DNA from: a phage
DNA length: 64,000 bases
Sequence record: PZ445436.1
Reading direction: 5' to 3' (one strand)
The notes below the pieces were generated by a model, which was not told the DNA's origin, searched no databases, and saw only the letters and a program-made list of their open reading frames with translations. Each line of letters opens with the position of its first letter. The stretch's first letter is position 1. A program made the position numbers and the translations under genes. Below are positions 1 to 64,000 of the stretch, piece by piece.

Positions 1-365
1 TCTGAGAAGGCACCAGGAAAAAGAGCATTCAAATTAAATTGACGATTCAACAGAGCGTCAATAGAATCACCCAATGCTGTAACAGCTACAAAATTATAAT
101 CTTCTTTTAATTTGTTAATTACACACAGGGCATCTTTATATGGAGACAAGTAACGAATAAAATCTGAACGATTGTATTTTTCAATTAGCTTAACGCCAAG
201 CTCTTCATCGCAATTAAATAGTTTACCTGGAGAGATAAATTTCTCATCTTGGATCATTTTTAAAATATGTTCCAACGGAAGATTATATTTCTGAGCAAAA
301 TAAGGAAGACCTGATTGCCAGCTTAAACATACTCCATCAATATCAGTTAAAATAGTAGGCTTCAT
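1..365 (-). CDS. HAD-like hydrolase-like protein, N-terminal ~121 aa only (gene runs past window start)
   Basis: ATG at 363-365 overlaps stop of the next ORF (ATGA); open frame to position 1; N-terminus MKPTILTDIDGV resembles the HAD DxDx(T/V) motif; absent from ORF track because truncated. Confidence 0.4.
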   Translation of the reverse strand, partial: MKPTILTDIDGVCLSWQSGLPYFAQKYNLPLEHILKMIQDEKFISPGKLFNCDEELGVKLIEKYNRSDFIRYLSPYKDALCVINKLKEDYNFVAVTALGDSIDALLNRQFNLNALFPGAFS

Positions 366-826
366 AGAGAGTCTCTTAATAGGTTTAACACATCAATAAA
401 TTCAGCTTCGGTTAGTATTGTATCATCTTTTGTTAGACCACTAGCCATGCTGTGCTTCAAAACTTTTCCTTTCGAGGCTTGTAATGCATCACGAAAGCCC
501 TTGTTTTGGATCGCTGCTTCAAAATATGCATTTGTGTATAATTCTTTCCACGCCGGGGAGTATCTTGAAAACGGAACTCCAATCCAGAAGAGGGTCCCAC
601 GGTCCTGAGCTCTGGCATAAGACCTTCCAGCTTGTTGGGCGGCAAGCCCGGATAACCCAAATATACGACGTTGTTGTTCAACATTTTTCACCTTACACCC
701 TTGGAGGAATCCTTCAAGACCTCCAAATTGAATACCATCCATAACGAAAGGCCATTGGGCGAAATTACTTAATGCACATGATGGCCACCTAAAATTGCTT
801 CTAATCTCTAACTCAGACATTTTCAA
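362..826 (-). CDS. NADAR/YbiA-like (DUF1768) protein
   Basis: 154 aa; segments LSNFAQWPFVMDGIQFGGLEGFLQGCK and YFEAAIQNKGFRDALQASKGKVLKH align by eye with E. coli YbiA (FSNFAAWPIKVDGKTWPTSEHYFQAQK; KFEQHAELRALLLATAPAKLVEH). Confidence 0.6.
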   Translation of the reverse strand: MKMSELEIRSNFRWPSCALSNFAQWPFVMDGIQFGGLEGFLQGCKVKNVEQQRRIFGLSGLAAQQAGRSYARAQDRGTLFWIGVPFSRYSPAWKELYTNAYFEAAIQNKGFRDALQASKGKVLKHSMASGLTKDDTILTEAEFIDVLNLLRDSL

Positions 827-1019
827 TGCTTATAATTTCAACATCAGCCCAATGACCATAGCAAGGAAGACGAAATTCAACTGGCCAGTTAGGGTCCTTT
901 TCTAATATAATAGACTCAACTCGTGGTTCTTCATGTTCATCAGTATATGGATTTTTATCTGTTACTTTATATGTGACCTTAATGTACTGAATTCCAAAAA
1001 TCTTATTAATTATATTCAT
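813..1019 (-). CDS. hypothetical small protein (T4 30.x-region type)
   Basis: 68-aa ORF, same strand as neighbours, overlapping start/stop arrangement. Confidence 0.5.
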   Translation of the reverse strand: MNIINKIFGIQYIKVTYKVTDKNPYTDEHEEPRVESIILEKDPNWPVEFRLPCYGHWADVEIISIENV

Positions 1020-1213
1020 ACTAATTCCTTTAATCCGTAGATAGGAGATAATTCATCACCCATACGAAGGTCTTCATTTCCATCCACCCAGGAAACAATA
1101 TAAGCCTCTTTTATTTGAACACCACTCCATTTAAATGGAGGTAGAACCTTAGAAATTAATCCAGGTATACCAATTCCCTTTAATTCAACAGTTTGACCTA
1201 AAAAGAATTTCAT
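1016..1213 (-). CDS. hypothetical small protein
   Basis: 65-aa ORF, 4-nt overlap with neighbour. Confidence 0.5.
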   Translation of the reverse strand: MKFFLGQTVELKGIGIPGLISKVLPPFKWSGVQIKEAYIVSWVDGNEDLRMGDELSPIYGLKELV

Positions 1214-1500
1214 TAGAACCTCATCTGAAAACCGTGCGATTTAACATTACCGCCGCCAATATCAGAAATATTAATTTCACGCGCAATTGAAGGGTCAATG
1301 TCAATTTCACGATTGAGTTTAGTGATAGCTAAAGTATCGCGCCCATTTACAGTACGGAACTCTAAAGGACAAACCACATCAACGTAGTTTTTAATCGATT
1401 CACTAGTAGGCTGCAAATGAGCAGGAAGGTCTTTGGGCGCCTTTGAGAAAACCACTTCACAGAAATTTTTACGGGTATCAAAATAAGTAGTCATAAACAT
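1213..1500 (-). CDS. hypothetical protein
   Basis: 95-aa ORF; ATG 1498-1500 preceded by GAGGA SD and an upstream hairpin. Confidence 0.55.
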   Translation of the reverse strand: MFMTTYFDTRKNFCEVVFSKAPKDLPAHLQPTSESIKNYVDVVCPLEFRTVNGRDTLAITKLNREIDIDPSIAREINISDIGGGNVKSHGFQMRF

Positions 1501-1516
1501 GGTATTTTCCTCAGTA

Positions 1517-1532
1517 AGGGGCCGAAGCCCCT
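1517..1532 (-). other. intercistronic CUUCGG-tetraloop hairpin
   Basis: AGGGGC-UUCG-GCCCCU upstream of the SD of ORF 1213..1500. Confidence 0.6.
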
Positions 1533-1541
1533 CATTTTATT

Positions 1542-1907
1542 TTAAATATCAAATTCATTAAGAACTACATCAAAGATTGCTTCGAGATGTTCAGGTTTAG
1601 CTCTGTTACTCAGAATATGACGAATCCAAGTTTTAACCAAAAGCTTGCGATTAGCACCATTCCAGCAAGGATGAGTCCCTAAATCGCGTTGACGAAAATC
1701 ATCATCCAGAGCGATTTTAAAGTTGGAACCTTCCATTGTGATTGAAACCGTGATGCCATTTTCAAATCGCATATAAACGTAATTAGGAGTCATATACTGT
1801 TCAATTTCGCATACTGATCCATTTTGATGTTTCCAAAGGCAAATAGTATCAATAGAACCTGCAATACCATTAGAAACATATTTACGTTCAAAGTTGATGT
1901 AGTTCAT
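1542..1907 (-). CDS. hypothetical protein
   Basis: 121-aa ORF; early-type promoter immediately upstream. Confidence 0.55.
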   Translation of the reverse strand: MNYINFERKYVSNGIAGSIDTICLWKHQNGSVCEIEQYMTPNYVYMRFENGITVSITMEGSNFKIALDDDFRQRDLGTHPCWNGANRKLLVKTWIRHILSNRAKPEHLEAIFDVVLNEFDI

Positions 1908-1944
1908 TTTTGTTCTCCGAGATGTTTAATTGCGGTACAGGTAT

Positions 1945-1973
1945 ATAATATCATATCCTGTACCAAAGTAAAC
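1945..1973 (-). promoter_or_regulatory. T4 early-type promoter (GTTTAC, 17 nt, TATTAT)
   Basis: -35 at 1968-1973, -10 at 1945-1950 on minus strand; flanked by inverted repeat GGTACAGG/CCTGTACC. Confidence 0.6.
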
Positions 1974-1975
1974 AA

Positions 1976-2308
1976 TTATTTTACTACTTTCCAATGCTGC
2001 ATGTCAAGTTTACCAACTTTTTTCATCTTCTCAATTAAGCGTTCGGCACGTTGGCGAGCTGTAACATAATGCCATTCGCCTAATTCATTTTGTTCAATTT
2101 TTCCAACGATTACTGTATTCAATTCATAAATCCAACCAGTAAAGAAATTATGAACTTGAATTGTAAAGGTGAAATCTGTTCCCATACCTTCTGTTGTTTC
2201 TACTTCAATAATATCACCTTCAACTGCCATTAAGAACCACATAGTTTCATCATATTTACCATTGAAGCATTTAGTTTTAACTGCAGCGTTCAGATTAATC
2301 GTTTTCAT
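1976..2308 (-). CDS. hypothetical protein
   Basis: 110-aa ORF; early-type promoter upstream. Confidence 0.55.
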   Translation of the reverse strand: MKTINLNAAVKTKCFNGKYDETMWFLMAVEGDIIEVETTEGMGTDFTFTIQVHNFFTGWIYELNTVIVGKIEQNELGEWHYVTARQRAERLIEKMKKVGKLDMQHWKVVK

Positions 2309-2335
2309 TTTATTCTCCTTTGTTTGTGTAAGATA

Positions 2336-2365
2336 ATACTATCACAAAGGAACCATACTGTAAAC
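2336..2365 (-). promoter_or_regulatory. T4 early-type promoter
   Basis: GTTTAC, 18 nt, TAGTAT with TGA upstream. Confidence 0.5.
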
Positions 2366-2380
2366 AACTTTGTGCAATCT

Positions 2381-2413
2381 TTGGAAAATAAAAAAGGACT
2401 CCCGAAGGAGTCC
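2381..2413 (-). terminator. rho-independent terminator
   Basis: GGACUCC-UUCG-GGAGUCC then UUUUUUAUUUU right after stop of the 30.9-like ORF. Confidence 0.7.
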
Positions 2414-2418
2414 TCAAC

Positions 2419-2595
2419 TTATGCTTTCTGCTTACCAAAACGAGAAGCATCATCTCGAAGAACCGCACGTGCTCGGCGCATGATCTTCTCAACAGTTTGA
2501 TTGATACGAGAGTTCGACCCACGCTTGTAGCCAGCGCGTTTAGAATCACCAACTTTCTTTTCAACTGCTTTCTTTGCTTTAACTTGTTTTGCCAT
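2419..2595 (-). CDS. small basic protein (T4 30.9-like by position)
   Basis: 58 aa from internal ATG 2593-2595 (MAKQVKAKKAVEKK...); terminator hairpin directly after stop; track ORF 2419..2637 has an unsupported 14-aa extension. Confidence 0.45.
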   Translation of the reverse strand: MAKQVKAKKAVEKKVGDSKRAGYKRGSNSRINQTVEKIMRRARAVLRDDASRFGKQKA

Positions 2596-2882
2596 TATAA
2601 ATTCTCTTTTAAATGAAAATGCAGGACTTATTGGCATTGCCTGCGCAAGCCCTCAAGGGGAACATAGGTTTTGAATATTTACCGACAGGATAACCATAAA
2701 CCCGTCATCATACCACCAAGACTTACACAGATAACACTTTTCTGACGCATGATAGTAACATTCAAGAGGTACACCATAAAACTGCCGGGGTCTTAAAACT
2801 ATAATGATTCGCAAATCATTAATCAGACAGTTCGATGGCTCCTCGTTTTAACTTCACACTAAGGCAGTGAATCTCCAATAAA

Positions 2883-3131
2883 TTACTTCAATGTTACCAC
2901 AAAGTGACGAACTGCTTTTCGTGCAGCAGAAGCCAAAGGCTTAGCATATTTAAGTTCATCTTTTTCCTGAAGCTCAGCAGCTAATGCAGTTTGAGCAGGA
3001 TTCAGATGTTTGAAATAACGCAGGATTTCAAGAGCTTCGGCTTCAACATCAATAGATGCGCCATAGTTTTCGTGACCATTATTCCATGCGTTTCGTTGCA
3101 GTTCAAGAGCGTGTTGTAATTGTTTAATCAT
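2883..3131 (-). CDS. rIII: rIII lysis-inhibition accessory protein
   Basis: 82 aa, T4 rIII length and position just downstream of gene 31; late promoter motif upstream. Confidence 0.8.
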   Translation of the reverse strand: MIKQLQHALELQRNAWNNGHENYGASIDVEAEALEILRYFKHLNPAQTALAAELQEKDELKYAKPLASAARKAVRHFVVTLK

Positions 3132-3270
3132 TTAAAAATTCTCGTTAGAGATTAAAACTCGGTAGTCACGTTCTTCTGAATTTCATCTTCTTTCGACAGA
3201 TCTCTCAGTTGTAGACTACCACATAGAATTGTTCGGTTAACTTATTATTCCGACACCCAATTCATATTAT

Positions 3271-3278
3271 TATTTATA
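3271..3278 (-). promoter_or_regulatory. late promoter motif TATAAATA upstream of rIII
   Basis: exact TATAAATA on minus strand in the 31-rIII gap. Confidence 0.55.
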
Positions 3279-3614
3279 TCACTTATAAAGACACGGAATA
3301 GCTTTATAGTGACAAGTAACGAATTTTTGTTTAATTTCTTTTGGCTGCTTAAGACCCAGAGCTACAAAAGGATGCGGAACATTTCGAATTTGACCAACTG
3401 GAAGAGAAGTCAAATCACCAACTTCGCAGAAACCTTCAGGAACATCAGGACCGACAGAGTGAACTACACACAGTTCAGGAACTTCACCTTGAACACGTTT
3501 ACCAATAATAAGTCCTGATTCTGTAACTTCTTCATCACCGGCTTGTGCAGGTTCAGAAACTAAAATAACATATTCACCGACAGCACGAATTGGTAGCTGT
3601 TGTACTTCAGACAT
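3279..3614 (-). CDS. 31: gp31 co-chaperonin (GroES analogue) for capsid protein folding
   Basis: 111 aa, sequence matches T4 gp31 as recalled; MotA-box middle promoter upstream. Confidence 0.9.
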
Positions 3615-3644
3615 CGTTTTTCCTTTTTGTTAACAGATGAATTA

Positions 3645-3669
3645 ATAATAACAAATAATTCTTAAAGCA
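3645..3669 (-). promoter_or_regulatory. MotA-dependent middle promoter for gene 31
   Basis: AAATGCTTTAA MotA box, 12-nt spacer, TATTAT. Confidence 0.65.
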
Positions 3670-3670
3670 T

Positions 3671-3979
3671 TTATTTACCAATAAATTGAAGCAAATGCTC
3701 AACTTTCATACCATTAACGGAAATCAATTTGTCAATAGAAAAACCTCGCCACGCACCAAGCTCAACATCAAATACTGGAATCATATCAGTAGATTCTTTC
3801 CGGGTAGATTCAGTCAATTTACCAGTTTGCATGGTTGGCATAAAGTCTGCGTCGCGAGTACCTTTCATAGTACGAATAGTACCATCAGACTTTTCAAAAA
3901 CTACGTTTGAAACACCCATGGACAGTTTAGTTTTCAAAATTTCACGAATTGCTACTTTCTGCTCAGTTGTCAGTTTCAT
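3671..3979 (-). CDS. hypothetical protein (31.1-like by position)
   Basis: 102-aa ORF. Confidence 0.5.
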   Translation of the reverse strand: MKLTTEQKVAIREILKTKLSMGVSNVVFEKSDGTIRTMKGTRDADFMPTMQTGKLTESTRKESTDMIPVFDVELGAWRGFSIDKLISVNGMKVEHLLQFIGK

Positions 3980-4216
3980 TTATTTACCTATTACAGTTTT
4001 AATATGAGTTGTTCCACGTTCTTTAAGGGTGGAAAGTAATTTTTGGCATTTTTCTAAATCAGATTTCCAACTATATGGTTTATCAATACAAACCCAATTT
4101 GTCTTATAATACTGTTTCCATTTAGAGAAAAAATATTTCTTATACTCTACAGCAAACGAGATGTTCTCATTAGAATAAGAACTAATTGCTGTAAGCTTTA
4201 CCAAACGAAATTTCAT
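3980..4216 (-). CDS. hypothetical protein (31.2-like by position)
   Basis: 78-aa ORF abutting neighbours. Confidence 0.5.
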   Translation of the reverse strand: MKFRLVKLTAISSYSNENISFAVEYKKYFFSKWKQYYKTNWVCIDKPYSWKSDLEKCQKLLSTLKERGTTHIKTVIGK

Positions 4217-4797
4217 TATTCACCACAGAATTCGTTGATATTTTCCCAGTTTAACTTATTCAAGTTTTTCTTAGGAACATTAAACACTTCAATACCCGCA
4301 TTTCGCAGAATATCATCCCAGCCAGGTTTATTTTTATCGTATGTTTCGCAATAAACCAGCTTTTTAATGCCAGATTGAGCTATCGCTTTTGCACAATCTG
4401 GGCAAGGAGAAAGTGTTACATACATAGTAGCACCTTCAATAGAAGAACCATTTCGTGCAGCAAACAAAATTGCATTTAGTTCAGCATGAATTTCATTTTT
4501 AGACGACCATTCAGAGTGAGCGCTACGGTGTTCTTTCGCCAAAACAAAACGATCAGTTGAACCAAATGATACGCATTCAGACTTATGGCCTTGAATGATA
4601 GTGTGTTTAGGCTTATTCAGCAACCAACCTTGCTCAGCAGCATAATCACAACAGTTCACACCCCCTGCGGGTGAACCATTATACCCAGTAGAAATAATAC
4701 GTCCATTCTTTTCAATTACTGCTCCTACCTTCCAAGAGCAACATTTTGATTCCTGCGATACTAAATATGCAATTTGAAGTACTGTACTCGCTTTCAT
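4216..4797 (-). CDS. cd: dCMP deaminase
   Basis: 193 aa; cytidine/dCMP deaminase zinc motifs (HAELNA ... PCPDCA). Confidence 0.9.
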   Translation of the reverse strand: MKASTVLQIAYLVSQESKCCSWKVGAVIEKNGRIISTGYNGSPAGGVNCCDYAAEQGWLLNKPKHTIIQGHKSECVSFGSTDRFVLAKEHRSAHSEWSSKNEIHAELNAILFAARNGSSIEGATMYVTLSPCPDCAKAIAQSGIKKLVYCETYDKNKPGWDDILRNAGIEVFNVPKKNLNKLNWENINEFCGE

Positions 4798-5132
4798 TTC
4801 ATAATCACCAGATAAGCAGATTTAGCAGTTTCAACACGATAAATTTCGTGACGAAGTTTAGTTATACTTTTAATAACAGAACTAATTATATTCTGCCCAT
4901 CTTTAAAGCGGTTTTTCTTATCAATAAAAATTGCGCCAACCATCTTTTTGTGAAGCTCAACTGGATACTTCGTCACAATAATAGCATCATATACAGAAGG
5001 ATGAATACTATTCACCAGAGTGTCATTCATTAAAGTTATTCTAATGAACTGTGCTGTTTCAGAATCAAGCGCTCTATGATCGCCAGTATCATTTTCAAGA
5101 CAATTATCAATTATATCAGTTAAATTCATCAT
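4794..5132 (-). CDS. hypothetical protein
   Basis: 112-aa ORF, ATGA overlap with cd. Confidence 0.5.
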   Translation of the reverse strand: MMNLTDIIDNCLENDTGDHRALDSETAQFIRITLMNDTLVNSIHPSVYDAIIVTKYPVELHKKMVGAIFIDKKNRFKDGQNIISSVIKSITKLRHEIYRVETAKSAYLVIMK

Positions 5133-5365
5133 AGTACGCCATACACCCTTTGTGCTTCAACTAATCCATCAAAATCCAATTTAAGATGCGATATTTGATC
5201 GCCATCGCCTGGATTCACAATTACTAATACTGAACGAGGAGTTTCGGTAATAACACGAACCGATGTTTCAGGAAATCGTTCAGAAACCTTATTTACTAAT
5301 TCCTGCGCAAATAGTTTAACTTTTTCTTGGAATTCTTTAACAGTAATTGGTTTTTCACTTAGCAT
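5129..5365 (-). CDS. hypothetical protein
   Basis: 78-aa ORF. Confidence 0.5.
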   Translation of the reverse strand: MLSEKPITVKEFQEKVKLFAQELVNKVSERFPETSVRVITETPRSVLVIVNPGDGDQISHLKLDFDGLVEAQRVYGVL

Positions 5366-5886
5366 GTTGATCCCAGCTCCTTACTTTCAACATTTTTAAC
5401 TAATTTGACAGAAACTAATTCAGCATCTTGAGTAATCATTACCGGACCTTCTTCATACTCTTCAAGATATTCTAGAGCTTTCTTTTTAGCTTCTTCCTTC
5501 GTATCAGTTTGAGCATAGATATAAAACATACAACCAGTAATACCTACTACTTTCCACTTAATTTCTTTATCAGCTTTAATTTCAAATTTACTGACAGAAT
5601 CATCTTTTTGAACTTCTTCGAAAAAAGAATATTCTAACATATAAGCAATTGAAAATAACGGGCTATCTTTATAGGATTCGCCCATTACATCAATAGCTTT
5701 ATACCAACAGTCATCAATTTCGCGTTTAATGCTAATAACATTCTTTGCAGGGTCAATTTTTACTTTAAATAAATTTTCCCCAATAAACTGGGCAATTCGT
5801 TTATTAGCCCCGCAAGTTTCATTAAAAATATCTTTATACCCAGTTTTAAAGCGATAAACCTTATCTTCTTCAAACCATTCGCTCAT
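5359..5886 (-). CDS. hypothetical protein
   Basis: 175-aa ORF; early-type promoter upstream. Confidence 0.55.
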   Translation of the reverse strand: MSEWFEEDKVYRFKTGYKDIFNETCGANKRIAQFIGENLFKVKIDPAKNVISIKREIDDCWYKAIDVMGESYKDSPLFSIAYMLEYSFFEEVQKDDSVSKFEIKADKEIKWKVVGITGCMFYIYAQTDTKEEAKKKALEYLEEYEEGPVMITQDAELVSVKLVKNVESKELGSTC

Positions 5887-5916
5887 TTCAATTTCCTCAT
5901 TTGTTTTGGTAGAGCT

Positions 5917-5946
5917 ATAATATCACAACTCTACCGTAAAGTAAAC
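5917..5946 (-). promoter_or_regulatory. T4 early-type promoter
   Basis: GTTTAC, 18 nt, TGATATTAT. Confidence 0.55.
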
Positions 5947-5948
5947 CA

Positions 5949-6224
5949 TTAAATCGCTTTGAATTCCGCAGTTTGAGATTCAAAGCGAATGTCGCCTTTG
6001 ATAACTAGCTCAGCATCAAGACCGAATACGACAATGATATGTGCTGAACCTGGATACAACGTAATTGCAATAGAATCCACCTGGCCTGGAAGCAAAGTAT
6101 TCAATACATGAGTCACTTGAGCATGAATTCGAAGCTCAGCTGCGTTATCAAGCTTTTCAAACATATTATTAGCAATAATTTGACTAAACACTACTTCTAC
6201 GATTTTAGAATAAGTCGGAAACAT
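5949..6224 (-). CDS. hypothetical protein
   Basis: 91-aa ORF. Confidence 0.5.
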   Translation of the reverse strand: MFPTYSKIVEVVFSQIIANNMFEKLDNAAELRIHAQVTHVLNTLLPGQVDSIAITLYPGSAHIIVVFGLDAELVIKGDIRFESQTAEFKAI

Positions 6225-6226
6225 AT

Positions 6227-6427
6227 TTACCTCACATAATTTTCTTCAAGCCAATCAATAACATCCAACGCATTATCAAAAGTTGAACCATCTACTTTGT
6301 CTTCTGTTTCATAATCAAGAACATCTAAGCCTAATCTTCCGTTAACAATAGGCCATAGACAAAATAGATATTTCTTTTCTTTTTCAATTTTATCACAAAG
6401 ACGATAAATCTTTTCTAGGTTATTCAT
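6227..6427 (-). CDS. hypothetical protein
   Basis: 66-aa ORF. Confidence 0.45.
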   Translation of the reverse strand: MNNLEKIYRLCDKIEKEKKYLFCLWPIVNGRLGLDVLDYETEDKVDGSTFDNALDVIDWLEENYVR

Positions 6428-6616
6428 AAGTTTTCCACGGTAAAGGCAGTTTAGTTTTCTTTACTACTAGTTCAACATCGGGATTCTTTTCTCTCAATTT
6501 AAGACATTCCTCCCAAGCTCTGATTTCACTAGTGAAAACACAAAATTGACCATTACTAGTACCAACTAAACCGCTATTTACAATAACAATAGCCCAAGTT
6601 TCATGATGCAAAGCCA

Positions 6617-6617
<1 letters not shown>
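6420..6617 (-). CDS. hypothetical protein
   Basis: 65 aa from ATG 6615-6617 (AGGAG SD upstream; 1-nt overlap with pseT stop); longer track ORF would overlap pseT by 31 nt. Confidence 0.45.
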
Positions 6618-7820
<1,203 letters not shown>

Positions 7821-7824
<4 letters not shown>

Positions 7825-8051
7825 TTATTTTTCTCAACCAATGATTGAATATAATCGTGTAGGTCTTTAGATGCTTTGCCCCACTTATTTTGATATTCAT
7901 TTTTAAGATTAGCACGTGATTGAGCTAATAAAACATCATTAGTTGGAGGTAAAGATTCCAACCGCTGAATCTGGCGTCCATAAATCATTGCAGCCATCTC
8001 GGATTCATAAATCAATCCTTTGAGATGTTCAAATTGATGCCATGAAATCAT
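7821..8051 (-). CDS. hypothetical protein
   Basis: 76-aa ORF. Confidence 0.5.
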
Positions 8052-8347
8052 TTACATTTATCCTCTTTTAACTCTTGACGATAATAACATATCATAGTTT
8101 TCTGGTCATGTACATATCGTTTTACATCATTAAGCCAAATACGAAATTCCTGGGAATCTTCAAATGGCATACCGACCCAAGCTTTACCATCAATAACTTT
8201 AACTTGCCAAGATAGTTTAGCTTCATCATATGACTTTATTTGTACAGGCCAATTAGGATGAACTGTTTCTTTCTTTACTTCTAGAGGCTTTGTCGAACAA
8301 CCAACTAGAAGACCAATAGATAATATTACTGCTGATAGTTTAATCAT
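8048..8347 (-). CDS. putative lipoprotein
   Basis: 99 aa; N-terminal signal with lipobox LLVGC. Confidence 0.5.
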   Translation of the reverse strand: MIKLSAVILSIGLLVGCSTKPLEVKKETVHPNWPVQIKSYDEAKLSWQVKVIDGKAWVGMPFEDSQEFRIWLNDVKRYVHDQKTMICYYRQELKEDKCK

Positions 8348-8697
8348 TTAGAAAGGTCCTGGATGTCTTCTGCGAACTTGTTGAAGGAGTTGTTGATTTG
8401 TTTTTCAACCAATCCTGGCTTATGAGCCACCACATCCGCCTTCTTTGCGTCTTTGCGCAGTTTTTCATTTTCACGCTCAATAGCAGCAATTGCCTCACGA
8501 TTTTTATTATTCATCGCATCAATATAATTATACTGAATTCGCAAATTATTTAATGCTAAGGCGTTTTCATTGGCTGTTTTTGTAATTTCAGTAACTGATG
8601 TTTCTAATCTTTCTACCTTATTTTTTAAAATAATAGATGTTCCGCCAAATGCTATTACAAGTAATAGCAATCCAGCTGTAAAATTACTTACATGCAT
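8344..8697 (-). CDS. hypothetical membrane-anchored protein
   Basis: 117 aa; N-terminal hydrophobic helix then charged coiled-coil-like region. Confidence 0.5.
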   Translation of the reverse strand: MHVSNFTAGLLLLVIAFGGTSIILKNKVERLETSVTEITKTANENALALNNLRIQYNYIDAMNNKNREAIAAIERENEKLRKDAKKADVVAHKPGLVEKQINNSFNKFAEDIQDLSK

Positions 8698-9191
8698 AAA
8701 GTTTTAATAACCTCTATAATATCGTCTTGAGAAAGACCGTTAATTAAAATATGATGTTCAGCTGGAGATTTAGAAATTTTAAAGCATGCCTCAACATCTT
8801 CTGCCATATCCGATGCACTACGATTTGGATTACTAATACCAAGGCGGTGTTTTCCCGTCAAAGGATTAACGATGATATAGCATTTGCAGCTATTGATATG
8901 AACATTTGGTTGAGTCTGATTAATGAACACTTCACAATCATACTTAGCGAGTTGATTTTCTAAAAAGACTTTCATCTCTTCAACCGCATCAGGAAGCATA
9001 TCACGGGCTTGCTCAAGACGACGATTTCGATATTCTTTAATGGTCGTTTTCCGCTTGACTTGCTTAGCTAAATCTTTCTTAAGATCAGTGATATATCCAA
9101 CTCGACGATTTCCTTTGAATACAGAAATCCCATCTGTAGTATCACCGTATGCTTCAACGACCATTTCAGTAGTAATAAGCTGCAAATCCAT
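8688..9191 (-). CDS. alc: Alc, inhibitor of host transcription on cytosine-containing DNA
   Basis: 167 aa from second ATG; T4 Alc length and position between 63 and pseT region; early promoter upstream. Confidence 0.75.
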   Translation of the reverse strand: MDLQLITTEMVVEAYGDTTDGISVFKGNRRVGYITDLKKDLAKQVKRKTTIKEYRNRRLEQARDMLPDAVEEMKVFLENQLAKYDCEVFINQTQPNVHINSCKCYIIVNPLTGKHRLGISNPNRSASDMAEDVEACFKISKSPAEHHILINGLSQDDIIEVIKTLCM

Positions 9192-9222
9192 CATAAAGTC
9201 CTCATGTTATGTCAGTAAGACT

Positions 9223-9252
9223 ACTATAACACAACACGAGGGACTTGTAAAC
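9223..9252 (-). promoter_or_regulatory. T4 early-type promoter upstream of alc
   Basis: GTTTAC, 18 nt, TGTTATAGT. Confidence 0.6.
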
Positions 9253-9255
9253 AGC

Positions 9256-10843
<1,588 letters not shown>

Positions 10844-10870
10844 AATAAAATGGGCCTTGCGGCCCACTCC

Positions 10871-12049
10871 TTAAAAATATTTTTTAAAACTCATCATAAC
10901 TTTATCATCAACATCATTATCAATCTGTGCAACAAGGTAAGATGACAGTTCTACTTCTTGTGGCGCGGATTGAACATTATCAGAATTAAGATATTCACGA
11001 ATCCAAGGATACGGATGTTTAACCGGAGCATCAGTAATTGGGCACGGAAGACCACACTGTTTCATACGAGATACAGTTAAGTAATCAATAAAGCTCCACA
11101 TGCTATTTGTATTTAATCCAGGAACATCGCCATCTTTAAATAAATGAACTGCCCAATCTTTTTCTTGGCGGTTAACTTCCATGAAAATATCAACTGCTTC
11201 TTGTTCACACTCTTTGGCAATTTTAACCCATTCATCACCATCCGTGCCAAGTTGAAGTTGACGAATAATATATTGTGTACCTTTAAGATGAAGCTGCTCA
11301 TCACGTGCAATGAACTTCATAATCTTGGCATTACCTTCCATGATTTCCATGTTCTTATGGAAGTTAAAGGTACATGCGAAAGATACATAAAAACGAATAG
11401 CTTCCAATGCGTTGATTACATGCAGACAAAGGTAAAGAGAACGCATTAGTTCGTATTTGCATTCTTCTACATGCATAAGGCTATTTGAATATGCGTCCAA
11501 ATCATATTCATTCTCTGAAAAACACCTAAAAATTTCTTTTGCGTTTTCCCATTCACGAGTTTTCTCAATAACATCATCATAATAACGACCAATAGATTCA
11601 GCACGTTTCATGATAGCTTTATCTAATACAATCTCATCAAATACCTTTGACGGGTCAGTATAAAGATTTCGCATAATATGAGTGTATGAACGGCTGTGAA
11701 TAGTTTCACTAAAAGTCCATGTAGCAACCCATGTATCAAGGCTTGGGTCTGAAATTAATGACATAAGTACAGCAGACGGTGCACGACCCTGAATGCTATC
11801 TAGAAGTGATTGATACTTCAGGTTATTAGTAAAAATATCTTGCTGATACTGAGGAAGCTTGTTAAATTGTGCAGCATCCATCATCAAGTTTACTTCTTCA
11901 GGACGCCAGAAAAATGACAATTGCTTTTCGGTTAAATCTTCAAAAACTTTATGGCGTTGAATATCATAACGCGCAATACCAAGACCTGAACCGAAGAACA
12001 TAGGTTCTTTTAAAACATCAACTGGATTTGTATTAAAAACTGTGCTCAT
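10871..12049 (-). CDS. nrdB: ribonucleotide reductase small subunit
   Basis: 392 aa continuous ORF with class Ia R2 features; no intron interruption. Confidence 0.95.
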   Translation of the reverse strand: MSTVFNTNPVDVLKEPMFFGSGLGIARYDIQRHKVFEDLTEKQLSFFWRPEEVNLMMDAAQFNKLPQYQQDIFTNNLKYQSLLDSIQGRAPSAVLMSLISDPSLDTWVATWTFSETIHSRSYTHIMRNLYTDPSKVFDEIVLDKAIMKRAESIGRYYDDVIEKTREWENAKEIFRCFSENEYDLDAYSNSLMHVEECKYELMRSLYLCLHVINALEAIRFYVSFACTFNFHKNMEIMEGNAKIMKFIARDEQLHLKGTQYIIRQLQLGTDGDEWVKIAKECEQEAVDIFMEVNRQEKDWAVHLFKDGDVPGLNTNSMWSFIDYLTVSRMKQCGLPCPITDAPVKHPYPWIREYLNSDNVQSAPQEVELSSYLVAQIDNDVDDKVMMSFKKYF

Positions 12050-12100
12050 AAATTTTCCGCTTAGTTAATAGATAGTGACTCGTCCATGAGTCAAATTATA

Positions 12101-14365
12101 TCATAATTTACAGGATGAACAATCTTCAGCTTTTGGAGTTTCTATTTCATAATCATCAGTACCAGAACCGTCACGTGTATTATGATAATAGAAATTTTTT
12201 CCGCCAAAATACCAAAAATACAAAAGGTCATCAATCATTATTGACATTGGAACCTTGCCTTTAGGGAAGATTTGGGGGTCATAGTATGTATTCGCCGAAG
12301 CTGATTGACAAACCCATTTCAGCATAATAGCTACCTGCGTAAGATAAGGTTTATTACCTTTCTTAGCTAATTTCCATGTATAGTCGTAAAGGTCTATGTT
12401 ATGCTCAATATTGGGCACGACCTGATTAAAGGAGCCCTCTTTTGATTCTTTAACAGAGACTGGTCCACGTGGAGGCTCGATACCGTTTGTACTGTTAGAA
12501 ACTTGGGAAGATGACTCACATGGCATAAGTGCTGATAATGTACTATTACGGATGCCAAAGAGCTTAAGGTCTTCCCGCAGCGCCGACCAGTCACAAACGT
12601 ATTTTGGAGCTGCGATTTGGTCAATCTTTTTATTGTACCAGTCGATAGGTAATTCGCCTCGAGACCAACGAGTGTCTGAATAATATTCGCAAGGTCCTTT
12701 TTCTTTGGCGAGCTTAATGGATGCTTTAATGAGTCCATACTGTAATCTCTCAAATAGTTCATGTGTTAAATCGTTAGCATCTTCATAAGAAGCAAAGTTA
12801 CTTGCCAGCCAAGCTGCATAGTTAGTAACACCTACACCGAGGTTACGACGCTTTTTAGCTTTTTCTGCTTCAGGAACTGGATATCCTTGGTAATCCAAAA
12901 GATTATCAAGAGCACGAACTTGAACTTCTGCTAATTCATTAATTTTATCTTGGTCTTGCCAATCGAAGTTATCCAGCACAAATGCAGATAACGTGCACAA
13001 TCCAATTTCAGCATCGGGGCTATTCACATCATTTGTTGGAATAGCAATTTCACAGCACAAGTTACTCTGACGAATAGGTGCCTTTTCACGAATAAATGGA
13101 GTATAGTTATTCGTATTATCAATGAACTGTACATAAATCCTTGCTGTTCCTGAACGTTCAGTCATGAGCAATTCAAATAGTTCACGGGCTTTAATACGCT
13201 TTTTACGAATATTAGGGTCTTTTTCTGCTGCTTCGTATAATTCACGGAAACGGTCTTGGTCTTTAAAATAAGAATAATAAAGCTCTCCACCCATTTCATG
13301 TGGACTGAACAAAGTAATGTAATCGTTCTTTCCAAAACGTTCCATCATCAAATCATTCAGCTGAACACCATAATCCATATGACGAATGCGGTTTTCTTCT
13401 ACGCCTTTGTTATTTTTCAAAACGAGAAGATTTTCAACTTCCAAATGCCAAATAGGATAATAAGCAGTAGCAGCGCCGCCACGAATTCCACCCTGTGAAC
13501 ATGATTTAACTGCAGTCTGAAAATGTTTCCAAAAAGGAATAACACCGGTATGGCGTACTTCACCCATGCCAATCTTAGAACCTTCGGCACGAATCATACC
13601 AACGTTAATACCAATTCCAGCGCGTTTAGAGATATATTCAACAATTGAAGCGGAAGCCTTATTGATAGACTTTAATGAATCACCTGCCTCAATAACAACA
13701 CATGAACTAAACTGTCGAGTCGGAGTACGGCAACCAGCCATAATAGGAGTTGGCAGTGAAATCTGTCGAGTAGATACCGCTTCATAAAAACGGATAACAT
13801 GTTTTAATCTATCAACAGGTTCATCTTGATGCAATGCCATTCCAATAGTCATAAATGCAAACTGTGGAGTTTCATAAATTTGACCAGTGGTTTTATCTTT
13901 AACTAAATATTTTTCTTTTAATTGCATCGCCCCGGAATAAGTAAATTCCATATCCCGTTCGTGCTTAATTTTTGATTCTAAAAATGTAATTTCTTCTGCT
14001 GAATATTTTGACAATAATTCAGGGTCATATTTACCTTCATTTACACAGTAAGAAATATGGTCAATAAATGAACGTGGTTCATACTGCCCATAAACATGCT
14101 TACGAAGAGCAAACATTAAACAGCGTGCAGCTACGTATTGATAATCAGGCTCTTCAACTGAAATAGAATTCGCAGCAGCCTTAATTACAATGGTTTGAAT
14201 GTCATCAGTGGTCATTCCATCACGGAGATATGATTTAATATTTTCATATAATTCATAAGGATCTACTGATGTTCCCTCAGCTGCCCAAGATAAAACTTTA
14301 ATAATTTTTTGTGGGTCAAAGCTCTGAGAAACACCACTACTTTTGATAACATTAATTAATTGCAT
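12101..14365 (-). CDS. nrdA: ribonucleotide reductase large subunit
   Basis: 754 aa; ATP-cone N-terminus, active-site region NLCCEI, C-terminal CSSCKL redox tail. Confidence 0.95.
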   Translation of the reverse strand: MQLINVIKSSGVSQSFDPQKIIKVLSWAAEGTSVDPYELYENIKSYLRDGMTTDDIQTIVIKAAANSISVEEPDYQYVAARCLMFALRKHVYGQYEPRSFIDHISYCVNEGKYDPELLSKYSAEEITFLESKIKHERDMEFTYSGAMQLKEKYLVKDKTTGQIYETPQFAFMTIGMALHQDEPVDRLKHVIRFYEAVSTRQISLPTPIMAGCRTPTRQFSSCVVIEAGDSLKSINKASASIVEYISKRAGIGINVGMIRAEGSKIGMGEVRHTGVIPFWKHFQTAVKSCSQGGIRGGAATAYYPIWHLEVENLLVLKNNKGVEENRIRHMDYGVQLNDLMMERFGKNDYITLFSPHEMGGELYYSYFKDQDRFRELYEAAEKDPNIRKKRIKARELFELLMTERSGTARIYVQFIDNTNNYTPFIREKAPIRQSNLCCEIAIPTNDVNSPDAEIGLCTLSAFVLDNFDWQDQDKINELAEVQVRALDNLLDYQGYPVPEAEKAKKRRNLGVGVTNYAAWLASNFASYEDANDLTHELFERLQYGLIKASIKLAKEKGPCEYYSDTRWSRGELPIDWYNKKIDQIAAPKYVCDWSALREDLKLFGIRNSTLSALMPCESSSQVSNSTNGIEPPRGPVSVKESKEGSFNQVVPNIEHNIDLYDYTWKLAKKGNKPYLTQVAIMLKWVCQSASANTYYDPQIFPKGKVPMSIMIDDLLYFWYFGGKNFYYHNTRDGSGTDDYEIETPKAEDCSSCKL

Positions 14366-14682
14366 AAGTCCTCAACTTGAAAATCGTCTTTAAACAATCG
14401 GTTAACTATATGAGCTATTATATCACCATGACACGGCTTTGGTTTACATGTGCATCCTAGCCTCATTCCACGTAAAGGCTCTAAATGTGCTTTAGTTATT
14501 TCTCCGGATTTAATTCGACGTATAAAATCTTTTTTGAATAATTCAATGGCAGCCTCCCGGCTGCCAGCATCTTTACCGACGTAATTTCCCCAAAATGTAC
14601 CACGGTGAATATTAACATCAAAGTCGGATTTATATTTATTCACTACCCGGCATAGACGGCCCGGTTGGTAATAATTCTTCAT
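14356..14682 (-). CDS. hypothetical protein (nrdA.1-like by position)
   Basis: 108-aa ORF; Cys/His cluster [11 protein letters not shown]; start uncertain (47-nt overlap with upstream ORF). Confidence 0.45.
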
Positions 14683-14899
14683 ATTGTTTTTCCGTTAATA
14701 CAGTAATATCATAGTAACAATCGGAAGAAGTTTTAACTGTGGAAATTTTATTGTCAAAATACTCACGAGTCATTTTATGAGTATAATATTTTTTACCATA
14801 AATGGTAATAGGCTGTTCTGGTCCTGGAACTTCTAACTCGCTTGGATTAGGAAGTGTAAAAAGAACGACACCAGAAGTATCTTTAAATCGTAAAATCAT
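14636..14899 (-). CDS. hypothetical protein (nrdA.2-like by position)
   Basis: 87-aa ORF, ATGA overlap with td stop. Confidence 0.45.
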
Positions 14900-15756
14900 A
14901 TTGCCATTTTCCCTTTAATTGCTGGATGCGATTCATAATTTTCAAGGATAAAATCTTTCGGTTTCATGTATTCAGTTAACCAGTAAAGCTGTGTTTCGGT
15001 GTCACAATTTTCAAACTCTATAGGCCAATCAATTTTAAGTTCACACAGTTCTTTAGGCTCACGACGTAAAATTTCTTTACATTGCTCAGTATGATTCATA
15101 TAGATGTGAGTATTACCACCAGAAAATATCAAATCTCCTGGGATAAGATTACACATCTTAGCCACAATATGCGTCAAGGCAGCGTACGAGGCAATGTTGA
15201 ACGGCAAACCCAAGAAAACATCTACACTTCTTTGGTACCATTGTAAATCAAGATAACCATTACGCACATTAAACTGATAGAACATATGACAGGGCGGTAA
15301 TGCCATTTGATTGATTTCAGCTGGATTCCATGCTGAAACGATTTGACGTCGATCAGTTGGTAATTTTTTAATACGATCAATAGTTTCAACTAATTGATCC
15401 ACACCACCGAAATCACGCCATTGTTTACCGTATATAGGACCAAGTTCACCACTATGATATCCTAGGTCTTTAGCTTGGTTTTCATAATTGTCATCCCAGA
15501 TAGTTTTACCTTGAATAAGACTACCGTGAGTAAGAAGACGTAAATCATTAACATTGGTAGAACCGGAAATAAACCATAAAAGCTCAGCAATGCATGCATT
15601 CCAGGCGAGCTTCTTAGTTGTTACTGCAGGAAAACCTTTAGTTAAATCCCAGCGTAATTTAGTACCGAACAAAGCAATTGTTCCTGTGCCCGTTCGGTCA
15701 TCGGTTTCATAGCCATTTTCAAAAATGTCTTTAATTAAATCTTGGTATTGTTTCAT
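14896..15756 (-). CDS. td: thymidylate synthase
   Basis: 286 aa continuous ORF; ThyA motifs (active-site PCH); no intron. Confidence 0.95.
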
Positions 15757-15801
15757 TTAGTACCTTATATAAATTATAATACATTTTATGAAGCTGAATA
15801 A

Positions 15802-16149
15802 TCAATACGGTTTAGCATCAAATTTTCTCTCAATTTCAGGTGTGAAATATAATTCTTTACCGCGTTTGGAAAAGCGACCAATAATATGATAATTATTCTC
15901 ATCAAACGTAATATTACCAATATCCATAGCTTTCAACCAAATATCGATATTTCTATCCAGCTTTATGTCAAAATTCCAATACGGAGAACTATTACCGAAA
16001 ATACTGCAAGCGGATTCAGTGAAACAACTGCTATAAATCTTGTCTTTAGGAACTACTAATTGATAGACACCTTTAATAAACTGAGGACCTTGCCATTTTG
16101 GCTGTTTCGTGTCTTTTTCTAATAGAATAGGGTAATAATTAAAATTCAT
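15802..16149 (-). CDS. hypothetical protein
   Basis: 115-aa ORF. Confidence 0.5.
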   Translation of the reverse strand: MNFNYYPILLEKDTKQPKWQGPQFIKGVYQLVVPKDKIYSSCFTESACSIFGNSSPYWNFDIKLDRNIDIWLKAMDIGNITFDENNYHIIGRFSKRGKELYFTPEIERKFDAKPY

Positions 16150-16168
16150 ATTTCCGCCACGCGTTATT

Positions 16169-16989
<821 letters not shown>

Positions 16990-16998
16990 TATATTTCC

Positions 16999-17241
16999 TC
17001 AAACAGACTTTTTCACAATTTTCCAATCAGCTTTAAACTGATCGACGTCAGAATGATAAATCCAAAATCCTGCGCTTTCACCGTCTTCATAAAGCGGACA
17101 CCCATCACATTCATCTTCCCATCCCATGCCACGTAAAAGGTGTTCAGCTTTTTCAACAAGTTCAGAATCTTTACCGATGATATTAAAATACCATTTACCT
17201 CTAACTTCCGAATCTTTGATGCTCTGACGTTGTAATCTCAT
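16999..17241 (-). CDS. hypothetical protein
   Basis: 80-aa ORF; early promoter upstream. Confidence 0.5.
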   Translation of the reverse strand: MRLQRQSIKDSEVRGKWYFNIIGKDSELVEKAEHLLRGMGWEDECDGCPLYEDGESAGFWIYHSDVDQFKADWKIVKKSV

Positions 17242-17267
17242 TTTATTCTCCTCAAGTTGATAAGGCT

Positions 17268-17297
17268 ATAGTATCATTACCATAGCCCGTTGTAAAC
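17268..17297 (-). promoter_or_regulatory. T4 early-type promoter
   Basis: GTTTAC, 18 nt, TGATACTAT; -10 flanked by GGCTAT/ATAGCC inverted repeat. Confidence 0.6.
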
Positions 17298-17299
17298 AA

Positions 17300-17560
17300 T
17301 TATTTTTGAATTTTATCGAGCCACTTACCAAGCTTAATCATTTCTTTAGTAGCCTTTTCCATACTTCTGAACTTGACCAATAGAGGATAGGTATCGACAC
17401 CCATAACTAAACTGGTTACAAGACTGTGTTCACCCACAAGCCATAACGAATACGTTTGAATATCGAGCCCGTAATTTCTGTCTTTATGGACCCGTACACC
17501 CATCACTTCAAATTTCTCACTAGCTTTTTCTACCGCATCCAGGAAATCATCTTTAGTCAT
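17300..17560 (-). CDS. hypothetical protein
   Basis: 86 aa from ATG 17558-17560 (avoids 41-nt overlap of longer track ORF). Confidence 0.45.
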   Translation of the reverse strand: MTKDDFLDAVEKASEKFEVMGVRVHKDRNYGLDIQTYSLWLVGEHSLVTSLVMGVDTYPLLVKFRSMEKATKEMIKLGKWLDKIQK

Positions 17561-17561
17561 A

Positions 17562-17942
17562 TTAGGCCTTAAAAGTTTTTCGCAAAAGTTCAATGATTTC
17601 ATCTACATTGTTTTCGTCAACAATGCAGTGAATTTTTGTTACGCCAGAAACCTTGTCTTTGACTTCATCTTCTTCAGAAGTCGGTTCTTTATACTCACGA
17701 AAACAATGAAATTCATCTTCGCAAATTTCTAAAAGTCTATCTTTGAGGTAAAAATGCTTTCCATTTGCGCATTCAATGTGTTTTACTGCTTTATATCCAT
17801 TAGCGACGGAAACTTCTTTAACTTCAAACCATCCGCCATTATCTCGAATAGCTTTAACGATTGATGAATTAGAACGTGGGCTATAATTAATAAATGTATC
17901 AATAAGTCTTGGAACAAGTTCATACTTTTTGCCAATATACAT
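17562..17942 (-). CDS. hypothetical protein
   Basis: 126-aa ORF; GAGGAAA SD; hairpin upstream. Confidence 0.5.
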   Translation of the reverse strand: MYIGKKYELVPRLIDTFINYSPRSNSSIVKAIRDNGGWFEVKEVSVANGYKAVKHIECANGKHFYLKDRLLEICEDEFHCFREYKEPTSEEDEVKDKVSGVTKIHCIVDENNVDEIIELLRKTFKA

Positions 17943-17956
17943 TACGTTTCCTCATT

Positions 17957-17977
17957 TTGATAGGGGCTTGATAGCCC
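17957..17977 (-). other. intercistronic hairpin
   Basis: AAGGGGC / GCCCCU stem with 6-nt loop, upstream of SD. Confidence 0.5.
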
Positions 17978-17985
17978 CTTGATAA

Positions 17986-18213
17986 TTATTGTTCAATCAG
18001 TCCCATGTAAAATTCTGCGTCTTCGGCATCCATGCCATCACAATATTCATTAGCCATAAAGCGGGTGAGGTCTTCAAGAGGACCTTCAACAACAATTTGA
18101 ATACTCCAAAATTTAGAATCTTGCACGCTTGTGATACTAAGTTCAGGATAACGATTACGAATAATTTCTTCAATATATTCAAAATCAACAACATCAATAT
18201 CAACTTTAGCCAT
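17986..18213 (-). CDS. hypothetical acidic protein
   Basis: 75 aa from ATG 18211-18213 with AAAGAGGAAA SD; early promoter -10 lies inside the longer track ORF. Confidence 0.5.
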
Positions 18214-18256
18214 ATTATTTTCCTCTTTAATCATCAGCAGTATTGCCGATAGTTGT

Positions 18257-18286
18257 ATAGTACCATGGAAGGACAAGGATGTAAAC
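18257..18286 (-). promoter_or_regulatory. T4 early-type promoter
   Basis: GTTTAC, 18 nt, TGGTACTAT; A/T-rich UP region. Confidence 0.65.
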
Positions 18287-18317
18287 CGTTTTGTGAAAAA
18301 ATTTTTGAAATAAAAAA

Positions 18318-18341
18318 AGGGGACCTCTAGGGTCCCCAATT
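18318..18341 (-). terminator. rho-independent terminator after gene 32
   Basis: GGGGACCC-UAGA-GGUCCCC followed by UUUUUUUAUUU. Confidence 0.75.
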
Positions 18342-18359
18342 AATTAGTAATATAATCTA

Positions 18360-19268
18360 TTAAAGGTCATTCAAAAGGTCATCCAGGTCCGTGTCATCAG
18401 CACTAGATGAACTGCCAGAGCTTGAGCTCATAAAATCATCTTCAGTTTTTGTATTGAAGTCATCAACATTGAATGCATCCAAATCATCAGCAACTTTATC
18501 AGCTTTCTTAGCAGCAGTTGCAGCGGCACCGCCCATCACAGCAGTTCCCATGACTTGACCGAATTTAGTGCTCAGTTCTTCAAACGATTTGAATTTATCT
18601 TTAGAAGTCATTTCAGAAAGGTCAACCATTTGTTCGAACAGTTCTTTCTGGAAAGATTCATCGTCAATGTTTGGAATCGCAGATTGATTCAGGAATTTAG
18701 ATTCGTCGTAGTTACTAAAACCAGAAACTTGTTTAACTTTCAGTACAAAGTTAGCACCTTCCCACGGACAAGTTACATCAACCGGAGTTTCACCCATTTC
18801 AACATCAACTGCAATCATTGCGTTGATTTTATCCCAGATTTTCTTACCGAAACGGTATTTAAATACTTTACCTTCATTTTCTGGAGCAGCTGGGTCTTTT
18901 ACAACAAGAATGTTAGCCCAGTAAGAAGTTTTACGTTTAACAAGACTGTACTCTTTATTGTCAGTGTTGTACAGATCATTTTTACTGATGTACTGACATA
19001 CTGGGCAAGAATCGTAATCACCGTGGGTAGATGAACAGTTTTCAATATACCATTTACCATTTTTCTTGAAACCATGATTTACAAGAATTGCGAATGGTGC
19101 TTGTTCATCATTTTTAGACGGAAGAAAACGAATTACTGCTTGACCGTTACCCGCATTGTCGAGTTTCAGTTTCCACTCGCCTTTATCTTCAGAAGAAAAA
19201 CCACCTTTATTTCCAGCCAGTTTAGCCATTTGTGCAGCGAGTTCAGCAGTAGATTTACGTTTAAACAT
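18360..19268 (-). CDS. 32: single-stranded DNA-binding protein gp32
   Basis: 302 aa; matches T4 gp32 as recalled incl. acidic C-terminus; leader pseudoknot and terminator present. Confidence 0.95.
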
Positions 19269-19335
19269 TTTTATTTCCTTTTTAATTTAATTAACAGTTG
19301 GTGCTATGACGATGTATGACCTCATAGCTGGTCAG
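19269..19335 (-). promoter_or_regulatory. gene 32 mRNA leader: H-type pseudoknot plus A/U-rich operator for translational autorepression
   Basis: minus-strand CUGACCAGCUAUGAGGUCAUACAUCGUCAUAGCAC (stems UGACC/GGUCA and GCUAUGA/UCAUAGC) then UUAAUUAAAUUAAAAAGGAAAUAAAAAUG. Confidence 0.7.
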
Positions 19336-19351
19336 TGAGATAATTATAATC

Positions 19352-19359
19352 TATTTATA
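19352..19359 (-). promoter_or_regulatory. late promoter motif TATAAATA upstream of gene 32
   Basis: exact match on minus strand; MotA-box-like TGCTTAT and a TATAAT also nearby. Confidence 0.5.
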
Positions 19360-19367
19360 ATAAGCAA

Positions 19368-20021
19368 TTAATACTTGCAAGATTTCACAGTTTCAATAAA
19401 AACTTTTTTAGCTTCCTGTGAATCAATATTTAAAATTTTTCTATAAGCCTTTAACTTTATAGAATAATTATTCCAGACTAAATTATCAGTCTGTTCATCA
19501 TGTTTATCAATTATATTTAAAAATGAATCAAGCAAGATAAACGTCTCAAACGAAATTATGTTCGATTGCAGAAGTTTAAAAATATAACTTGATTGAACCT
19601 TTGGATTATATTCAAAGATTTCTTTAAAAGCAGAAACTTCAACTTTTTTACTAAAATAATAAATGTTGCGAATATCTTCTTCAAACTTAAATTTAATTTG
19701 CTTTAAGCGTCCGATATATTCACGATAAAACACAAGTGCATCAGCGTCAGAGATGTCGCCAATCCAAGCATCTTGGTTAGCAACCAAATTACTTATAAAG
19801 ATTAAAGCAAGTTCCTTTAATTTATATTTTTCTGATAACTTCTGGAAAAAATACTTATCCCTTCGCTTTTGATAAGCGGCATCAGACACCCGCATGCACC
19901 AATTATACTTAATTACATCATACTTTCCATTCATATGCTGTTTTATCATTAAGTATAATTTATAAACTGATTTACCATCAATGTATCTTTCACCACCAGC
20001 AGGCATGCGGAGTTTAATCAT
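19368..20021 (-). CDS. 59: gp59 helicase loader
   Basis: 217 aa, T4 gp59 length and position. Confidence 0.9.
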   Translation of the reverse strand: MIKLRMPAGGERYIDGKSVYKLYLMIKQHMNGKYDVIKYNWCMRVSDAAYQKRRDKYFFQKLSEKYKLKELALIFISNLVANQDAWIGDISDADALVFYREYIGRLKQIKFKFEEDIRNIYYFSKKVEVSAFKEIFEYNPKVQSSYIFKLLQSNIISFETFILLDSFLNIIDKHDEQTDNLVWNNYSIKLKAYRKILNIDSQEAKKVFIETVKSCKY

Positions 20022-20356
20022 AGTAGAAAATCTAATGTATTAGTTTTTTCACAACGAACAACAGAAGGACGTAAAAGATTTTCGTCAATAGCTTCTGACT
20101 GAATTTTTTCAATTATACCCGAAGGAATAAATTTAGCAAATTGAGTTTCAGGAATAGAGTTTTCTTCCAAGAATGCTGTCGTAGCTTCAAGATAACTCAT
20201 TCCAAACTCTTCTACCATTTTTTCAATAATAAATCCATTTTCTTGACGATCAAGAAGCTTTGCTATTTCATCCTTTTCTTTCTTGATTGAAAGTTCTTTT
20301 TCTGAAAGACCGGTCTCATCGACCGGACGAATATCATTTAGAGAAAACTGTGTCAT
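20018..20356 (-). CDS. 33: gp33 late transcription co-activator
   Basis: 112 aa from ATG 20354-20356 (MTQFSLNDIRP...). Confidence 0.85.
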   Translation of the reverse strand: MTQFSLNDIRPVDETGLSEKELSIKKEKDEIAKLLDRQENGFIIEKMVEEFGMSYLEATTAFLEENSIPETQFAKFIPSGIIEKIQSEAIDENLLRPSVVRCEKTNTLDFLL

Positions 20357-20603
20357 AAAGTTCAACTACCTCTTCAGTTTCAGCTTCAAACACATCACGG
20401 TTATCTTTATGATACAAAGCTAACAGACGATTAAACATCTTACCATCAACGCCAAGTTCATCTTTAGCACGAATTCGAATATCTTTAATCAGTTCATTAT
20501 AACCGGAAATTTTCAGTTTATGATCAGATGCCTCTTTAATAAATTTAGCCAAGTCTTCGCCATGGATAGCTTCATCAAATTCAACCATTTCTTTTTTAGC
20601 CAT
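20334..20603 (-). CDS. dsbA: DsbA double-stranded DNA-binding protein
   Basis: 89 aa, T4 DsbA length and position between rnh and 33. Confidence 0.75.
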   Translation of the reverse strand: MAKKEMVEFDEAIHGEDLAKFIKEASDHKLKISGYNELIKDIRIRAKDELGVDGKMFNRLLALYHKDNRDVFEAETEEVVELYDTVFSK

Positions 20604-20611
20604 TATTCACC

Positions 20612-21529
20612 TCAAAATTCATTAATGCTATTAATTAATTTAGAAAGACCCGCTTTTACAAAATATGAATAAATTTTGCCACGCGGTGGTAATTTATATG
20701 AATTATAGTAATTCACAATGTTTGAAGCAATATTATCAGGAATATAATCAAAATCAATTAGAACTAAATTTTCTTTATAACGATTATATTCAGATTCTGT
20801 GAGAAGCACCTTAGCTTGCTCACGGTCATTAGCAATAGCTTCAACGATTGAAGTTTTCATCGAAGGAGTTCGTTCACCTTCAACTTTGGTAAACCAAAAG
20901 TCAGATCGTACTTTAACTGAAGCAACGTTATCCTTTTTGTCGCCTTTAAGGATTTTAGTCATACAGTCAATTTCAGCAGAACCGCTTTTAATTTTAACCC
21001 ATTTCTTATGCATCGGCGACCATTGCTTAACATTTGGGTATTTGTGAAGCTGTGTAAAGTCACCATCCGATGAAATGATTAAAATCTTGTGTCCTTCTAA
21101 AGAGAACTTTTTAACAAGAACAGCAATGTGGTCATCTGCTTCATACTTATCAATATCCATAACAATGTATGGCATATAAGCTTTCAATTCATCTATAACT
21201 TTATGGCTGGATTCAAAATAACCTTCCCAGTCCCAAGTCGATTCTTCTCGTGCTTTTCCACGGTTTTTCTTATAATAATAAGCGAAATCACGACGCCAAT
21301 ATCCAGATTTCGCATTATCAATACACAGTACAATTTTAGTGTATCCAAGCGTTTTTGCTTTTTTGACATTAAACTTAATTGAGTTCAATATCAAATGACG
21401 AACCATTGATAAATTAATTTTTTCTTTATCTGGGAAGTTTACTAAAGCAGTTGAAAGCGCAATTTGACTAAAGTCAATAAAGCAAATTCCTTCTTTGTAA
21501 TCTTCATCCAACATCATTTCTAAATCCAT
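20612..21529 (-). CDS. rnh: RNase H (5'-3' exonuclease, FEN-like)
   Basis: 305 aa from ATG 21527-21529 (MDLEMMLDEDYKEG...); own early promoter upstream. Confidence 0.9.
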   Translation of the reverse strand: MDLEMMLDEDYKEGICFIDFSQIALSTALVNFPDKEKINLSMVRHLILNSIKFNVKKAKTLGYTKIVLCIDNAKSGYWRRDFAYYYKKNRGKAREESTWDWEGYFESSHKVIDELKAYMPYIVMDIDKYEADDHIAVLVKKFSLEGHKILIISSDGDFTQLHKYPNVKQWSPMHKKWVKIKSGSAEIDCMTKILKGDKKDNVASVKVRSDFWFTKVEGERTPSMKTSIVEAIANDREQAKVLLTESEYNRYKENLVLIDFDYIPDNIASNIVNYYNSYKLPPRGKIYSYFVKAGLSKLINSINEF

Positions 21530-21558
21530 ATGAACCTCGTTCAATTAGTGAGATTTTT

Positions 21559-21588
21559 ATTATATACCATCCAAATCTTAAAGTAAAC
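21559..21588 (-). promoter_or_regulatory. T4 early-type promoter for rnh
   Basis: GTTTAC, 18 nt, TATAAT. Confidence 0.65.
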
Positions 21589-21591
21589 AAG

Positions 21592-21599
21592 TATAAATA
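21592..21599 (+). promoter_or_regulatory. late promoter TATAAATA for gene 34
   Basis: exact TATAAATA about 35 nt before ATG; AGGAG SD. Confidence 0.75.
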
Positions 21600-21633
21600 C
21601 TTATTATTGAAAACACAATAGGAGCCCGGGAGA

Positions 21634-24600
21634 ATGGCCGAGATTAAAAGAAAGTTCAGAGCAGAAGATGGTCTGGACGCAGGTGGTGATAAAATAATCA
21701 ACGTAGCTTTAGCTGATCGTGCCGTAGGAACTGACGGTGTTAACGTTGATTACTTAATTCAAGAAAACACAGTTCAACAATATGATCCAACTCGTGGATA
21801 TTTAAAAGATTTTGTAATCATTTATGATAACCGCTTTTGGGCTGCTATAAATGATATTCCAAAACCGGCAGGAGCTTTTAATAGCGGACGCTGGAGAGCA
21901 TTACGTACCGATGCTAACTGGATTACGGTTTCATCTGGTTCATATCAATTAAAATCTGGTGAAGCTATTTCGGTTAACACCGCAGCTGGTAATGATATTA
22001 CATTTACTTTACCATCTACCCCAATTGACGGTGATACTATCGTTCTCCAAGATATTGGAGGAAAACCTGGAGTTAACCAAGTTTTAATTGTAGCTCCGGT
22101 GCAAAGTATTGTAAACTTCAGAGGTCAACAGGTACGTTCAGTACTAATGACTCATCCAAAGTCACAGCTAGTTTTAATTTTTAGTAATCGTCTGTGGCAA
22201 ATGTATGTTGCTGATTATAGTAGAGAAGCTATAGTTGTAACACCAGCAAGTCTCTATCAGGCGCAATCTAATGATTTTATCGTACGTAGATTTACTTCTG
22301 CTGCACCAATTAATGTTAAACTTCCAAGATTTGCTAATCATGGCGATATTATTAATTTCGTTGATTTAGATAAACTGAATCCACTTTATCATACAATTGT
22401 TACTACATACGATGAAACGACTTCAGTACAAGAAGTTGGAACTCATTCCATTGAAGGCCGTACATCAATTGACGGTTTCTTGATGTTTGATGATAATGAG
22501 AAATTGTGGAGATTGTTTGACGGGGATAGTAAAGCACGTTTACGCATTATAACGACTAATTCTAATATTCGTCCAAACGAAGAAGTCATGGTATTTGGTG
22601 CGAATAACGGAACAACTCAAACAATTGAACTTCAGCTTCCAACTAATATTTCTGTTGGTGATACTGTTAAAATTTCCATGAATTACATGAGAAAAGGACA
22701 AACAGTTAAAATCAAAGCTGCCGGTGAAGATAAAATTGCTTCTTCAGTTCAATTGCTGCAATTCCCAAAACGTTCAGAATATCCACCTGAAACTAAATGG
22801 GTGACTGTTCAAGAATTAGTTTTTAACGGTGAAACTAATTATGTTCCAGTTTTGCAACTTGCTTACATAGAAGATTCTGATGGAAAATATTGGGTTGTGC
22901 AACAAAATGTTCCAACTGTAGAAAGAGTCGATTCTTTAAATGATTCTACTAGAGCAAGATTAGGCGTAATTGCTTTAGCTACACAAGCTCAAGCTAATGT
23001 CGATTTAGAAAATTCTCCACAAAAAGAATTAGCAATTACTCCAGAAACATTAGCTAACCGTACTGCTACTGAAACTCGCAGAGGTATTGCAAGAATAGCA
23101 ACTACTGCTCAAGTGAATCAGAACACCACATTCTCTTTTGCTGATGATATTATCATCACTCCTAAAAAGCTGAATGAAAGAACTGCTACAGAAACTCGCA
23201 GAGGTGTCGCAGAAATTGCTACGCAGCAAGAAACTAATGCAGGAACCGATGACACTACAATCATCACTCCTAAAAAGCTTCAAGCTCGTCAAGGTTCTGA
23301 ATCATTATCTGGTATTGTAACTTTTGTATCTACTGCAGGTGCTACTCCAGCTTCTAGCCGTGAATTAAATGGTACGAATGTTTATAATAAAAACACTAAT
23401 AATTTAGTTGTTTCGCCAAAAGCTTTGGATCAGTATAAAGCTACGCCTACTCAACAGGGTGCAGTAATTTTAGCCGTTGAAAGTGAAGTAATTGCTGGAC
23501 AAAGCCAAGAAGGATGGGCAAATGCTGTTGTAACGCCAGAAACGTTACACAAAAAGACATCAACTGATGCAAGAATTGGTTTAATTGAAATTGCTACGCA
23601 AAGTGAAGTTAATACAGGAACTGATTATACTCGTGCAGTCACTCCTAAAACTTTAAATGACCGTAGAGCAACTGAAAGTTTAAGTGGTATAGCTGAAATT
23701 GCTACGCAAGTTGAATTCGACGCAGGCGTCGACGATACTCGTATCTCTACACCATTAAAAATTAAAACCAGATTTAATAGTACTGATCGTACTTCTGTTG
23801 TTGCTCTATCTGGATTAGTTGAATCAGGAACTCTCTGGGACCATTATACCCTTAATATTCTTGAAGCAAATGAGACACAGCGTGGTACACTTCGTGTAGC
23901 TACACAGGTTGAAGCTGCTGCAGGAACATTAGATAATGTTTTAATAACTCCTAAAAAGCTTTTAGGTACTAAATCTACTGAAGCACAGGAAGGTGTTATT
24001 AAAGTTGCAACTCAAGCTGAAACCGTAGCTGGAACATCAGCAAATACTGCTGTATCTCCAAAAAATTTAAAATGGATTGTCCAGTCTGAACCAACATGGG
24101 CTGCTACTACGGCGATTCGTGGATTCGTTAAAACTTCATCCGGTTCTATTACATTTGTTGGTAATGATACAGTTGGTTCAACACAACCTTTAGAATCATA
24201 TGAGAAAAATAGCTATGCAGTATCACCATATGAATTAAACCGTGTACTTGCTAACTATTTGCCATTGAAAGCTAAAGCCGTAGATAGTAATTTATTAGAT
24301 GGCCTAGATTCATCTCAGTTCATTCGTAGGGACATTGCACAGACGGTTAATGGTTCACTAACCTTAACACAACAAACGAATCTGAGTGCCCCTCTCGTAT
24401 CATCTAGTACTGCTACGTTTGGTGGTTCAGTTTCGGCAAATAGTACATTAACTATTTCTAATACTGGAACGGCAACTCGTCTGATTTTTGAGAAAGGACC
24501 TCAAACTGGAACTAACCCAGCGCAGACGATGACTATTAGAGTTTGGGGAAATCAGTTTGGTGGTGGATCAGATACAACACGTTCTACTGTATTTGAAGTT

Positions 24601-25503
24601 GGTGATGAAACATCTAATCACTTTTATTCTCAACGTAATAAAGATGGGAATATAACGTTTAGCATTAATGGTACTGTGATGCCAATAAATGTTAACGCTT
24701 CAGGCACGTTAAATGCGAATGGCGTTGCAACATTCGGTCGTTCAGTTACTGCTAATGGCGAATTCATCAGCAAGTCTGCAAATGCTTTTAGAGCAATTAG
24801 TGGTGATTACGGATTCTTTATTCGCAATGATGCTGCTACCACCTATTTTATGCTCACTGCATCCGGTGATCAGACTGGCGGATTTAATGGATTACGTCCT
24901 TTAGCTATTAATAATGCATCTGGCCAAGTAACGATTGGTGAAAGCTTAATCATTGCCAAAGGTGCTACTATAAATTCAGGTGGTTTGACTGTTAACTCGA
25001 GAATTCGTTCTCAGGGTACTAAAACATCTGATTTATATACCCGTGCGCCAACATCTGATACTGTAGGATTCTGGTCAATCGATATTAACGATTCAGCCAC
25101 TTATAACCAGTTCCCAGGTTATTTTAAAATGGTTGAAAAAACTAATGAAGTGACTGGACTTCCATACTTAGAACGTGGCGAAGAAGTTAAATCTCCTGGT
25201 ACACTGACACAGTTTGGTAACACACTTGATTCGCTTTACCAAGATTGGATTACTTATCCAACGACACCAGAAGCGCGTACCACTCGCTGGACCCGTACAT
25301 GGCAGAAAACTAAAAACTCTTGGTCAAGTTTTGTTCAGGTATTTGACGGAGGTAACCCTCCTCAACCATCTGATATTGGCGCTTTACCATCTGATAATGC
25401 TACAATGGGGAATCTTACTATTCGTGATTTCTTACGAATTGGTAATGTTCGCATTATTCCTGACCCAGTGAATAAAACTGTTAAATTTGAATGGGTTGAA
25501 TAA
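21634..25503 (+). CDS. 34: long tail fibre proximal subunit gp34
   Basis: 1289 aa; late promoter TATAAATA 35 nt upstream; internal repeated motifs typical of gp34. Confidence 0.95.
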   Translation: MAEIKRKFRAEDGLDAGGDKIINVALADRAVGTDGVNVDYLIQENTVQQYDPTRGYLKDFVIIYDNRFWAAINDIPKPAGAFNSGRWRALRTDANWITVSSGSYQLKSGEAISVNTAAGNDITFTLPSTPIDGDTIVLQDIGGKPGVNQVLIVAPVQSIVNFRGQQVRSVLMTHPKSQLVLIFSNRLWQMYVADYSREAIVVTPASLYQAQSNDFIVRRFTSAAPINVKLPRFANHGDIINFVDLDKLNPLYHTIVTTYDETTSVQEVGTHSIEGRTSIDGFLMFDDNEKLWRLFDGDSKARLRIITTNSNIRPNEEVMVFGANNGTTQTIELQLPTNISVGDTVKISMNYMRKGQTVKIKAAGEDKIASSVQLLQFPKRSEYPPETKWVTVQELVFNGETNYVPVLQLAYIEDSDGKYWVVQQNVPTVERVDSLNDSTRARLGVIALATQAQANVDLENSPQKELAITPETLANRTATETRRGIARIATTAQVNQNTTFSFADDIIITPKKLNERTATETRRGVAEIATQQETNAGTDDTTIITPKKLQARQGSESLSGIVTFVSTAGATPASSRELNGTNVYNKNTNNLVVSPKALDQYKATPTQQGAVILAVESEVIAGQSQEGWANAVVTPETLHKKTSTDARIGLIEIATQSEVNTGTDYTRAVTPKTLNDRRATESLSGIAEIATQVEFDAGVDDTRISTPLKIKTRFNSTDRTSVVALSGLVESGTLWDHYTLNILEANETQRGTLRVATQVEAAAGTLDNVLITPKKLLGTKSTEAQEGVIKVATQAETVAGTSANTAVSPKNLKWIVQSEPTWAATTAIRGFVKTSSGSITFVGNDTVGSTQPLESYEKNSYAVSPYELNRVLANYLPLKAKAVDSNLLDGLDSSQFIRRDIAQTVNGSLTLTQQTNLSAPLVSSSTATFGGSVSANSTLTISNTGTATRLIFEKGPQTGTNPAQTMTIRVWGNQFGGGSDTTRSTVFEVGDETSNHFYSQRNKDGNITFSINGTVMPINVNASGTLNANGVATFGRSVTANGEFISKSANAFRAISGDYGFFIRNDAATTYFMLTASGDQTGGFNGLRPLAINNASGQVTIGESLIIAKGATINSGGLTVNSRIRSQGTKTSDLYTRAPTSDTVGFWSIDINDSATYNQFPGYFKMVEKTNEVTGLPYLERGEEVKSPGTLTQFGNTLDSLYQDWITYPTTPEARTTRWTRTWQKTKNSWSSFVQVFDGGNPPQPSDIGALPSDNATMGNLTIRDFLRIGNVRIIPDPVNKTVKFEWVE
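23041..24070 (+). repeat. intragenic repeats in gene 34
   Basis: about 8 copies of motif (I/V)TPKxL...R.ATE..RG(I/V)AEIATQ.E...G at protein level. Confidence 0.6.
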
Positions 25504-25511
25504 GAGGTATT

Positions 25512-26627
25512 ATGGAAAAATTTATGGCAGAGTTTGGACAAGGATATGTCCAAACGCCGTTTTTATCGGAAAGCAATTCAGTAAGATATAAAATAAGCAT
25601 AGCGGGTTCTTGCCCGCTTTCTACAGCAGGACCATACGTTAAATTTCAGGATAATCCTGTCGGAAGTCAAACATTTAGCGCAGGCCTTCATTTAAGAGTT
25701 TTTGACCCTTCTACAGGAGCATTAGTTGATAGTAAGTCATATGCTTTTTCGACTTCAAATGATACTACATCAGCTGCTTTTGCTAGCTTCATGAATTCTT
25801 TGACAAATAACAGAATTGTTGCTATATTAACTAACGGAAAGGTTAATTTTCCTCCTGAAGTAGTATCTTGGTTAAGAACCGCCGGAACGTCTGCTTTTCC
25901 ATCTGACTCTATATTGTCAAGATTTGACGTATCATATGCTGCTTTTTATACTTCTTCTAAAAGAGCTATCGCATTAGAGCATGTTAAATTAAGTAATAGA
26001 AAAAGCACAGATGATTATCAAACTATTTTAGATGTTGTATTTGACAGTTTAGAAGATGTCGGAGCTACCGGGTTTCCAAGAAGAACGTATGAAAGTGTTG
26101 AGCAATTCATGTCAGCGGTTGGTGGAACTAATAACGAAATTGTGCGTCTACCAACTTCAGCTACTATAAGTAAACTCTCTGATTATAATTTAATTCCTGG
26201 TGACGTTCTTTATCTTAAAGCCCAGTTATATGCTGATGCCGATTTACTTGCTCTTGGAACAACAAATATATCTATCCGTTTTTATAATGCATCTAACGGA
26301 TATATTTCCTCGACACAAGCTGAGTTTACTGGACAAGCTGGGTCTTGGGAATTAAAGGAAGATTATGTAGTTGTTCCAGAAAATGCAGTTGGATTTACGA
26401 TATATGCACAAAGAACTGCTCAAGCTGGACAAGGCGGTATGCGAAATTTAAGCTTTTCTGAAGTATCAAGAAACGGCGGCATTTCAAAACCTGCTGAATT
26501 TGGCGTCAATGGTATTCGTGTTAATTATATCTGTGAATCTGCTTCACCTCCGGATATAATGGTACTTCCTACGCAAGCATCGTCTAAAACTGGTAAAGTG
26601 TTTGGGCAAGAATTTAGAGAAGTATAA
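25512..26627 (+). CDS. 35: long tail fibre hinge connector gp35
   Basis: 371 aa directly after 34. Confidence 0.9.
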   Translation: MEKFMAEFGQGYVQTPFLSESNSVRYKISIAGSCPLSTAGPYVKFQDNPVGSQTFSAGLHLRVFDPSTGALVDSKSYAFSTSNDTTSAAFASFMNSLTNNRIVAILTNGKVNFPPEVVSWLRTAGTSAFPSDSILSRFDVSYAAFYTSSKRAIALEHVKLSNRKSTDDYQTILDVVFDSLEDVGATGFPRRTYESVEQFMSAVGGTNNEIVRLPTSATISKLSDYNLIPGDVLYLKAQLYADADLLALGTTNISIRFYNASNGYISSTQAEFTGQAGSWELKEDYVVVPENAVGFTIYAQRTAQAGQGGMRNLSFSEVSRNGGISKPAEFGVNGIRVNYICESASPPDIMVLPTQASSKTGKVFGQEFREV

Positions 26628-26632
26628 ATTGA

Positions 26633-26660
26633 GGGAGCCTTCGGGTTCCCTTTTTCTTTA
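26633..26660 (+). terminator. terminator-like hairpin after gene 35
   Basis: GGGAGCC-UUCG-GGUUCCC then UUUUUCUUU; overlaps the gene 36 late promoter. Confidence 0.55.
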
Positions 26661-26666
26661 TAAATA
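26659..26666 (+). promoter_or_regulatory. late promoter TATAAATA for genes 36-38
   Basis: exact TATAAATA 24 nt before gene 36 ATG. Confidence 0.75.
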
Positions 26667-26689
26667 CTATTAAAATAAAGGGGCATACA

Positions 26690-27355
26690 ATGGCTGATTT
26701 AAAAGTAGGTTCAACAACTGGAGGCTCTGTCATTTGGCATCAAGGAAATTTTCCATTGAATCCAGCCGGTGACGATGTACTCTATAAATCATTTAAAATA
26801 TATTCAGAATATAATAAACCGCAGGCAGCTGATAACGATTTCGTTTCTAAAGCTAATGGTGGTACTTATGCATCAAAGGTAACATTTAACGGCGGCGTCC
26901 AAGTCCCGTATGCTGTAAACAACACAAACCCATGCGGTATTTATCCAGGTAACGGTGATAATGCTACTTTTGCTGTAGCAAATATTGATATTGTTTCGTG
27001 GAATGGTATTGGTTTTAAATCATCGCAGGGTTCAGCAGCCCGAACTGTTGTAATTAATGCACGTAATGGTGATATTAGCACAAAAGGTGTTGTGTCTGCG
27101 GCAGGTCAAGTAAGAAGTGATGCAGCTGCTCCTATAGCAGCGAATGACCTTACTAGAAAGGACTATGTTGATGGAGCAATAAATACTGTTACAGCAAATG
27201 CGAACTCTAGAGTGTTGCGTTCTGGCGACACTATGATAGGTAATTTAACCGCGCCAAACTTTTTTTCACAGAATCCTGCGTCTCAACCTTCTCACGTTCC
27301 GCGATTTGATCAAATCGTAATTAAGGATTCTGTTCAAGATTTCGGCTATTATTAA
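26690..27355 (+). CDS. 36: long tail fibre distal connector gp36
   Basis: 221 aa; own late promoter. Confidence 0.9.
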
Positions 27356-27363
27356 GAGGACTT

Positions 27364-30300
27364 ATGGCTACTTTAAAACAAATACAATTTAAAAGAAGCA
27401 AAACTGCAGGTCAACGTCCTGCTGCTTCAGTATTAGCCGAAGGTGAATTGGCTATAAACTTAAAAGATAGAACAATTTTTACTAAAGATGATTCAGGAAA
27501 TATCATCGATTTAAGCATTTCTGCTGGTGGTAATATCAGTGGTAATATTACTCAAACTGGAGATTATTTACAGAACGGTACATACAATCTCAATGGAAAT
27601 CAGTTTGTTTATGCAGGAAAATATATTGAATTTTTACCTAAAACAGCTGGTAATGGTGCGTGGGCAAATCAACACCTAAATAAAGCTCCTATCTTTACAG
27701 ATTTAAGTTCAACTACTTCTATTTCAGAATATCATCCACTCATTAAGCAACGCTATAAAGATGGAACTTTTTCAGCGGGTACATTGGTTGCTGAAGGCAG
27801 TTTTAAAATTCATTTTATGAATGAATCTGGTGATTCGAAATATTGGACGTTTCGCCGTGACGGTGGATTTACTGTTGACAATGGAGGTTTAGCAGTATCA
27901 GGTGGTAGTATAACCACAACCGGAAACATCGCCGCGATCGGAAATATTACTTCGCCCCAGATTAATACTAAAAATATTATTTTAGATACAAAGGCATTCG
28001 GACAGTATGATTCACAGTCATTAGTTCAATATGTTTATCCTGGAACAGGTGAAGAAAATGGTATAAACTATCTTCGTAAAGTTCGAGCTAAATCAGGCGG
28101 AACTATTTACCATGAAATCGCTTCAGCTCAAACTGGTAAGAATGATGAAATTTCTTGGTGGACCGGAAATACACTTACTACTAAATTAATGGGTCTTCGT
28201 AATGATGGCGCAATGGTATTACGTCGTTCACTTGCTATTGGCACAATTACCACTGATGAAAATACTAACAACTACGGTTCTCCTACTCCAATGGGAGAAA
28301 GATATATTGCTTTGGGCGATGCTGCAACCGGTTTAAAATACATTAAGCAGGGTGTTTATGATTTAGTAGGTAATTGGAATTCTGTTGCTTCTATTACTCC
28401 TGACAGTTTCCGTAGTACTCGTAAAGCGTTATTTGGTCGTTCAGAAGACCAAGGTGGAACATGGATTATGCCTGGAACGAACGCTGCCTTTTTATCAGTC
28501 CAAACACAGGCTGATGAAAACACTGCTGGAGACGGTCAAACCCATATTGGATATAACTCTGGCGGTAAAATGAACCACTATTTCCGTGGTAAAGGAAAAA
28601 CTAATATTAATACTCAAGAAGGCATGGAAGTTAACCCGGGTATTTTGAAATTGGTAACTGGCTCTAATAATGTAATGTTTTATGCTGATGGCGGTATTAC
28701 ATCTGTTAAGCAGCTTTCAATATATAACGGCATATATTTAGCAGCTAATAATTCTACTGCTGGGCTAACATTCGCTCCAACTACTACAATTGATGGCACT
28801 AAGCAAATTTTGTGGGAAGGCGGTACTCGTGCTGGTCAGAATAAAAGCTATGTAACTGTTAAAGCATGGGGTAATTCATTTAACGCATCTGGCGATCGTA
28901 ATCGTGAAACGGTTTTTGAAGTAGCTGATGGACAAGGATATTATTTTTATTCACAGCGTGTGGCTCCAAGTGGCTCTGAAACTACTGGGCCTGTTGTAAC
29001 CCAGTTCAATGGACAAGTTAATGCTAGAGGAAGTATTATTACTGACGGAAGTTTTAAAGTTAATGGATTAAGCACTTTAGTCGGTAATGTTACTATGTCT
29101 AATGGTTTGTTTGTCCAAGGTGGTTCTTCTATTACTGGACAGGTAAAAATTGGTGGAACGGCTGATGCATTAAGAATTTGGAATGCTGAATACGGTGCTA
29201 TTTTCCGCCGTTCAGAAGCGTCATTACATATTATCCCTACTCCTAAAGATGCCGGTGAAAGCGGTGGAATAAGTAATCTCCGCCCACTTAGTATTAGCCT
29301 TAATAATGGTATGGTGCAAATGCGTCATTCCGTTACATTAGGTGATGATGGTGCAGGCGGTAATATGGTGACGGTTGATAATGATTCTAAAGTTATGGTA
29401 ATGACGACTAATAGCCGTATTAGTCCTAACTTCCGTATGCAAATTGGACAGTCGTCTTATATTGATGTGGAATGTACTGATGCTGTGAGACCTACTGGAG
29501 CCGGTTCTTTTGCTTCACAGAATAACGAAAACGTTCGCGCTCCGTTCTATATGAATATTGATAGAACAGATACAAGCACTTATGTTCCTATTGTGAAACA
29601 AAGATACGTTCAAAATAATAGTTGCTATTCTATTGGTACTTTAATTAATGGTGGTAACTTTAGAGTTCATTATCATGAAGGCGGTGACGGCGTTTCTACT
29701 GGTGCTATTATAAAGGATCTTGGATGGGAATTTAATAAAAACGGTGATTTTTATTCTCCTGGTAAATTAGGCGCTGGAAATATTAGAATAGGTACTGATG
29801 GTAATATTACTGGCGGAACTGGTAACTTTGCTAACTTGAACACAACTATCGAATCATTAAAAACCGATATTGTTTCAAGTTATCCTATTGGAGCTCCTAT
29901 TCCATGGCCTACAGATACTCCTCCTAATGGTTACGCTATTATGGAAGGACAGACTTTTGATAAGTCTGCATACCCAAAATTGGCTATAGCTTACCCATCT
30001 GGAGTAATTCCTGATATGCGCGGGCAAACTATCAAAGGTAAACCAAGCGGTCGTGCTGTGTTAAGTGCAGAAGCTGATGGTGTTAAGGCTCATAACCATA
30101 GTGCTTCAGCATCTAATACTGATTTAGGTACTAAAACTACATCAAGCTTTGATTATGGCACTAAGACGACAAGTAGCTTTGACTATGGCACTAAGACTAG
30201 CAATACCACAGGTAACCACTCTCATACTGTAAGCGGTACTACGAGTTCTGCTGGTGCACACCAACATGCGCGCTCAGGTCCTCAGATACAAGCCGGCATA

Positions 30301-30636
30301 CCCAATAACATATTCTATGACGGATATAATAGTGTAGGTGCAAACGCCAACGCTAAATTCACTGGAACCGTGAACGGTGCTACTGCATGGTCGAATATAG
30401 CCAAAACTTCTTCAGACGGTGCTCATACTCATACTTGGTCTGGTACTACAAGCACTACAGGTAACCATGCTCACACAGTAGGTATTGGTGCTCATACCCA
30501 TACTGTAGGTATCGGTGCTCATACCCACACGGTAGCAATTGGCTCGCATGGTCATACTATCACTGTAAATAGTACAGGTAATACAGAAAACACGGTTAAA
30601 AACATTGCTTTTAACTATATCGTTCGTTTAGCATAA
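27364..30636 (+). CDS. 37: long tail fibre distal subunit gp37 (receptor-recognising tip)
   Basis: 1090 aa; C-terminal His-box repeats (GNHSHTV, GAHTHTV) as in T4-type gp37 tip. Confidence 0.95.
30127..30204 (+). repeat. tandem 30-nt repeat in gene 37 ([10 protein letters not shown] x2 plus partial)
   Basis: units 30127-30156 and 30157-30186 encode identical peptide with 7 synonymous differences. Confidence 0.7.
30481..30561 (+). repeat. His-box repeats in gene 37 tip region
   Basis: GIGAHTHTV x2 then AIGSHGHTI. Confidence 0.7.
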
Positions 30637-30663
30637 GGAGAGGGGCTTCGGCCCCTTCTAAAT
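30637..30663 (+). promoter_or_regulatory. gene 38 split ribosome-binding site
   Basis: GGAG 23 nt from ATG with AGGGGC-UUCG-GCCCCU hairpin in between. Confidence 0.7.
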
Positions 30664-31215
30664 ATGAAAATATATCATTATTATTTTGACACTAAAGAAT
30701 TTTACAAAGAAGAAAATTACAAACCGGTTAAAGGCCTCGGTCTTCCTGCTCATTCAACAATTAAAAAACCTTTAGAACCTAAAGAAGGATATGCAGTTGT
30801 ATTTGATGAACGTACTCAGGATTGGATTTATGAAGAAGACCATCGCGGAAAACGAGCATGGACTTTTAATAAAGAAGAAATTTTCATAAGTGACATTGGA
30901 AGCCCGGTTGGTATAACTTTTGATGAGCCCGGCGAATTTGATATATGGACTGATGACGGTTGGAAAGAAGACGAAACATATAAGCGAGTTTTAATTCGTA
31001 ATAGAAAAATTGAAGAATTATATAAAGAGTTCCAAGTTTTAAATAATATGATTGAAGCTTCTGTCGCCAATAAAAAGGAAAAATTTTATTATAAAAACCT
31101 TAAGCGGTTCTTTGCTCTTTTAGAAAAGCATGAGCATTTAGGCGGTGAATTCCCTTCATGGCCTGAAAAAGAACGGAAACCTTGGTATAAGCGTTTATTC
31201 AAGCATTACGTATAA
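30664..31215 (+). CDS. 38: gp38 tail fibre assembly chaperone (T4 type)
   Basis: 183 aa, matches T4 gp38 as recalled; split RBS hairpin between SD and ATG. Confidence 0.85.
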   Translation: MKIYHYYFDTKEFYKEENYKPVKGLGLPAHSTIKKPLEPKEGYAVVFDERTQDWIYEEDHRGKRAWTFNKEEIFISDIGSPVGITFDEPGEFDIWTDDGWKEDETYKRVLIRNRKIEELYKEFQVLNNMIEASVANKKEKFYYKNLKRFFALLEKHEHLGGEFPSWPEKERKPWYKRLFKHYV

Positions 31216-31235
31216 ATATCTTAAAAGGAGGGTCT

Positions 31236-31892
31236 ATGGCAGCACCTAGAATATCATTTTCGCCCTCTGATATTCTATTTGGTGTTCTAGATCGCTTGTT
31301 CAAAGATAACGCTACTGGGAAAGTTCTTGCTTCCCGGGTAGCTGTCGTAATTCTTTTATTTATGATGGCGATTGTTTGGTATAGGGGAGATAGTTTCTTT
31401 GAGTACTATAAGCAATCAAAGTATGAAACATACAGTGAAATTATTGAAAAGGAAAGAAATGCACGCTTTGAATCTGTCGCCCTGGAACAACTCCAGATAG
31501 TTCACATATCATCTGAGGCAGACTTTAGTGCGGTGTATTCTTTCCGCCCTAAAAACTTAAACTATTTTGTTGATATTATAGCATACGAAGGAAGATTACC
31601 TTCAACAATAACTGAAAAATCACTTGGAGGATATCCTGTTGATAAAACTATGGATGAATATACAGTTCATTTAAATGGACGTCATTATTATTCCAACTCA
31701 AAATTTGCTTTTTTACCAACTAAAAAGCCTACTCCCGAAATAAACTACATGTACAGTTGTCCATATTTTAATTTGGATAATATCTATGCTGGAACGATAA
31801 CCATGTACTGGTATAGAAATGATCATATAAGTAATGACCGCCTTGAATCAATATGTGCTCAGGCGGCCAGAATATTAGGAAGGGCTAAATAA
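31236..31892 (+). CDS. t: holin
   Basis: 218 aa; N-terminal TM segment VAVVILLFMMAIVWY then large periplasmic domain; T4 T holin length. Confidence 0.95.
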   Translation: MAAPRISFSPSDILFGVLDRLFKDNATGKVLASRVAVVILLFMMAIVWYRGDSFFEYYKQSKYETYSEIIEKERNARFESVALEQLQIVHISSEADFSAVYSFRPKNLNYFVDIIAYEGRLPSTITEKSLGGYPVDKTMDEYTVHLNGRHYYSNSKFAFLPTKKPTPEINYMYSCPYFNLDNIYAGTITMYWYRNDHISNDRLESICAQAARILGRAK

Positions 31893-32165
31893 TTATTTGT
31901 TCGTATACATCTCTAGATATCGATATACACCCTCAAAACCCTCGTTGAATTCGTCGATGAGGGTTTTCTTATCTTCTTGAGTTAATTCAGAAACAATTTT
32001 ACGGAATGAATTCTGATTTAATTTTCTACCTTCATGCGTTACTCCAATCTCATTCAGAAATGCAATAAAATTAGCACGATTTTCAACAATATCTTCTCTG
32101 GAAAATTTAATCAAAATAGACGCAACAGTAATAATTTCACGCACAACTTCAACAGCATTATTCAT
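31893..32165 (-). CDS. asiA: anti-sigma70 factor AsiA
   Basis: 90 aa from ATG 32163-32165 (…VREIITVASILIKFSREDIVENRANFIAF…); early promoter at 32209-32237 shows longer track ORF is an artefact. Confidence 0.9.
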   Translation of the reverse strand: MNNAVEVVREIITVASILIKFSREDIVENRANFIAFLNEIGVTHEGRKLNQNSFRKIVSELTQEDKKTLIDEFNEGFEGVYRYLEMYTNK

Positions 32166-32208
32166 AATATTCCAACTCAATAAGATTAGCCATTTATTCA
32201 ATAAGTTT

Positions 32209-32237
32209 ATTATAACAAACCTATTCTTCTTGTAAAC
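32209..32237 (-). promoter_or_regulatory. T4 early-type promoter for asiA
   Basis: GTTTAC, 17 nt, TATAAT; about 45 nt upstream of asiA ATG. Confidence 0.7.
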
Positions 32238-32345
32238 TACTTTGTACAACTTTTTCTGGATTTGTATAACCTTGTCCCAAGAATTCTGCAGCTGTCTGGG
32301 CTTCTCTAAGACGTTCTGACTCAACTACTTGCTCAAGATTATGAC

Positions 32346-32660
32346 TCATAGGAGTTCCTCTATGCAACTATCATTATCCTTATAGCTATCAATATAGTCC
32401 TGTAGGTCAAAGAAAGCCATTTCATATTCTAGAGCTTTAAGAGCTCGTTCTTCGGTGTAGTCAGAACCGAAGACAATAATGATTTCACCAGGCCAGTTGC
32501 GGTCGAAGTCGACACTAAAAGGAATACGAGAACATACTTCGTCTGCCATATCTGCAATAACATTGCGATACACATTCTTGTTAACACGATAGAGCTCTGC
32601 GAGTTCTTCACAGCGAATAACCAGTTCAGTGGCAGGAGTTTCTTTTATTTTAGTAAGCAT
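32346..32660 (-). CDS. acidic protein, Arn-like (anti-restriction DNA mimic) by position and composition
   Basis: 104 aa, strongly acidic C-terminal half; sits where T4 arn lies next to asiA; sequence identity not verified. Confidence 0.4.
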   Translation of the reverse strand: MLTKIKETPATELVIRCEELAELYRVNKNVYRNVIADMADEVCSRIPFSVDFDRNWPGEIIIVFGSDYTEERALKALEYEMAFFDLQDYIDSYKDNDSCIEELL

Positions 32661-32769
32661 AATCTTTACCCTTATGTTTCTGTTTGCGTTTAGATTGAAG
32701 TTCTACTTTCTTCTTGTCTTTATGGACAGAAGCCTTATTAAAATCATGCTTTGCTACGAGATTATTCAT
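32650..32769 (-). CDS. possible 39-aa lysine-rich small protein
   Basis: ATG 32767-32769 to TAA 32650-32652, overlapping both neighbours; MNNLVAKHDFNKASVHKDKKKVELQSKRKQKHKGKDYAY; below track size cutoff. Confidence 0.3.
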   Translation of the reverse strand: MNNLVAKHDFNKASVHKDKKKVELQSKRKQKHKGKDYAY

Positions 32770-33037
32770 CTTCCAATTTCCTTAATTGATATTGCAAAGA
32801 GCTAATAATTTCTTCGTTCATTTTAGTATACATATCACGTAAGAAAGGTTTTAGTCCATCACGAATAATAGCTAATGTATCGCCTTTAGCTAAATTAATC
32901 AGATAAGGATGGTCCAAAGCATCCCAACCAGGTTGATTAGCATACATCCCGTAATCCTTTTCCATCATATGGTTAAGACGTTTAATTTCTTGAATACGAT
33001 TTTCAATAGCGTCTTTCTGGAGTTGTTTATTATTCAT
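32762..33037 (-). CDS. hypothetical protein
   Basis: 91-aa ORF. Confidence 0.5.
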   Translation of the reverse strand: MNNKQLQKDAIENRIQEIKRLNHMMEKDYGMYANQPGWDALDHPYLINLAKGDTLAIIRDGLKPFLRDMYTKMNEEIISSLQYQLRKLEDE

Positions 33038-33498
33038 TAGTAAAGGTCCTCAGAGTAAAGTTCTTTTTCACTACCACCACGTTCAATACGTACTTGTCCA
33101 GCGTAAGTTGCAATAATCATTGCTTCTTCACGTGTCCAATAATTACTATATTGGTCAATAAACCCTTGGTCATCATCACAAACTTGTTGAGTAACTAATT
33201 GAGGTTTAACTACATCTAAAACTTCGGCCATATCTTTAGAATAATGACGAGCACCTGGAATAATAAGAGTTCGTCCATCTTTTAATTTAAACCGATTAGC
33301 AGCACATACAATTCGTCGTTGATACTTTTGGTTTTCATCCCAGTACGCAGTCTGCCAACAGATTTCAGGAACTTCTTTCAGAATATCTTCTTCTGTGCAT
33401 TTATAACCATGCGCTTTAAATTTTTCAACAAGACTTTCTGGAGTTTCACGAGATAAAGGAACATTTAACATTTTTAAACGATTAATAAATGGGTTCAT
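33037..33498 (-). CDS. hypothetical protein
   Basis: 153-aa ORF. Confidence 0.5.
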
Positions 33499-33824
33499 TT
33501 AAACCATCCTTTAATACGTTGCCACAAAGTTTTCTGCTGAGCTTTGTTAACACCAATTGAACGAATAACTGGTTGAGATTCCTGGAATTCTTTATAATCA
33601 GCAAGGTAAATTTCGTAAGCTGCATCCGTAAATGAACTTATCGCTGCCATAAAATTATTGCGAATACCTACTGGAGCATCTTTACTTTCACGAATAATCA
33701 TGTATTTACCAGTCTTAATCTTTACGATAGTTCCAAGATAAGCTCCATGATACCAGATGTCCCAACCCTCTTGAGTGGGTTCTGCGCAACGACGAAGTTC
33801 ATTAATAATTTCTAACTTGTTCAT
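33495..33824 (-). CDS. hypothetical protein
   Basis: 109-aa ORF. Confidence 0.5.
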
Positions 33825-33834
33825 TATTTATTCC

Positions 33835-34470
33835 TCACAGTTCAGATGCTACAGTGATTACTGCTTCAATGTTTTCTGCCGAACGTTTAATGTCAAGATA
33901 CACATTACCGTTTTTAGCGATTTTACATGACATTCCGATGTCAGTAAATTTCTGAATATGATGTTCCATCATTTTGTATCCAAAAATTCGCATGTTTCCA
34001 TTGTTGTTAATTTCAAAATTACGAATTCCGTGAGTGCGTTTTTCTAAAATAGCGAGATAGTTACTGCGATAAGTTTCAACCTTTTTAAGAACAAATCCAT
34101 TTTCATCTAAAAGTTTTAACATGAGGTCTTTATCTTCTTCCATATCGGAAGTAATCTCACGAGCTTTACGAGTTGCTCGTTTTTTCAGCAGTTCCGGAGC
34201 ATTTTCTTGTGCGTATAAAGTTGCTGCATTTGAAATAATATCCTGAGCTTCACCTGTAATGATTAATCCATCACCAGATTTCTCCACCAAGCCTTTTTTA
34301 ATCAATACCCCAATATTACTATTAACTACTGCGTTACCTAAATCTGGATGCACCTCACGAACTTCTGCAGCTGTAATGAAATCTTTCTTAGCAATAGTAA
34401 TTAAAATCGCAGCAGTTTTTTCATTCAGAACATCGTTAGAAGCTTTGATGATGTAAGTTACTTTAGACAT
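33835..34470 (-). CDS. motA: MotA middle-transcription activator
   Basis: 211 aa, matches T4 MotA as recalled; early promoter and upstream terminator. Confidence 0.9.
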   Translation of the reverse strand: MSKVTYIIKASNDVLNEKTAAILITIAKKDFITAAEVREVHPDLGNAVVNSNIGVLIKKGLVEKSGDGLIITGEAQDIISNAATLYAQENAPELLKKRATRKAREITSDMEEDKDLMLKLLDENGFVLKKVETYRSNYLAILEKRTHGIRNFEINNNGNMRIFGYKMMEHHIQKFTDIGMSCKIAKNGNVYLDIKRSAENIEAVITVASEL

Positions 34471-34511
34471 TTTCTAATCTCCGTAATTCTGTATCAGTAG
34501 TTGATAGTTGT

Positions 34512-34541
34512 ATAGTACCACAGTATGCTTTGGTTGTAAAC
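34512..34541 (-). promoter_or_regulatory. T4 early-type promoter for motA
   Basis: GTTTAC, 18 nt, TGGTACTAT. Confidence 0.65.
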
Positions 34542-34571
34542 CGTTTTGTGAAATTTTTTTTTTTTTGAAAT

Positions 34572-34597
34572 AAAAAAGGGAGAGCCGAGGCTCTCCC
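34572..34597 (-). terminator. rho-independent terminator after gene 52 / small ORF
   Basis: GGGAGAGC-CUCG-GCUCUCCC followed by long U tract. Confidence 0.75.
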
Positions 34598-34602
34598 TAA
34601 AA

Positions 34603-34752
34603 TTACTGCATGACTGTGATAACTGTCATGATAACACGTTGAATTCCGAACGCAAGAAGACCTCCTGCTACGGCTGGAACAACACCTAAACCCGCCAGTA
34701 AAATGCTACCAGATACTAATGCAGCGCTTGTAATACCAATGAATGGACTCAT
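34603..34752 (-). CDS. possible 49-aa hydrophobic peptide (52.1-like by position)
   Basis: ATGA overlap with gene 52 stop; MSPFIGITSAALVSGSILLAGLGVVPAVAGGLLAFGIQRVIMTVITVMQ; terminator right after stop. Confidence 0.4.
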   Translation of the reverse strand: MSPFIGITSAALVSGSILLAGLGVVPAVAGGLLAFGIQRVIMTVITVMQ

Positions 34753-36077
34753 TTGATTTCCTCTAAATCTTTGGTGTATTCGGTAACTACATCAGTAGTT
34801 TTCCAATATTCATTTTCTTCTTTTTTAGCTTTAGCTTCTTCAGCAAGTTTCTTTGCTTCGTCGGAAGTCATATGAAAAATATTCATTCCAACTAATTTAT
34901 CAACATAAGAAGAATACATCTCAATTTTAGAAAGTTCTTCGGTCAGTTCTTTACGAGTTTTACCCTGTACAACAATTTCACCTGAAATTACTTTCTTAAT
35001 GAAATGCGCCTTGGCAAAGGCTAAACGAAAAGCTGACTCAGTTTCTTTAATTTTGTTATCAATTCGTTTTTGGACATAAGTTTTACGAACTTCGACGAAG
35101 TCTTTGATTAAATCAACTACGTTATCGTAAACTTGCAGTTTTCCTTTCTCATTAATAACCGTAATATTCTGAGAACGACGCTCAATCAACCCAAAGTCTT
35201 TCATAATTTTTGCATGGCGTTCTTCTTCGTTATCGCTCAAAGAATATTCTTTACGGAATTTAACTTTGAAGCCAAAGCCATGCTCACCACAAGCATCATC
35301 CCATGTAATGAAGCCTTTATCTTCAAGTGGGTCTAAGATTTTACTCACATAAGTTTCACGATCATACTTATACGGAATCTCAGTGATATTCATTTGAGTT
35401 CGTGAAGTAAACTTGTACGTTCCACGAATTTCATATTGACCGTCAATCTCAACGACTTCACCACGAAATTCTGGGAATTCTACCTTCGGTTTAGTTACTT
35501 TCTTTCCTTGAATAGCTTGCAGTACAGCTTTCTTGACAGAAGAAACACTATGAGGAAGAATGTAAGTTGCATAACCAGTTGCAATACCGGAAACGCCATT
35601 AAGAAGAACAGTAGGAATAATAGGCAAATAGAAAGCAGGCGGAATGTGTTCTTTATCTTGATGTACCGGAGCATATTCAGTATCTTTATACACGTTATAG
35701 AAATTTTTACTTATACGAGCAAAAATATAACGACTCGCCGCTGCCTTTTGAACGGTACGAGAACCAAAGTTTCCTTGACCATCTAACAGAGGAAAGTTAT
35801 TATTCCAAGTGTTAGCCATCAAAGCTCCCGCATCTTGCGCAGAGTTTTCGCCATGGTGATATCCAAGGTCCGCTACACCACCTGCGATAGAAGCGAGCTT
35901 ATGAAACTTATCTTTATTTCCTCGTGCCAAATCAAGAGCTCGAGCAATAACAAATCGTTGAACTGGCTTAAATCCATCAATCATATTTGGGATAGCACGA
36001 TTTTCAACCGTGTACATAGCATAAGCCAATGCTTCATTATCAATGATACTTTTTAAATCGCGATTATTCAGTTGCAT
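34749..36077 (-). CDS. 52: DNA topoisomerase II medium subunit gp52
   Basis: 442 aa; GyrA/ParC-like N-terminal breakage-reunion domain. Confidence 0.95.
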   Translation of the reverse strand: MQLNNRDLKSIIDNEALAYAMYTVENRAIPNMIDGFKPVQRFVIARALDLARGNKDKFHKLASIAGGVADLGYHHGENSAQDAGALMANTWNNNFPLLDGQGNFGSRTVQKAAASRYIFARISKNFYNVYKDTEYAPVHQDKEHIPPAFYLPIIPTVLLNGVSGIATGYATYILPHSVSSVKKAVLQAIQGKKVTKPKVEFPEFRGEVVEIDGQYEIRGTYKFTSRTQMNITEIPYKYDRETYVSKILDPLEDKGFITWDDACGEHGFGFKVKFRKEYSLSDNEEERHAKIMKDFGLIERRSQNITVINEKGKLQVYDNVVDLIKDFVEVRKTYVQKRIDNKIKETESAFRLAFAKAHFIKKVISGEIVVQGKTRKELTEELSKIEMYSSYVDKLVGMNIFHMTSDEAKKLAEEAKAKKEENEYWKTTDVVTEYTKDLEEIK

Positions 36078-36081
36078 AAAT

Positions 36082-36222
36082 TTACCATACTAGTGAATGT
36101 AGTGCCATAATAACATCAGAAATGAAAAGCACGACTTGAATTAATCCGAACATTATTCCGTAATATAACGCTATCAATAAAATAGCAAGGGCTAATGAAT
36201 AGCCCAAGATTTTCTTAATCAT
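36082..36222 (-). CDS. possible 46-aa membrane peptide
   Basis: MIKKILGYSLALAILLIALYYGIMFGLIQVVLFISDVIMALHSLVW; overlaps neighbour by 8 nt. Confidence 0.35.
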   Translation of the reverse strand: MIKKILGYSLALAILLIALYYGIMFGLIQVVLFISDVIMALHSLVW

Positions 36223-36370
36223 TAGATAACAACACAAATGTTAAATATGCACACATACCCTGAGCTAAAGCTTGCGAAAACACACTGCTGGCATCGATAC
36301 AGATAGTTAAAACACATGCTACTATCCAACAAATAAATGAAATAACTCCTAATAATTTTGCGATATTCAT
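36215..36370 (-). CDS. possible 51-aa membrane peptide (ac-like by size and position)
   Basis: GAGGAAAAT SD then ATG 36368-36370; MNIAKLLGVISFICWIVACVLTICIDASSVFSQALAQGMCAYLTFVLLSND. Confidence 0.4.
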   Translation of the reverse strand: MNIAKLLGVISFICWIVACVLTICIDASSVFSQALAQGMCAYLTFVLLSND

Positions 36371-36377
36371 ATTTTCC

Positions 36378-36458
36378 TCACTGGCGTCCGAAGACGCCTT
36401 TAGTTTTAAGATTATTACGATAGAACTGCATCACGTGTTCGTTGTGGAAATTACTCAT
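36378..36458 (-). CDS. stp: Stp peptide (26 aa)
   Basis: Encodes [26 protein letters not shown], matching T4 Stp as recalled; 1-nt overlap with ndd stop. Confidence 0.8.
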
Positions 36459-36916
36459 TAATATGCCTGCAAAACGAATTTAAAATTATCAGCCAACATA
36501 CGGTTCATTTCTTCAAGTGTTTGATACTCAGAATGATGATTACGAGTAAACGCCAAAGCTAACTGACCTTTTCCAAATCCCGTCGTCAGAGGTTTCATCT
36601 TAGAAGCAGGCAGATAAAATACTGTGTATGGAACATTGTTATTTGCAATAGTACGTGCAAGCTGAGACCGACGTTGACGAATATGACTTAGAACTGCACT
36701 GAATCCTTGCTTAGAACGCTGATTACCTACATAAAATCGTGCAGACACACATGGATTACTAAATGGACGACCATCTAATTTACTTACTAAAAAGTAAAAT
36801 CCAGGTTTAGACAAAATGTCTTTGTGCGGAGTTCCCAAAAACCATTCACCGCCCTTGATTGTACCAATAACAGTTGCGCCTGCATTGTTCAGATCAGTAA
36901 CAGTCATGTATTTCAT
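36458..36916 (-). CDS. ndd: Ndd nucleoid disruption protein
   Basis: 152 aa from ATG 36914-36916 ([18 protein letters not shown]...) with GAGGAAA SD. Confidence 0.85.
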
Positions 36917-36976
36917 ATTAATTTCCTCTAAATTATTTTCTACTCCAAGGCCGCATGAATACACGCGGCCATTAAA

Positions 36977-37192
36977 TTAATCGTCGCAGTCGACGCTCAA
37001 TTCCCAAAACTCTTCTACGGTATAAGTTTCAGTATCATTTTCAATACAGAAACGTTCATTACTATTGTTTGCTAAAGTAGCATTAACTGTCATTTTTTCG
37101 CTAGTGCTCTTAAGAGGTGAAATGCGAATTAACTGATCACCATTATCTAAACAAAAAATTTCACCAACTTTTACATCTTTAAAAATTTTCAT
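36977..37192 (-). CDS. hypothetical protein
   Basis: 71-aa ORF, GAGGTGA SD. Confidence 0.5.
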   Translation of the reverse strand: MKIFKDVKVGEIFCLDNGDQLIRISPLKSTSEKMTVNATLANNSNERFCIENDTETYTVEEFWELSVDCDD

Positions 37193-37200
37193 AATTCACC

Positions 37201-37308
37201 TCAAGGAGTATAAAATCCGAATGCAGTTGTTGACCATCCCATCCAATATGGAAAATTTGCACCAATGTAAAACATAAGAATATAAAACCAAATGTTTAGT
37301 AAATTCAT
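37201..37308 (-). CDS. possible 35-aa hydrophobic peptide
   Basis: MNLLNIWFYILMFYIGANFPYWMGWSTTAFGFYTP; start shares 1 nt with upstream stop. Confidence 0.35.
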   Translation of the reverse strand: MNLLNIWFYILMFYIGANFPYWMGWSTTAFGFYTP

Positions 37309-37526
37309 TATTTTACACCATTCCAAATTGTTTCAACCACAGATTTTAAACCATTTTGATGAATATCAATTCCGACTACTGTCATCAAATAGATTCCAAC
37401 TACAACTGAACCCAAGGCAAAAATCAGCATGAAAATGAATAAAGCCGGAAAAATATTATCGAAAAACCATTCAATAAATGTAAAAGCACTGCGTTTACGC
37501 TTCATATTTTCCTCACATAAATCCAA
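37308..37526 (-). CDS. small membrane protein
   Basis: 72-aa ORF with central TM helix. Confidence 0.5.
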   Translation of the reverse strand: MDLCEENMKRKRSAFTFIEWFFDNIFPALFIFMLIFALGSVVVGIYLMTVVGIDIHQNGLKSVVETIWNGVK

Positions 37527-37626
37527 AGTAAACGTTTAATACATCAATCATTAAAACGATTGGGAATATACTCAAAACTATTAGTATTATAACTACATTC
37601 CATATAGCTTTAACAATCTTTTTCAT
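37513..37626 (-). CDS. 37-aa membrane peptide
   Basis: GGAGGA SD then ATG 37624-37626; promoter at 37655-37684 lies inside the longer track ORF 37513..37761. Confidence 0.45.
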   Translation of the reverse strand: MKKIVKAIWNVVIILIVLSIFPIVLMIDVLNVYFGFM

Positions 37627-37654
37627 TTTCTGTTCCTCCGTAGTTGATAGGGTA

Positions 37655-37684
37655 ATAGTACCACGGAAGAACAGTCTTGTAAAC
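37655..37684 (-). promoter_or_regulatory. T4 early-type promoter
   Basis: GTTTAC, 18 nt, TACTAT; conserved downstream block CAACTATCAACTACGGAGGA. Confidence 0.6.
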
Positions 37685-37691
37685 AACTTTT

Positions 37692-37790
37692 TTAAAAATA
37701 TTCGTAATAAATGTGAATACCAACTACTACCGCTGAAACCTGTGCAACCCACCACGCACAAGCAATAAGTACAGAATTCAAAATTTTCAT
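37692..37790 (-). CDS. possible 32-aa membrane peptide
   Basis: GAGG SD; MKILNSVLIACAWWVAQVSAVVVGIHIYYEYF. Confidence 0.35.
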   Translation of the reverse strand: MKILNSVLIACAWWVAQVSAVVVGIHIYYEYF

Positions 37791-37873
37791 AATAACCTCA
37801 TCACAAAAGTAAATGTTAAACAAATTAATGGAATACTAATTAACCAAACAAAACACCACCATAATGAACTCAT
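37787..37873 (-). CDS. possible 28-aa hydrophobic peptide
   Basis: ATGA overlaps at both ends; MSSLWWCFVWLISIPLICLTFTFVMRLL. Confidence 0.3.
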   Translation of the reverse strand: MSSLWWCFVWLISIPLICLTFTFVMRLL

Positions 37874-38133
37874 AGTTCAATCTCAATGATTTCCAGGTGT
37901 TTTTGTTTTATTGCCTTTTTAACACAATCATGGACTAAATATGACCATGAATCATTATATTCTCCATTAACTAATCGTTGGAGATCTTCACGTGATGATA
38001 AGTAAGGTTGATCTGATTCCCATTTTGATAAAAATACTGCAGTAAAAATATCTCCTTCACCTGTAGTTGAAGTCGTAAATGCAATAAATTCACCGGTAAT
38101 TTTATGTTTAGCGTAATAAAATTTAAATTTCAT
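37870..38133 (-). CDS. hypothetical protein
   Basis: 87 aa from ATG 38131-38133 with GGAGGAG SD; early promoter lies inside the longer track ORF. Confidence 0.5.
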   Translation of the reverse strand: MKFKFYYAKHKITGEFIAFTTSTTGEGDIFTAVFLSKWESDQPYLSSREDLQRLVNGEYNDSWSYLVHDCVKKAIKQKHLEIIEIEL

Positions 38134-38160
38134 TTTTACTCCTCCGTAGCTGATAGTTGT

Positions 38161-38190
38161 ATAGTACCACGGTCCTTGTGGTATGTAAAC
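38161..38190 (-). promoter_or_regulatory. T4 early-type promoter
   Basis: GTTTAC, 18 nt, TGGTACTAT; same conserved downstream block. Confidence 0.6.
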
Positions 38191-38207
38191 CATTTTGTGA
38201 AATTTTT

Positions 38208-38765
38208 TTAAATGGAAAGATACCATCCGTTGTAGTTGCTTTTTCTTACAACCTTACGAAGGTCTTCTCTGTCACCGATGAACTTCGGAGTGTACTGGAT
38301 GACACCTGGATGAATTTCTTTAGTGTTGAATATAATTATACAGTCAGCGACTTGATGATTTAGAATGGGCCCTAGATTTATTCCAGAACCGTATGGATAC
38401 TCTCCGCTGCATCCTGTTGTTACAGAAATCCAACGTGAGTCAGTTTGGTGTGTCTTAACTTCTACACGAAGCCCGCAGTATCTTGGATGCGCCAATACAT
38501 CCCATGCGTATGTATACGGGTCATTAACATCCTCTTGGCCTTTATTAACATACCCGCTTAACCAATCTGCTACAAAAAATTCTGCGTACACAGCGATACG
38601 ACATCTTTCAATAACTTCTGCTTTATCCTGGTTCGGGTTTTGTTTTAAAGAGTATCTTGCTGTATCAGCAATTTTGACCTTCATTTCACTAGTCAAGTCA
38701 CTGTTCGATAGGGTAAATGTCGGAATCTGAAATAGTCTCTGTAAACCCGGATTCGTTTTCTGCAT
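38208..38765 (-). CDS. denB: endonuclease IV
   Basis: 185 aa, T4 DenB length and position upstream of ndd cluster; AAGGAAAG SD. Confidence 0.75.
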   Translation of the reverse strand: MQKTNPGLQRLFQIPTFTLSNSDLTSEMKVKIADTARYSLKQNPNQDKAEVIERCRIAVYAEFFVADWLSGYVNKGQEDVNDPYTYAWDVLAHPRYCGLRVEVKTHQTDSRWISVTTGCSGEYPYGSGINLGPILNHQVADCIIIFNTKEIHPGVIQYTPKFIGDREDLRKVVRKSNYNGWYLSI

Positions 38766-39027
38766 TTAGACTTTCCTTTTTACCACTGAGATAGGCGTTA
38801 TATACTTTAAGAGTGCCATAATAAATTCGGTCATTTTCATCTAAAGACTCGCGGTCAAGTTCATCGAGCTCCTTTTTATCCATGACTATAACATCATTAC
38901 AGTAAAGAAACCCAAGTTTTTCGTGACCAAACTCAAATTTATTACAGTACACAATATTAGCGTGATGATTTCCGTGCAGTTTAATCTCTTTTATGTCGGA
39001 ATCACCGATATTCATACAATAAATCAT
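38698..39027 (-). CDS. hypothetical protein
   Basis: 109-aa ORF, overlaps denB start by 68 nt. Confidence 0.45.
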   Translation of the reverse strand: MIYCMNIGDSDIKEIKLHGNHHANIVYCNKFEFGHEKLGFLYCNDVIVMDKKELDELDRESLDENDRIYYGTLKVYNAYLSGKKESLNAENESGFTETISDSDIYPIEQ

Positions 39028-39038
39028 AATTTTTCCTT

Positions 39039-39068
39039 AAAACAAAAGGGCCGAAGCCCTTTTGTTTT
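39039..39068 (-). other. long intercistronic hairpin (13-bp stem, UUCG loop)
   Basis: AAAACAAAAGGGC-UUCG-GCCCUUUUGUUUU overlapping upstream stop codon, followed by AAGGA SD. Confidence 0.6.
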
Positions 39069-39261
39069 ACTTGAATTGTGCAATTCTTTTCTCTAGACAT
39101 TCAGCATAAGATTTCATTGAGATGAACTGTGAAAGTAGCAGTTCTTGCTCAACTGCACTAACTGTTAGAAACTTTGCGCTTTCTAAAAATTTACTCAGTG
39201 CATTAATTTTGAGCATTAATTGATCGTATTCTTCTTTTACTCGTGCTTGATAACCTAACAT
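39067..39261 (-). CDS. hypothetical protein
   Basis: 64-aa ORF flanked by CUUCGG hairpins. Confidence 0.45.
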   Translation of the reverse strand: MLGYQARVKEEYDQLMLKINALSKFLESAKFLTVSAVEQELLLSQFISMKSYAECLEKRIAQFK

Positions 39262-39275
39262 AATTTTCCTTAGTT

Positions 39276-39291
39276 AAGGGCCGAAGCCCTT
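39276..39291 (-). other. CUUCGG hairpin immediately after rIIB stop
   Basis: AAGGGC-UUCG-GCCCUU then SD of next ORF. Confidence 0.6.
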
Positions 39292-40228
39292 ATTTAAATT
39301 GTTCAGTAACGTCTTCAACTACTTCGTATTGGCAGGTACGCATTTTAGCATCGTTGTAATCAATCGGAATTGATACTACATCACGCGGATGTACTTTAAC
39401 TTTTACGACTCGGCTGGTTGAACTGCCAAAGTGACGAATATAAGATTTAGAACACACATGCAGACCACGAGAACAAGTTTGTGTATCATCGTCATTCACA
39501 CGAGTACGCGGCATTTTAACTACTTTACCAGGACTGTTATCAAAGGTGTTTGAGTGACAGTCAAAGTAGTTGTCACGAACTACTTTCCAAGCATAGAAGT
39601 AACCATCTTCTGTAATTTCAATATCGTTTGCTACCAAGAAATCAAAGAGTCGAGATACCGCTTTTTGGCTTGGGTTTTCCAACAGATTTTCCAAGAACGG
39701 AAAATAAAATTCAAAGTTTTCGCCTTTTTCCATCGAGTCAAGAATACGATCAACCAAACCAGACCGCAATTCAATATTTTGATAGAACAAGCTTCCACCT
39801 TCAATTCGAACATCGCCGGAAATATATTTTTCAACAGCACGACGAACATTAATTTTTTGTGCCGCTTCTTCCAGCTTATCTGCTACAAGCAGATTAAGAA
39901 TTTCCTGGAAGTTTGAATGAGTATTAGGAGTTGCGTTATAAGTTACACCGTCAACAGTAATTGAAATGAATTTTTTAGATGCATTCCAAATAATGTCAGA
40001 TTTAGCAACTGGAGCAATAACTGCATCGCTATTAACTTTAATTGTAATATCACCGCTAATAGTAACTTTAGAGCGTTTAGCTTCTTCAGCATTTTTCAAA
40101 ACACGACGAATTGTGTCAACCGATACACCTTGCCAATCAGCCAATTCCTGTTGGGTGTAATTACCACTTGAATACAGCTTAACAATTTCAGCTTGTTCGT
40201 TTTTGGTCAGGCATTTAATATTGTACAT
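39290..40228 (-). CDS. rIIB: rIIB rapid-lysis protein
   Basis: 312 aa, matches T4 rIIB as recalled. Confidence 0.9.
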   Translation of the reverse strand: MYNIKCLTKNEQAEIVKLYSSGNYTQQELADWQGVSVDTIRRVLKNAEEAKRSKVTISGDITIKVNSDAVIAPVAKSDIIWNASKKFISITVDGVTYNATPNTHSNFQEILNLLVADKLEEAAQKINVRRAVEKYISGDVRIEGGSLFYQNIELRSGLVDRILDSMEKGENFEFYFPFLENLLENPSQKAVSRLFDFLVANDIEITEDGYFYAWKVVRDNYFDCHSNTFDNSPGKVVKMPRTRVNDDDTQTCSRGLHVCSKSYIRHFGSSTSRVVKVKVHPRDVVSIPIDYNDAKMRTCQYEVVEDVTEQFK

Positions 40229-40239
40229 AATTTTCCTTA

Positions 40240-42417
40240 TTAGGCCGCAAGGGCCTTCATAGTTTTAGCGATTTGGGAAACTTCATCATCACTTAAAGAG
40301 TTGCGATAACCGATGAAGTCGGAAACAATACGGAATTTCTTGGTAAACTCAGCAACCATTTTATCACTGTTTTTTGAAGCATTATTTGATAGTACATCAA
40401 AAAGATTAGTTACTGTCCAGATGTCATGACCGATGGTATCTTTTCCACCATTAAAATATACGCCGCGCAATGAACTAACTATATTAGCGAGTCGTGTATA
40501 TTCTTCAGAAACTTCATCTGTACTGAAGTACTTCATCATAAAATCTAGTTCAGGATACTTAATAATTTTATCAATATATCGTTGAGCTGAACTTGAATAA
40601 CCTACATACTTATCATAATCTACATCATCAAAAGCATCTACATATAAATCACGCAAAGCTTCAAAAATACATTGGCACTGACCGAGTTCTTTTACCTTTT
40701 TCTGTAAAAGCGGACGAATAACATAAAATTCATTAATGCCAATAAGATTAGCCATACGAATCAAAATATTCATAGATGGATGACAAAGCGATGTAGTACC
40801 ATCCATAGAGAAAATATCAGAACGATGCATATACGCTACATAACCAGTAATTTCATCTGCTTCTGACGTGAGTGTAAATAGTTCCTCTTTTTCCCATCGC
40901 CCATCTTTAATTTCAAATTTAAATGCTGTAGCAGCTTTAGGACGAGGAGCTTTACTTTTAACTACCTTTGGAATATAGCTTTTAACTAAAGCTTCAATTT
41001 CTGACAAATAATGAATGTTAACTTCATCACTTTCAAACATTGCCATAATATCAGGTAGTAAATCAATCTGCGATTCTACTTCCGGATTAATAAACAGAAG
41101 ACGCTCATTGTGATGAATATTTAAGGTGTTATTAAATTCACTATCATCTAATGCACGTGCTAATCCACGGACAATATTAACACGATTTTTAATATTATCA
41201 ATAACAATATTAATTTTTGTCGTATTAATACCAAACAGACGATAACTTGATGCAACGGCTGAAGTTTCATGACTTTGCTTAATACGCTTCAGTCGAGGGT
41301 CAAGATTTACTTCATACACCACGCCTGCATTACATAACTTACTGTCAGGTTCAAACATGCTCTGCATTTTCTTATATGACAGATTTTTAGTCGTGAATTT
41401 GACTGAATTACTAATCATATAATCTCGAGCAGAATACCCCATCTTCATCAATTCACGATATGTATGACGAGGAGATGTAGATTCTTTAAATCGTTTTACA
41501 TCTTCATTAAATGCTTTCTCACTGAGTTCTTTAACTCGTTCAATAATATTTTTACGAGTACGATCATCTAGTGAAAGAGCCTCACGAGATGGAGCAATAT
41601 CAAGTGAACCCATTGGAAACTTAATGTAATTCACTTCATTGCGGATGCTTAGCCAGTTACGGTCTCTAATAACACCATCGATAGGATAAACAATACCGCC
41701 ATAGATAGCATATAATCCACCACGATCTGGCCAGTATCTTTCTGGATTTACGCCATAATAATCATCAAAATCCGGAAAATAATCAATTTCGCGGTCAAGA
41801 CCATTAATGATAGCCAAATCTTTGAACGGTCGCATGATATAAGAAACTTCATAAGCAAAGTTTCTAAAGTCTTTTTCTTCAACTGGAACTACGATTTCAA
41901 TACCAGTTTTATCATCTGGACCCATTTCTTTTACGAATGTAGGTTTAATCTGTGGGCCATCACCATCCATGTAAGCTACATAACCACGAATTTCACCTTT
42001 ATGATACGAAGTAATACTAAACGTATCAGTATAACTAAACGGAGATTTAGAACCTAAACCAAATCCGCCAATGAAATCGTTAGATTCAGCCTTAGATGAA
42101 CTGAAGTATGAATTATACAGTCCAGGAGAATTATCATCACCCTGAATATCAAAATCACTCATACCCGGACCAAAATCTCGGCAAACAAATCGCGGGTCTA
42201 ATCGTCCTGGAACTTGAATGATAAATTTTTCAGGATTTCCATTGAGAGCATGGGCATCAATCATGTTAGTAATCAATTCACGAACTACTGCGCGAATCTT
42301 GTTTGTATACAAATCAGATGACAGAATTTTAAATACTTTAGGAGACGCTGTGATGCTAAATGCTTTTGATTTAGAACCATTACCAAGAATTGTTTCTTTT
42401 TCAGTGGTGATAATCAT
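40240..42417 (-). CDS. rIIA: rIIA rapid-lysis protein
   Basis: 725 aa, T4 rIIA length; N-terminal GHKL-type ATPase-like region. Confidence 0.95.
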
Positions 42418-42427
42418 AATTTCCTCA

Positions 42428-42631
42428 TTAATTCATATTACGCTTAATAACTTCAGCAACTTCTAGTAGTTCATCTTTAGTTGCGGTGTCGGATTGAATT
42501 TTATCTCTAATATCTTTAAAGCGGTTTTTAAATTCTTCGGCTTCTCCCATATCGAAAAAGCGTTGAATGATTCTATATTCTCGATGAACTGCTTTATCAA
42601 AAAGCTCTAAATTTACTTTATATGATTTCAT
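42428..42631 (-). CDS. hypothetical protein (rIIA.1-like by position)
   Basis: 67-aa ORF; early promoter upstream. Confidence 0.5.
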
Positions 42632-42656
42632 TTCAATATCCTCATTTGCCCAATTA

Positions 42657-42686
42657 ATTATACCACATCCTTGTGGTAAAGTAAAC
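42657..42686 (-). promoter_or_regulatory. T4 early-type promoter (rIIA.1/rIIA transcription unit)
   Basis: GTTTAC, 18 nt, TGGTATAAT. Confidence 0.65.
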
Positions 42687-44506
42687 TACTGGCTCATCCA
42701 TTCTTTACGAAGGTCAGCATTATCTCCCATGAGCATTTCAAAAAGCTCTTTCCAGTTCTCAGGAAGTTTAACAACATCATATACTGGGTTTTGAATCATC
42801 TCACGATATTCAGATTTTTCCAAAGAGCCAAGTCCCTTAATATAACGGATGCTATGTTTAGGTAGAGCATCTTTGGCACTCTCATATTCAGCGACTGTAT
42901 AAAACCATTCTTGTTTTTTACCGACCTGAGCGATGATTACAGGAGTTTTGACAAAGCGAATTCGTCCTTGCTCAAACAATTCTGGCCAATTACTAAAAAA
43001 CCCGAGCAGAGAAGGATAAATGCTTCCTAGACCATCATGGTCAGCATCAGTCATAATAGCAATATTATGATAATTCAAGTTTTCAGCTTTTTCACCAAGA
43101 ACTAATCCAGTGATTGCGCAAATATCAAATAGTTCTTTATTTTTAAGCATATCAGCATATGACATACCCCAACTGTTGAGAACTTTACCACGCAATGGAT
43201 AACCACCATGAAGTTCTTTATCACGAACATCAATAAGATATCCGATAGCAGAATCACCCTCAGTCAAGAAAAGAGTAGTATCAGCATCTTTACCGCAAAG
43301 ATTCGCTTTGATATGTTTATGAACCTTAGCTTTAGAAGCCTTTTTAGCTGCTTTAGTTTCTGCTGCTTTTTCTGCCGCCAATTTACGAGCCAAAGCAGCT
43401 TCAATAATCGGCATTAGAATTGCTTCATTATTTAGAATAGCACGTGAAATCTTTTTAGCATCAAGTTGAATATGACTACGGATTTCACCAAATGGAGAAG
43501 TCAAACGCTCTTTAGTTTGAGAATCAAATCGCATGTTTTTCATATCACGGACAAACATAACGATAGTCAAACATTCTTTGACACGTGCTTTAGTTACATC
43601 AATTTTGAACTTACGTTTGATTTGTGGAATAAGGTCTTCACAAATATCATCCATAACACAGTCAATGTGATGGCCACCATTCTTAGTATGAATGTTATTG
43701 ACGTATGTTAATTGACGAAAACCATCTGGTGAACGACCAACCGCAATAGAACAATTTTCTTGTTCTTGAACGATAGCATGTTCATCATACTGTCGTGCGT
43801 ATTTCTTAAAATTACCCTGAACCTTTTTACCATTAAAGGTAAATTGAATATCAGGATAAACAACAGCAAGTGTCTGGAGACGATCCAGTGTAATGTCAAG
43901 ATAAACTTGGGACAGCTCATTAGTTTCAAATGACATAAAATCTGGAATGAAAGTAACACGAGTTCCTTTCCATTTTCCAGGAATAGTTTCCCAGGATTTA
44001 TTTTCCATGCCATTTGAACAACGAACTACAATATTATTTTGACCATCGCCAGTTTCACCGACAAACATCACAGAAAAAATGTTAGTTAAACTAGAACCAA
44101 CACCATTCATACCACCGGTGACACGTTCTTTATCATCACCAAAGTTACCACCCGCTTTTGGAATAGTCCAAGCAGCAACTGGACCAGGAATTTCTTCACC
44201 GGTAGGTGTTTTAACCATCGCTTGTGGAATACCACGACCGTTATCTTCAACTGTTACTTGATTGTTTTTGATAGTAACATTAATTTTATTTGCGAATTTA
44301 AACTTAGTACGAATACCTTCATCTACTGAGTTATCGATAATTTCATCAATAAGCTTAACAAGACCAGGTACATACTGAACACTTTCCCATTTACCAAACA
44401 GAAAGCGCTCATGCATTTCATTAGCAGAAGAGCCAATATACATGCCGCTACGCTTTTTGATATGTTCAATATCGCTCAGAATTTTAATTTCATTCTTAAT
44501 CATCAC
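42686..44506 (-). CDS. 39: DNA topoisomerase II large (ATPase, GyrB-like) subunit gp39, unsplit
   Basis: 606 aa continuous ORF with GHKL ATPase and Toprim regions; corresponds to T4 gp39 plus gp60 as one protein. Confidence 0.9.
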   Translation of the reverse strand: MMIKNEIKILSDIEHIKKRSGMYIGSSANEMHERFLFGKWESVQYVPGLVKLIDEIIDNSVDEGIRTKFKFANKINVTIKNNQVTVEDNGRGIPQAMVKTPTGEEIPGPVAAWTIPKAGGNFGDDKERVTGGMNGVGSSLTNIFSVMFVGETGDGQNNIVVRCSNGMENKSWETIPGKWKGTRVTFIPDFMSFETNELSQVYLDITLDRLQTLAVVYPDIQFTFNGKKVQGNFKKYARQYDEHAIVQEQENCSIAVGRSPDGFRQLTYVNNIHTKNGGHHIDCVMDDICEDLIPQIKRKFKIDVTKARVKECLTIVMFVRDMKNMRFDSQTKERLTSPFGEIRSHIQLDAKKISRAILNNEAILMPIIEAALARKLAAEKAAETKAAKKASKAKVHKHIKANLCGKDADTTLFLTEGDSAIGYLIDVRDKELHGGYPLRGKVLNSWGMSYADMLKNKELFDICAITGLVLGEKAENLNYHNIAIMTDADHDGLGSIYPSLLGFFSNWPELFEQGRIRFVKTPVIIAQVGKKQEWFYTVAEYESAKDALPKHSIRYIKGLGSLEKSEYREMIQNPVYDVVKLPENWKELFEMLMGDNADLRKEWMSQ

Positions 44507-44556
44507 TTATCCTCGTTTGGTTTCGGGAATATTATACTCCGGTAATCATAAAGCTA

Positions 44557-44574
44557 AAGGCCCGAAGGCCTTTT
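44557..44574 (-). other. hairpin upstream of gene 39
   Basis: AAAGGCC-UUCG-GGCCUUU; U-rich on both strands. Confidence 0.5.
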
Positions 44575-44842
44575 ATTTAAAACGAATAGTTGAATCCTTA
44601 AAGAACAGCCCAGAACATACTGTTCCTTCTACTTTCTGCCCAGTAGGTCCAACAGCACGAAATCCAGTATGTTGGAAATCATTTTCAGAGCAACCGAACC
44701 AGTTATATCCAGTGATTTCAATATTCGTAAAACCACTTGATGATAAAATTTTAGTTGCATTATCAGCATCAGTGCATCCTACTAAAGATACTGCTAATAC
44801 TAATGCTGCGATAGAACGATTAACATATTTCATAATTTTCAC
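44573..44842 (-). CDS. putative lipoprotein
   Basis: 89 aa; signal peptide with lipobox LVGC. Confidence 0.5.
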   Translation of the reverse strand: MKIMKYVNRSIAALVLAVSLVGCTDADNATKILSSSGFTNIEITGYNWFGCSENDFQHTGFRAVGPTGQKVEGTVCSGLFFKDSTIRFK

Positions 44843-45210
44843 TTAAATTTAATGGCTTGAAGGAGACTAATAATTCTTAAACGGCTTCTTTCATCTTTAA
44901 CTGTAAAAGAAAGAGGGTCGCCAGATTTCATAGTAATAGTGCATTCAAAATCAAAATCTTCTGTGACTTCTTCGAAGAAGTCAAATTCTTCATCATAAAT
45001 TAGAACACTACTTTGCAGACTGTGGAGAGTTTTTCCAGCATTTCCAGATGCTGTACCAATCATTGTAACATTATGACCTTTCATATCTTCAACGATAAAT
45101 TCGTTTGTCAATATTACAGCATTAATAGAACTATTCCTATTACTAACAGAAAGTAGAAATTTCTGTTCTTCACCTTCACGAATACGATATTTCTTACCAA
45201 TTTTAAACAT
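44839..45210 (-). CDS. hypothetical protein
   Basis: 123-aa ORF. Confidence 0.5.
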   Translation of the reverse strand: MFKIGKKYRIREGEEQKFLLSVSNRNSSINAVILTNEFIVEDMKGHNVTMIGTASGNAGKTLHSLQSSVLIYDEEFDFFEEVTEDFDFECTITMKSGDPLSFTVKDERSRLRIISLLQAIKFK

Positions 45211-45212
45211 AA

Positions 45213-45389
45213 TTACCCTTTAAGTAAGTCGTAAAAACCACCATTCACATGCTTAGGAGCAGAAGGCCGACGAGTAGACAGACGATGACATTTAGGGCAA
45301 ACATCATTTTCTCGTTCAGAAATCTTTTTAATTTTTTCATATTCATGCCCGCAATCTTCGGATTGGCATTTATAATCATACATTGGCAT
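45213..45389 (-). CDS. possible 58-aa zinc-ribbon protein (FmdB-like CxxC...CxxC)
   Basis: MPMYDYKCQSEDCGHEYEKIKKISERENDVCPKCHRLS...; below track cutoff. Confidence 0.4.
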   Translation of the reverse strand: MPMYDYKCQSEDCGHEYEKIKKISERENDVCPKCHRLSTRRPSAPKHVNGGFYDLLKG

Positions 45390-45391
45390 AA

Positions 45392-45817
45392 TTATTCCTT
45401 AAAATGTGCTTTCAACATCTGATACAAGGACCATGCATGTTCATTATTTTCAATAGTAACTTTCATGACCGGGAATTCTGTGAAATCTTCTATTTGTTCT
45501 TGCTCTTTCTCTTCCTGCTCTTGCTCTTCGGCTGCCTGGTATGGATTTTCCACTTCATCAAAGAACACAGCTTCGCTCGTTGAAAGCCAGATAAAATCTT
45601 CATCCAAAATATCTTTACCAGAAGATAACGCCAATTTTCCACTAGATGTCACAAGTTTAGTAGGACGACCAAGATAGTCAATATCTGTAACTCTAAAAGG
45701 TTCCATACCAAGACGACGTGCATAAATTCCGTTTTCAGTATGGTCCTTGATAAAATCTTCTTGAGCTTGTTTATTTTTAAATTGATACCATTTATTAACT
45801 TCAAATTTAATAGCCAT
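45392..45817 (-). CDS. hypothetical acidic protein (goF-like by size and position)
   Basis: 141-aa ORF. Confidence 0.4.
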
Positions 45818-46032
45818 TAATAAGTTTCCTTCCAGTAAGTTGTGCCATCTTCAGTAATTTCACGAAATACACCGTAAATTGGTTGTTTATCACCAACCTT
45901 TTCATACACATAAACCGAAGTCAAGTGAGTAAACTTAACGGTATGTTCTTTTTGAACTACTACCAAATCTGGATCGAATAGTACATCTTCAAATTCGTCA
46001 TTAGTGCAATTCTGAACAATTTTACGTTTCAT
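45817..46032 (-). CDS. hypothetical protein (cef-like by size and position)
   Basis: 71-aa ORF. Confidence 0.4.
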
Positions 46033-46045
46033 TACAATTTCCTCA

Positions 46046-46327
46046 TTAATTGAACAGTGGAGCGATGCGTTTCAGAAGAGTAGCAGCACCTTTAGCGAAT
46101 TTTACATCATGAAAAACAGTTTCTTCTTCCGTTACAACACGAGCTTTAATGTTTTCACAATCCCAATTTTTGCGAACAATCTTCAAAAGCTGCAGTAAAT
46201 CTTTACATTCAGCAATATCGATAACACATCCACGAGAATCTTCCATTATCGCACGATAACCGTAAGCCATACCATAATCATTGAAAGATTGCTCGATGAT
46301 AATTAAATTTTCCATTTTATTCTCCAA
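46046..46327 (-). CDS. hypothetical protein
   Basis: 93-aa ORF. Confidence 0.5.
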   Translation of the reverse strand: MENKMENLIIIEQSFNDYGMAYGYRAIMEDSRGCVIDIAECKDLLQLLKIVRKNWDCENIKARVVTEEETVFHDVKFAKGAATLLKRIAPLFN

Positions 46328-46412
46328 GTTGTTTTCTGTATCAGTAGTTGATATTGATATAGTACCATAATCAACTACTGATGTATATAGTTTTATGAAA
46401 AAATTTTAAACT

Positions 46413-46904
46413 TTATGCATAGCGAGCTTTGCTATAGTGTTTAATCCAACTTTCAGGAATGACTTTGTATGTTCCTAAAAATACCGCGTTGTATAACTTA
46501 ACGCCATCTTCTACCCATTGATCAGTAATGTATGCACACATAGCGCGAGTACGGTTAACAACACCTTCCTCACCTTCAGTAAATTCAAACTCATAAGGAG
46601 CAACGAACTTAATAGCCTGACCGAGTTTCCACTTAAAGTCTACACCTACATGCGAAGTATCAATCGTTTCAATTCCTTTAGCAGGAACAGCTTTCAAAAA
46701 CGCAGATTCAAGAAATTTCGCACGAACATAGCCAAACTGAGGTTTAGACTTTCCATCTTTAGGAATGATACGCACTTTTACTTCAGAATCTTCATCTTTA
46801 ACACCGTGTTTAAGCTGAATGCTTACAACTTCGACCAATTTTCCTGCCGCTTTAGAGCGGGATTTATCAGATACACGAGCTAATTCACCAATATTAATAA
46901 TCAT
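46413..46904 (-). CDS. hypothetical protein (motB-like by size and position)
   Basis: 163-aa ORF; C-terminal motif DQWVEDGVKLYNAV shared with next ORF. Confidence 0.45.
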   Translation of the reverse strand: MIINIGELARVSDKSRSKAAGKLVEVVSIQLKHGVKDEDSEVKVRIIPKDGKSKPQFGYVRAKFLESAFLKAVPAKGIETIDTSHVGVDFKWKLGQAIKFVAPYEFEFTEGEEGVVNRTRAMCAYITDQWVEDGVKLYNAVFLGTYKVIPESWIKHYSKARYA

Positions 46905-46948
46905 AGTTATCTCTCACTTGTTAAAAAGATTTTATACTCCACGGGACC

Positions 46949-46978
46949 ATTATACTCTGGTCCCAAGAGTTTGTAAAC
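46949..46978 (-). promoter_or_regulatory. T4 early-type promoter
   Basis: GTTTAC, 18 nt, TATAAT; -10 inside GGGACCA/TGGTCCC inverted repeat. Confidence 0.6.
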
Positions 46979-47415
46979 TAGCTTACACGAACATTAATCA
47001 CTGCGCTGCGAGGAACTACAGAGTACTCTCCAGCATGAACTACGTTCAGAAGTTCAACACCATCTTCAATCCACTGATCAGTCACCCATCCACCCACAGG
47101 ATTCGCGAATGGACGACGAATATAAACTGCCTTACACAGTAGATCAGTTGGATCTTCAGGTTTTTCAATTTCTGTCAATAGACTAAAATCTTTTTCATAA
47201 ATAATAAGCGGTGATACCATTCCATAATAGTTTCTAATTTCAATATACATCATACCGATAAGAATTCCGCTATTAACACTAATAACAGTAAAAGGATATC
47301 CGCCAGTTAAAGCAAGAAGTTCACAAAACTTATTATGAGCTGTATTAGACAGTACCGGAAAATTCTTAATTTCATCAAATTTTTTCAATTGATAAACAGC
47401 ATTATTTTTAATCAT
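46978..47415 (-). CDS. hypothetical protein, paralogous C-terminus to 46413..46904
   Basis: 145 aa; DQWIEDGVELLNVV. Confidence 0.45.
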   Translation of the reverse strand: MIKNNAVYQLKKFDEIKNFPVLSNTAHNKFCELLALTGGYPFTVISVNSGILIGMMYIEIRNYYGMVSPLIIYEKDFSLLTEIEKPEDPTDLLCKAVYIRRPFANPVGGWVTDQWIEDGVELLNVVHAGEYSVVPRSAVINVRVS

Positions 47416-47425
47416 AATTTTCTCT

Positions 47426-47938
47426 TTAATCTAAGGTAATAAAGCCTTTTAATTCGGCATGCGATTTGCGGAACATTACTTGATGTCCGCCAATGATAAC
47501 TTGGTCATCTGGCACTTCATAAATCGCAATGTACATTCCACGTTCTTTTAAGTCTTCACGCTCTTCTCGAGTGAACCATCTCATCATATCATATTCACTA
47601 GCGAAAGCAAAATGATATAATGCAATAAACCATAATGGAATATAATTTTCAATTCGTGAATAATCTTTATTCCATTTAGTTTTAATAACATCATTAGCAT
47701 TTTCAACTAATAACTTATCATCGTGTGGAATAGGAATACTTTCATGGCTTTCATAATTATCGCTATGATGATGAAATGATGATGAATTAATACCACAAAA
47801 TTTTAACCAAGTTCGAGTTTTCATAGAATCAAATCCACGATAAGGAGTTGATTGAACGCATAACTCTTGCCTAATTTTCATTATACCACTATCATCATTT
47901 AATGCACTAAACGATGATTCAACACGATAAATTTTCAT
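47426..47938 (-). CDS. hypothetical protein
   Basis: 170 aa from ATG 47936-47938 with GAGGA SD; promoter -10 lies inside longer track ORF. Confidence 0.5.
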   Translation of the reverse strand: MKIYRVESSFSALNDDSGIMKIRQELCVQSTPYRGFDSMKTRTWLKFCGINSSSFHHHSDNYESHESIPIPHDDKLLVENANDVIKTKWNKDYSRIENYIPLWFIALYHFAFASEYDMMRWFTREEREDLKERGMYIAIYEVPDDQVIIGGHQVMFRKSHAELKGFITLD

Positions 47939-47965
47939 TTTATTATCCTCAGTAGCTATGGTGTT

Positions 47966-47995
47966 ATAATACCACAACTAACCGAGGAAGTAAAC
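47966..47995 (-). promoter_or_regulatory. T4 early-type promoter
   Basis: GTTTAC, 18 nt, TGGTATTAT. Confidence 0.6.
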
Positions 47996-48001
47996 AACTT
48001 T

Positions 48002-48685
48002 TTATCGTTTTGTTGGAAGAGATAGAGGATCGCATTCTTCCTCTGATGGAGCATCTTCAAGACCCATAGCATATCGCAAAGCATACTTCATCATCAGGAT
48101 GTCTTTCGCACAGTCATGAATAGAATCATGCGCAACGAATCCATCTAAAGTTCCTTTTGGAAGAGGACACGTGGTCATATCACGAACAAGCAGAAGTGCT
48201 TCAATTCTGGTACGAATATCACGCTGATTCCAGAATTTACAAGGTTCTAACTTAAATGTGTCAAGCTCATTCTCGGAAACGCCGTTAAGACGTTGAATAT
48301 CGCGAATGAGATCGACTAAAATTGGAAAATCAAACGACATTCCACGGCACCAACCTTGAGATTTCCAAGGATCGATATTATGTGCATTGATGTAATCATT
48401 AAATTTTGCAATACCATCGATAGTGCTTACATCTTCATCGGATGGTGCAATATTTTTTCGAGCTTCAGGAGACTGATTTTTCCACCATTCGATAGTGCTT
48501 TTAGTAAAAAGACGATGTCCTTTTTGGCTTTTTAAATCAAATTTGATTTTAATGCCACGTGAAACTAATTCATCAAATGTTTCAACTACTTCTGGGTTAG
48601 GGTCAAAAGCAATTACAGCCAAATCAATAACAGCTGCTTTTTCACCGCTTCCCATTGTTTCAAAATCTATAATAAAATCAAACAT
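48002..48685 (-). CDS. dexA: exonuclease A (DnaQ-like 3'-5' exonuclease)
   Basis: 227 aa; N-terminal DFET exo motif; T4 DexA length. Confidence 0.85.
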   Translation of the reverse strand: MFDFIIDFETMGSGEKAAVIDLAVIAFDPNPEVVETFDELVSRGIKIKFDLKSQKGHRLFTKSTIEWWKNQSPEARKNIAPSDEDVSTIDGIAKFNDYINAHNIDPWKSQGWCRGMSFDFPILVDLIRDIQRLNGVSENELDTFKLEPCKFWNQRDIRTRIEALLLVRDMTTCPLPKGTLDGFVAHDSIHDCAKDILMMKYALRYAMGLEDAPSEEECDPLSLPTKR

Positions 48686-48942
48686 TAAATTTTCCTCGCT
48701 AAATCACGAATTTGACCTACAGTATAGTCTTGAATATAAACTTTATTGATAGGCTCATCAATAAATTTTGCCATAGATTCAATGTCTTTTTGTATTTCTT
48801 CAAGACTGTATACTATCTTTAAAGCTTTTTCGCGAATAGTAATATTTTCAGGACCCTGATTTTCTTCAATGACAGCTTTAACATTTGTCATAAGAGATTT
48901 AAACTGGTACCAACTCAACTCAATCATTAATAATCGCCTCAT
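48685..48942 (-). CDS. hypothetical small protein (paralog family member 1)
   Basis: 85 aa; shares LEEIqkDi...V.I.DY..G.I pattern with next ORF. Confidence 0.5.
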   Translation of the reverse strand: MRRLLMIELSWYQFKSLMTNVKAVIEENQGPENITIREKALKIVYSLEEIQKDIESMAKFIDEPINKVYIQDYTVGQIRDLARKI

Positions 48943-49180
48943 AAAGATAGCTAATTTCGCCTAAAACGTAATCACTGATTGTAACAGTTTTCACTTCACC
49001 GCAAAAGAATTCTAACGCAATTAAATCTCGTTCAATTTCTTCTAATTGAAGCATCAACTTATTAGATTCAATTTTTACAGTTTCACGATTTTTACCATGA
49101 GCAATTTCATAAATTTCGCTCACTTTATCTTGAAGCAGATAAAACTGATCTTTAGTTATTTCCACGAATAGCTTCCTCAA
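48920..49180 (-). CDS. hypothetical small protein (paralog family member 2)
   Basis: 86 aa. Confidence 0.5.
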   Translation of the reverse strand: MRKLFVEITKDQFYLLQDKVSEIYEIAHGKNRETVKIESNKLMLQLEEIERDLIALEFFCGEVKTVTISDYVLGEISYLYEAIIND

Positions 49181-49412
49181 ATTTAATTAGTAATTTACAG
49201 ACACTTTCATCTAGTGTAATTACCGTATCTGTATTACTGTGATATGATTGTTTTTCAATTCGTTTAATTGCTAATATAGTATCACTTATAAGATAAAGCT
49301 TATGAAGGAGCTCAGCTCCTGTTACCATAACATCGAGATTATCTTGCTTATTAGTATGCTTCCTTATACCATCTATTAGACGATTTAAATATTTTGAATT
49401 GATGTTAATCAT
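49152..49412 (-). CDS. hypothetical small protein (possible member 3)
   Basis: 86 aa, weaker similarity. Confidence 0.45.
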   Translation of the reverse strand: MININSKYLNRLIDGIRKHTNKQDNLDVMVTGAELLHKLYLISDTILAIKRIEKQSYHSNTDTVITLDESVCKLLIKFEEAIRGNN

Positions 49413-49418
49413 ATAGCC

Positions 49419-50738
49419 TCACACATAAAATACATCATAACGACCACGAGTTACACCAACATAAAGAAGTTGTTGGGCCAATTCAGCATCTGCATAATGA
49501 ATACAAGGCGTATAAATGAAAGCACGGTCTACAGACATACCCTGAGCTTTATGGAATGTTGATGCAGGAAGTGCTTTCACTTTACTAAACTGTGATTTAG
49601 CATCCCAAAAATCACTCCATGGAGCTTTTCCGCCTTTGTTCCAATTTTTATAAGTTTCTGCCGTTTTACCTAAAAATAGGTTAAACTTATACAATTCTTC
49701 ATCAGATGAAATTATTTTAATCTTTTCACGATAATATTCATCATCGCCGTAAGTTTCTACTGTTAAATCCCAATGACGAATTAAGTATTCTCCAGGAACA
49801 CCACGGGCTTTAACAAACGTTGATGTATACTCTGCTTCTATAATACGAACTAATTGTCCGTTATTAAAAATAATTTCTGACACAGGCTTTCCATCAATTT
49901 TATATGTTTTAATTAATGGTTCCTGCATTACAATAATTTCACCTACAATAAAATCTTTATCAGTTTCAAAAATCTTTTTACGAATAATGCTATTTAACTT
50001 GTCAACAGATTTATTCGTAAATGCCATTACGCGATTTTCAAACAAATCATCTAGAGATTTGACGATTGAAAAATAATTTACCATAAAATCGCGTAAAGCG
50101 GTATCACCTGTAAATCCACGTACTCCATGCCCGTCAACAACTTTATCATAAATCCACTTACCGTTGCGAACATCAGTAGCTACATCAATAATAGGAGCAT
50201 TACTGCGTTTAACTTCAGTAAGTTCACACTGATAAAAATCTTTGTGTGTAAAGAATGGACTGATATAAGCAGTATTTTCTCCTGGATCAACAGGTCTAAT
50301 TTGCTTATTATCCCCTATTCCAATTATAGTACACCAAGGTGGAATAGTTGAAAGCAGAATTTTAAATAGCTTTCTATCATACATTGACACTTCGTCGCAG
50401 ATTAATACCCTGCATTTAGCTAAATCTGGTACTTCCTTCTGTTCAAAAAGAACGTTTTCTTCATACGTAACTGGGTTAATTTTAAGAATACTGTGAATAG
50501 TACTCGCTTCTTTCCCCGACAGTTTTGAAAGAATCTTTTTAGCTGCATGTGTAGGAGCTGCCAAAATGATACCAGTTTCGCCTGTTGATATTAAAGCTTC
50601 AATGATGAACTTAGTAAGAGTAGTCTTACCGGTACCAGCAGGTCCATTAATAGTTACATGATGTTTCTTTTCTTTAATAGCCTTCATAACAATGTTAAAG
50701 GCATTTTTCTGGCCTTCGGTCAAATCATCAAATGTCAT
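49419..50738 (-). CDS. dda: Dda DNA helicase (SF1B)
   Basis: 439 aa; Walker A GPAGTGKT; T4 Dda length. Confidence 0.9.
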   Translation of the reverse strand: MTFDDLTEGQKNAFNIVMKAIKEKKHHVTINGPAGTGKTTLTKFIIEALISTGETGIILAAPTHAAKKILSKLSGKEASTIHSILKINPVTYEENVLFEQKEVPDLAKCRVLICDEVSMYDRKLFKILLSTIPPWCTIIGIGDNKQIRPVDPGENTAYISPFFTHKDFYQCELTEVKRSNAPIIDVATDVRNGKWIYDKVVDGHGVRGFTGDTALRDFMVNYFSIVKSLDDLFENRVMAFTNKSVDKLNSIIRKKIFETDKDFIVGEIIVMQEPLIKTYKIDGKPVSEIIFNNGQLVRIIEAEYTSTFVKARGVPGEYLIRHWDLTVETYGDDEYYREKIKIISSDEELYKFNLFLGKTAETYKNWNKGGKAPWSDFWDAKSQFSKVKALPASTFHKAQGMSVDRAFIYTPCIHYADAELAQQLLYVGVTRGRYDVFYV

Positions 50739-51046
50739 CGGAAAGTCCCTGCAATTGGAATACTAACAATACGCCCAGTATCTAGAATTCGTTGATATAA
50801 TCTTTGTGTATCTACATCAGGCTTAACATGTTTAACTTCTATTTTATTAAACCAAAATTTACGTGGAGTCTCAACTAATCTTGGAATTCCCTTACCTAAA
50901 GCTAGTTGATACTGCTCTTTAAGAGTGGTAAATACTTTGTCAGCAATATTCCATTCAAAAAATACAGCAGGACGATGTTCATCAAGCGGAACTGGCGCCG
51001 TAAATCCGTCTTTGTCTCGGTAAACTATCGCATATACATAAACCAT
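50735..51046 (-). CDS. hypothetical protein (dda.1-like)
   Basis: 103-aa ORF, ATGA overlap. Confidence 0.5.
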   Translation of the reverse strand: MVYVYAIVYRDKDGFTAPVPLDEHRPAVFFEWNIADKVFTTLKEQYQLALGKGIPRLVETPRKFWFNKIEVKHVKPDVDTQRLYQRILDTGRIVSIPIAGTFR

Positions 51047-51047
51047 A

Positions 51048-51794
51048 TTATCCTCGGATAAGTTTAAAAATTGAACAATTTAGCGGGTATCCTCTTTTTA
51101 ATTTGAGTTTATCAATAAATGATAAGTTTTGAAACCGCTCTACACCTTGAATAATTTTATCACACATATCATATTGCATTTCTGCTTCTGACAACTTTTT
51201 CACAGTTTTCCAATCCGAGCCTTTAAGAAGAACGTTCAATTTAACAACTTCAGCGCCTTCTGCTATACGAGAACCATCAATACGAGCTTTAAGTGCTATA
51301 ATTCTTAGCTTAATGTCAGAGGTCTGTTTTGATTTAGAAAGCTGAGAAATGTGTTCAATTCGGTTTTCACGTTTTTTCTGTATAGCTTTAATTTGATTAT
51401 AAGTCTTTTTGATTTTAGCCCATTTCTTTTCATCTAAATTTAGTTTATGAACTTTTTTCGCAGATGAACGACCAATTCGCAAAGCAAATAAATCACGCTT
51501 TTCAATCAACTCTTCTAAAGTATAATCAGAACGAAATGTATTATACTTTTTCTTTACTGCAATAACATTCCCTTTAATGTATCCAACGTTATTATCAAAA
51601 CGTTCTAATGATAATTTCTCTCCTTCAATACGATTATCAAAAGGTTCTCCCGAGTAAGCGCAAACTTTTTGATCTAAAATGTTCTTAATGTAATTGAAGT
51701 CTAAGTTAAAATCTTTAGAACGTCTTTTTGCAGATGCCTGGGTATGCTCTAGACGACGTTTAATTTTACGAATTTGGTTATTAGACAGCTTCAT
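51048..51794 (-). CDS. basic protein, Srd-like by position and size
   Basis: 248 aa between dda.1 and modA; early promoter upstream; a short HNH-like patch is present but lacks the zinc ligands. Confidence 0.4.
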   Translation of the reverse strand: MKLSNNQIRKIKRRLEHTQASAKRRSKDFNLDFNYIKNILDQKVCAYSGEPFDNRIEGEKLSLERFDNNVGYIKGNVIAVKKKYNTFRSDYTLEELIEKRDLFALRIGRSSAKKVHKLNLDEKKWAKIKKTYNQIKAIQKKRENRIEHISQLSKSKQTSDIKLRIIALKARIDGSRIAEGAEVVKLNVLLKGSDWKTVKKLSEAEMQYDMCDKIIQGVERFQNLSFIDKLKLKRGYPLNCSIFKLIRG

Positions 51795-51830
51795 ATTTTT
51801 CTCACATCTTACGGACGGTTAACTACTTAT

Positions 51831-51860
51831 ACTATAACATTTTTACTTTAACTTGTAAAC
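51831..51860 (-). promoter_or_regulatory. T4 early-type promoter for the srd-like gene
   Basis: GTTTAC, 18 nt, TGTTATAGT. Confidence 0.6.
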
Positions 51861-51874
51861 AACTTTATGAAAAA

Positions 51875-51899
51875 TGCTTTAAAACTTTCATGGTATAAT
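51875..51899 (+). promoter_or_regulatory. MotA-box middle-promoter-like motif on plus strand, antisense to modA
   Basis: AAAATGCTTTA, 12-nt spacer, TGGTATAAT; nearest plus-strand target is the antisense of modA. Confidence 0.4.
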
Positions 51900-51916
51900 G
51901 AATCTAAGTCCTTCCA

Positions 51917-52519
51917 TTATAGATTAAATCCTTCAAAATCAAGAGTATAGATAGTGTATGTTGAATACTTTTTATACTCATATCTATCCGCAATTCTAAA
52001 TACACTTCCAGCTGGTATCATTACTTCCTGTTCATCTGAAACTAATTCCATATTACGATAACGATGACTATCCGGAAACTTAAAGTTTGGATTGTATTCT
52101 TTACAGCGTAGAGCTTTTATAGCATACTCCTGGAAATTGAATACCATAGGAGCTTTGAATTCAAAAATAACTTGTGTGTTATATTCTAAACCAGAAGCAA
52201 AATGTAGAGCTATATTTTTATCATATGAAGCTGATACTACTTTATCAAATGTAATAATATCAATTCCTTGATTTAATACTTGTTTAGTCTCAGCTGGAAC
52301 ACCTCTCCAAAGAGGTTTATCGTTTGGTTCCAAACGAGATTTGATTATTTCATTTAACCAAGTATGGTCATCTGGTTTATTAGTAATACAATGAATTAAA
52401 AGTTCAATTTCAGATAAATTAAACCCTTCAGAAAGTAATTCTTCACGAATAGAAGCACGCACCGATGCATCCATTGATTTTATTTTAAAATCTTTTAGTT
52501 GCATTACTGAGTATTTCAT
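51917..52519 (-). CDS. modA: ADP-ribosyltransferase ModA
   Basis: 200 aa; ART triad-like R (LWRG), S-x-S (SAS), E-x-E (EQEVMIP). Confidence 0.8.
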   Translation of the reverse strand: MKYSVMQLKDFKIKSMDASVRASIREELLSEGFNLSEIELLIHCITNKPDDHTWLNEIIKSRLEPNDKPLWRGVPAETKQVLNQGIDIITFDKVVSASYDKNIALHFASGLEYNTQVIFEFKAPMVFNFQEYAIKALRCKEYNPNFKFPDSHRYRNMELVSDEQEVMIPAGSVFRIADRYEYKKYSTYTIYTLDFEGFNL

Positions 52520-53139
52520 TCAACTACCTCAATATCATAAACTTTAAATGTTCCAAATGAATCGTGTAATTTTTCTTTTGAAATAGAAGTTATTCTATAC
52601 TTTCCAATTGGAATCATCCATTCCTGTTCACGCACAATCATCATTAAGTTATCAGTACGCTCTGAATCTAATCCATCAGTATCTTCATACGTGTACTTAA
52701 ACTCAGTATTAGGAGAAGAAAGTATAATATCGCTGATATGGTCAGAATAATTAAAAGCTTTATTAGTTTTTAAGCGAAGTATTATTTTAGTAAAATATTC
52801 AGCGTAAGAAAAAGAACATGCTGTGAGCAAACTAGTAGTAAATGAATCTACTCTATTCGTTGAAAACACTTCTCCAACTTGTAAATCTTTAATAAGTTCT
52901 TCTGTTGATTTTGATATACCACGATATAACTGATAAGGCGATTTAGTTAAATGCTTTTTAATGATTTTATTCAATTGCCGATGAAGAGCTTCATTCTTTT
53001 TAGCTTCCATACATTGCCAAAGAACAGACTGCTCAAAATCAGTAAATTTTTCACAGACCTTTTTATACATATCATATTGAAAATCGACGCTTTCAGCTTT
53101 TATAGATAACTGTTCAACATCTGCAAGATTAATAATCAT
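52516..53139 (-). CDS. modB: ADP-ribosyltransferase ModB
   Basis: 207 aa; R (LYRG), STS-like (FTTS), ExE (EQEWMIP); early promoter and GGAGG SD. Confidence 0.8.
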   Translation of the reverse strand: MIINLADVEQLSIKAESVDFQYDMYKKVCEKFTDFEQSVLWQCMEAKKNEALHRQLNKIIKKHLTKSPYQLYRGISKSTEELIKDLQVGEVFSTNRVDSFTTSLLTACSFSYAEYFTKIILRLKTNKAFNYSDHISDIILSSPNTEFKYTYEDTDGLDSERTDNLMMIVREQEWMIPIGKYRITSISKEKLHDSFGTFKVYDIEVVE

Positions 53140-53165
53140 GATAGCCTCCGTATACTTCAGAAGCT

Positions 53166-53195
53166 ATCATATCATCGTTAGAAAGGAAAGTAAAC
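53166..53195 (-). promoter_or_regulatory. T4 early-type promoter for modB
   Basis: GTTTAC, 18 nt, TGATATGAT. Confidence 0.55.
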
Positions 53196-53206
53196 AACTT
53201 TTTGAA

Positions 53207-53389
53207 TTATTTTGCCCAGGGAGCCCAAGGCGGAGGGTCAAGATGGTATGAAGCTAGTTCTTCTAGAAGAGCATCTGGGGCTTCAATTCCATAATTCTGT
53301 AATACTATACGGTATTCTTTCTTATAATCACTAGAATCATTCTGGATATTCGTAGAATGATTATCTTCTAACATCTCAAATAAATCCAT
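53207..53389 (-). CDS. hypothetical small protein
   Basis: 60-aa ORF. Confidence 0.4.
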   Translation of the reverse strand: MDLFEMLEDNHSTNIQNDSSDYKKEYRIVLQNYGIEAPDALLEELASYHLDPPPWAPWAK

Positions 53390-53397
53390 ACTAATTC

Positions 53398-53868
53398 CTA
53401 GCGATAAAAACCAAATTGACGATTAGCTTCAATAATCTTTCTTTCTTCTTCGGACATTCTCCAACGTAGTCCAACATCAAAATGAGCCCAGACCATCTTA
53501 ACAAATGCATTTATATCTTTAATATCTTCAATAATGAATGTTTTACTTTTAGAAGGTTGACTCGCTAATTTAACTTTATCGTCTTCAAACATGTCAAAAA
53601 GACCATATTCATGAGCTCTTTTATAGCCTTTAATAGTTAAAGCTTCGGAAGAAGAAAACGGTGAATCAGTATTCTGTAAAATATCTTCAGTATGCTTTAT
53701 AATTAGAATAACATTTTCTGGATATTTTCTTTCTTTTATATCTTTAATTAAAAAATCCGGATTTTCTGCTAAAGGAATAATTAATGAGCATTTTTTATCA
53801 AGTGTATTTACTGATTTACCTTCTTTGGACATAAATTCTATTGAATATAATTTTGCTACTTCAATCAT
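53398..53868 (-). CDS. hypothetical protein
   Basis: 156-aa ORF. Confidence 0.5.
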
Positions 53869-54025
53869 GTGATTTCCTTTTGCCTACTAATGGACCGTCA
53901 GGAATTTTATTTTCCTGGATATACTTCTCATTTTCTTCCATCATTTTACTGCCAATTTTAAGAAGCAAATCCAAGGCTTCATTTGCTTTAGCCTTTGCCT
54001 CTTCTAACGTCATATCTTTGCTCAT
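53861..54025 (-). CDS. possible 54-aa protein
   Basis: ATGA overlaps at both ends; [31 protein letters not shown]... Confidence 0.35.
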
Positions 54026-54225
54026 GATTTATCACCATAGATGTCTCTCATCAATTTAAGCGCTGAGAGTTCTAATTTCTTTTCTTTCTCAGCACTAATC
54101 ATTGATTTCATCCATTCTTCCGATTCGTTCTGCATTTCTTTATTTGCTTGTTCAACCCAACCATCATCAATATACATTGAGTTTGGTCTATTGAACCATT
54201 CAAGAATCTTCTTGAGAGCTTTCAT
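54022..54225 (-). CDS. hypothetical protein
   Basis: 67-aa ORF. Confidence 0.45.
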
Positions 54226-54685
54226 TTATTTTACCTAAAACGATAGTATGGACACCGTCAAATTCATGAATTTTTAGCAAATTTGGATTTAAATTATTCC
54301 ATAAAGAGGTAATAAAATATGATAGCGCACTTTCGTCCGTAATTATAAATTTATTTCCCTTATCAATTTTCCAGTCATATATTGAATCATATGAATAGAA
54401 GGATAACGGTTTATTATTATAGTATGCTTCAGCAACATCAATATAGTTAGATTTAGTAAATGCTTGAATTGCCATAAATGGAGAATTTTGTACAGTTTCA
54501 ATAATTCCGATCTTTTTAAGTTTTATTTCAACATCTTCTGGAACTGGCATTGAAATAAAATCTTCTACTAGATACATGTCATTGTCATATCTTTTATCAA
54601 TCATTACTGCTACTGTAATTGGAACATCCTTGACAAACGCCATATTAATACTATTGATAGACATTTCAAACAAAATCGCTTCCAT
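54200..54685 (-). CDS. hypothetical protein
   Basis: about 161 aa from internal ATG ([11 protein letters not shown]...); track start is a TTG. Confidence 0.45.
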
Positions 54686-54693
54686 AATTTTCC

Positions 54694-55035
54694 TCAATCG
54701 CAAGATGTAGATGAACAACTAGAATCACAAGAACTTCCACATGAATCGCCCGTCCATACATGAACAGGAACATTGGTGTCATATGAATCAGAACTAGACT
54801 GTGTATTCTGTGCATTAGATGATGTAGTAGGTACTGACCAGCGCCAAGGATTTTTATAATATTCTTGGGCTTCTTCATAAGTCATAGTAACTGCTTCTAC
54901 TGTTCCATCTCCCATATAAACATATTCAACTACAGTTAAAGGAAGATAGTCATTTGAAATAGGAACTACACCTTCTCCCGGAGTTGTAGAGAAAAAATCT
55001 GTAAAGAAATTTTTAAACAAATTAAAGATAAACAT
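54694..55035 (-). CDS. hypothetical protein with Cys/Ser-rich C-terminal tail
   Basis: 113 aa ending [18 protein letters not shown]. Confidence 0.5.
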
Positions 55036-55241
55036 TACAAAAAGCCTCTTTTGAATTCGACTTGCTTCTCACCATAATCATATCGAATCTCTGCGTTAAA
55101 TTCAACAGAACCATCTGCGTACATCATAAATGAATGCACAACAACTTCTGTAGACCATGGTTGCAATTCATATTTCTTCATTACATGCCGTGAAATGATA
55201 ATATCTAAATCTTCATTTGGTTTAATCCAACGATTTAACAT
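55035..55241 (-). CDS. hypothetical protein
   Basis: 68 aa; GAGGAG SD; early promoter upstream. Confidence 0.5.
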   Translation of the reverse strand: MLNRWIKPNEDLDIIISRHVMKKYELQPWSTEVVVHSFMMYADGSVEFNAEIRYDYGEKQVEFKRGFL

Positions 55242-55267
55242 AGTGCTCTCCTCTATAAGATAATTCT

Positions 55268-55297
55268 ATTATACCATACTCATTTTGATATGTAAAC
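55268..55297 (-). promoter_or_regulatory. T4 early-type promoter
   Basis: GTTTAC, 18 nt, TGGTATAAT. Confidence 0.65.
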
Positions 55298-55300
55298 TGC

Positions 55301-55335
55301 AAAAACGAAAAAAGGAACCCCGAAGGATTCCTTAA
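55301..55335 (-). terminator. rho-independent terminator after soc
   Basis: GGAAUCC-UUCG-GGGUUCC then UUUUUUCGUUUUUG. Confidence 0.7.
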
Positions 55336-55338
55336 ATT

Positions 55339-55596
55339 TTAACCACCAATACCTGGAGTTGGCGTAACAGTCCAAAGACCTTCATTAGCAGTGATCCATT
55401 CAGTACGCTGATTTTCTTCATATACTGTAGAATATGCTGCTTTTTCAGAAGGGAATGTCTGATAATGAGCACCAGAAATTTTGTGAACATCAGAATAAAG
55501 AGGGAAAGCTACAGAAATTTCTTTACCCTGAATTGTACCACCATCAACTGCTTGGTCAAATGTTTTGATATTAACATAACCGCGAGTACTAGCCAT
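55339..55596 (-). CDS. soc: small outer capsid protein Soc
   Basis: 85 aa, matches T4 Soc as recalled; late promoter and terminator. Confidence 0.9.
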   Translation of the reverse strand: MASTRGYVNIKTFDQAVDGGTIQGKEISVAFPLYSDVHKISGAHYQTFPSEKAAYSTVYEENQRTEWITANEGLWTVTPTPGIGG

Positions 55597-55612
55597 GTAA
55601 TTCTCCTTTTAT

Positions 55613-55822
55613 TTAAATTACATGATTATTTATAATAAATTCTCGCGGAACGTTAAAATACCCGATTTTAGTTAATATAACAACATCACCGTTAATAATT
55701 ACCGGAGAATAATCTTCTGGAGCATTAAATTTCCAATGGGCTCTAATATTATATCCATCAGAACCAAATGCTCGAGTAGCCGGTCTCCCGGCTTTTTGCC
55801 ACGCGTAGAAATCAAATTTCAT
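55613..55822 (-). CDS. hypothetical protein
   Basis: 69-aa ORF. Confidence 0.45.
   Translation of the reverse strand: MKFDFYAWQKAGRPATRAFGSDGYNIRAHWKFNAPEDYSPVIINGDVVILTKIGYFNVPREFIINNHVI
55627..55634 (-). promoter_or_regulatory. late promoter TATAAATA for soc
   Basis: exact match about 30 nt before soc ATG; AAGGAG SD. Confidence 0.7.
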
Positions 55823-56013
55823 TTTGAATGATCTATAATTAATTTTAAATCTTCTTCACTGACAAAAATTTCGTCAGGACCTTCTATAACTTCAACCATA
55901 CGAAGTTGATTAGTTAAGAGCTCACATACGAGCTCCTTGTTATAATCTTTAAATAGCTGGTCAATACGTTTCTTATGGGCTTTCTTAAGCTGACGCTTAT
56001 TTAAACGAGCCAT
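55819..56013 (-). CDS. hypothetical basic protein
   Basis: 64-aa ORF. Confidence 0.45.
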   Translation of the reverse strand: MARLNKRQLKKAHKKRIDQLFKDYNKELVCELLTNQLRMVEVIEGPDEIFVSEEDLKLIIDHSK

Positions 56014-56531
56014 TAATAACCTCGGTCTTGACGAGCGAAGTTTTCAGCATTTTTCAGGTAATAAAGTTTAAAGATTTCTTCAGCTGACATTCCAAGAGCA
56101 ATAAATTTATTCATGAAAAAGTGAAATTGATCAATCAGTTCAAATTTAATTTCAAGTTGATCTTCAGGAGATAAGTCTTGAATTTTCTTGGATTGCATTT
56201 CAGAATAACGTTTCTTCCAAGGTTTCCATACAGCAGAAGCTTCTTTTTCACCATTACTCATACCACCAAGAGAAGTATATAGCTCGCGAGTTTCGTCTGC
56301 AATATAATCGTCTTGGTTTCGCAACCAAGCAAGAACTTCTCCTGCAGTTTCAAGTGAATCAGGATGACGATTTGTTTCTGGTTTATCATTAGCCAAACGA
56401 ATCTGTAAATGCCGCTGCATATCAAGCATAACCTGCAGTGGGTCAATATTGTGCATAATATTCTCAGCATATGCACGATTTGCTTTATCAACACCTTCGA
56501 TCAAATGAGCACATTCATTAAAGTGAGCCAT
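56013..56531 (-). CDS. 56: dCTPase/dUTPase (gene 56)
   Basis: 172 aa from ATG 56529-56531 (MAHFNECAHLIEG...); MotA-box middle promoter upstream. Confidence 0.85.
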   Translation of the reverse strand: MAHFNECAHLIEGVDKANRAYAENIMHNIDPLQVMLDMQRHLQIRLANDKPETNRHPDSLETAGEVLAWLRNQDDYIADETRELYTSLGGMSNGEKEASAVWKPWKKRYSEMQSKKIQDLSPEDQLEIKFELIDQFHFFMNKFIALGMSAEEIFKLYYLKNAENFARQDRGY

Positions 56532-56565
56532 TATTTTTCCTTTCAATTCATGGGTTAGTAGATTA

Positions 56566-56589
56566 ATTATACAATAAATATATAAAGCA
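56566..56589 (-). promoter_or_regulatory. MotA-dependent middle promoter for gene 56
   Basis: TTGCTTTA MotA box, 11-nt spacer, TATAAT. Confidence 0.6.
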
Positions 56590-56602
56590 ATAAGGAGGAC
56601 AT

Positions 56603-56803
56603 ATGGTACAAAAATTAATGGCACTTGTTAATGCCATCAAAGGTAATAAAAAGCGTATAGCTTTTACTATTTCTGCTATGGTAGGAATTTTACTCTGGAA
56701 CTTTATTTTATCACCTGTTGCAATTGCACATGGTATTAATATTCCAGTAGTTACTCTTGATACATTCGTAGATTTAGCATTTGCTTTAGTTGGGTTAATT
56801 TAA
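56603..56803 (+). CDS. possible 66-aa two-helix membrane protein on opposite strand
   Basis: TAAGGAGG 4 nt before ATG 56603; hydrophobic segments; only plus-strand ORF in the minus-strand block that does not overlap a minus gene body. Confidence 0.35.
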   Translation: MVQKLMALVNAIKGNKKRIAFTISAMVGILLWNFILSPVAIAHGINIPVVTLDTFVDLAFALVGLI

Positions 56804-57828
56804 ATCTTGGCATATTTAGATAGCCGCATTTTAGCCATCAACCCCTGCGCAATATTATTTTTCATATATTCCATAATTTGTTCAGGGGTTGCACCTTCCT
56901 TTCTAATCATATCATTAACATCTTTTGATTTCCAGGGAGATTTATCCCAAAACATAACCCTTTCTCCTGCATCAACTAATTTAGTCATTCGCTTAATAGT
57001 GTCAGGATGACGAGGTTCATTATCTAAAACCCACACTCGTCTATCTTTAAATGGAACAACTTCTAGGTCTAATTGACCACCTGTAATAGCTATACCATTT
57101 TCAATAAAAAGTGAATCTATAGGTCCTTCTAGAACATATACATCACCATCTTTAACTCGTTCAACACCGTAAATTTTTGTTGCCTCAGGATAAGCTTTAA
57201 TGGTGATATATTTTTGAGGAGCATCTTTCTTTAATGCACGTCCTTGAAAAGACTCAGCTTTTCCATTAGCATTATAAATTGGAATAACAAGACGAGGCTC
57301 AGAAATTTCCTTTTTGTATGTTCCCGGTGCTATGCTATTAACTAATTTAGGCCATTCGGTTGTAAACCAAAGATATTTCCATTTATCCTTTGGAATACAA
57401 CGAGCTTTTACATATTTTATAATTGGATGGTCTTCCGCCAGTTTATCTAATCTAACACATGACGGAAGAGATTTAATTATTTTCTTCTCAGGTTGCTTAG
57501 GAAGTTCTTTAGGTTTTTCTACTGGACGACTTTTACCTTTTTCTTTTCTTATTTCAAAGATATACTCACGATATAAATCAGGTTCAAACTCCTTTAAATA
57601 TATTCCTATCGGTGCATGATAGTTACAGTTATAACAATGAATATTTCCTTCATTATTATCACCATAATACCATCCACGAGCTTTATTCTGGTCGGTTTTT
57701 GAATCTCCACAAACAGGGCATCTAAACCGCAATTTAAAAGTTGAACTATTATTTACTTGTGTGAATTTAGGTAAATGAGCTAATGCACGGTATGCAAACT
57801 CATTATCAATCCAAGGTATTGATGACAT
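56800..57828 (-). CDS. 61: DNA primase gp61
   Basis: 342 aa; N-terminal zinc ribbon CPVCGDS...CYNC; Toprim region. Confidence 0.9.
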   Translation of the reverse strand: MSSIPWIDNEFAYRALAHLPKFTQVNNSSTFKLRFRCPVCGDSKTDQNKARGWYYGDNNEGNIHCYNCNYHAPIGIYLKEFEPDLYREYIFEIRKEKGKSRPVEKPKELPKQPEKKIIKSLPSCVRLDKLAEDHPIIKYVKARCIPKDKWKYLWFTTEWPKLVNSIAPGTYKKEISEPRLVIPIYNANGKAESFQGRALKKDAPQKYITIKAYPEATKIYGVERVKDGDVYVLEGPIDSLFIENGIAITGGQLDLEVVPFKDRRVWVLDNEPRHPDTIKRMTKLVDAGERVMFWDKSPWKSKDVNDMIRKEGATPEQIMEYMKNNIAQGLMAKMRLSKYAKI

Positions 57829-57830
57829 TT

Positions 57831-57995
57831 TTACTCTTCTTTTTCTTTAGATTCCTCTTTTTTCTTTTTAGGAATCTGTTCAGGACCTTTATTTACTACA
57901 GCACCTGATGTTGTTCCAGTAGAGATATTTTCAGGATTACCACCTGAATCTCCAGCAACCATATCTTCTTTGATAAATTCTTTATATGTTTTCAT
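57831..57995 (-). CDS. possible 54-aa hydrophilic protein (61.1-like)
   Basis: MKTYKEFIKEDMVAGDSGGNPENIS...KKKKEESKEKEE; below track cutoff. Confidence 0.4.
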   Translation of the reverse strand: MKTYKEFIKEDMVAGDSGGNPENISTGTTSGAVVNKGPEQIPKKKKEESKEKEE

Positions 57996-57996
57996 A

Positions 57997-58623
57997 TTAA
58001 CCTCTATTCATAAAAGCATTAAAAATTTGGTCATCAATAGAAACATTTACTTTAGACTGTTTTTCTGATGGTAATTCATATCCACATATTACAATTTTGT
58101 GATCAATATCAAAATACACAGAAGCAATATGATTAATGATGTTTTCAGTAAAGTCTAAATCAACATCAATATCTTTTTGACCACAGCCCAAAGGATAAAT
58201 AATGCGAGTAATTCGATTATCTTTAACAAATATTCCACCGACATACTCTGTGCTGCGTTTAAAGTCTACACGCCGACGAAATGAAAAATATTCAGGCTCT
58301 CTATGAGCTCGGCTCATAGGACACAACGAGTAACTAGAATAAGAGATGTCAAATCCTACGCCTTCAATATGAGCCAAAGTGTCATGATTAAACCAATTAT
58401 AATCGTACGCCAAATCCATTAGATTATAATATGTAAAAGGCACCGGATTAACATCATTAGTCACAAGCATGTAATTAGCAACTGCTATAATTTCATTGTT
58501 TTTAACGAATACAAACCGTGATTGATGCGAATGACCTGGACCCGCGTTTTCACGATTAATGATATAACACTGGGCACCTTTATATTTGTATGTATCTTTG
58601 CATTTGTGCATTTGATAGAGCAT
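57997..58623 (-). CDS. hypothetical protein at the 61.2 position (possible anti-DarT factor AdfA homologue, by position only)
   Basis: 208-aa ORF between sp and 61. Confidence 0.35.
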   Translation of the reverse strand: MLYQMHKCKDTYKYKGAQCYIINRENAGPGHSHQSRFVFVKNNEIIAVANYMLVTNDVNPVPFTYYNLMDLAYDYNWFNHDTLAHIEGVGFDISYSSYSLCPMSRAHREPEYFSFRRRVDFKRSTEYVGGIFVKDNRITRIIYPLGCGQKDIDVDLDFTENIINHIASVYFDIDHKIVICGYELPSEKQSKVNVSIDDQIFNAFMNRG

Positions 58624-58916
58624 TATTCACCTACCACTTCAGCGATGATATTTTTATTATTAAAGTTTTTATCGCAATACAGAACATAATTATACTGCAT
58701 TACACCACCAGACTTAAGCTGTTTTTGCACTTCGGCTTTCATTTCAGGACGATCGCGCTCAACGATATTCATAATATCTGCTTCAATTTGGGTTTCAACT
58801 TCAGTCTGATCCGCAATCATAGACCATTCGCACAAATCTTTATCATAGCCTGCCATAGCAGGCTGAGCAGCACAAGAAGCTAAAGCAAAAATTGTAGCAA
58901 AGATAAATTTTTTCAT
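58623..58916 (-). CDS. sp: Spackle periplasmic protein
   Basis: 97 aa with cleavable signal peptide; T4 Sp length and position. Confidence 0.75.
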   Translation of the reverse strand: MKKFIFATIFALASCAAQPAMAGYDKDLCEWSMIADQTEVETQIEADIMNIVERDRPEMKAEVQKQLKSGGVMQYNYVLYCDKNFNNKNIIAEVVGE

Positions 58917-58976
58917 GATAATCTCCTCAGTAGTTTATGTTTATATAGTATCTCAATTTCCAATAAAAGTAAACAG

Positions 58977-59276
58977 TTATTTTAAAATTTTTGCATAATC
59001 ACATGTTACAAACTGTTTCTCTAGCTTGACGATTTTACGAAAGTATCTTTTGCATTGGCGAATCTGTCGCTTCGTAGGACGTACAGCAAACTTAATAAAT
59101 TCCACTCGACCAAATGGAGGGCTTTCTTCTGCTGGAATATCTAACACCAATTCCCACGTATCTGCAATAAGTGCTTTGAATTGCGTATTTTTCCTGACGT
59201 TATACGGAGTAGGTTTAAATAAAACAATATGCATATTATCCTCGGCAATCCACTTCACATACTTTCTTGTCATCAA
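58977..59276 (-). CDS. hypothetical protein (61.4-like)
   Basis: ORF; true start probably internal ATG near 59234 to avoid 41-nt overlap with dmd. Confidence 0.45.
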   Translation of the reverse strand: MMTRKYVKWIAEDNMHIVLFKPTPYNVRKNTQFKALIADTWELVLDIPAEESPPFGRVEFIKFAVRPTKRQIRQCKRYFRKIVKLEKQFVTCDYAKILK

Positions 59277-59418
59277 TGAAAGCTTTAACTAATGCTTTAT
59301 TAACTTCAGCATACTGAGTAGTAGCCCATTGAACGTCATCTTTCATCATTGTGGTTTCTTTAGTAAACATGCTTTCATTCTTAAACCACCCCATAAAAAC
59401 TACCTTTACCAATTCCAT
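59236..59418 (-). CDS. dmd: Dmd antitoxin (inhibitor of host RnlA/LsoA RNase toxins)
   Basis: 60 aa matching T4 Dmd as recalled; GAGGAG SD; early promoter. Confidence 0.85.
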   Translation of the reverse strand: MELVKVVFMGWFKNESMFTKETTMMKDDVQWATTQYAEVNKALVKAFIDDKKVCEVDCRG

Positions 59419-59447
59419 AACAATCTCCTCATTTAACCAACAAGACT

Positions 59448-59477
59448 ACTATACCATAGTCTCGTTAGCTTGTAAAC
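59448..59477 (-). promoter_or_regulatory. T4 early-type promoter for dmd
   Basis: GTTTAC, 18 nt, TGGTATAGT; -10 flanked by AGACTA/TAGTCT inverted repeat. Confidence 0.65.
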
Positions 59478-60904
59478 TAAAATTTTAATTCATTCGCCAA
59501 AGCATCTAACTGAGCTCGGGTGGATTCATTTCTTTGATAGCGATTCTGTTCAGCCTGAATCTGCTGTGAACCTGCTACTTCACTCACTTCAGTTGGAGTA
59601 GAATCTTGTTCAATTTCTACCCATTTCTGATTTCCCTTTTGAACACCCATCAAAAACTTATTCCACTTATTCTTATCGCCATATCGTGATTTAATTTGCT
59701 TAATGAGTTGTTGTTCAGCAGCTGCTAGCTCCTCGGTTTCAATGACCGCAAGCATAAAATCAGCTGTTGCTGGAAGACCAGCAGATTCTGCAATATCGCT
59801 CATGTTAACATCAGAAGAATCCCAAGCCTGTTTACCAACCTGTGCTGCAGTCCAAAGAACAGTTTCGGTTTCAACAGCTAGAGCACGCAATTCCTCTGCA
59901 ATAGCTTTAACAGTTGTGTAACTATTTTCTGAATAAACTCGGATGCGACAAGATTTACAAATACCTAGATAGTCGACAATAATGATTGTTGGAACAAAAT
60001 TCTTTTTGAGCTTCAATTCATTCAATAGAGACCTGAATGTGTTAGCATCTGCCCCACCAGTAGGATACTGTTTAACGATTAAACGGCCGAGAGTAGATTT
60101 CTCACGCCATTTTTCCATTTTTCCTTTATACTCAGCGTAAGAAATATGCCCATCATCAATGTCATCAAGAGAAACATCAAGCATATTAGCATCAATACGT
60201 TTAGCACAGACTTCTTCTGCCATTTCCATGGAAATGTAAAGAACATTATGTCCGAGCTGTAAATAATCTGCTGCCAATGAACACAATCCTAATGACTTAC
60301 CAACGTTAACGCCAGCCATTAAAACGTTCAGTGTTCCAGTCTCAGCTCCGCCTTTCGTAATTTTGTTTAGAATTCTGAGTTTAAATGGAACCTTACGAGC
60401 TTTATTCATATAAGATAGCCAACGTGCTTCGTAGTCATCCATCCAATCATGACCAACGTAACTATCAAATGAAATTGATAATGCTTGGCGCATGATGTCA
60501 GGAATAGCACCAACATCCGGCATTTTCTTATTTCGTTTTTCCGGAGGAAGTTCAGCATTAGTTTGAATTTCGATTATTTTAGACGTAGCATTAAACATCG
60601 CCCTTTGCTGAACATATTTTTCTGTTTCTTTTATTAACCAACTGTGGTCTTCCGGAGAATCAGCCAGTTTTGAAATAAGTGTTTTTACACCAGAATATTC
60701 TGTTTCAGTAAATGAACTATTTTCTAATGCAACATTTAACGCATTAATAGATGGAACGCTATGATACTCATTGACATGAGATTTAATTAATTTGAATGTA
60801 TTTTTAGCTGGACCACTTTCAAAATATTCTGAATCCATATATGGCCAAACTTTTGAAAAATAAGCTTGATCAAATATGAGATGAGAAAGAATAATTTCTA
60901 CCAC
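59477..60904 (-). CDS. 41: replicative DNA helicase gp41 (DnaB family)
   Basis: 475 aa; Walker A GVNVGKS. Confidence 0.9.
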   Translation of the reverse strand: MVEIILSHLIFDQAYFSKVWPYMDSEYFESGPAKNTFKLIKSHVNEYHSVPSINALNVALENSSFTETEYSGVKTLISKLADSPEDHSWLIKETEKYVQQRAMFNATSKIIEIQTNAELPPEKRNKKMPDVGAIPDIMRQALSISFDSYVGHDWMDDYEARWLSYMNKARKVPFKLRILNKITKGGAETGTLNVLMAGVNVGKSLGLCSLAADYLQLGHNVLYISMEMAEEVCAKRIDANMLDVSLDDIDDGHISYAEYKGKMEKWREKSTLGRLIVKQYPTGGADANTFRSLLNELKLKKNFVPTIIIVDYLGICKSCRIRVYSENSYTTVKAIAEELRALAVETETVLWTAAQVGKQAWDSSDVNMSDIAESAGLPATADFMLAVIETEELAAAEQQLIKQIKSRYGDKNKWNKFLMGVQKGNQKWVEIEQDSTPTEVSEVAGSQQIQAEQNRYQRNESTRAQLDALANELKF

Positions 60905-60913
60905 ACTTACTCC

Positions 60914-61276
60914 TTAAAAGAATTTAAATTTTTTCTTTGACCTTTTATTAAATGCATCTTGCAGTTGCATTGTAATACATTTTTCTACATGAGGAGCTAA
61001 CTCAGCTTTTCTTTCTTGGTCAAGAACAGCAAAGTCCATTACAACCTTTCCATCAACCCAATCCAGTTTAGTTACATACACTATATGCGTAGAACCATCT
61101 TCTAGTTTAATGACAATCTCCTGGATAACATTTTCCATAGCAGATTTAATTATCTTAAGAGACTCATTAAAAAGACGTTCTTTTCTTTCTTCTTCCCCCT
61201 CCGAAGAGGGGGATTCATCGATAATTTCCAGATCTAAATCTAAATCATCTTTATTCATTAAATTCTTCCATATCAC
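60914..61276 (-). CDS. gp40-like head vertex assembly protein
   Basis: 120-aa acidic ORF between uvsX and 41. Confidence 0.55.
   Translation of the reverse strand: MIWKNLMNKDDLDLDLEIIDESPSSEGEEERKERLFNESLKIIKSAMENVIQEIVIKLEDGSTHIVYVTKLDWVDGKVVMDFAVLDQERKAELAPHVEKCITMQLQDAFNKRSKKKFKFF
61194..61213 (-). other. intragenic CUUCGG hairpin inside the gp40-like ORF
   Basis: CCCCCUC-UUCG-GAGGGGG, encoding SPSSEGEE. Confidence 0.5.
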
Positions 61277-62432
61277 TTAACTGTTCGAGGTCAGTTTCTA
61301 AATCAGCAGCTGATTTACTTTTACTTTCTGGAGATTTAAATTTTTCAACCTTTGAGTTAATCAATTCATCAACTTCAGCTTCAACAATTTCATTGCTATC
61401 AATAGCACCTAACTGATAAGCACGTTTAATAGCATCTCGGAATGGTTGATGCTTAAATAAAGGACCCCAGAATGTAGTGCAGTTGGTATCTTTTGCACGC
61501 CAAGATTTTTCTTCGCGAATCATCTCACCGGTTTCTTCATCAAGAAATTCACGGGCATACCAGCCATTTTTAGGTTTTACTACAAATCCTAATTCTAGAG
61601 CCATATCTAACAATCCAGAATAAGGATCGATACCACCGTCAAATTTAACATCAATAAAGAATTTACTTTTTTCTTTAACGGTACGAGATTTTTCTACATT
61701 TAGAACAAATTGATACCCCTGAAGATCAGAACCATCTTTAATCTGGCGTTTACCGATAATGAATACGGTATCAGCCGAATACATTACGCCTGTACCACCT
61801 GTCATCACGGTTTTACTAAACATTTCAATTGTTTCAATTGTATGGTTAACCGCAACGCACGGAATATTTTTAATGCTAAAATAAGGAGTAACAATACGGA
61901 ATAATGACTTCAGTGATTTAGCACGAGTCATATCTGCCACAGATTTTTCATTCAAGGCATCTTCCGTTTCTTTCTTAGAAGCCATATTACCGATTGAGTC
62001 GATGAATACAATAACCTTTTCACCACGCTCAATAGCTTCAAGCTGGTTCACCATATCAATTTTCAGCTGTTCAACTGACTGGATTGGCGTATGAATTACT
62101 CGTTCCGGGTCAACTCCCATGGATCGCAAATAAGCTGGAGTAATACCAAATTCGCTATCATAGAATAGACAAACCGCGTCAGGATATTTGTTCAAATATG
62201 CCGCAACCATAGTCAAAGACATATTTGATTTAAAGTGTTTAGAAGGCCCTGCGAAAATAGTTAAACCAGACTGCATACCGCCATCAATCGCACCAGAAAT
62301 AGCAATATTAAGCATTGGGATTTTTGTACGGATTACATCCTTTTCATTAAAGAATTTAGATGTAGTCAGTTCAGCAGTCATTTTAGAAGTGGAAGCTTTA
62401 ATCAAACGGGATTTTAAATCTGCAATAGACAT
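61251..62432 (-). CDS. uvsX: UvsX recombinase (RecA/Rad51 family)
   Basis: 393 aa; Walker A GPSKHFKS; acidic C-terminus. Confidence 0.9.
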   Translation of the reverse strand: MSIADLKSRLIKASTSKMTAELTTSKFFNEKDVIRTKIPMLNIAISGAIDGGMQSGLTIFAGPSKHFKSNMSLTMVAAYLNKYPDAVCLFYDSEFGITPAYLRSMGVDPERVIHTPIQSVEQLKIDMVNQLEAIERGEKVIVFIDSIGNMASKKETEDALNEKSVADMTRAKSLKSLFRIVTPYFSIKNIPCVAVNHTIETIEMFSKTVMTGGTGVMYSADTVFIIGKRQIKDGSDLQGYQFVLNVEKSRTVKEKSKFFIDVKFDGGIDPYSGLLDMALELGFVVKPKNGWYAREFLDEETGEMIREEKSWRAKDTNCTTFWGPLFKHQPFRDAIKRAYQLGAIDSNEIVEAEVDELINSKVEKFKSPESKSKSAADLETDLEQLSDMEEFNE

Positions 62433-62509
62433 TCATTTTTTCCATAGGCATCATTATATTTTCCTCACTGGTTAAAGATAGAGTAATTATAACACAATAA
62501 ATTTAGGCA

Positions 62510-63358
62510 TTAATCAACTGCTATTGGATGAATAGCATTAAACTTATGAAATGCTTCTGATTTTTCTTTACGCGAAACACACATGCGAAGAACCTTTAGT
62601 GGTTCGTCTTCTTCACCCAACGATTTTCGTTTTTCAATATTAGAAGTTTTCCAACGAGCTTGCTCTGGAAACTCTCTATTGATTTGCTCAAGCGCTCTAT
62701 TATGTTTAGAATTACTACGAATTGAGCTGCACCCGCCAGGAGCTTGTGCTTTTCCAGATACAACCAGATATTTGAACAAGGCCAAATGCGGATAACCTTG
62801 ATTAATTAAATTGAGAAATGCATACATATCTTCGCATAAATCAATTTTTCCATACCCAATTTGTTCTGTCGTAAGTTTTCCGAGGTCATACCATGTATTC
62901 GTGAATCCGTATGAATTTTCACGATAATTACCCCAAGATGAAGTAATTTTAAAAATAGGTAGACGAGCATGGCCATGATAATACCCGCAATCCATGGCAT
63001 CTTCAACGTATTGAATCAATTCATAGAACTGTTCACGAGTTAATTGATTAACTTTATCTACGCAGCGACGATCATCTCTCTTTCGCATTGAACTCATACG
63101 AATAGTAGTATCATCGTCAATCATCCAGATTCGTTGACCTGCATACATATCAGTAATTGCTTTACGAGTACCGGCAATTCCGTTTACATCATCAGGAATA
63201 GTTATAATTTTAGCTCTAGACCCATAAGCATCATAATAAGCTTTTTCTTCGTGTTCACGCACTACAATATGCGGTTCATAATCAGTCGGAAACATATCAA
63301 GGGCAGAAACTGCCCCGACACGTTGATAACTTGGAATTACGAATTGAATCATTTCCAC
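62510..63358 (-). CDS. putative GT-A glycosyltransferase (candidate HMC-DNA glucosyltransferase)
   Basis: 282 aa between uvsX and 42 where T4 has beta-gt; DxD-type motif RIWMIDDDTTI; does not resemble T4 beta-gt as recalled. Confidence 0.45.
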   Translation of the reverse strand: MEMIQFVIPSYQRVGAVSALDMFPTDYEPHIVVREHEEKAYYDAYGSRAKIITIPDDVNGIAGTRKAITDMYAGQRIWMIDDDTTIRMSSMRKRDDRRCVDKVNQLTREQFYELIQYVEDAMDCGYYHGHARLPIFKITSSWGNYRENSYGFTNTWYDLGKLTTEQIGYGKIDLCEDMYAFLNLINQGYPHLALFKYLVVSGKAQAPGGCSSIRSNSKHNRALEQINREFPEQARWKTSNIEKRKSLGEEDEPLKVLRMCVSRKEKSEAFHKFNAIHPIAVD

Positions 63359-64000
63359 TCACCTTTATAGTCTTTTTTCACAATATGAGTTTCGCCAGTA
63401 TTCCACCAATGATCAACCAAATAAAAATGACGAGAATATACATGAAGACTTCCAACATTCCATATAATAGAACCTGCTTTATACTGACGAGTTGAATCGC
63501 CTGCATTCAAATCAGATACTAATTTATCTAATACGTATTTTTGCCATGCATAATCATTACGGAATCCGAAGACCACGTCATTTGAGCGCATGTTAACAAC
63601 TGCATTAATTTTCTTGTCACGAATCAGATACTGTACGGTATTCGTACACATGAAATCTGACATGCCATCTTTATTGTAGTCAAACTGCATAGATGGACGA
63701 GTATAAATCATGATACCACGTCGAGAATCAGGATTTTGACCAAGTTCAGCTAAACACATATCATACTGGGCATAGTTATCTTCTGACCAAATAGCCCAGC
63801 CATAATTCGAGTTAATTTCGCCTTTAGAAGATGCTACCTGCTGCCAAATCTTTGGTGTTTCACCCGGAATATCTTTAACGAACAAACTCTTAGATTTATA
63901 CCATTCAAGTTCACGCTGAATGTATTCATCATTAAGAGCGCCAAAAATAAACGGTTCATCTGCTACAAATGATGCGCCAATAATTTCAATAGTTTTAACG
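63349..64000 (-). CDS. 42: dCMP hydroxymethylase gp42, C-terminal ~217 aa (start lies beyond window end)
   Basis: Frame stays open to window end (YKSKSLFVKDIPGE...); track ORF starts at a TTG, an artefact. Confidence 0.9.
   Translation of the reverse strand, partial: VKTIEIIGASFVADEPFIFGALNDEYIQRELEWYKSKSLFVKDIPGETPKIWQQVASSKGEINSNYGWAIWSEDNYAQYDMCLAELGQNPDSRRGIMIYTRPSMQFDYNKDGMSDFMCTNTVQYLIRDKKINAVVNMRSNDVVFGFRNDYAWQKYVLDKLVSDLNAGDSTRQYKAGSIIWNVGSLHVYSRHFYLVDHWWNTGETHIVKKDYKGEWK

Follow-up and report, generated by a model that had tools for sequence, protein, structure and literature searches.

A gene between uvsX and gene 42 of a Tequatrovirus almost certainly encodes the T2/T6-type secondary DNA glucosyltransferase

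The open reading frame that lies between uvsX and gene 42 in the phage DNA analysed here (a stretch of 64,000 nucleotides, referred to as the window) almost certainly encodes the secondary DNA glucosyltransferase of the T2/T6 type, ba-gt or ggt, which adds a beta-1,6-linked glucose to alpha-glucosyl-hmC. The enzyme also goes by the name 'glucosyl-DNA beta-glucosyltransferase' (EC 2.4.1.28). The T2 and T6 genes were reportedly cloned and sequenced by Winkler and Rueger in 1993. Identity, synteny, family, fold and motif conservation were computed for the present analysis, and activity and phenotype are taken from the literature. Published work already covers the gene and its activity, the fold class, the synteny with T4 beta-gt and the part played in evading defences specific for alpha-glucosyl-hmC. 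Glucosyltransferases go undiscussed in the BASEL collection paper. The value of the assignment is one of annotation, and little of discovery.

The encoded protein is identical at 280/280 positions to the proteins of Solly and Bas39 (FriedrichMiescher), at 278/280 to that of T2 and at 276/280 to the T6 RefSeq enzyme. A comparison with the T2/T6 beta-alpha-glucosyltransferases and a profile search against glycosyltransferase families had both been proposed in the first-pass annotation, which had not recognised that this is the same enzyme. The profile searches assigned the protein to phrog_842 ('beta-glucosyl-HMC-alpha-glucosyltransferase', E = 6.4e-89) and to Pfam TAGT (PF20691), with 38.9 bits against a gathering cut-off of 27.5 and residues 3-207 aligned on positions 2-205 of the 205 in the profile. 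TAGT was the sole Pfam match. A search of NCBIfam returned no family for this protein.

Reading frame, start codon and neighbouring genes

The following features were located in this part of the window:

62510-63358, minus strand: uninterrupted open reading frame, 282 aa counted from GTG
62510..63352, minus strand: coding sequence of ba-gt / ggt (280 aa and a stop codon), a beta-glucosyl-HMC-alpha-glucosyltransferase of the Pfam TAGT family
63349..63352, minus strand: ATGA overlap of the ba-gt start and the gene 42 stop, read from the sequence, with the same coding-sequence boundaries in Bas39, Solly and T2
63349..64000, minus strand: C-terminal 216 codons of gene 42 (dCMP hydroxymethylase), whose N-terminus lies past the window end
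61251..62432, minus strand: uvsX recombinase, the downstream neighbour (Pfam T4_UVSX_C, 4.7e-39)
62433-62509: spacer of 77 nt between uvsX and the glycosyltransferase gene
56013-56531, minus strand: gene 56 (dCTPase/dCDPase) candidate, in a position that agrees with the Bas39 annotation

The reading frame is a real gene and no chance frame, since it is held at full length and with >90% nucleotide identity by 474 phage records (megablast). The carriers are Escherichia, Shigella, Yersinia and other Tequatrovirus phages. Moreover, tblastn recovered ~200 further records with 60-80% identity from T4-like phages of Klebsiella, Enterobacter and Salmonella, in which the gene also adjoins gene 42. Because the orthologues annotated in Bas39, Solly, T2 and EL measure 843 nt, we placed the start at the ATG at 63352, the counterpart of their starts, and not at the GTG. 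The place first given to the frame, between uvsX and gene 42, is thus right, and its length of 282 aa exceeds that of the orthologues by two surplus N-terminal codons. The ATGA overlap with gene 42 is a layout typical of translationally coupled genes.

Gene 42, the upstream neighbour, already named in the first-pass annotation, is 98% identical to T4 gp42 and matches Pfam Thymidylat_synt (1.6e-15). At the equivalent place, the T4 order is uvsX-segA-b-gt-42. In the window, b-gt is not found in the uvsX-gene 42 interval and ba-gt stands there instead, as in T6, T2, Solly and Bas39; segA, the GIY-YIG homing endonuclease gene of T4, is missing from the spacer of the window and likewise from T6, T2, Solly and Bas39. 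Across 96-100% of its length, the window matches Bas39, teqdroes, PhiZZ30 and Some at 95-97% identity, and it comes from an ordinary Tequatrovirus of the T6/Solly type.

Assignment of gene 56 leans on positional agreement with annotated Bas39, because its Pfam dUTPase_2 score (21.6 bits) falls under the curated cut-off of 22.9; that match was accordingly dropped as support for an hmC pathway. The mechanically called frame of this candidate runs 31 codons upstream to a GTG, and an internal ATG is its likely start. A scan of 62300-64000 for promoters and terminators gave counts that were not above those of shuffled sequence, and Rfam and tRNA scans of the entire window gave no matches. It should be noted that window positions 1-25000 (25 kb) correspond to aligned spans of ~31.6 kb in PhiZZ30, Some and Bas39, and of ~25 kb in teqhal. 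Approximately 6.6 kb present in certain close relatives is thus missing here from the nrdA/nrdB-ligase-tail fibre region, and mobile inserts are a likely cause.

Conserved residues and predicted fold

A word-indexed protein search for the wider family gave 11 clusters, while an exhaustive profile search gave 2165 cluster representatives (E <= 0.001). From these 2165 representatives, 49 members with identities down to 17% were aligned, and the invariant positions proved to be I6, R11, D79, D80, D81, D175, G186 and G207. Three sites in the window are relevant here:

63110..63118, minus strand: codons of D79-D80-D81 (GAC GAT GAT), the DxD motif, invariant in the 49 members
62828..62833, minus strand: codons of E174-D175, with D175 as candidate catalytic base of an inverting GT-A enzyme
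63320..63322, minus strand: codon of R11 (CGT), the family-invariant Arg; the window retains it, while phage T2 has His

The motif RIWMIDDDTTI, which had been the basis for calling the product a DxD-type glycosyltransferase, is indeed present and occupies residues 74-84 of the 280-aa protein. Judged from the alignment, the DxD is the most conserved feature of the family.

A structure prediction had also been proposed. The AF2 model, of moderate confidence (mean pLDDT 72.5, three loops below 50), contains a single Rossmann-like nucleotide-diphospho-sugar transferase fold, the hallmark of GT-A, and its matches are of the GT-A type with GT2 nearest (alignments of 170-188 residues to GT2 enzymes). 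Strand 74-79 ends at the DxD, an arrangement seen in GT-A enzymes. The GT-A assignment therefore stands, on the family match, the fold and the invariant motif alike. The PDB sequence search returned chance matches alone (E > 1) and no solved relative. Given this moderate confidence and a family without experimental structure, residue roles are matters of inference: D79-D80-D81 may bind metal and UDP-sugar, as their conservation and modelled position suggest, and D175, which the model places at the N-terminal end of helix 174-184, is a candidate for the catalytic base.

Modification chemistry, allelic variation and other readings of the gene

In the proposed pathway, gene 42 together with the gene 56 dCTPase would furnish hmdCTP, with 5-hydroxymethyl-dC replacing dC. 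An alpha-glucosyltransferase, encoded beyond the window, would attach an alpha-linked glucose to hmC in DNA. Its gene is probably present in this phage, judging from relatives: in Bas39, the closest full genome, alpha-gt is found ~12 kb past the point that matches the window end, and it has been reported in Solly-type phages (PMC13390438). The ba-gt product would then transfer a second glucose from UDP-glucose, in beta-1,6 linkage, onto alpha-glucosyl-hmC, yielding gentiobiosyl-hmC, as described in the literature (PMC11078745; PMC13216743). D79-D80-D81 would grip the divalent metal and the diphosphate of the UDP-sugar, and an invariant acidic residue, probably D175, would deprotonate O6 of the acceptor glucose in a single-displacement (inverting) transfer. 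A UDP-alpha-glucose donor and a beta product imply an inverting reaction, as in GT2. The second glucose masks alpha-glucosyl-hmC from defences specific to it, such as the Brig1 glycosylase and BapA.

The chemistry goes back to classical sources, namely Lehman and Pratt (1960), Kornberg et al. (1961) and Kuno and Lehman (1962). T6 without ba-gt retains alpha-glucosyl-hmC alone and is more sensitive to Brig1 (PMC11078745), and T6 delta-g-gt DNA is a substrate of BapA (PMC13160076). The gentiobiosyl form is still a target of GmrSD. The consequences for restriction sensitivity that had been anticipated from the sequence are thus documented for this enzyme, as protection from Brig1 and BapA with persisting sensitivity to GmrSD/BrxU. 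The Durham Collection study, in which DNA was analysed by LC-MS, found ~1/3 5-hmdC and ~2/3 alpha-gentiobiosyl-mdC in Solly, with no beta-glucosyl form and no further sugar, and described the TAGT gene as syntenic with T4 beta-GT (PMC13390438). Because the window protein is identical to that of Solly, we expect by analogy T6-like DNA with ~2/3 gentiobiosyl-hmC, ~1/3 bare hmC and little mono-glucosyl-hmC. Such a phage would be predicted to resist defences of the Brig1/BapA type, while restriction of the GmrSD/BrxU type would still apply.

The share of gentiobiosyl-hmC varies between phages with homologous ba-gt enzymes, from 5% of hmC in T2 to 72% in T6 (PMC6024577; PMC13160076). In EL-type phages, hmC, mono-glucosyl and di-glucosyl forms stand at 1:2:2 (PMC13390438). 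Since the EL enzyme is 97.5% identical to the window protein, the exact ratio is not readable from ba-gt alone and other factors contribute.

In T2 (MH751506, positions 3286-4128 of locus L004), R11H, at the codon corresponding to window 63320-63322, and P251S are the sole differences from the window protein. Codon 11 is CAT (His) in all T2 records examined, and encodes Arg in the window, T6, Solly, Bas39 and EL. Only seven T2 records and SV76 contain the 96-nt T2 segment without any change, an exclusivity to which synonymous differences add. Pattern scans of IMG/VR found the H11 allele in 0 contigs and the R11 allele in 3, which is too few to gauge the frequency of H11. Both public T6 genome sequences have a possible ba-gt lesion. 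In AP018814 and its RefSeq copy NC_054907 (positions 4001-4840 of locus L001), an in-frame 3-nt deletion removes one Asp of the DDD, a change that no other sequence shares among the 473 records hit with that segment. In MH550421 (positions 238-1083 of locus L008), a TAG amber codon is found at Gln10 and the coding sequence is annotated from Met20. These lesions could be sequencing errors or laboratory-stock mutations.

We tentatively consider the possibility, which is rather doubtful at present, that natural ba-gt alleles set the ratio of mono- to di-glucosylation in T-even DNA, the H11 allele of T2 being hypomorphic and explaining ~5% against 72%. If this were true, the sequence of the reading frame would predict the modification state of the DNA and its sensitivity to Brig1-type glycosylases, and the window allele, with R11 and a full DDD, would be of the predicted high-gentiobiosyl type.

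Could the gene then be weakly active or inactive in this phage, leaving the DNA T2-like and mostly mono-alpha-glucosylated? The T2 gene is 99% identical, yet gentiobiosyl-hmC is ~5% there, and both the possible lesions in the T6 records and the intermediate ratio of EL-type phages point the same way. However, the window allele is intact, with Q10 (CAA), R11 and the full DDD, and the DNA of Solly, made with an identical protein, is ~2/3 gentiobiosylated, so that we regard a weak or inactive enzyme as very improbable.

The first-pass annotation had implied a primary glycosyltransferase acting on hmC itself, possibly with another sugar, in replacement of T4 beta-gt function. The gene does fill the beta-gt slot, and TAGT was first defined, as the family name indicates, through proteins that accompany TET/JBP oxygenases and act on hydroxymethylated bases. 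Moreover, many phages with neither alpha- nor beta-GT carry a TAGT homologue on its own, and part of the family may thus use other acceptors (PMC13216743). Against this, genetics shows the T6 enzyme, which has 99% identity, to be needed for the second glucose only, and Solly, with the identical protein, has neither beta-glucosyl-hmC nor another sugar. A primary role is consequently most improbable for this gene. A different sugar-transfer specificity, as had been suggested, holds insofar as the acceptor differs from that of beta-gt according to the literature on T6; what is transferred is a second glucose, and not a new sugar onto bare hmC. Finally, a non-glycosyltransferase Rossmann-like nucleotide-binding enzyme, such as a sugar-1-phosphate nucleotidylyltransferase, would share the GT-A-like fold, but the shorter alignments to nucleotidylyltransferases (~130-145 residues against 170-188 for GT2), the profile match to a glycosyltransferase family, the invariant DDD and the genetic evidence of glucosyl transfer (PMC11078745) make it next to impossible.

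Comparison with named systems

The ba-gt enzymes of T6 and T2 (YP_010067197.1 and AYD82639.1) are 99% identical to the window protein over their full length, occupy the same uvsX-gene 42 slot, agree in Pfam and PHROG family and share the ATGA overlap with gene 42. T2 differs by two substitutions, H11 and S251 against R11 and P251 in the window. The T6 RefSeq record differs by three substitutions, and the window protein has one extra Asp. Compared with the T2 and T6 alleles, that of the window keeps every family-invariant residue. The glucosyl transferase SOLLY_044 of Solly and ba-gt of Bas39 are 100% identical to the window protein, with equal gene order, whereas the surrounding genomes are ~96-97% identical to the window in nucleotide sequence.

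With Pfam PF20691, TAGT (TET-associated glycosyltransferase), the window protein has in common the full profile match, the GT-A fold and the invariant DxD, and the nearest CAZy family is GT2. The T6 enzyme has likewise been modelled as GT-A, sister to GT2, in a NAR 2026 paper (PMC13216743). The T-even enzymes depart from the family definition in that their partners are a dCMP hydroxymethylase and a primary GT-B glucosyltransferase, and not a TET/JBP dioxygenase, in that they act on a sugar the base already carries, and in ~70 extra C-terminal residues past the Pfam TAGT domain. Most T-even phages combine a primary GT with a TAGT, and the alpha-GT plus beta-GT pair of T4 is the rare case, found in only 6/753 genomes (PMC13216743).

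The beta-glucosyltransferase of T4 (b-gt, PDB 1JG7) resembles ba-gt in its slot next to gene 42, its UDP-glucose donor and its beta-linked product. As noted in the first-pass annotation, the two proteins are unlike each other: BLASTP of the reading frame against T4 beta-gt gave no similarity (best E = 2.2) and Pfam PF09198 was not matched. T4 b-gt is a GT-B enzyme whose acceptor is hmC, whereas ba-gt is a GT-A enzyme whose acceptor is alpha-glucosyl-hmC.
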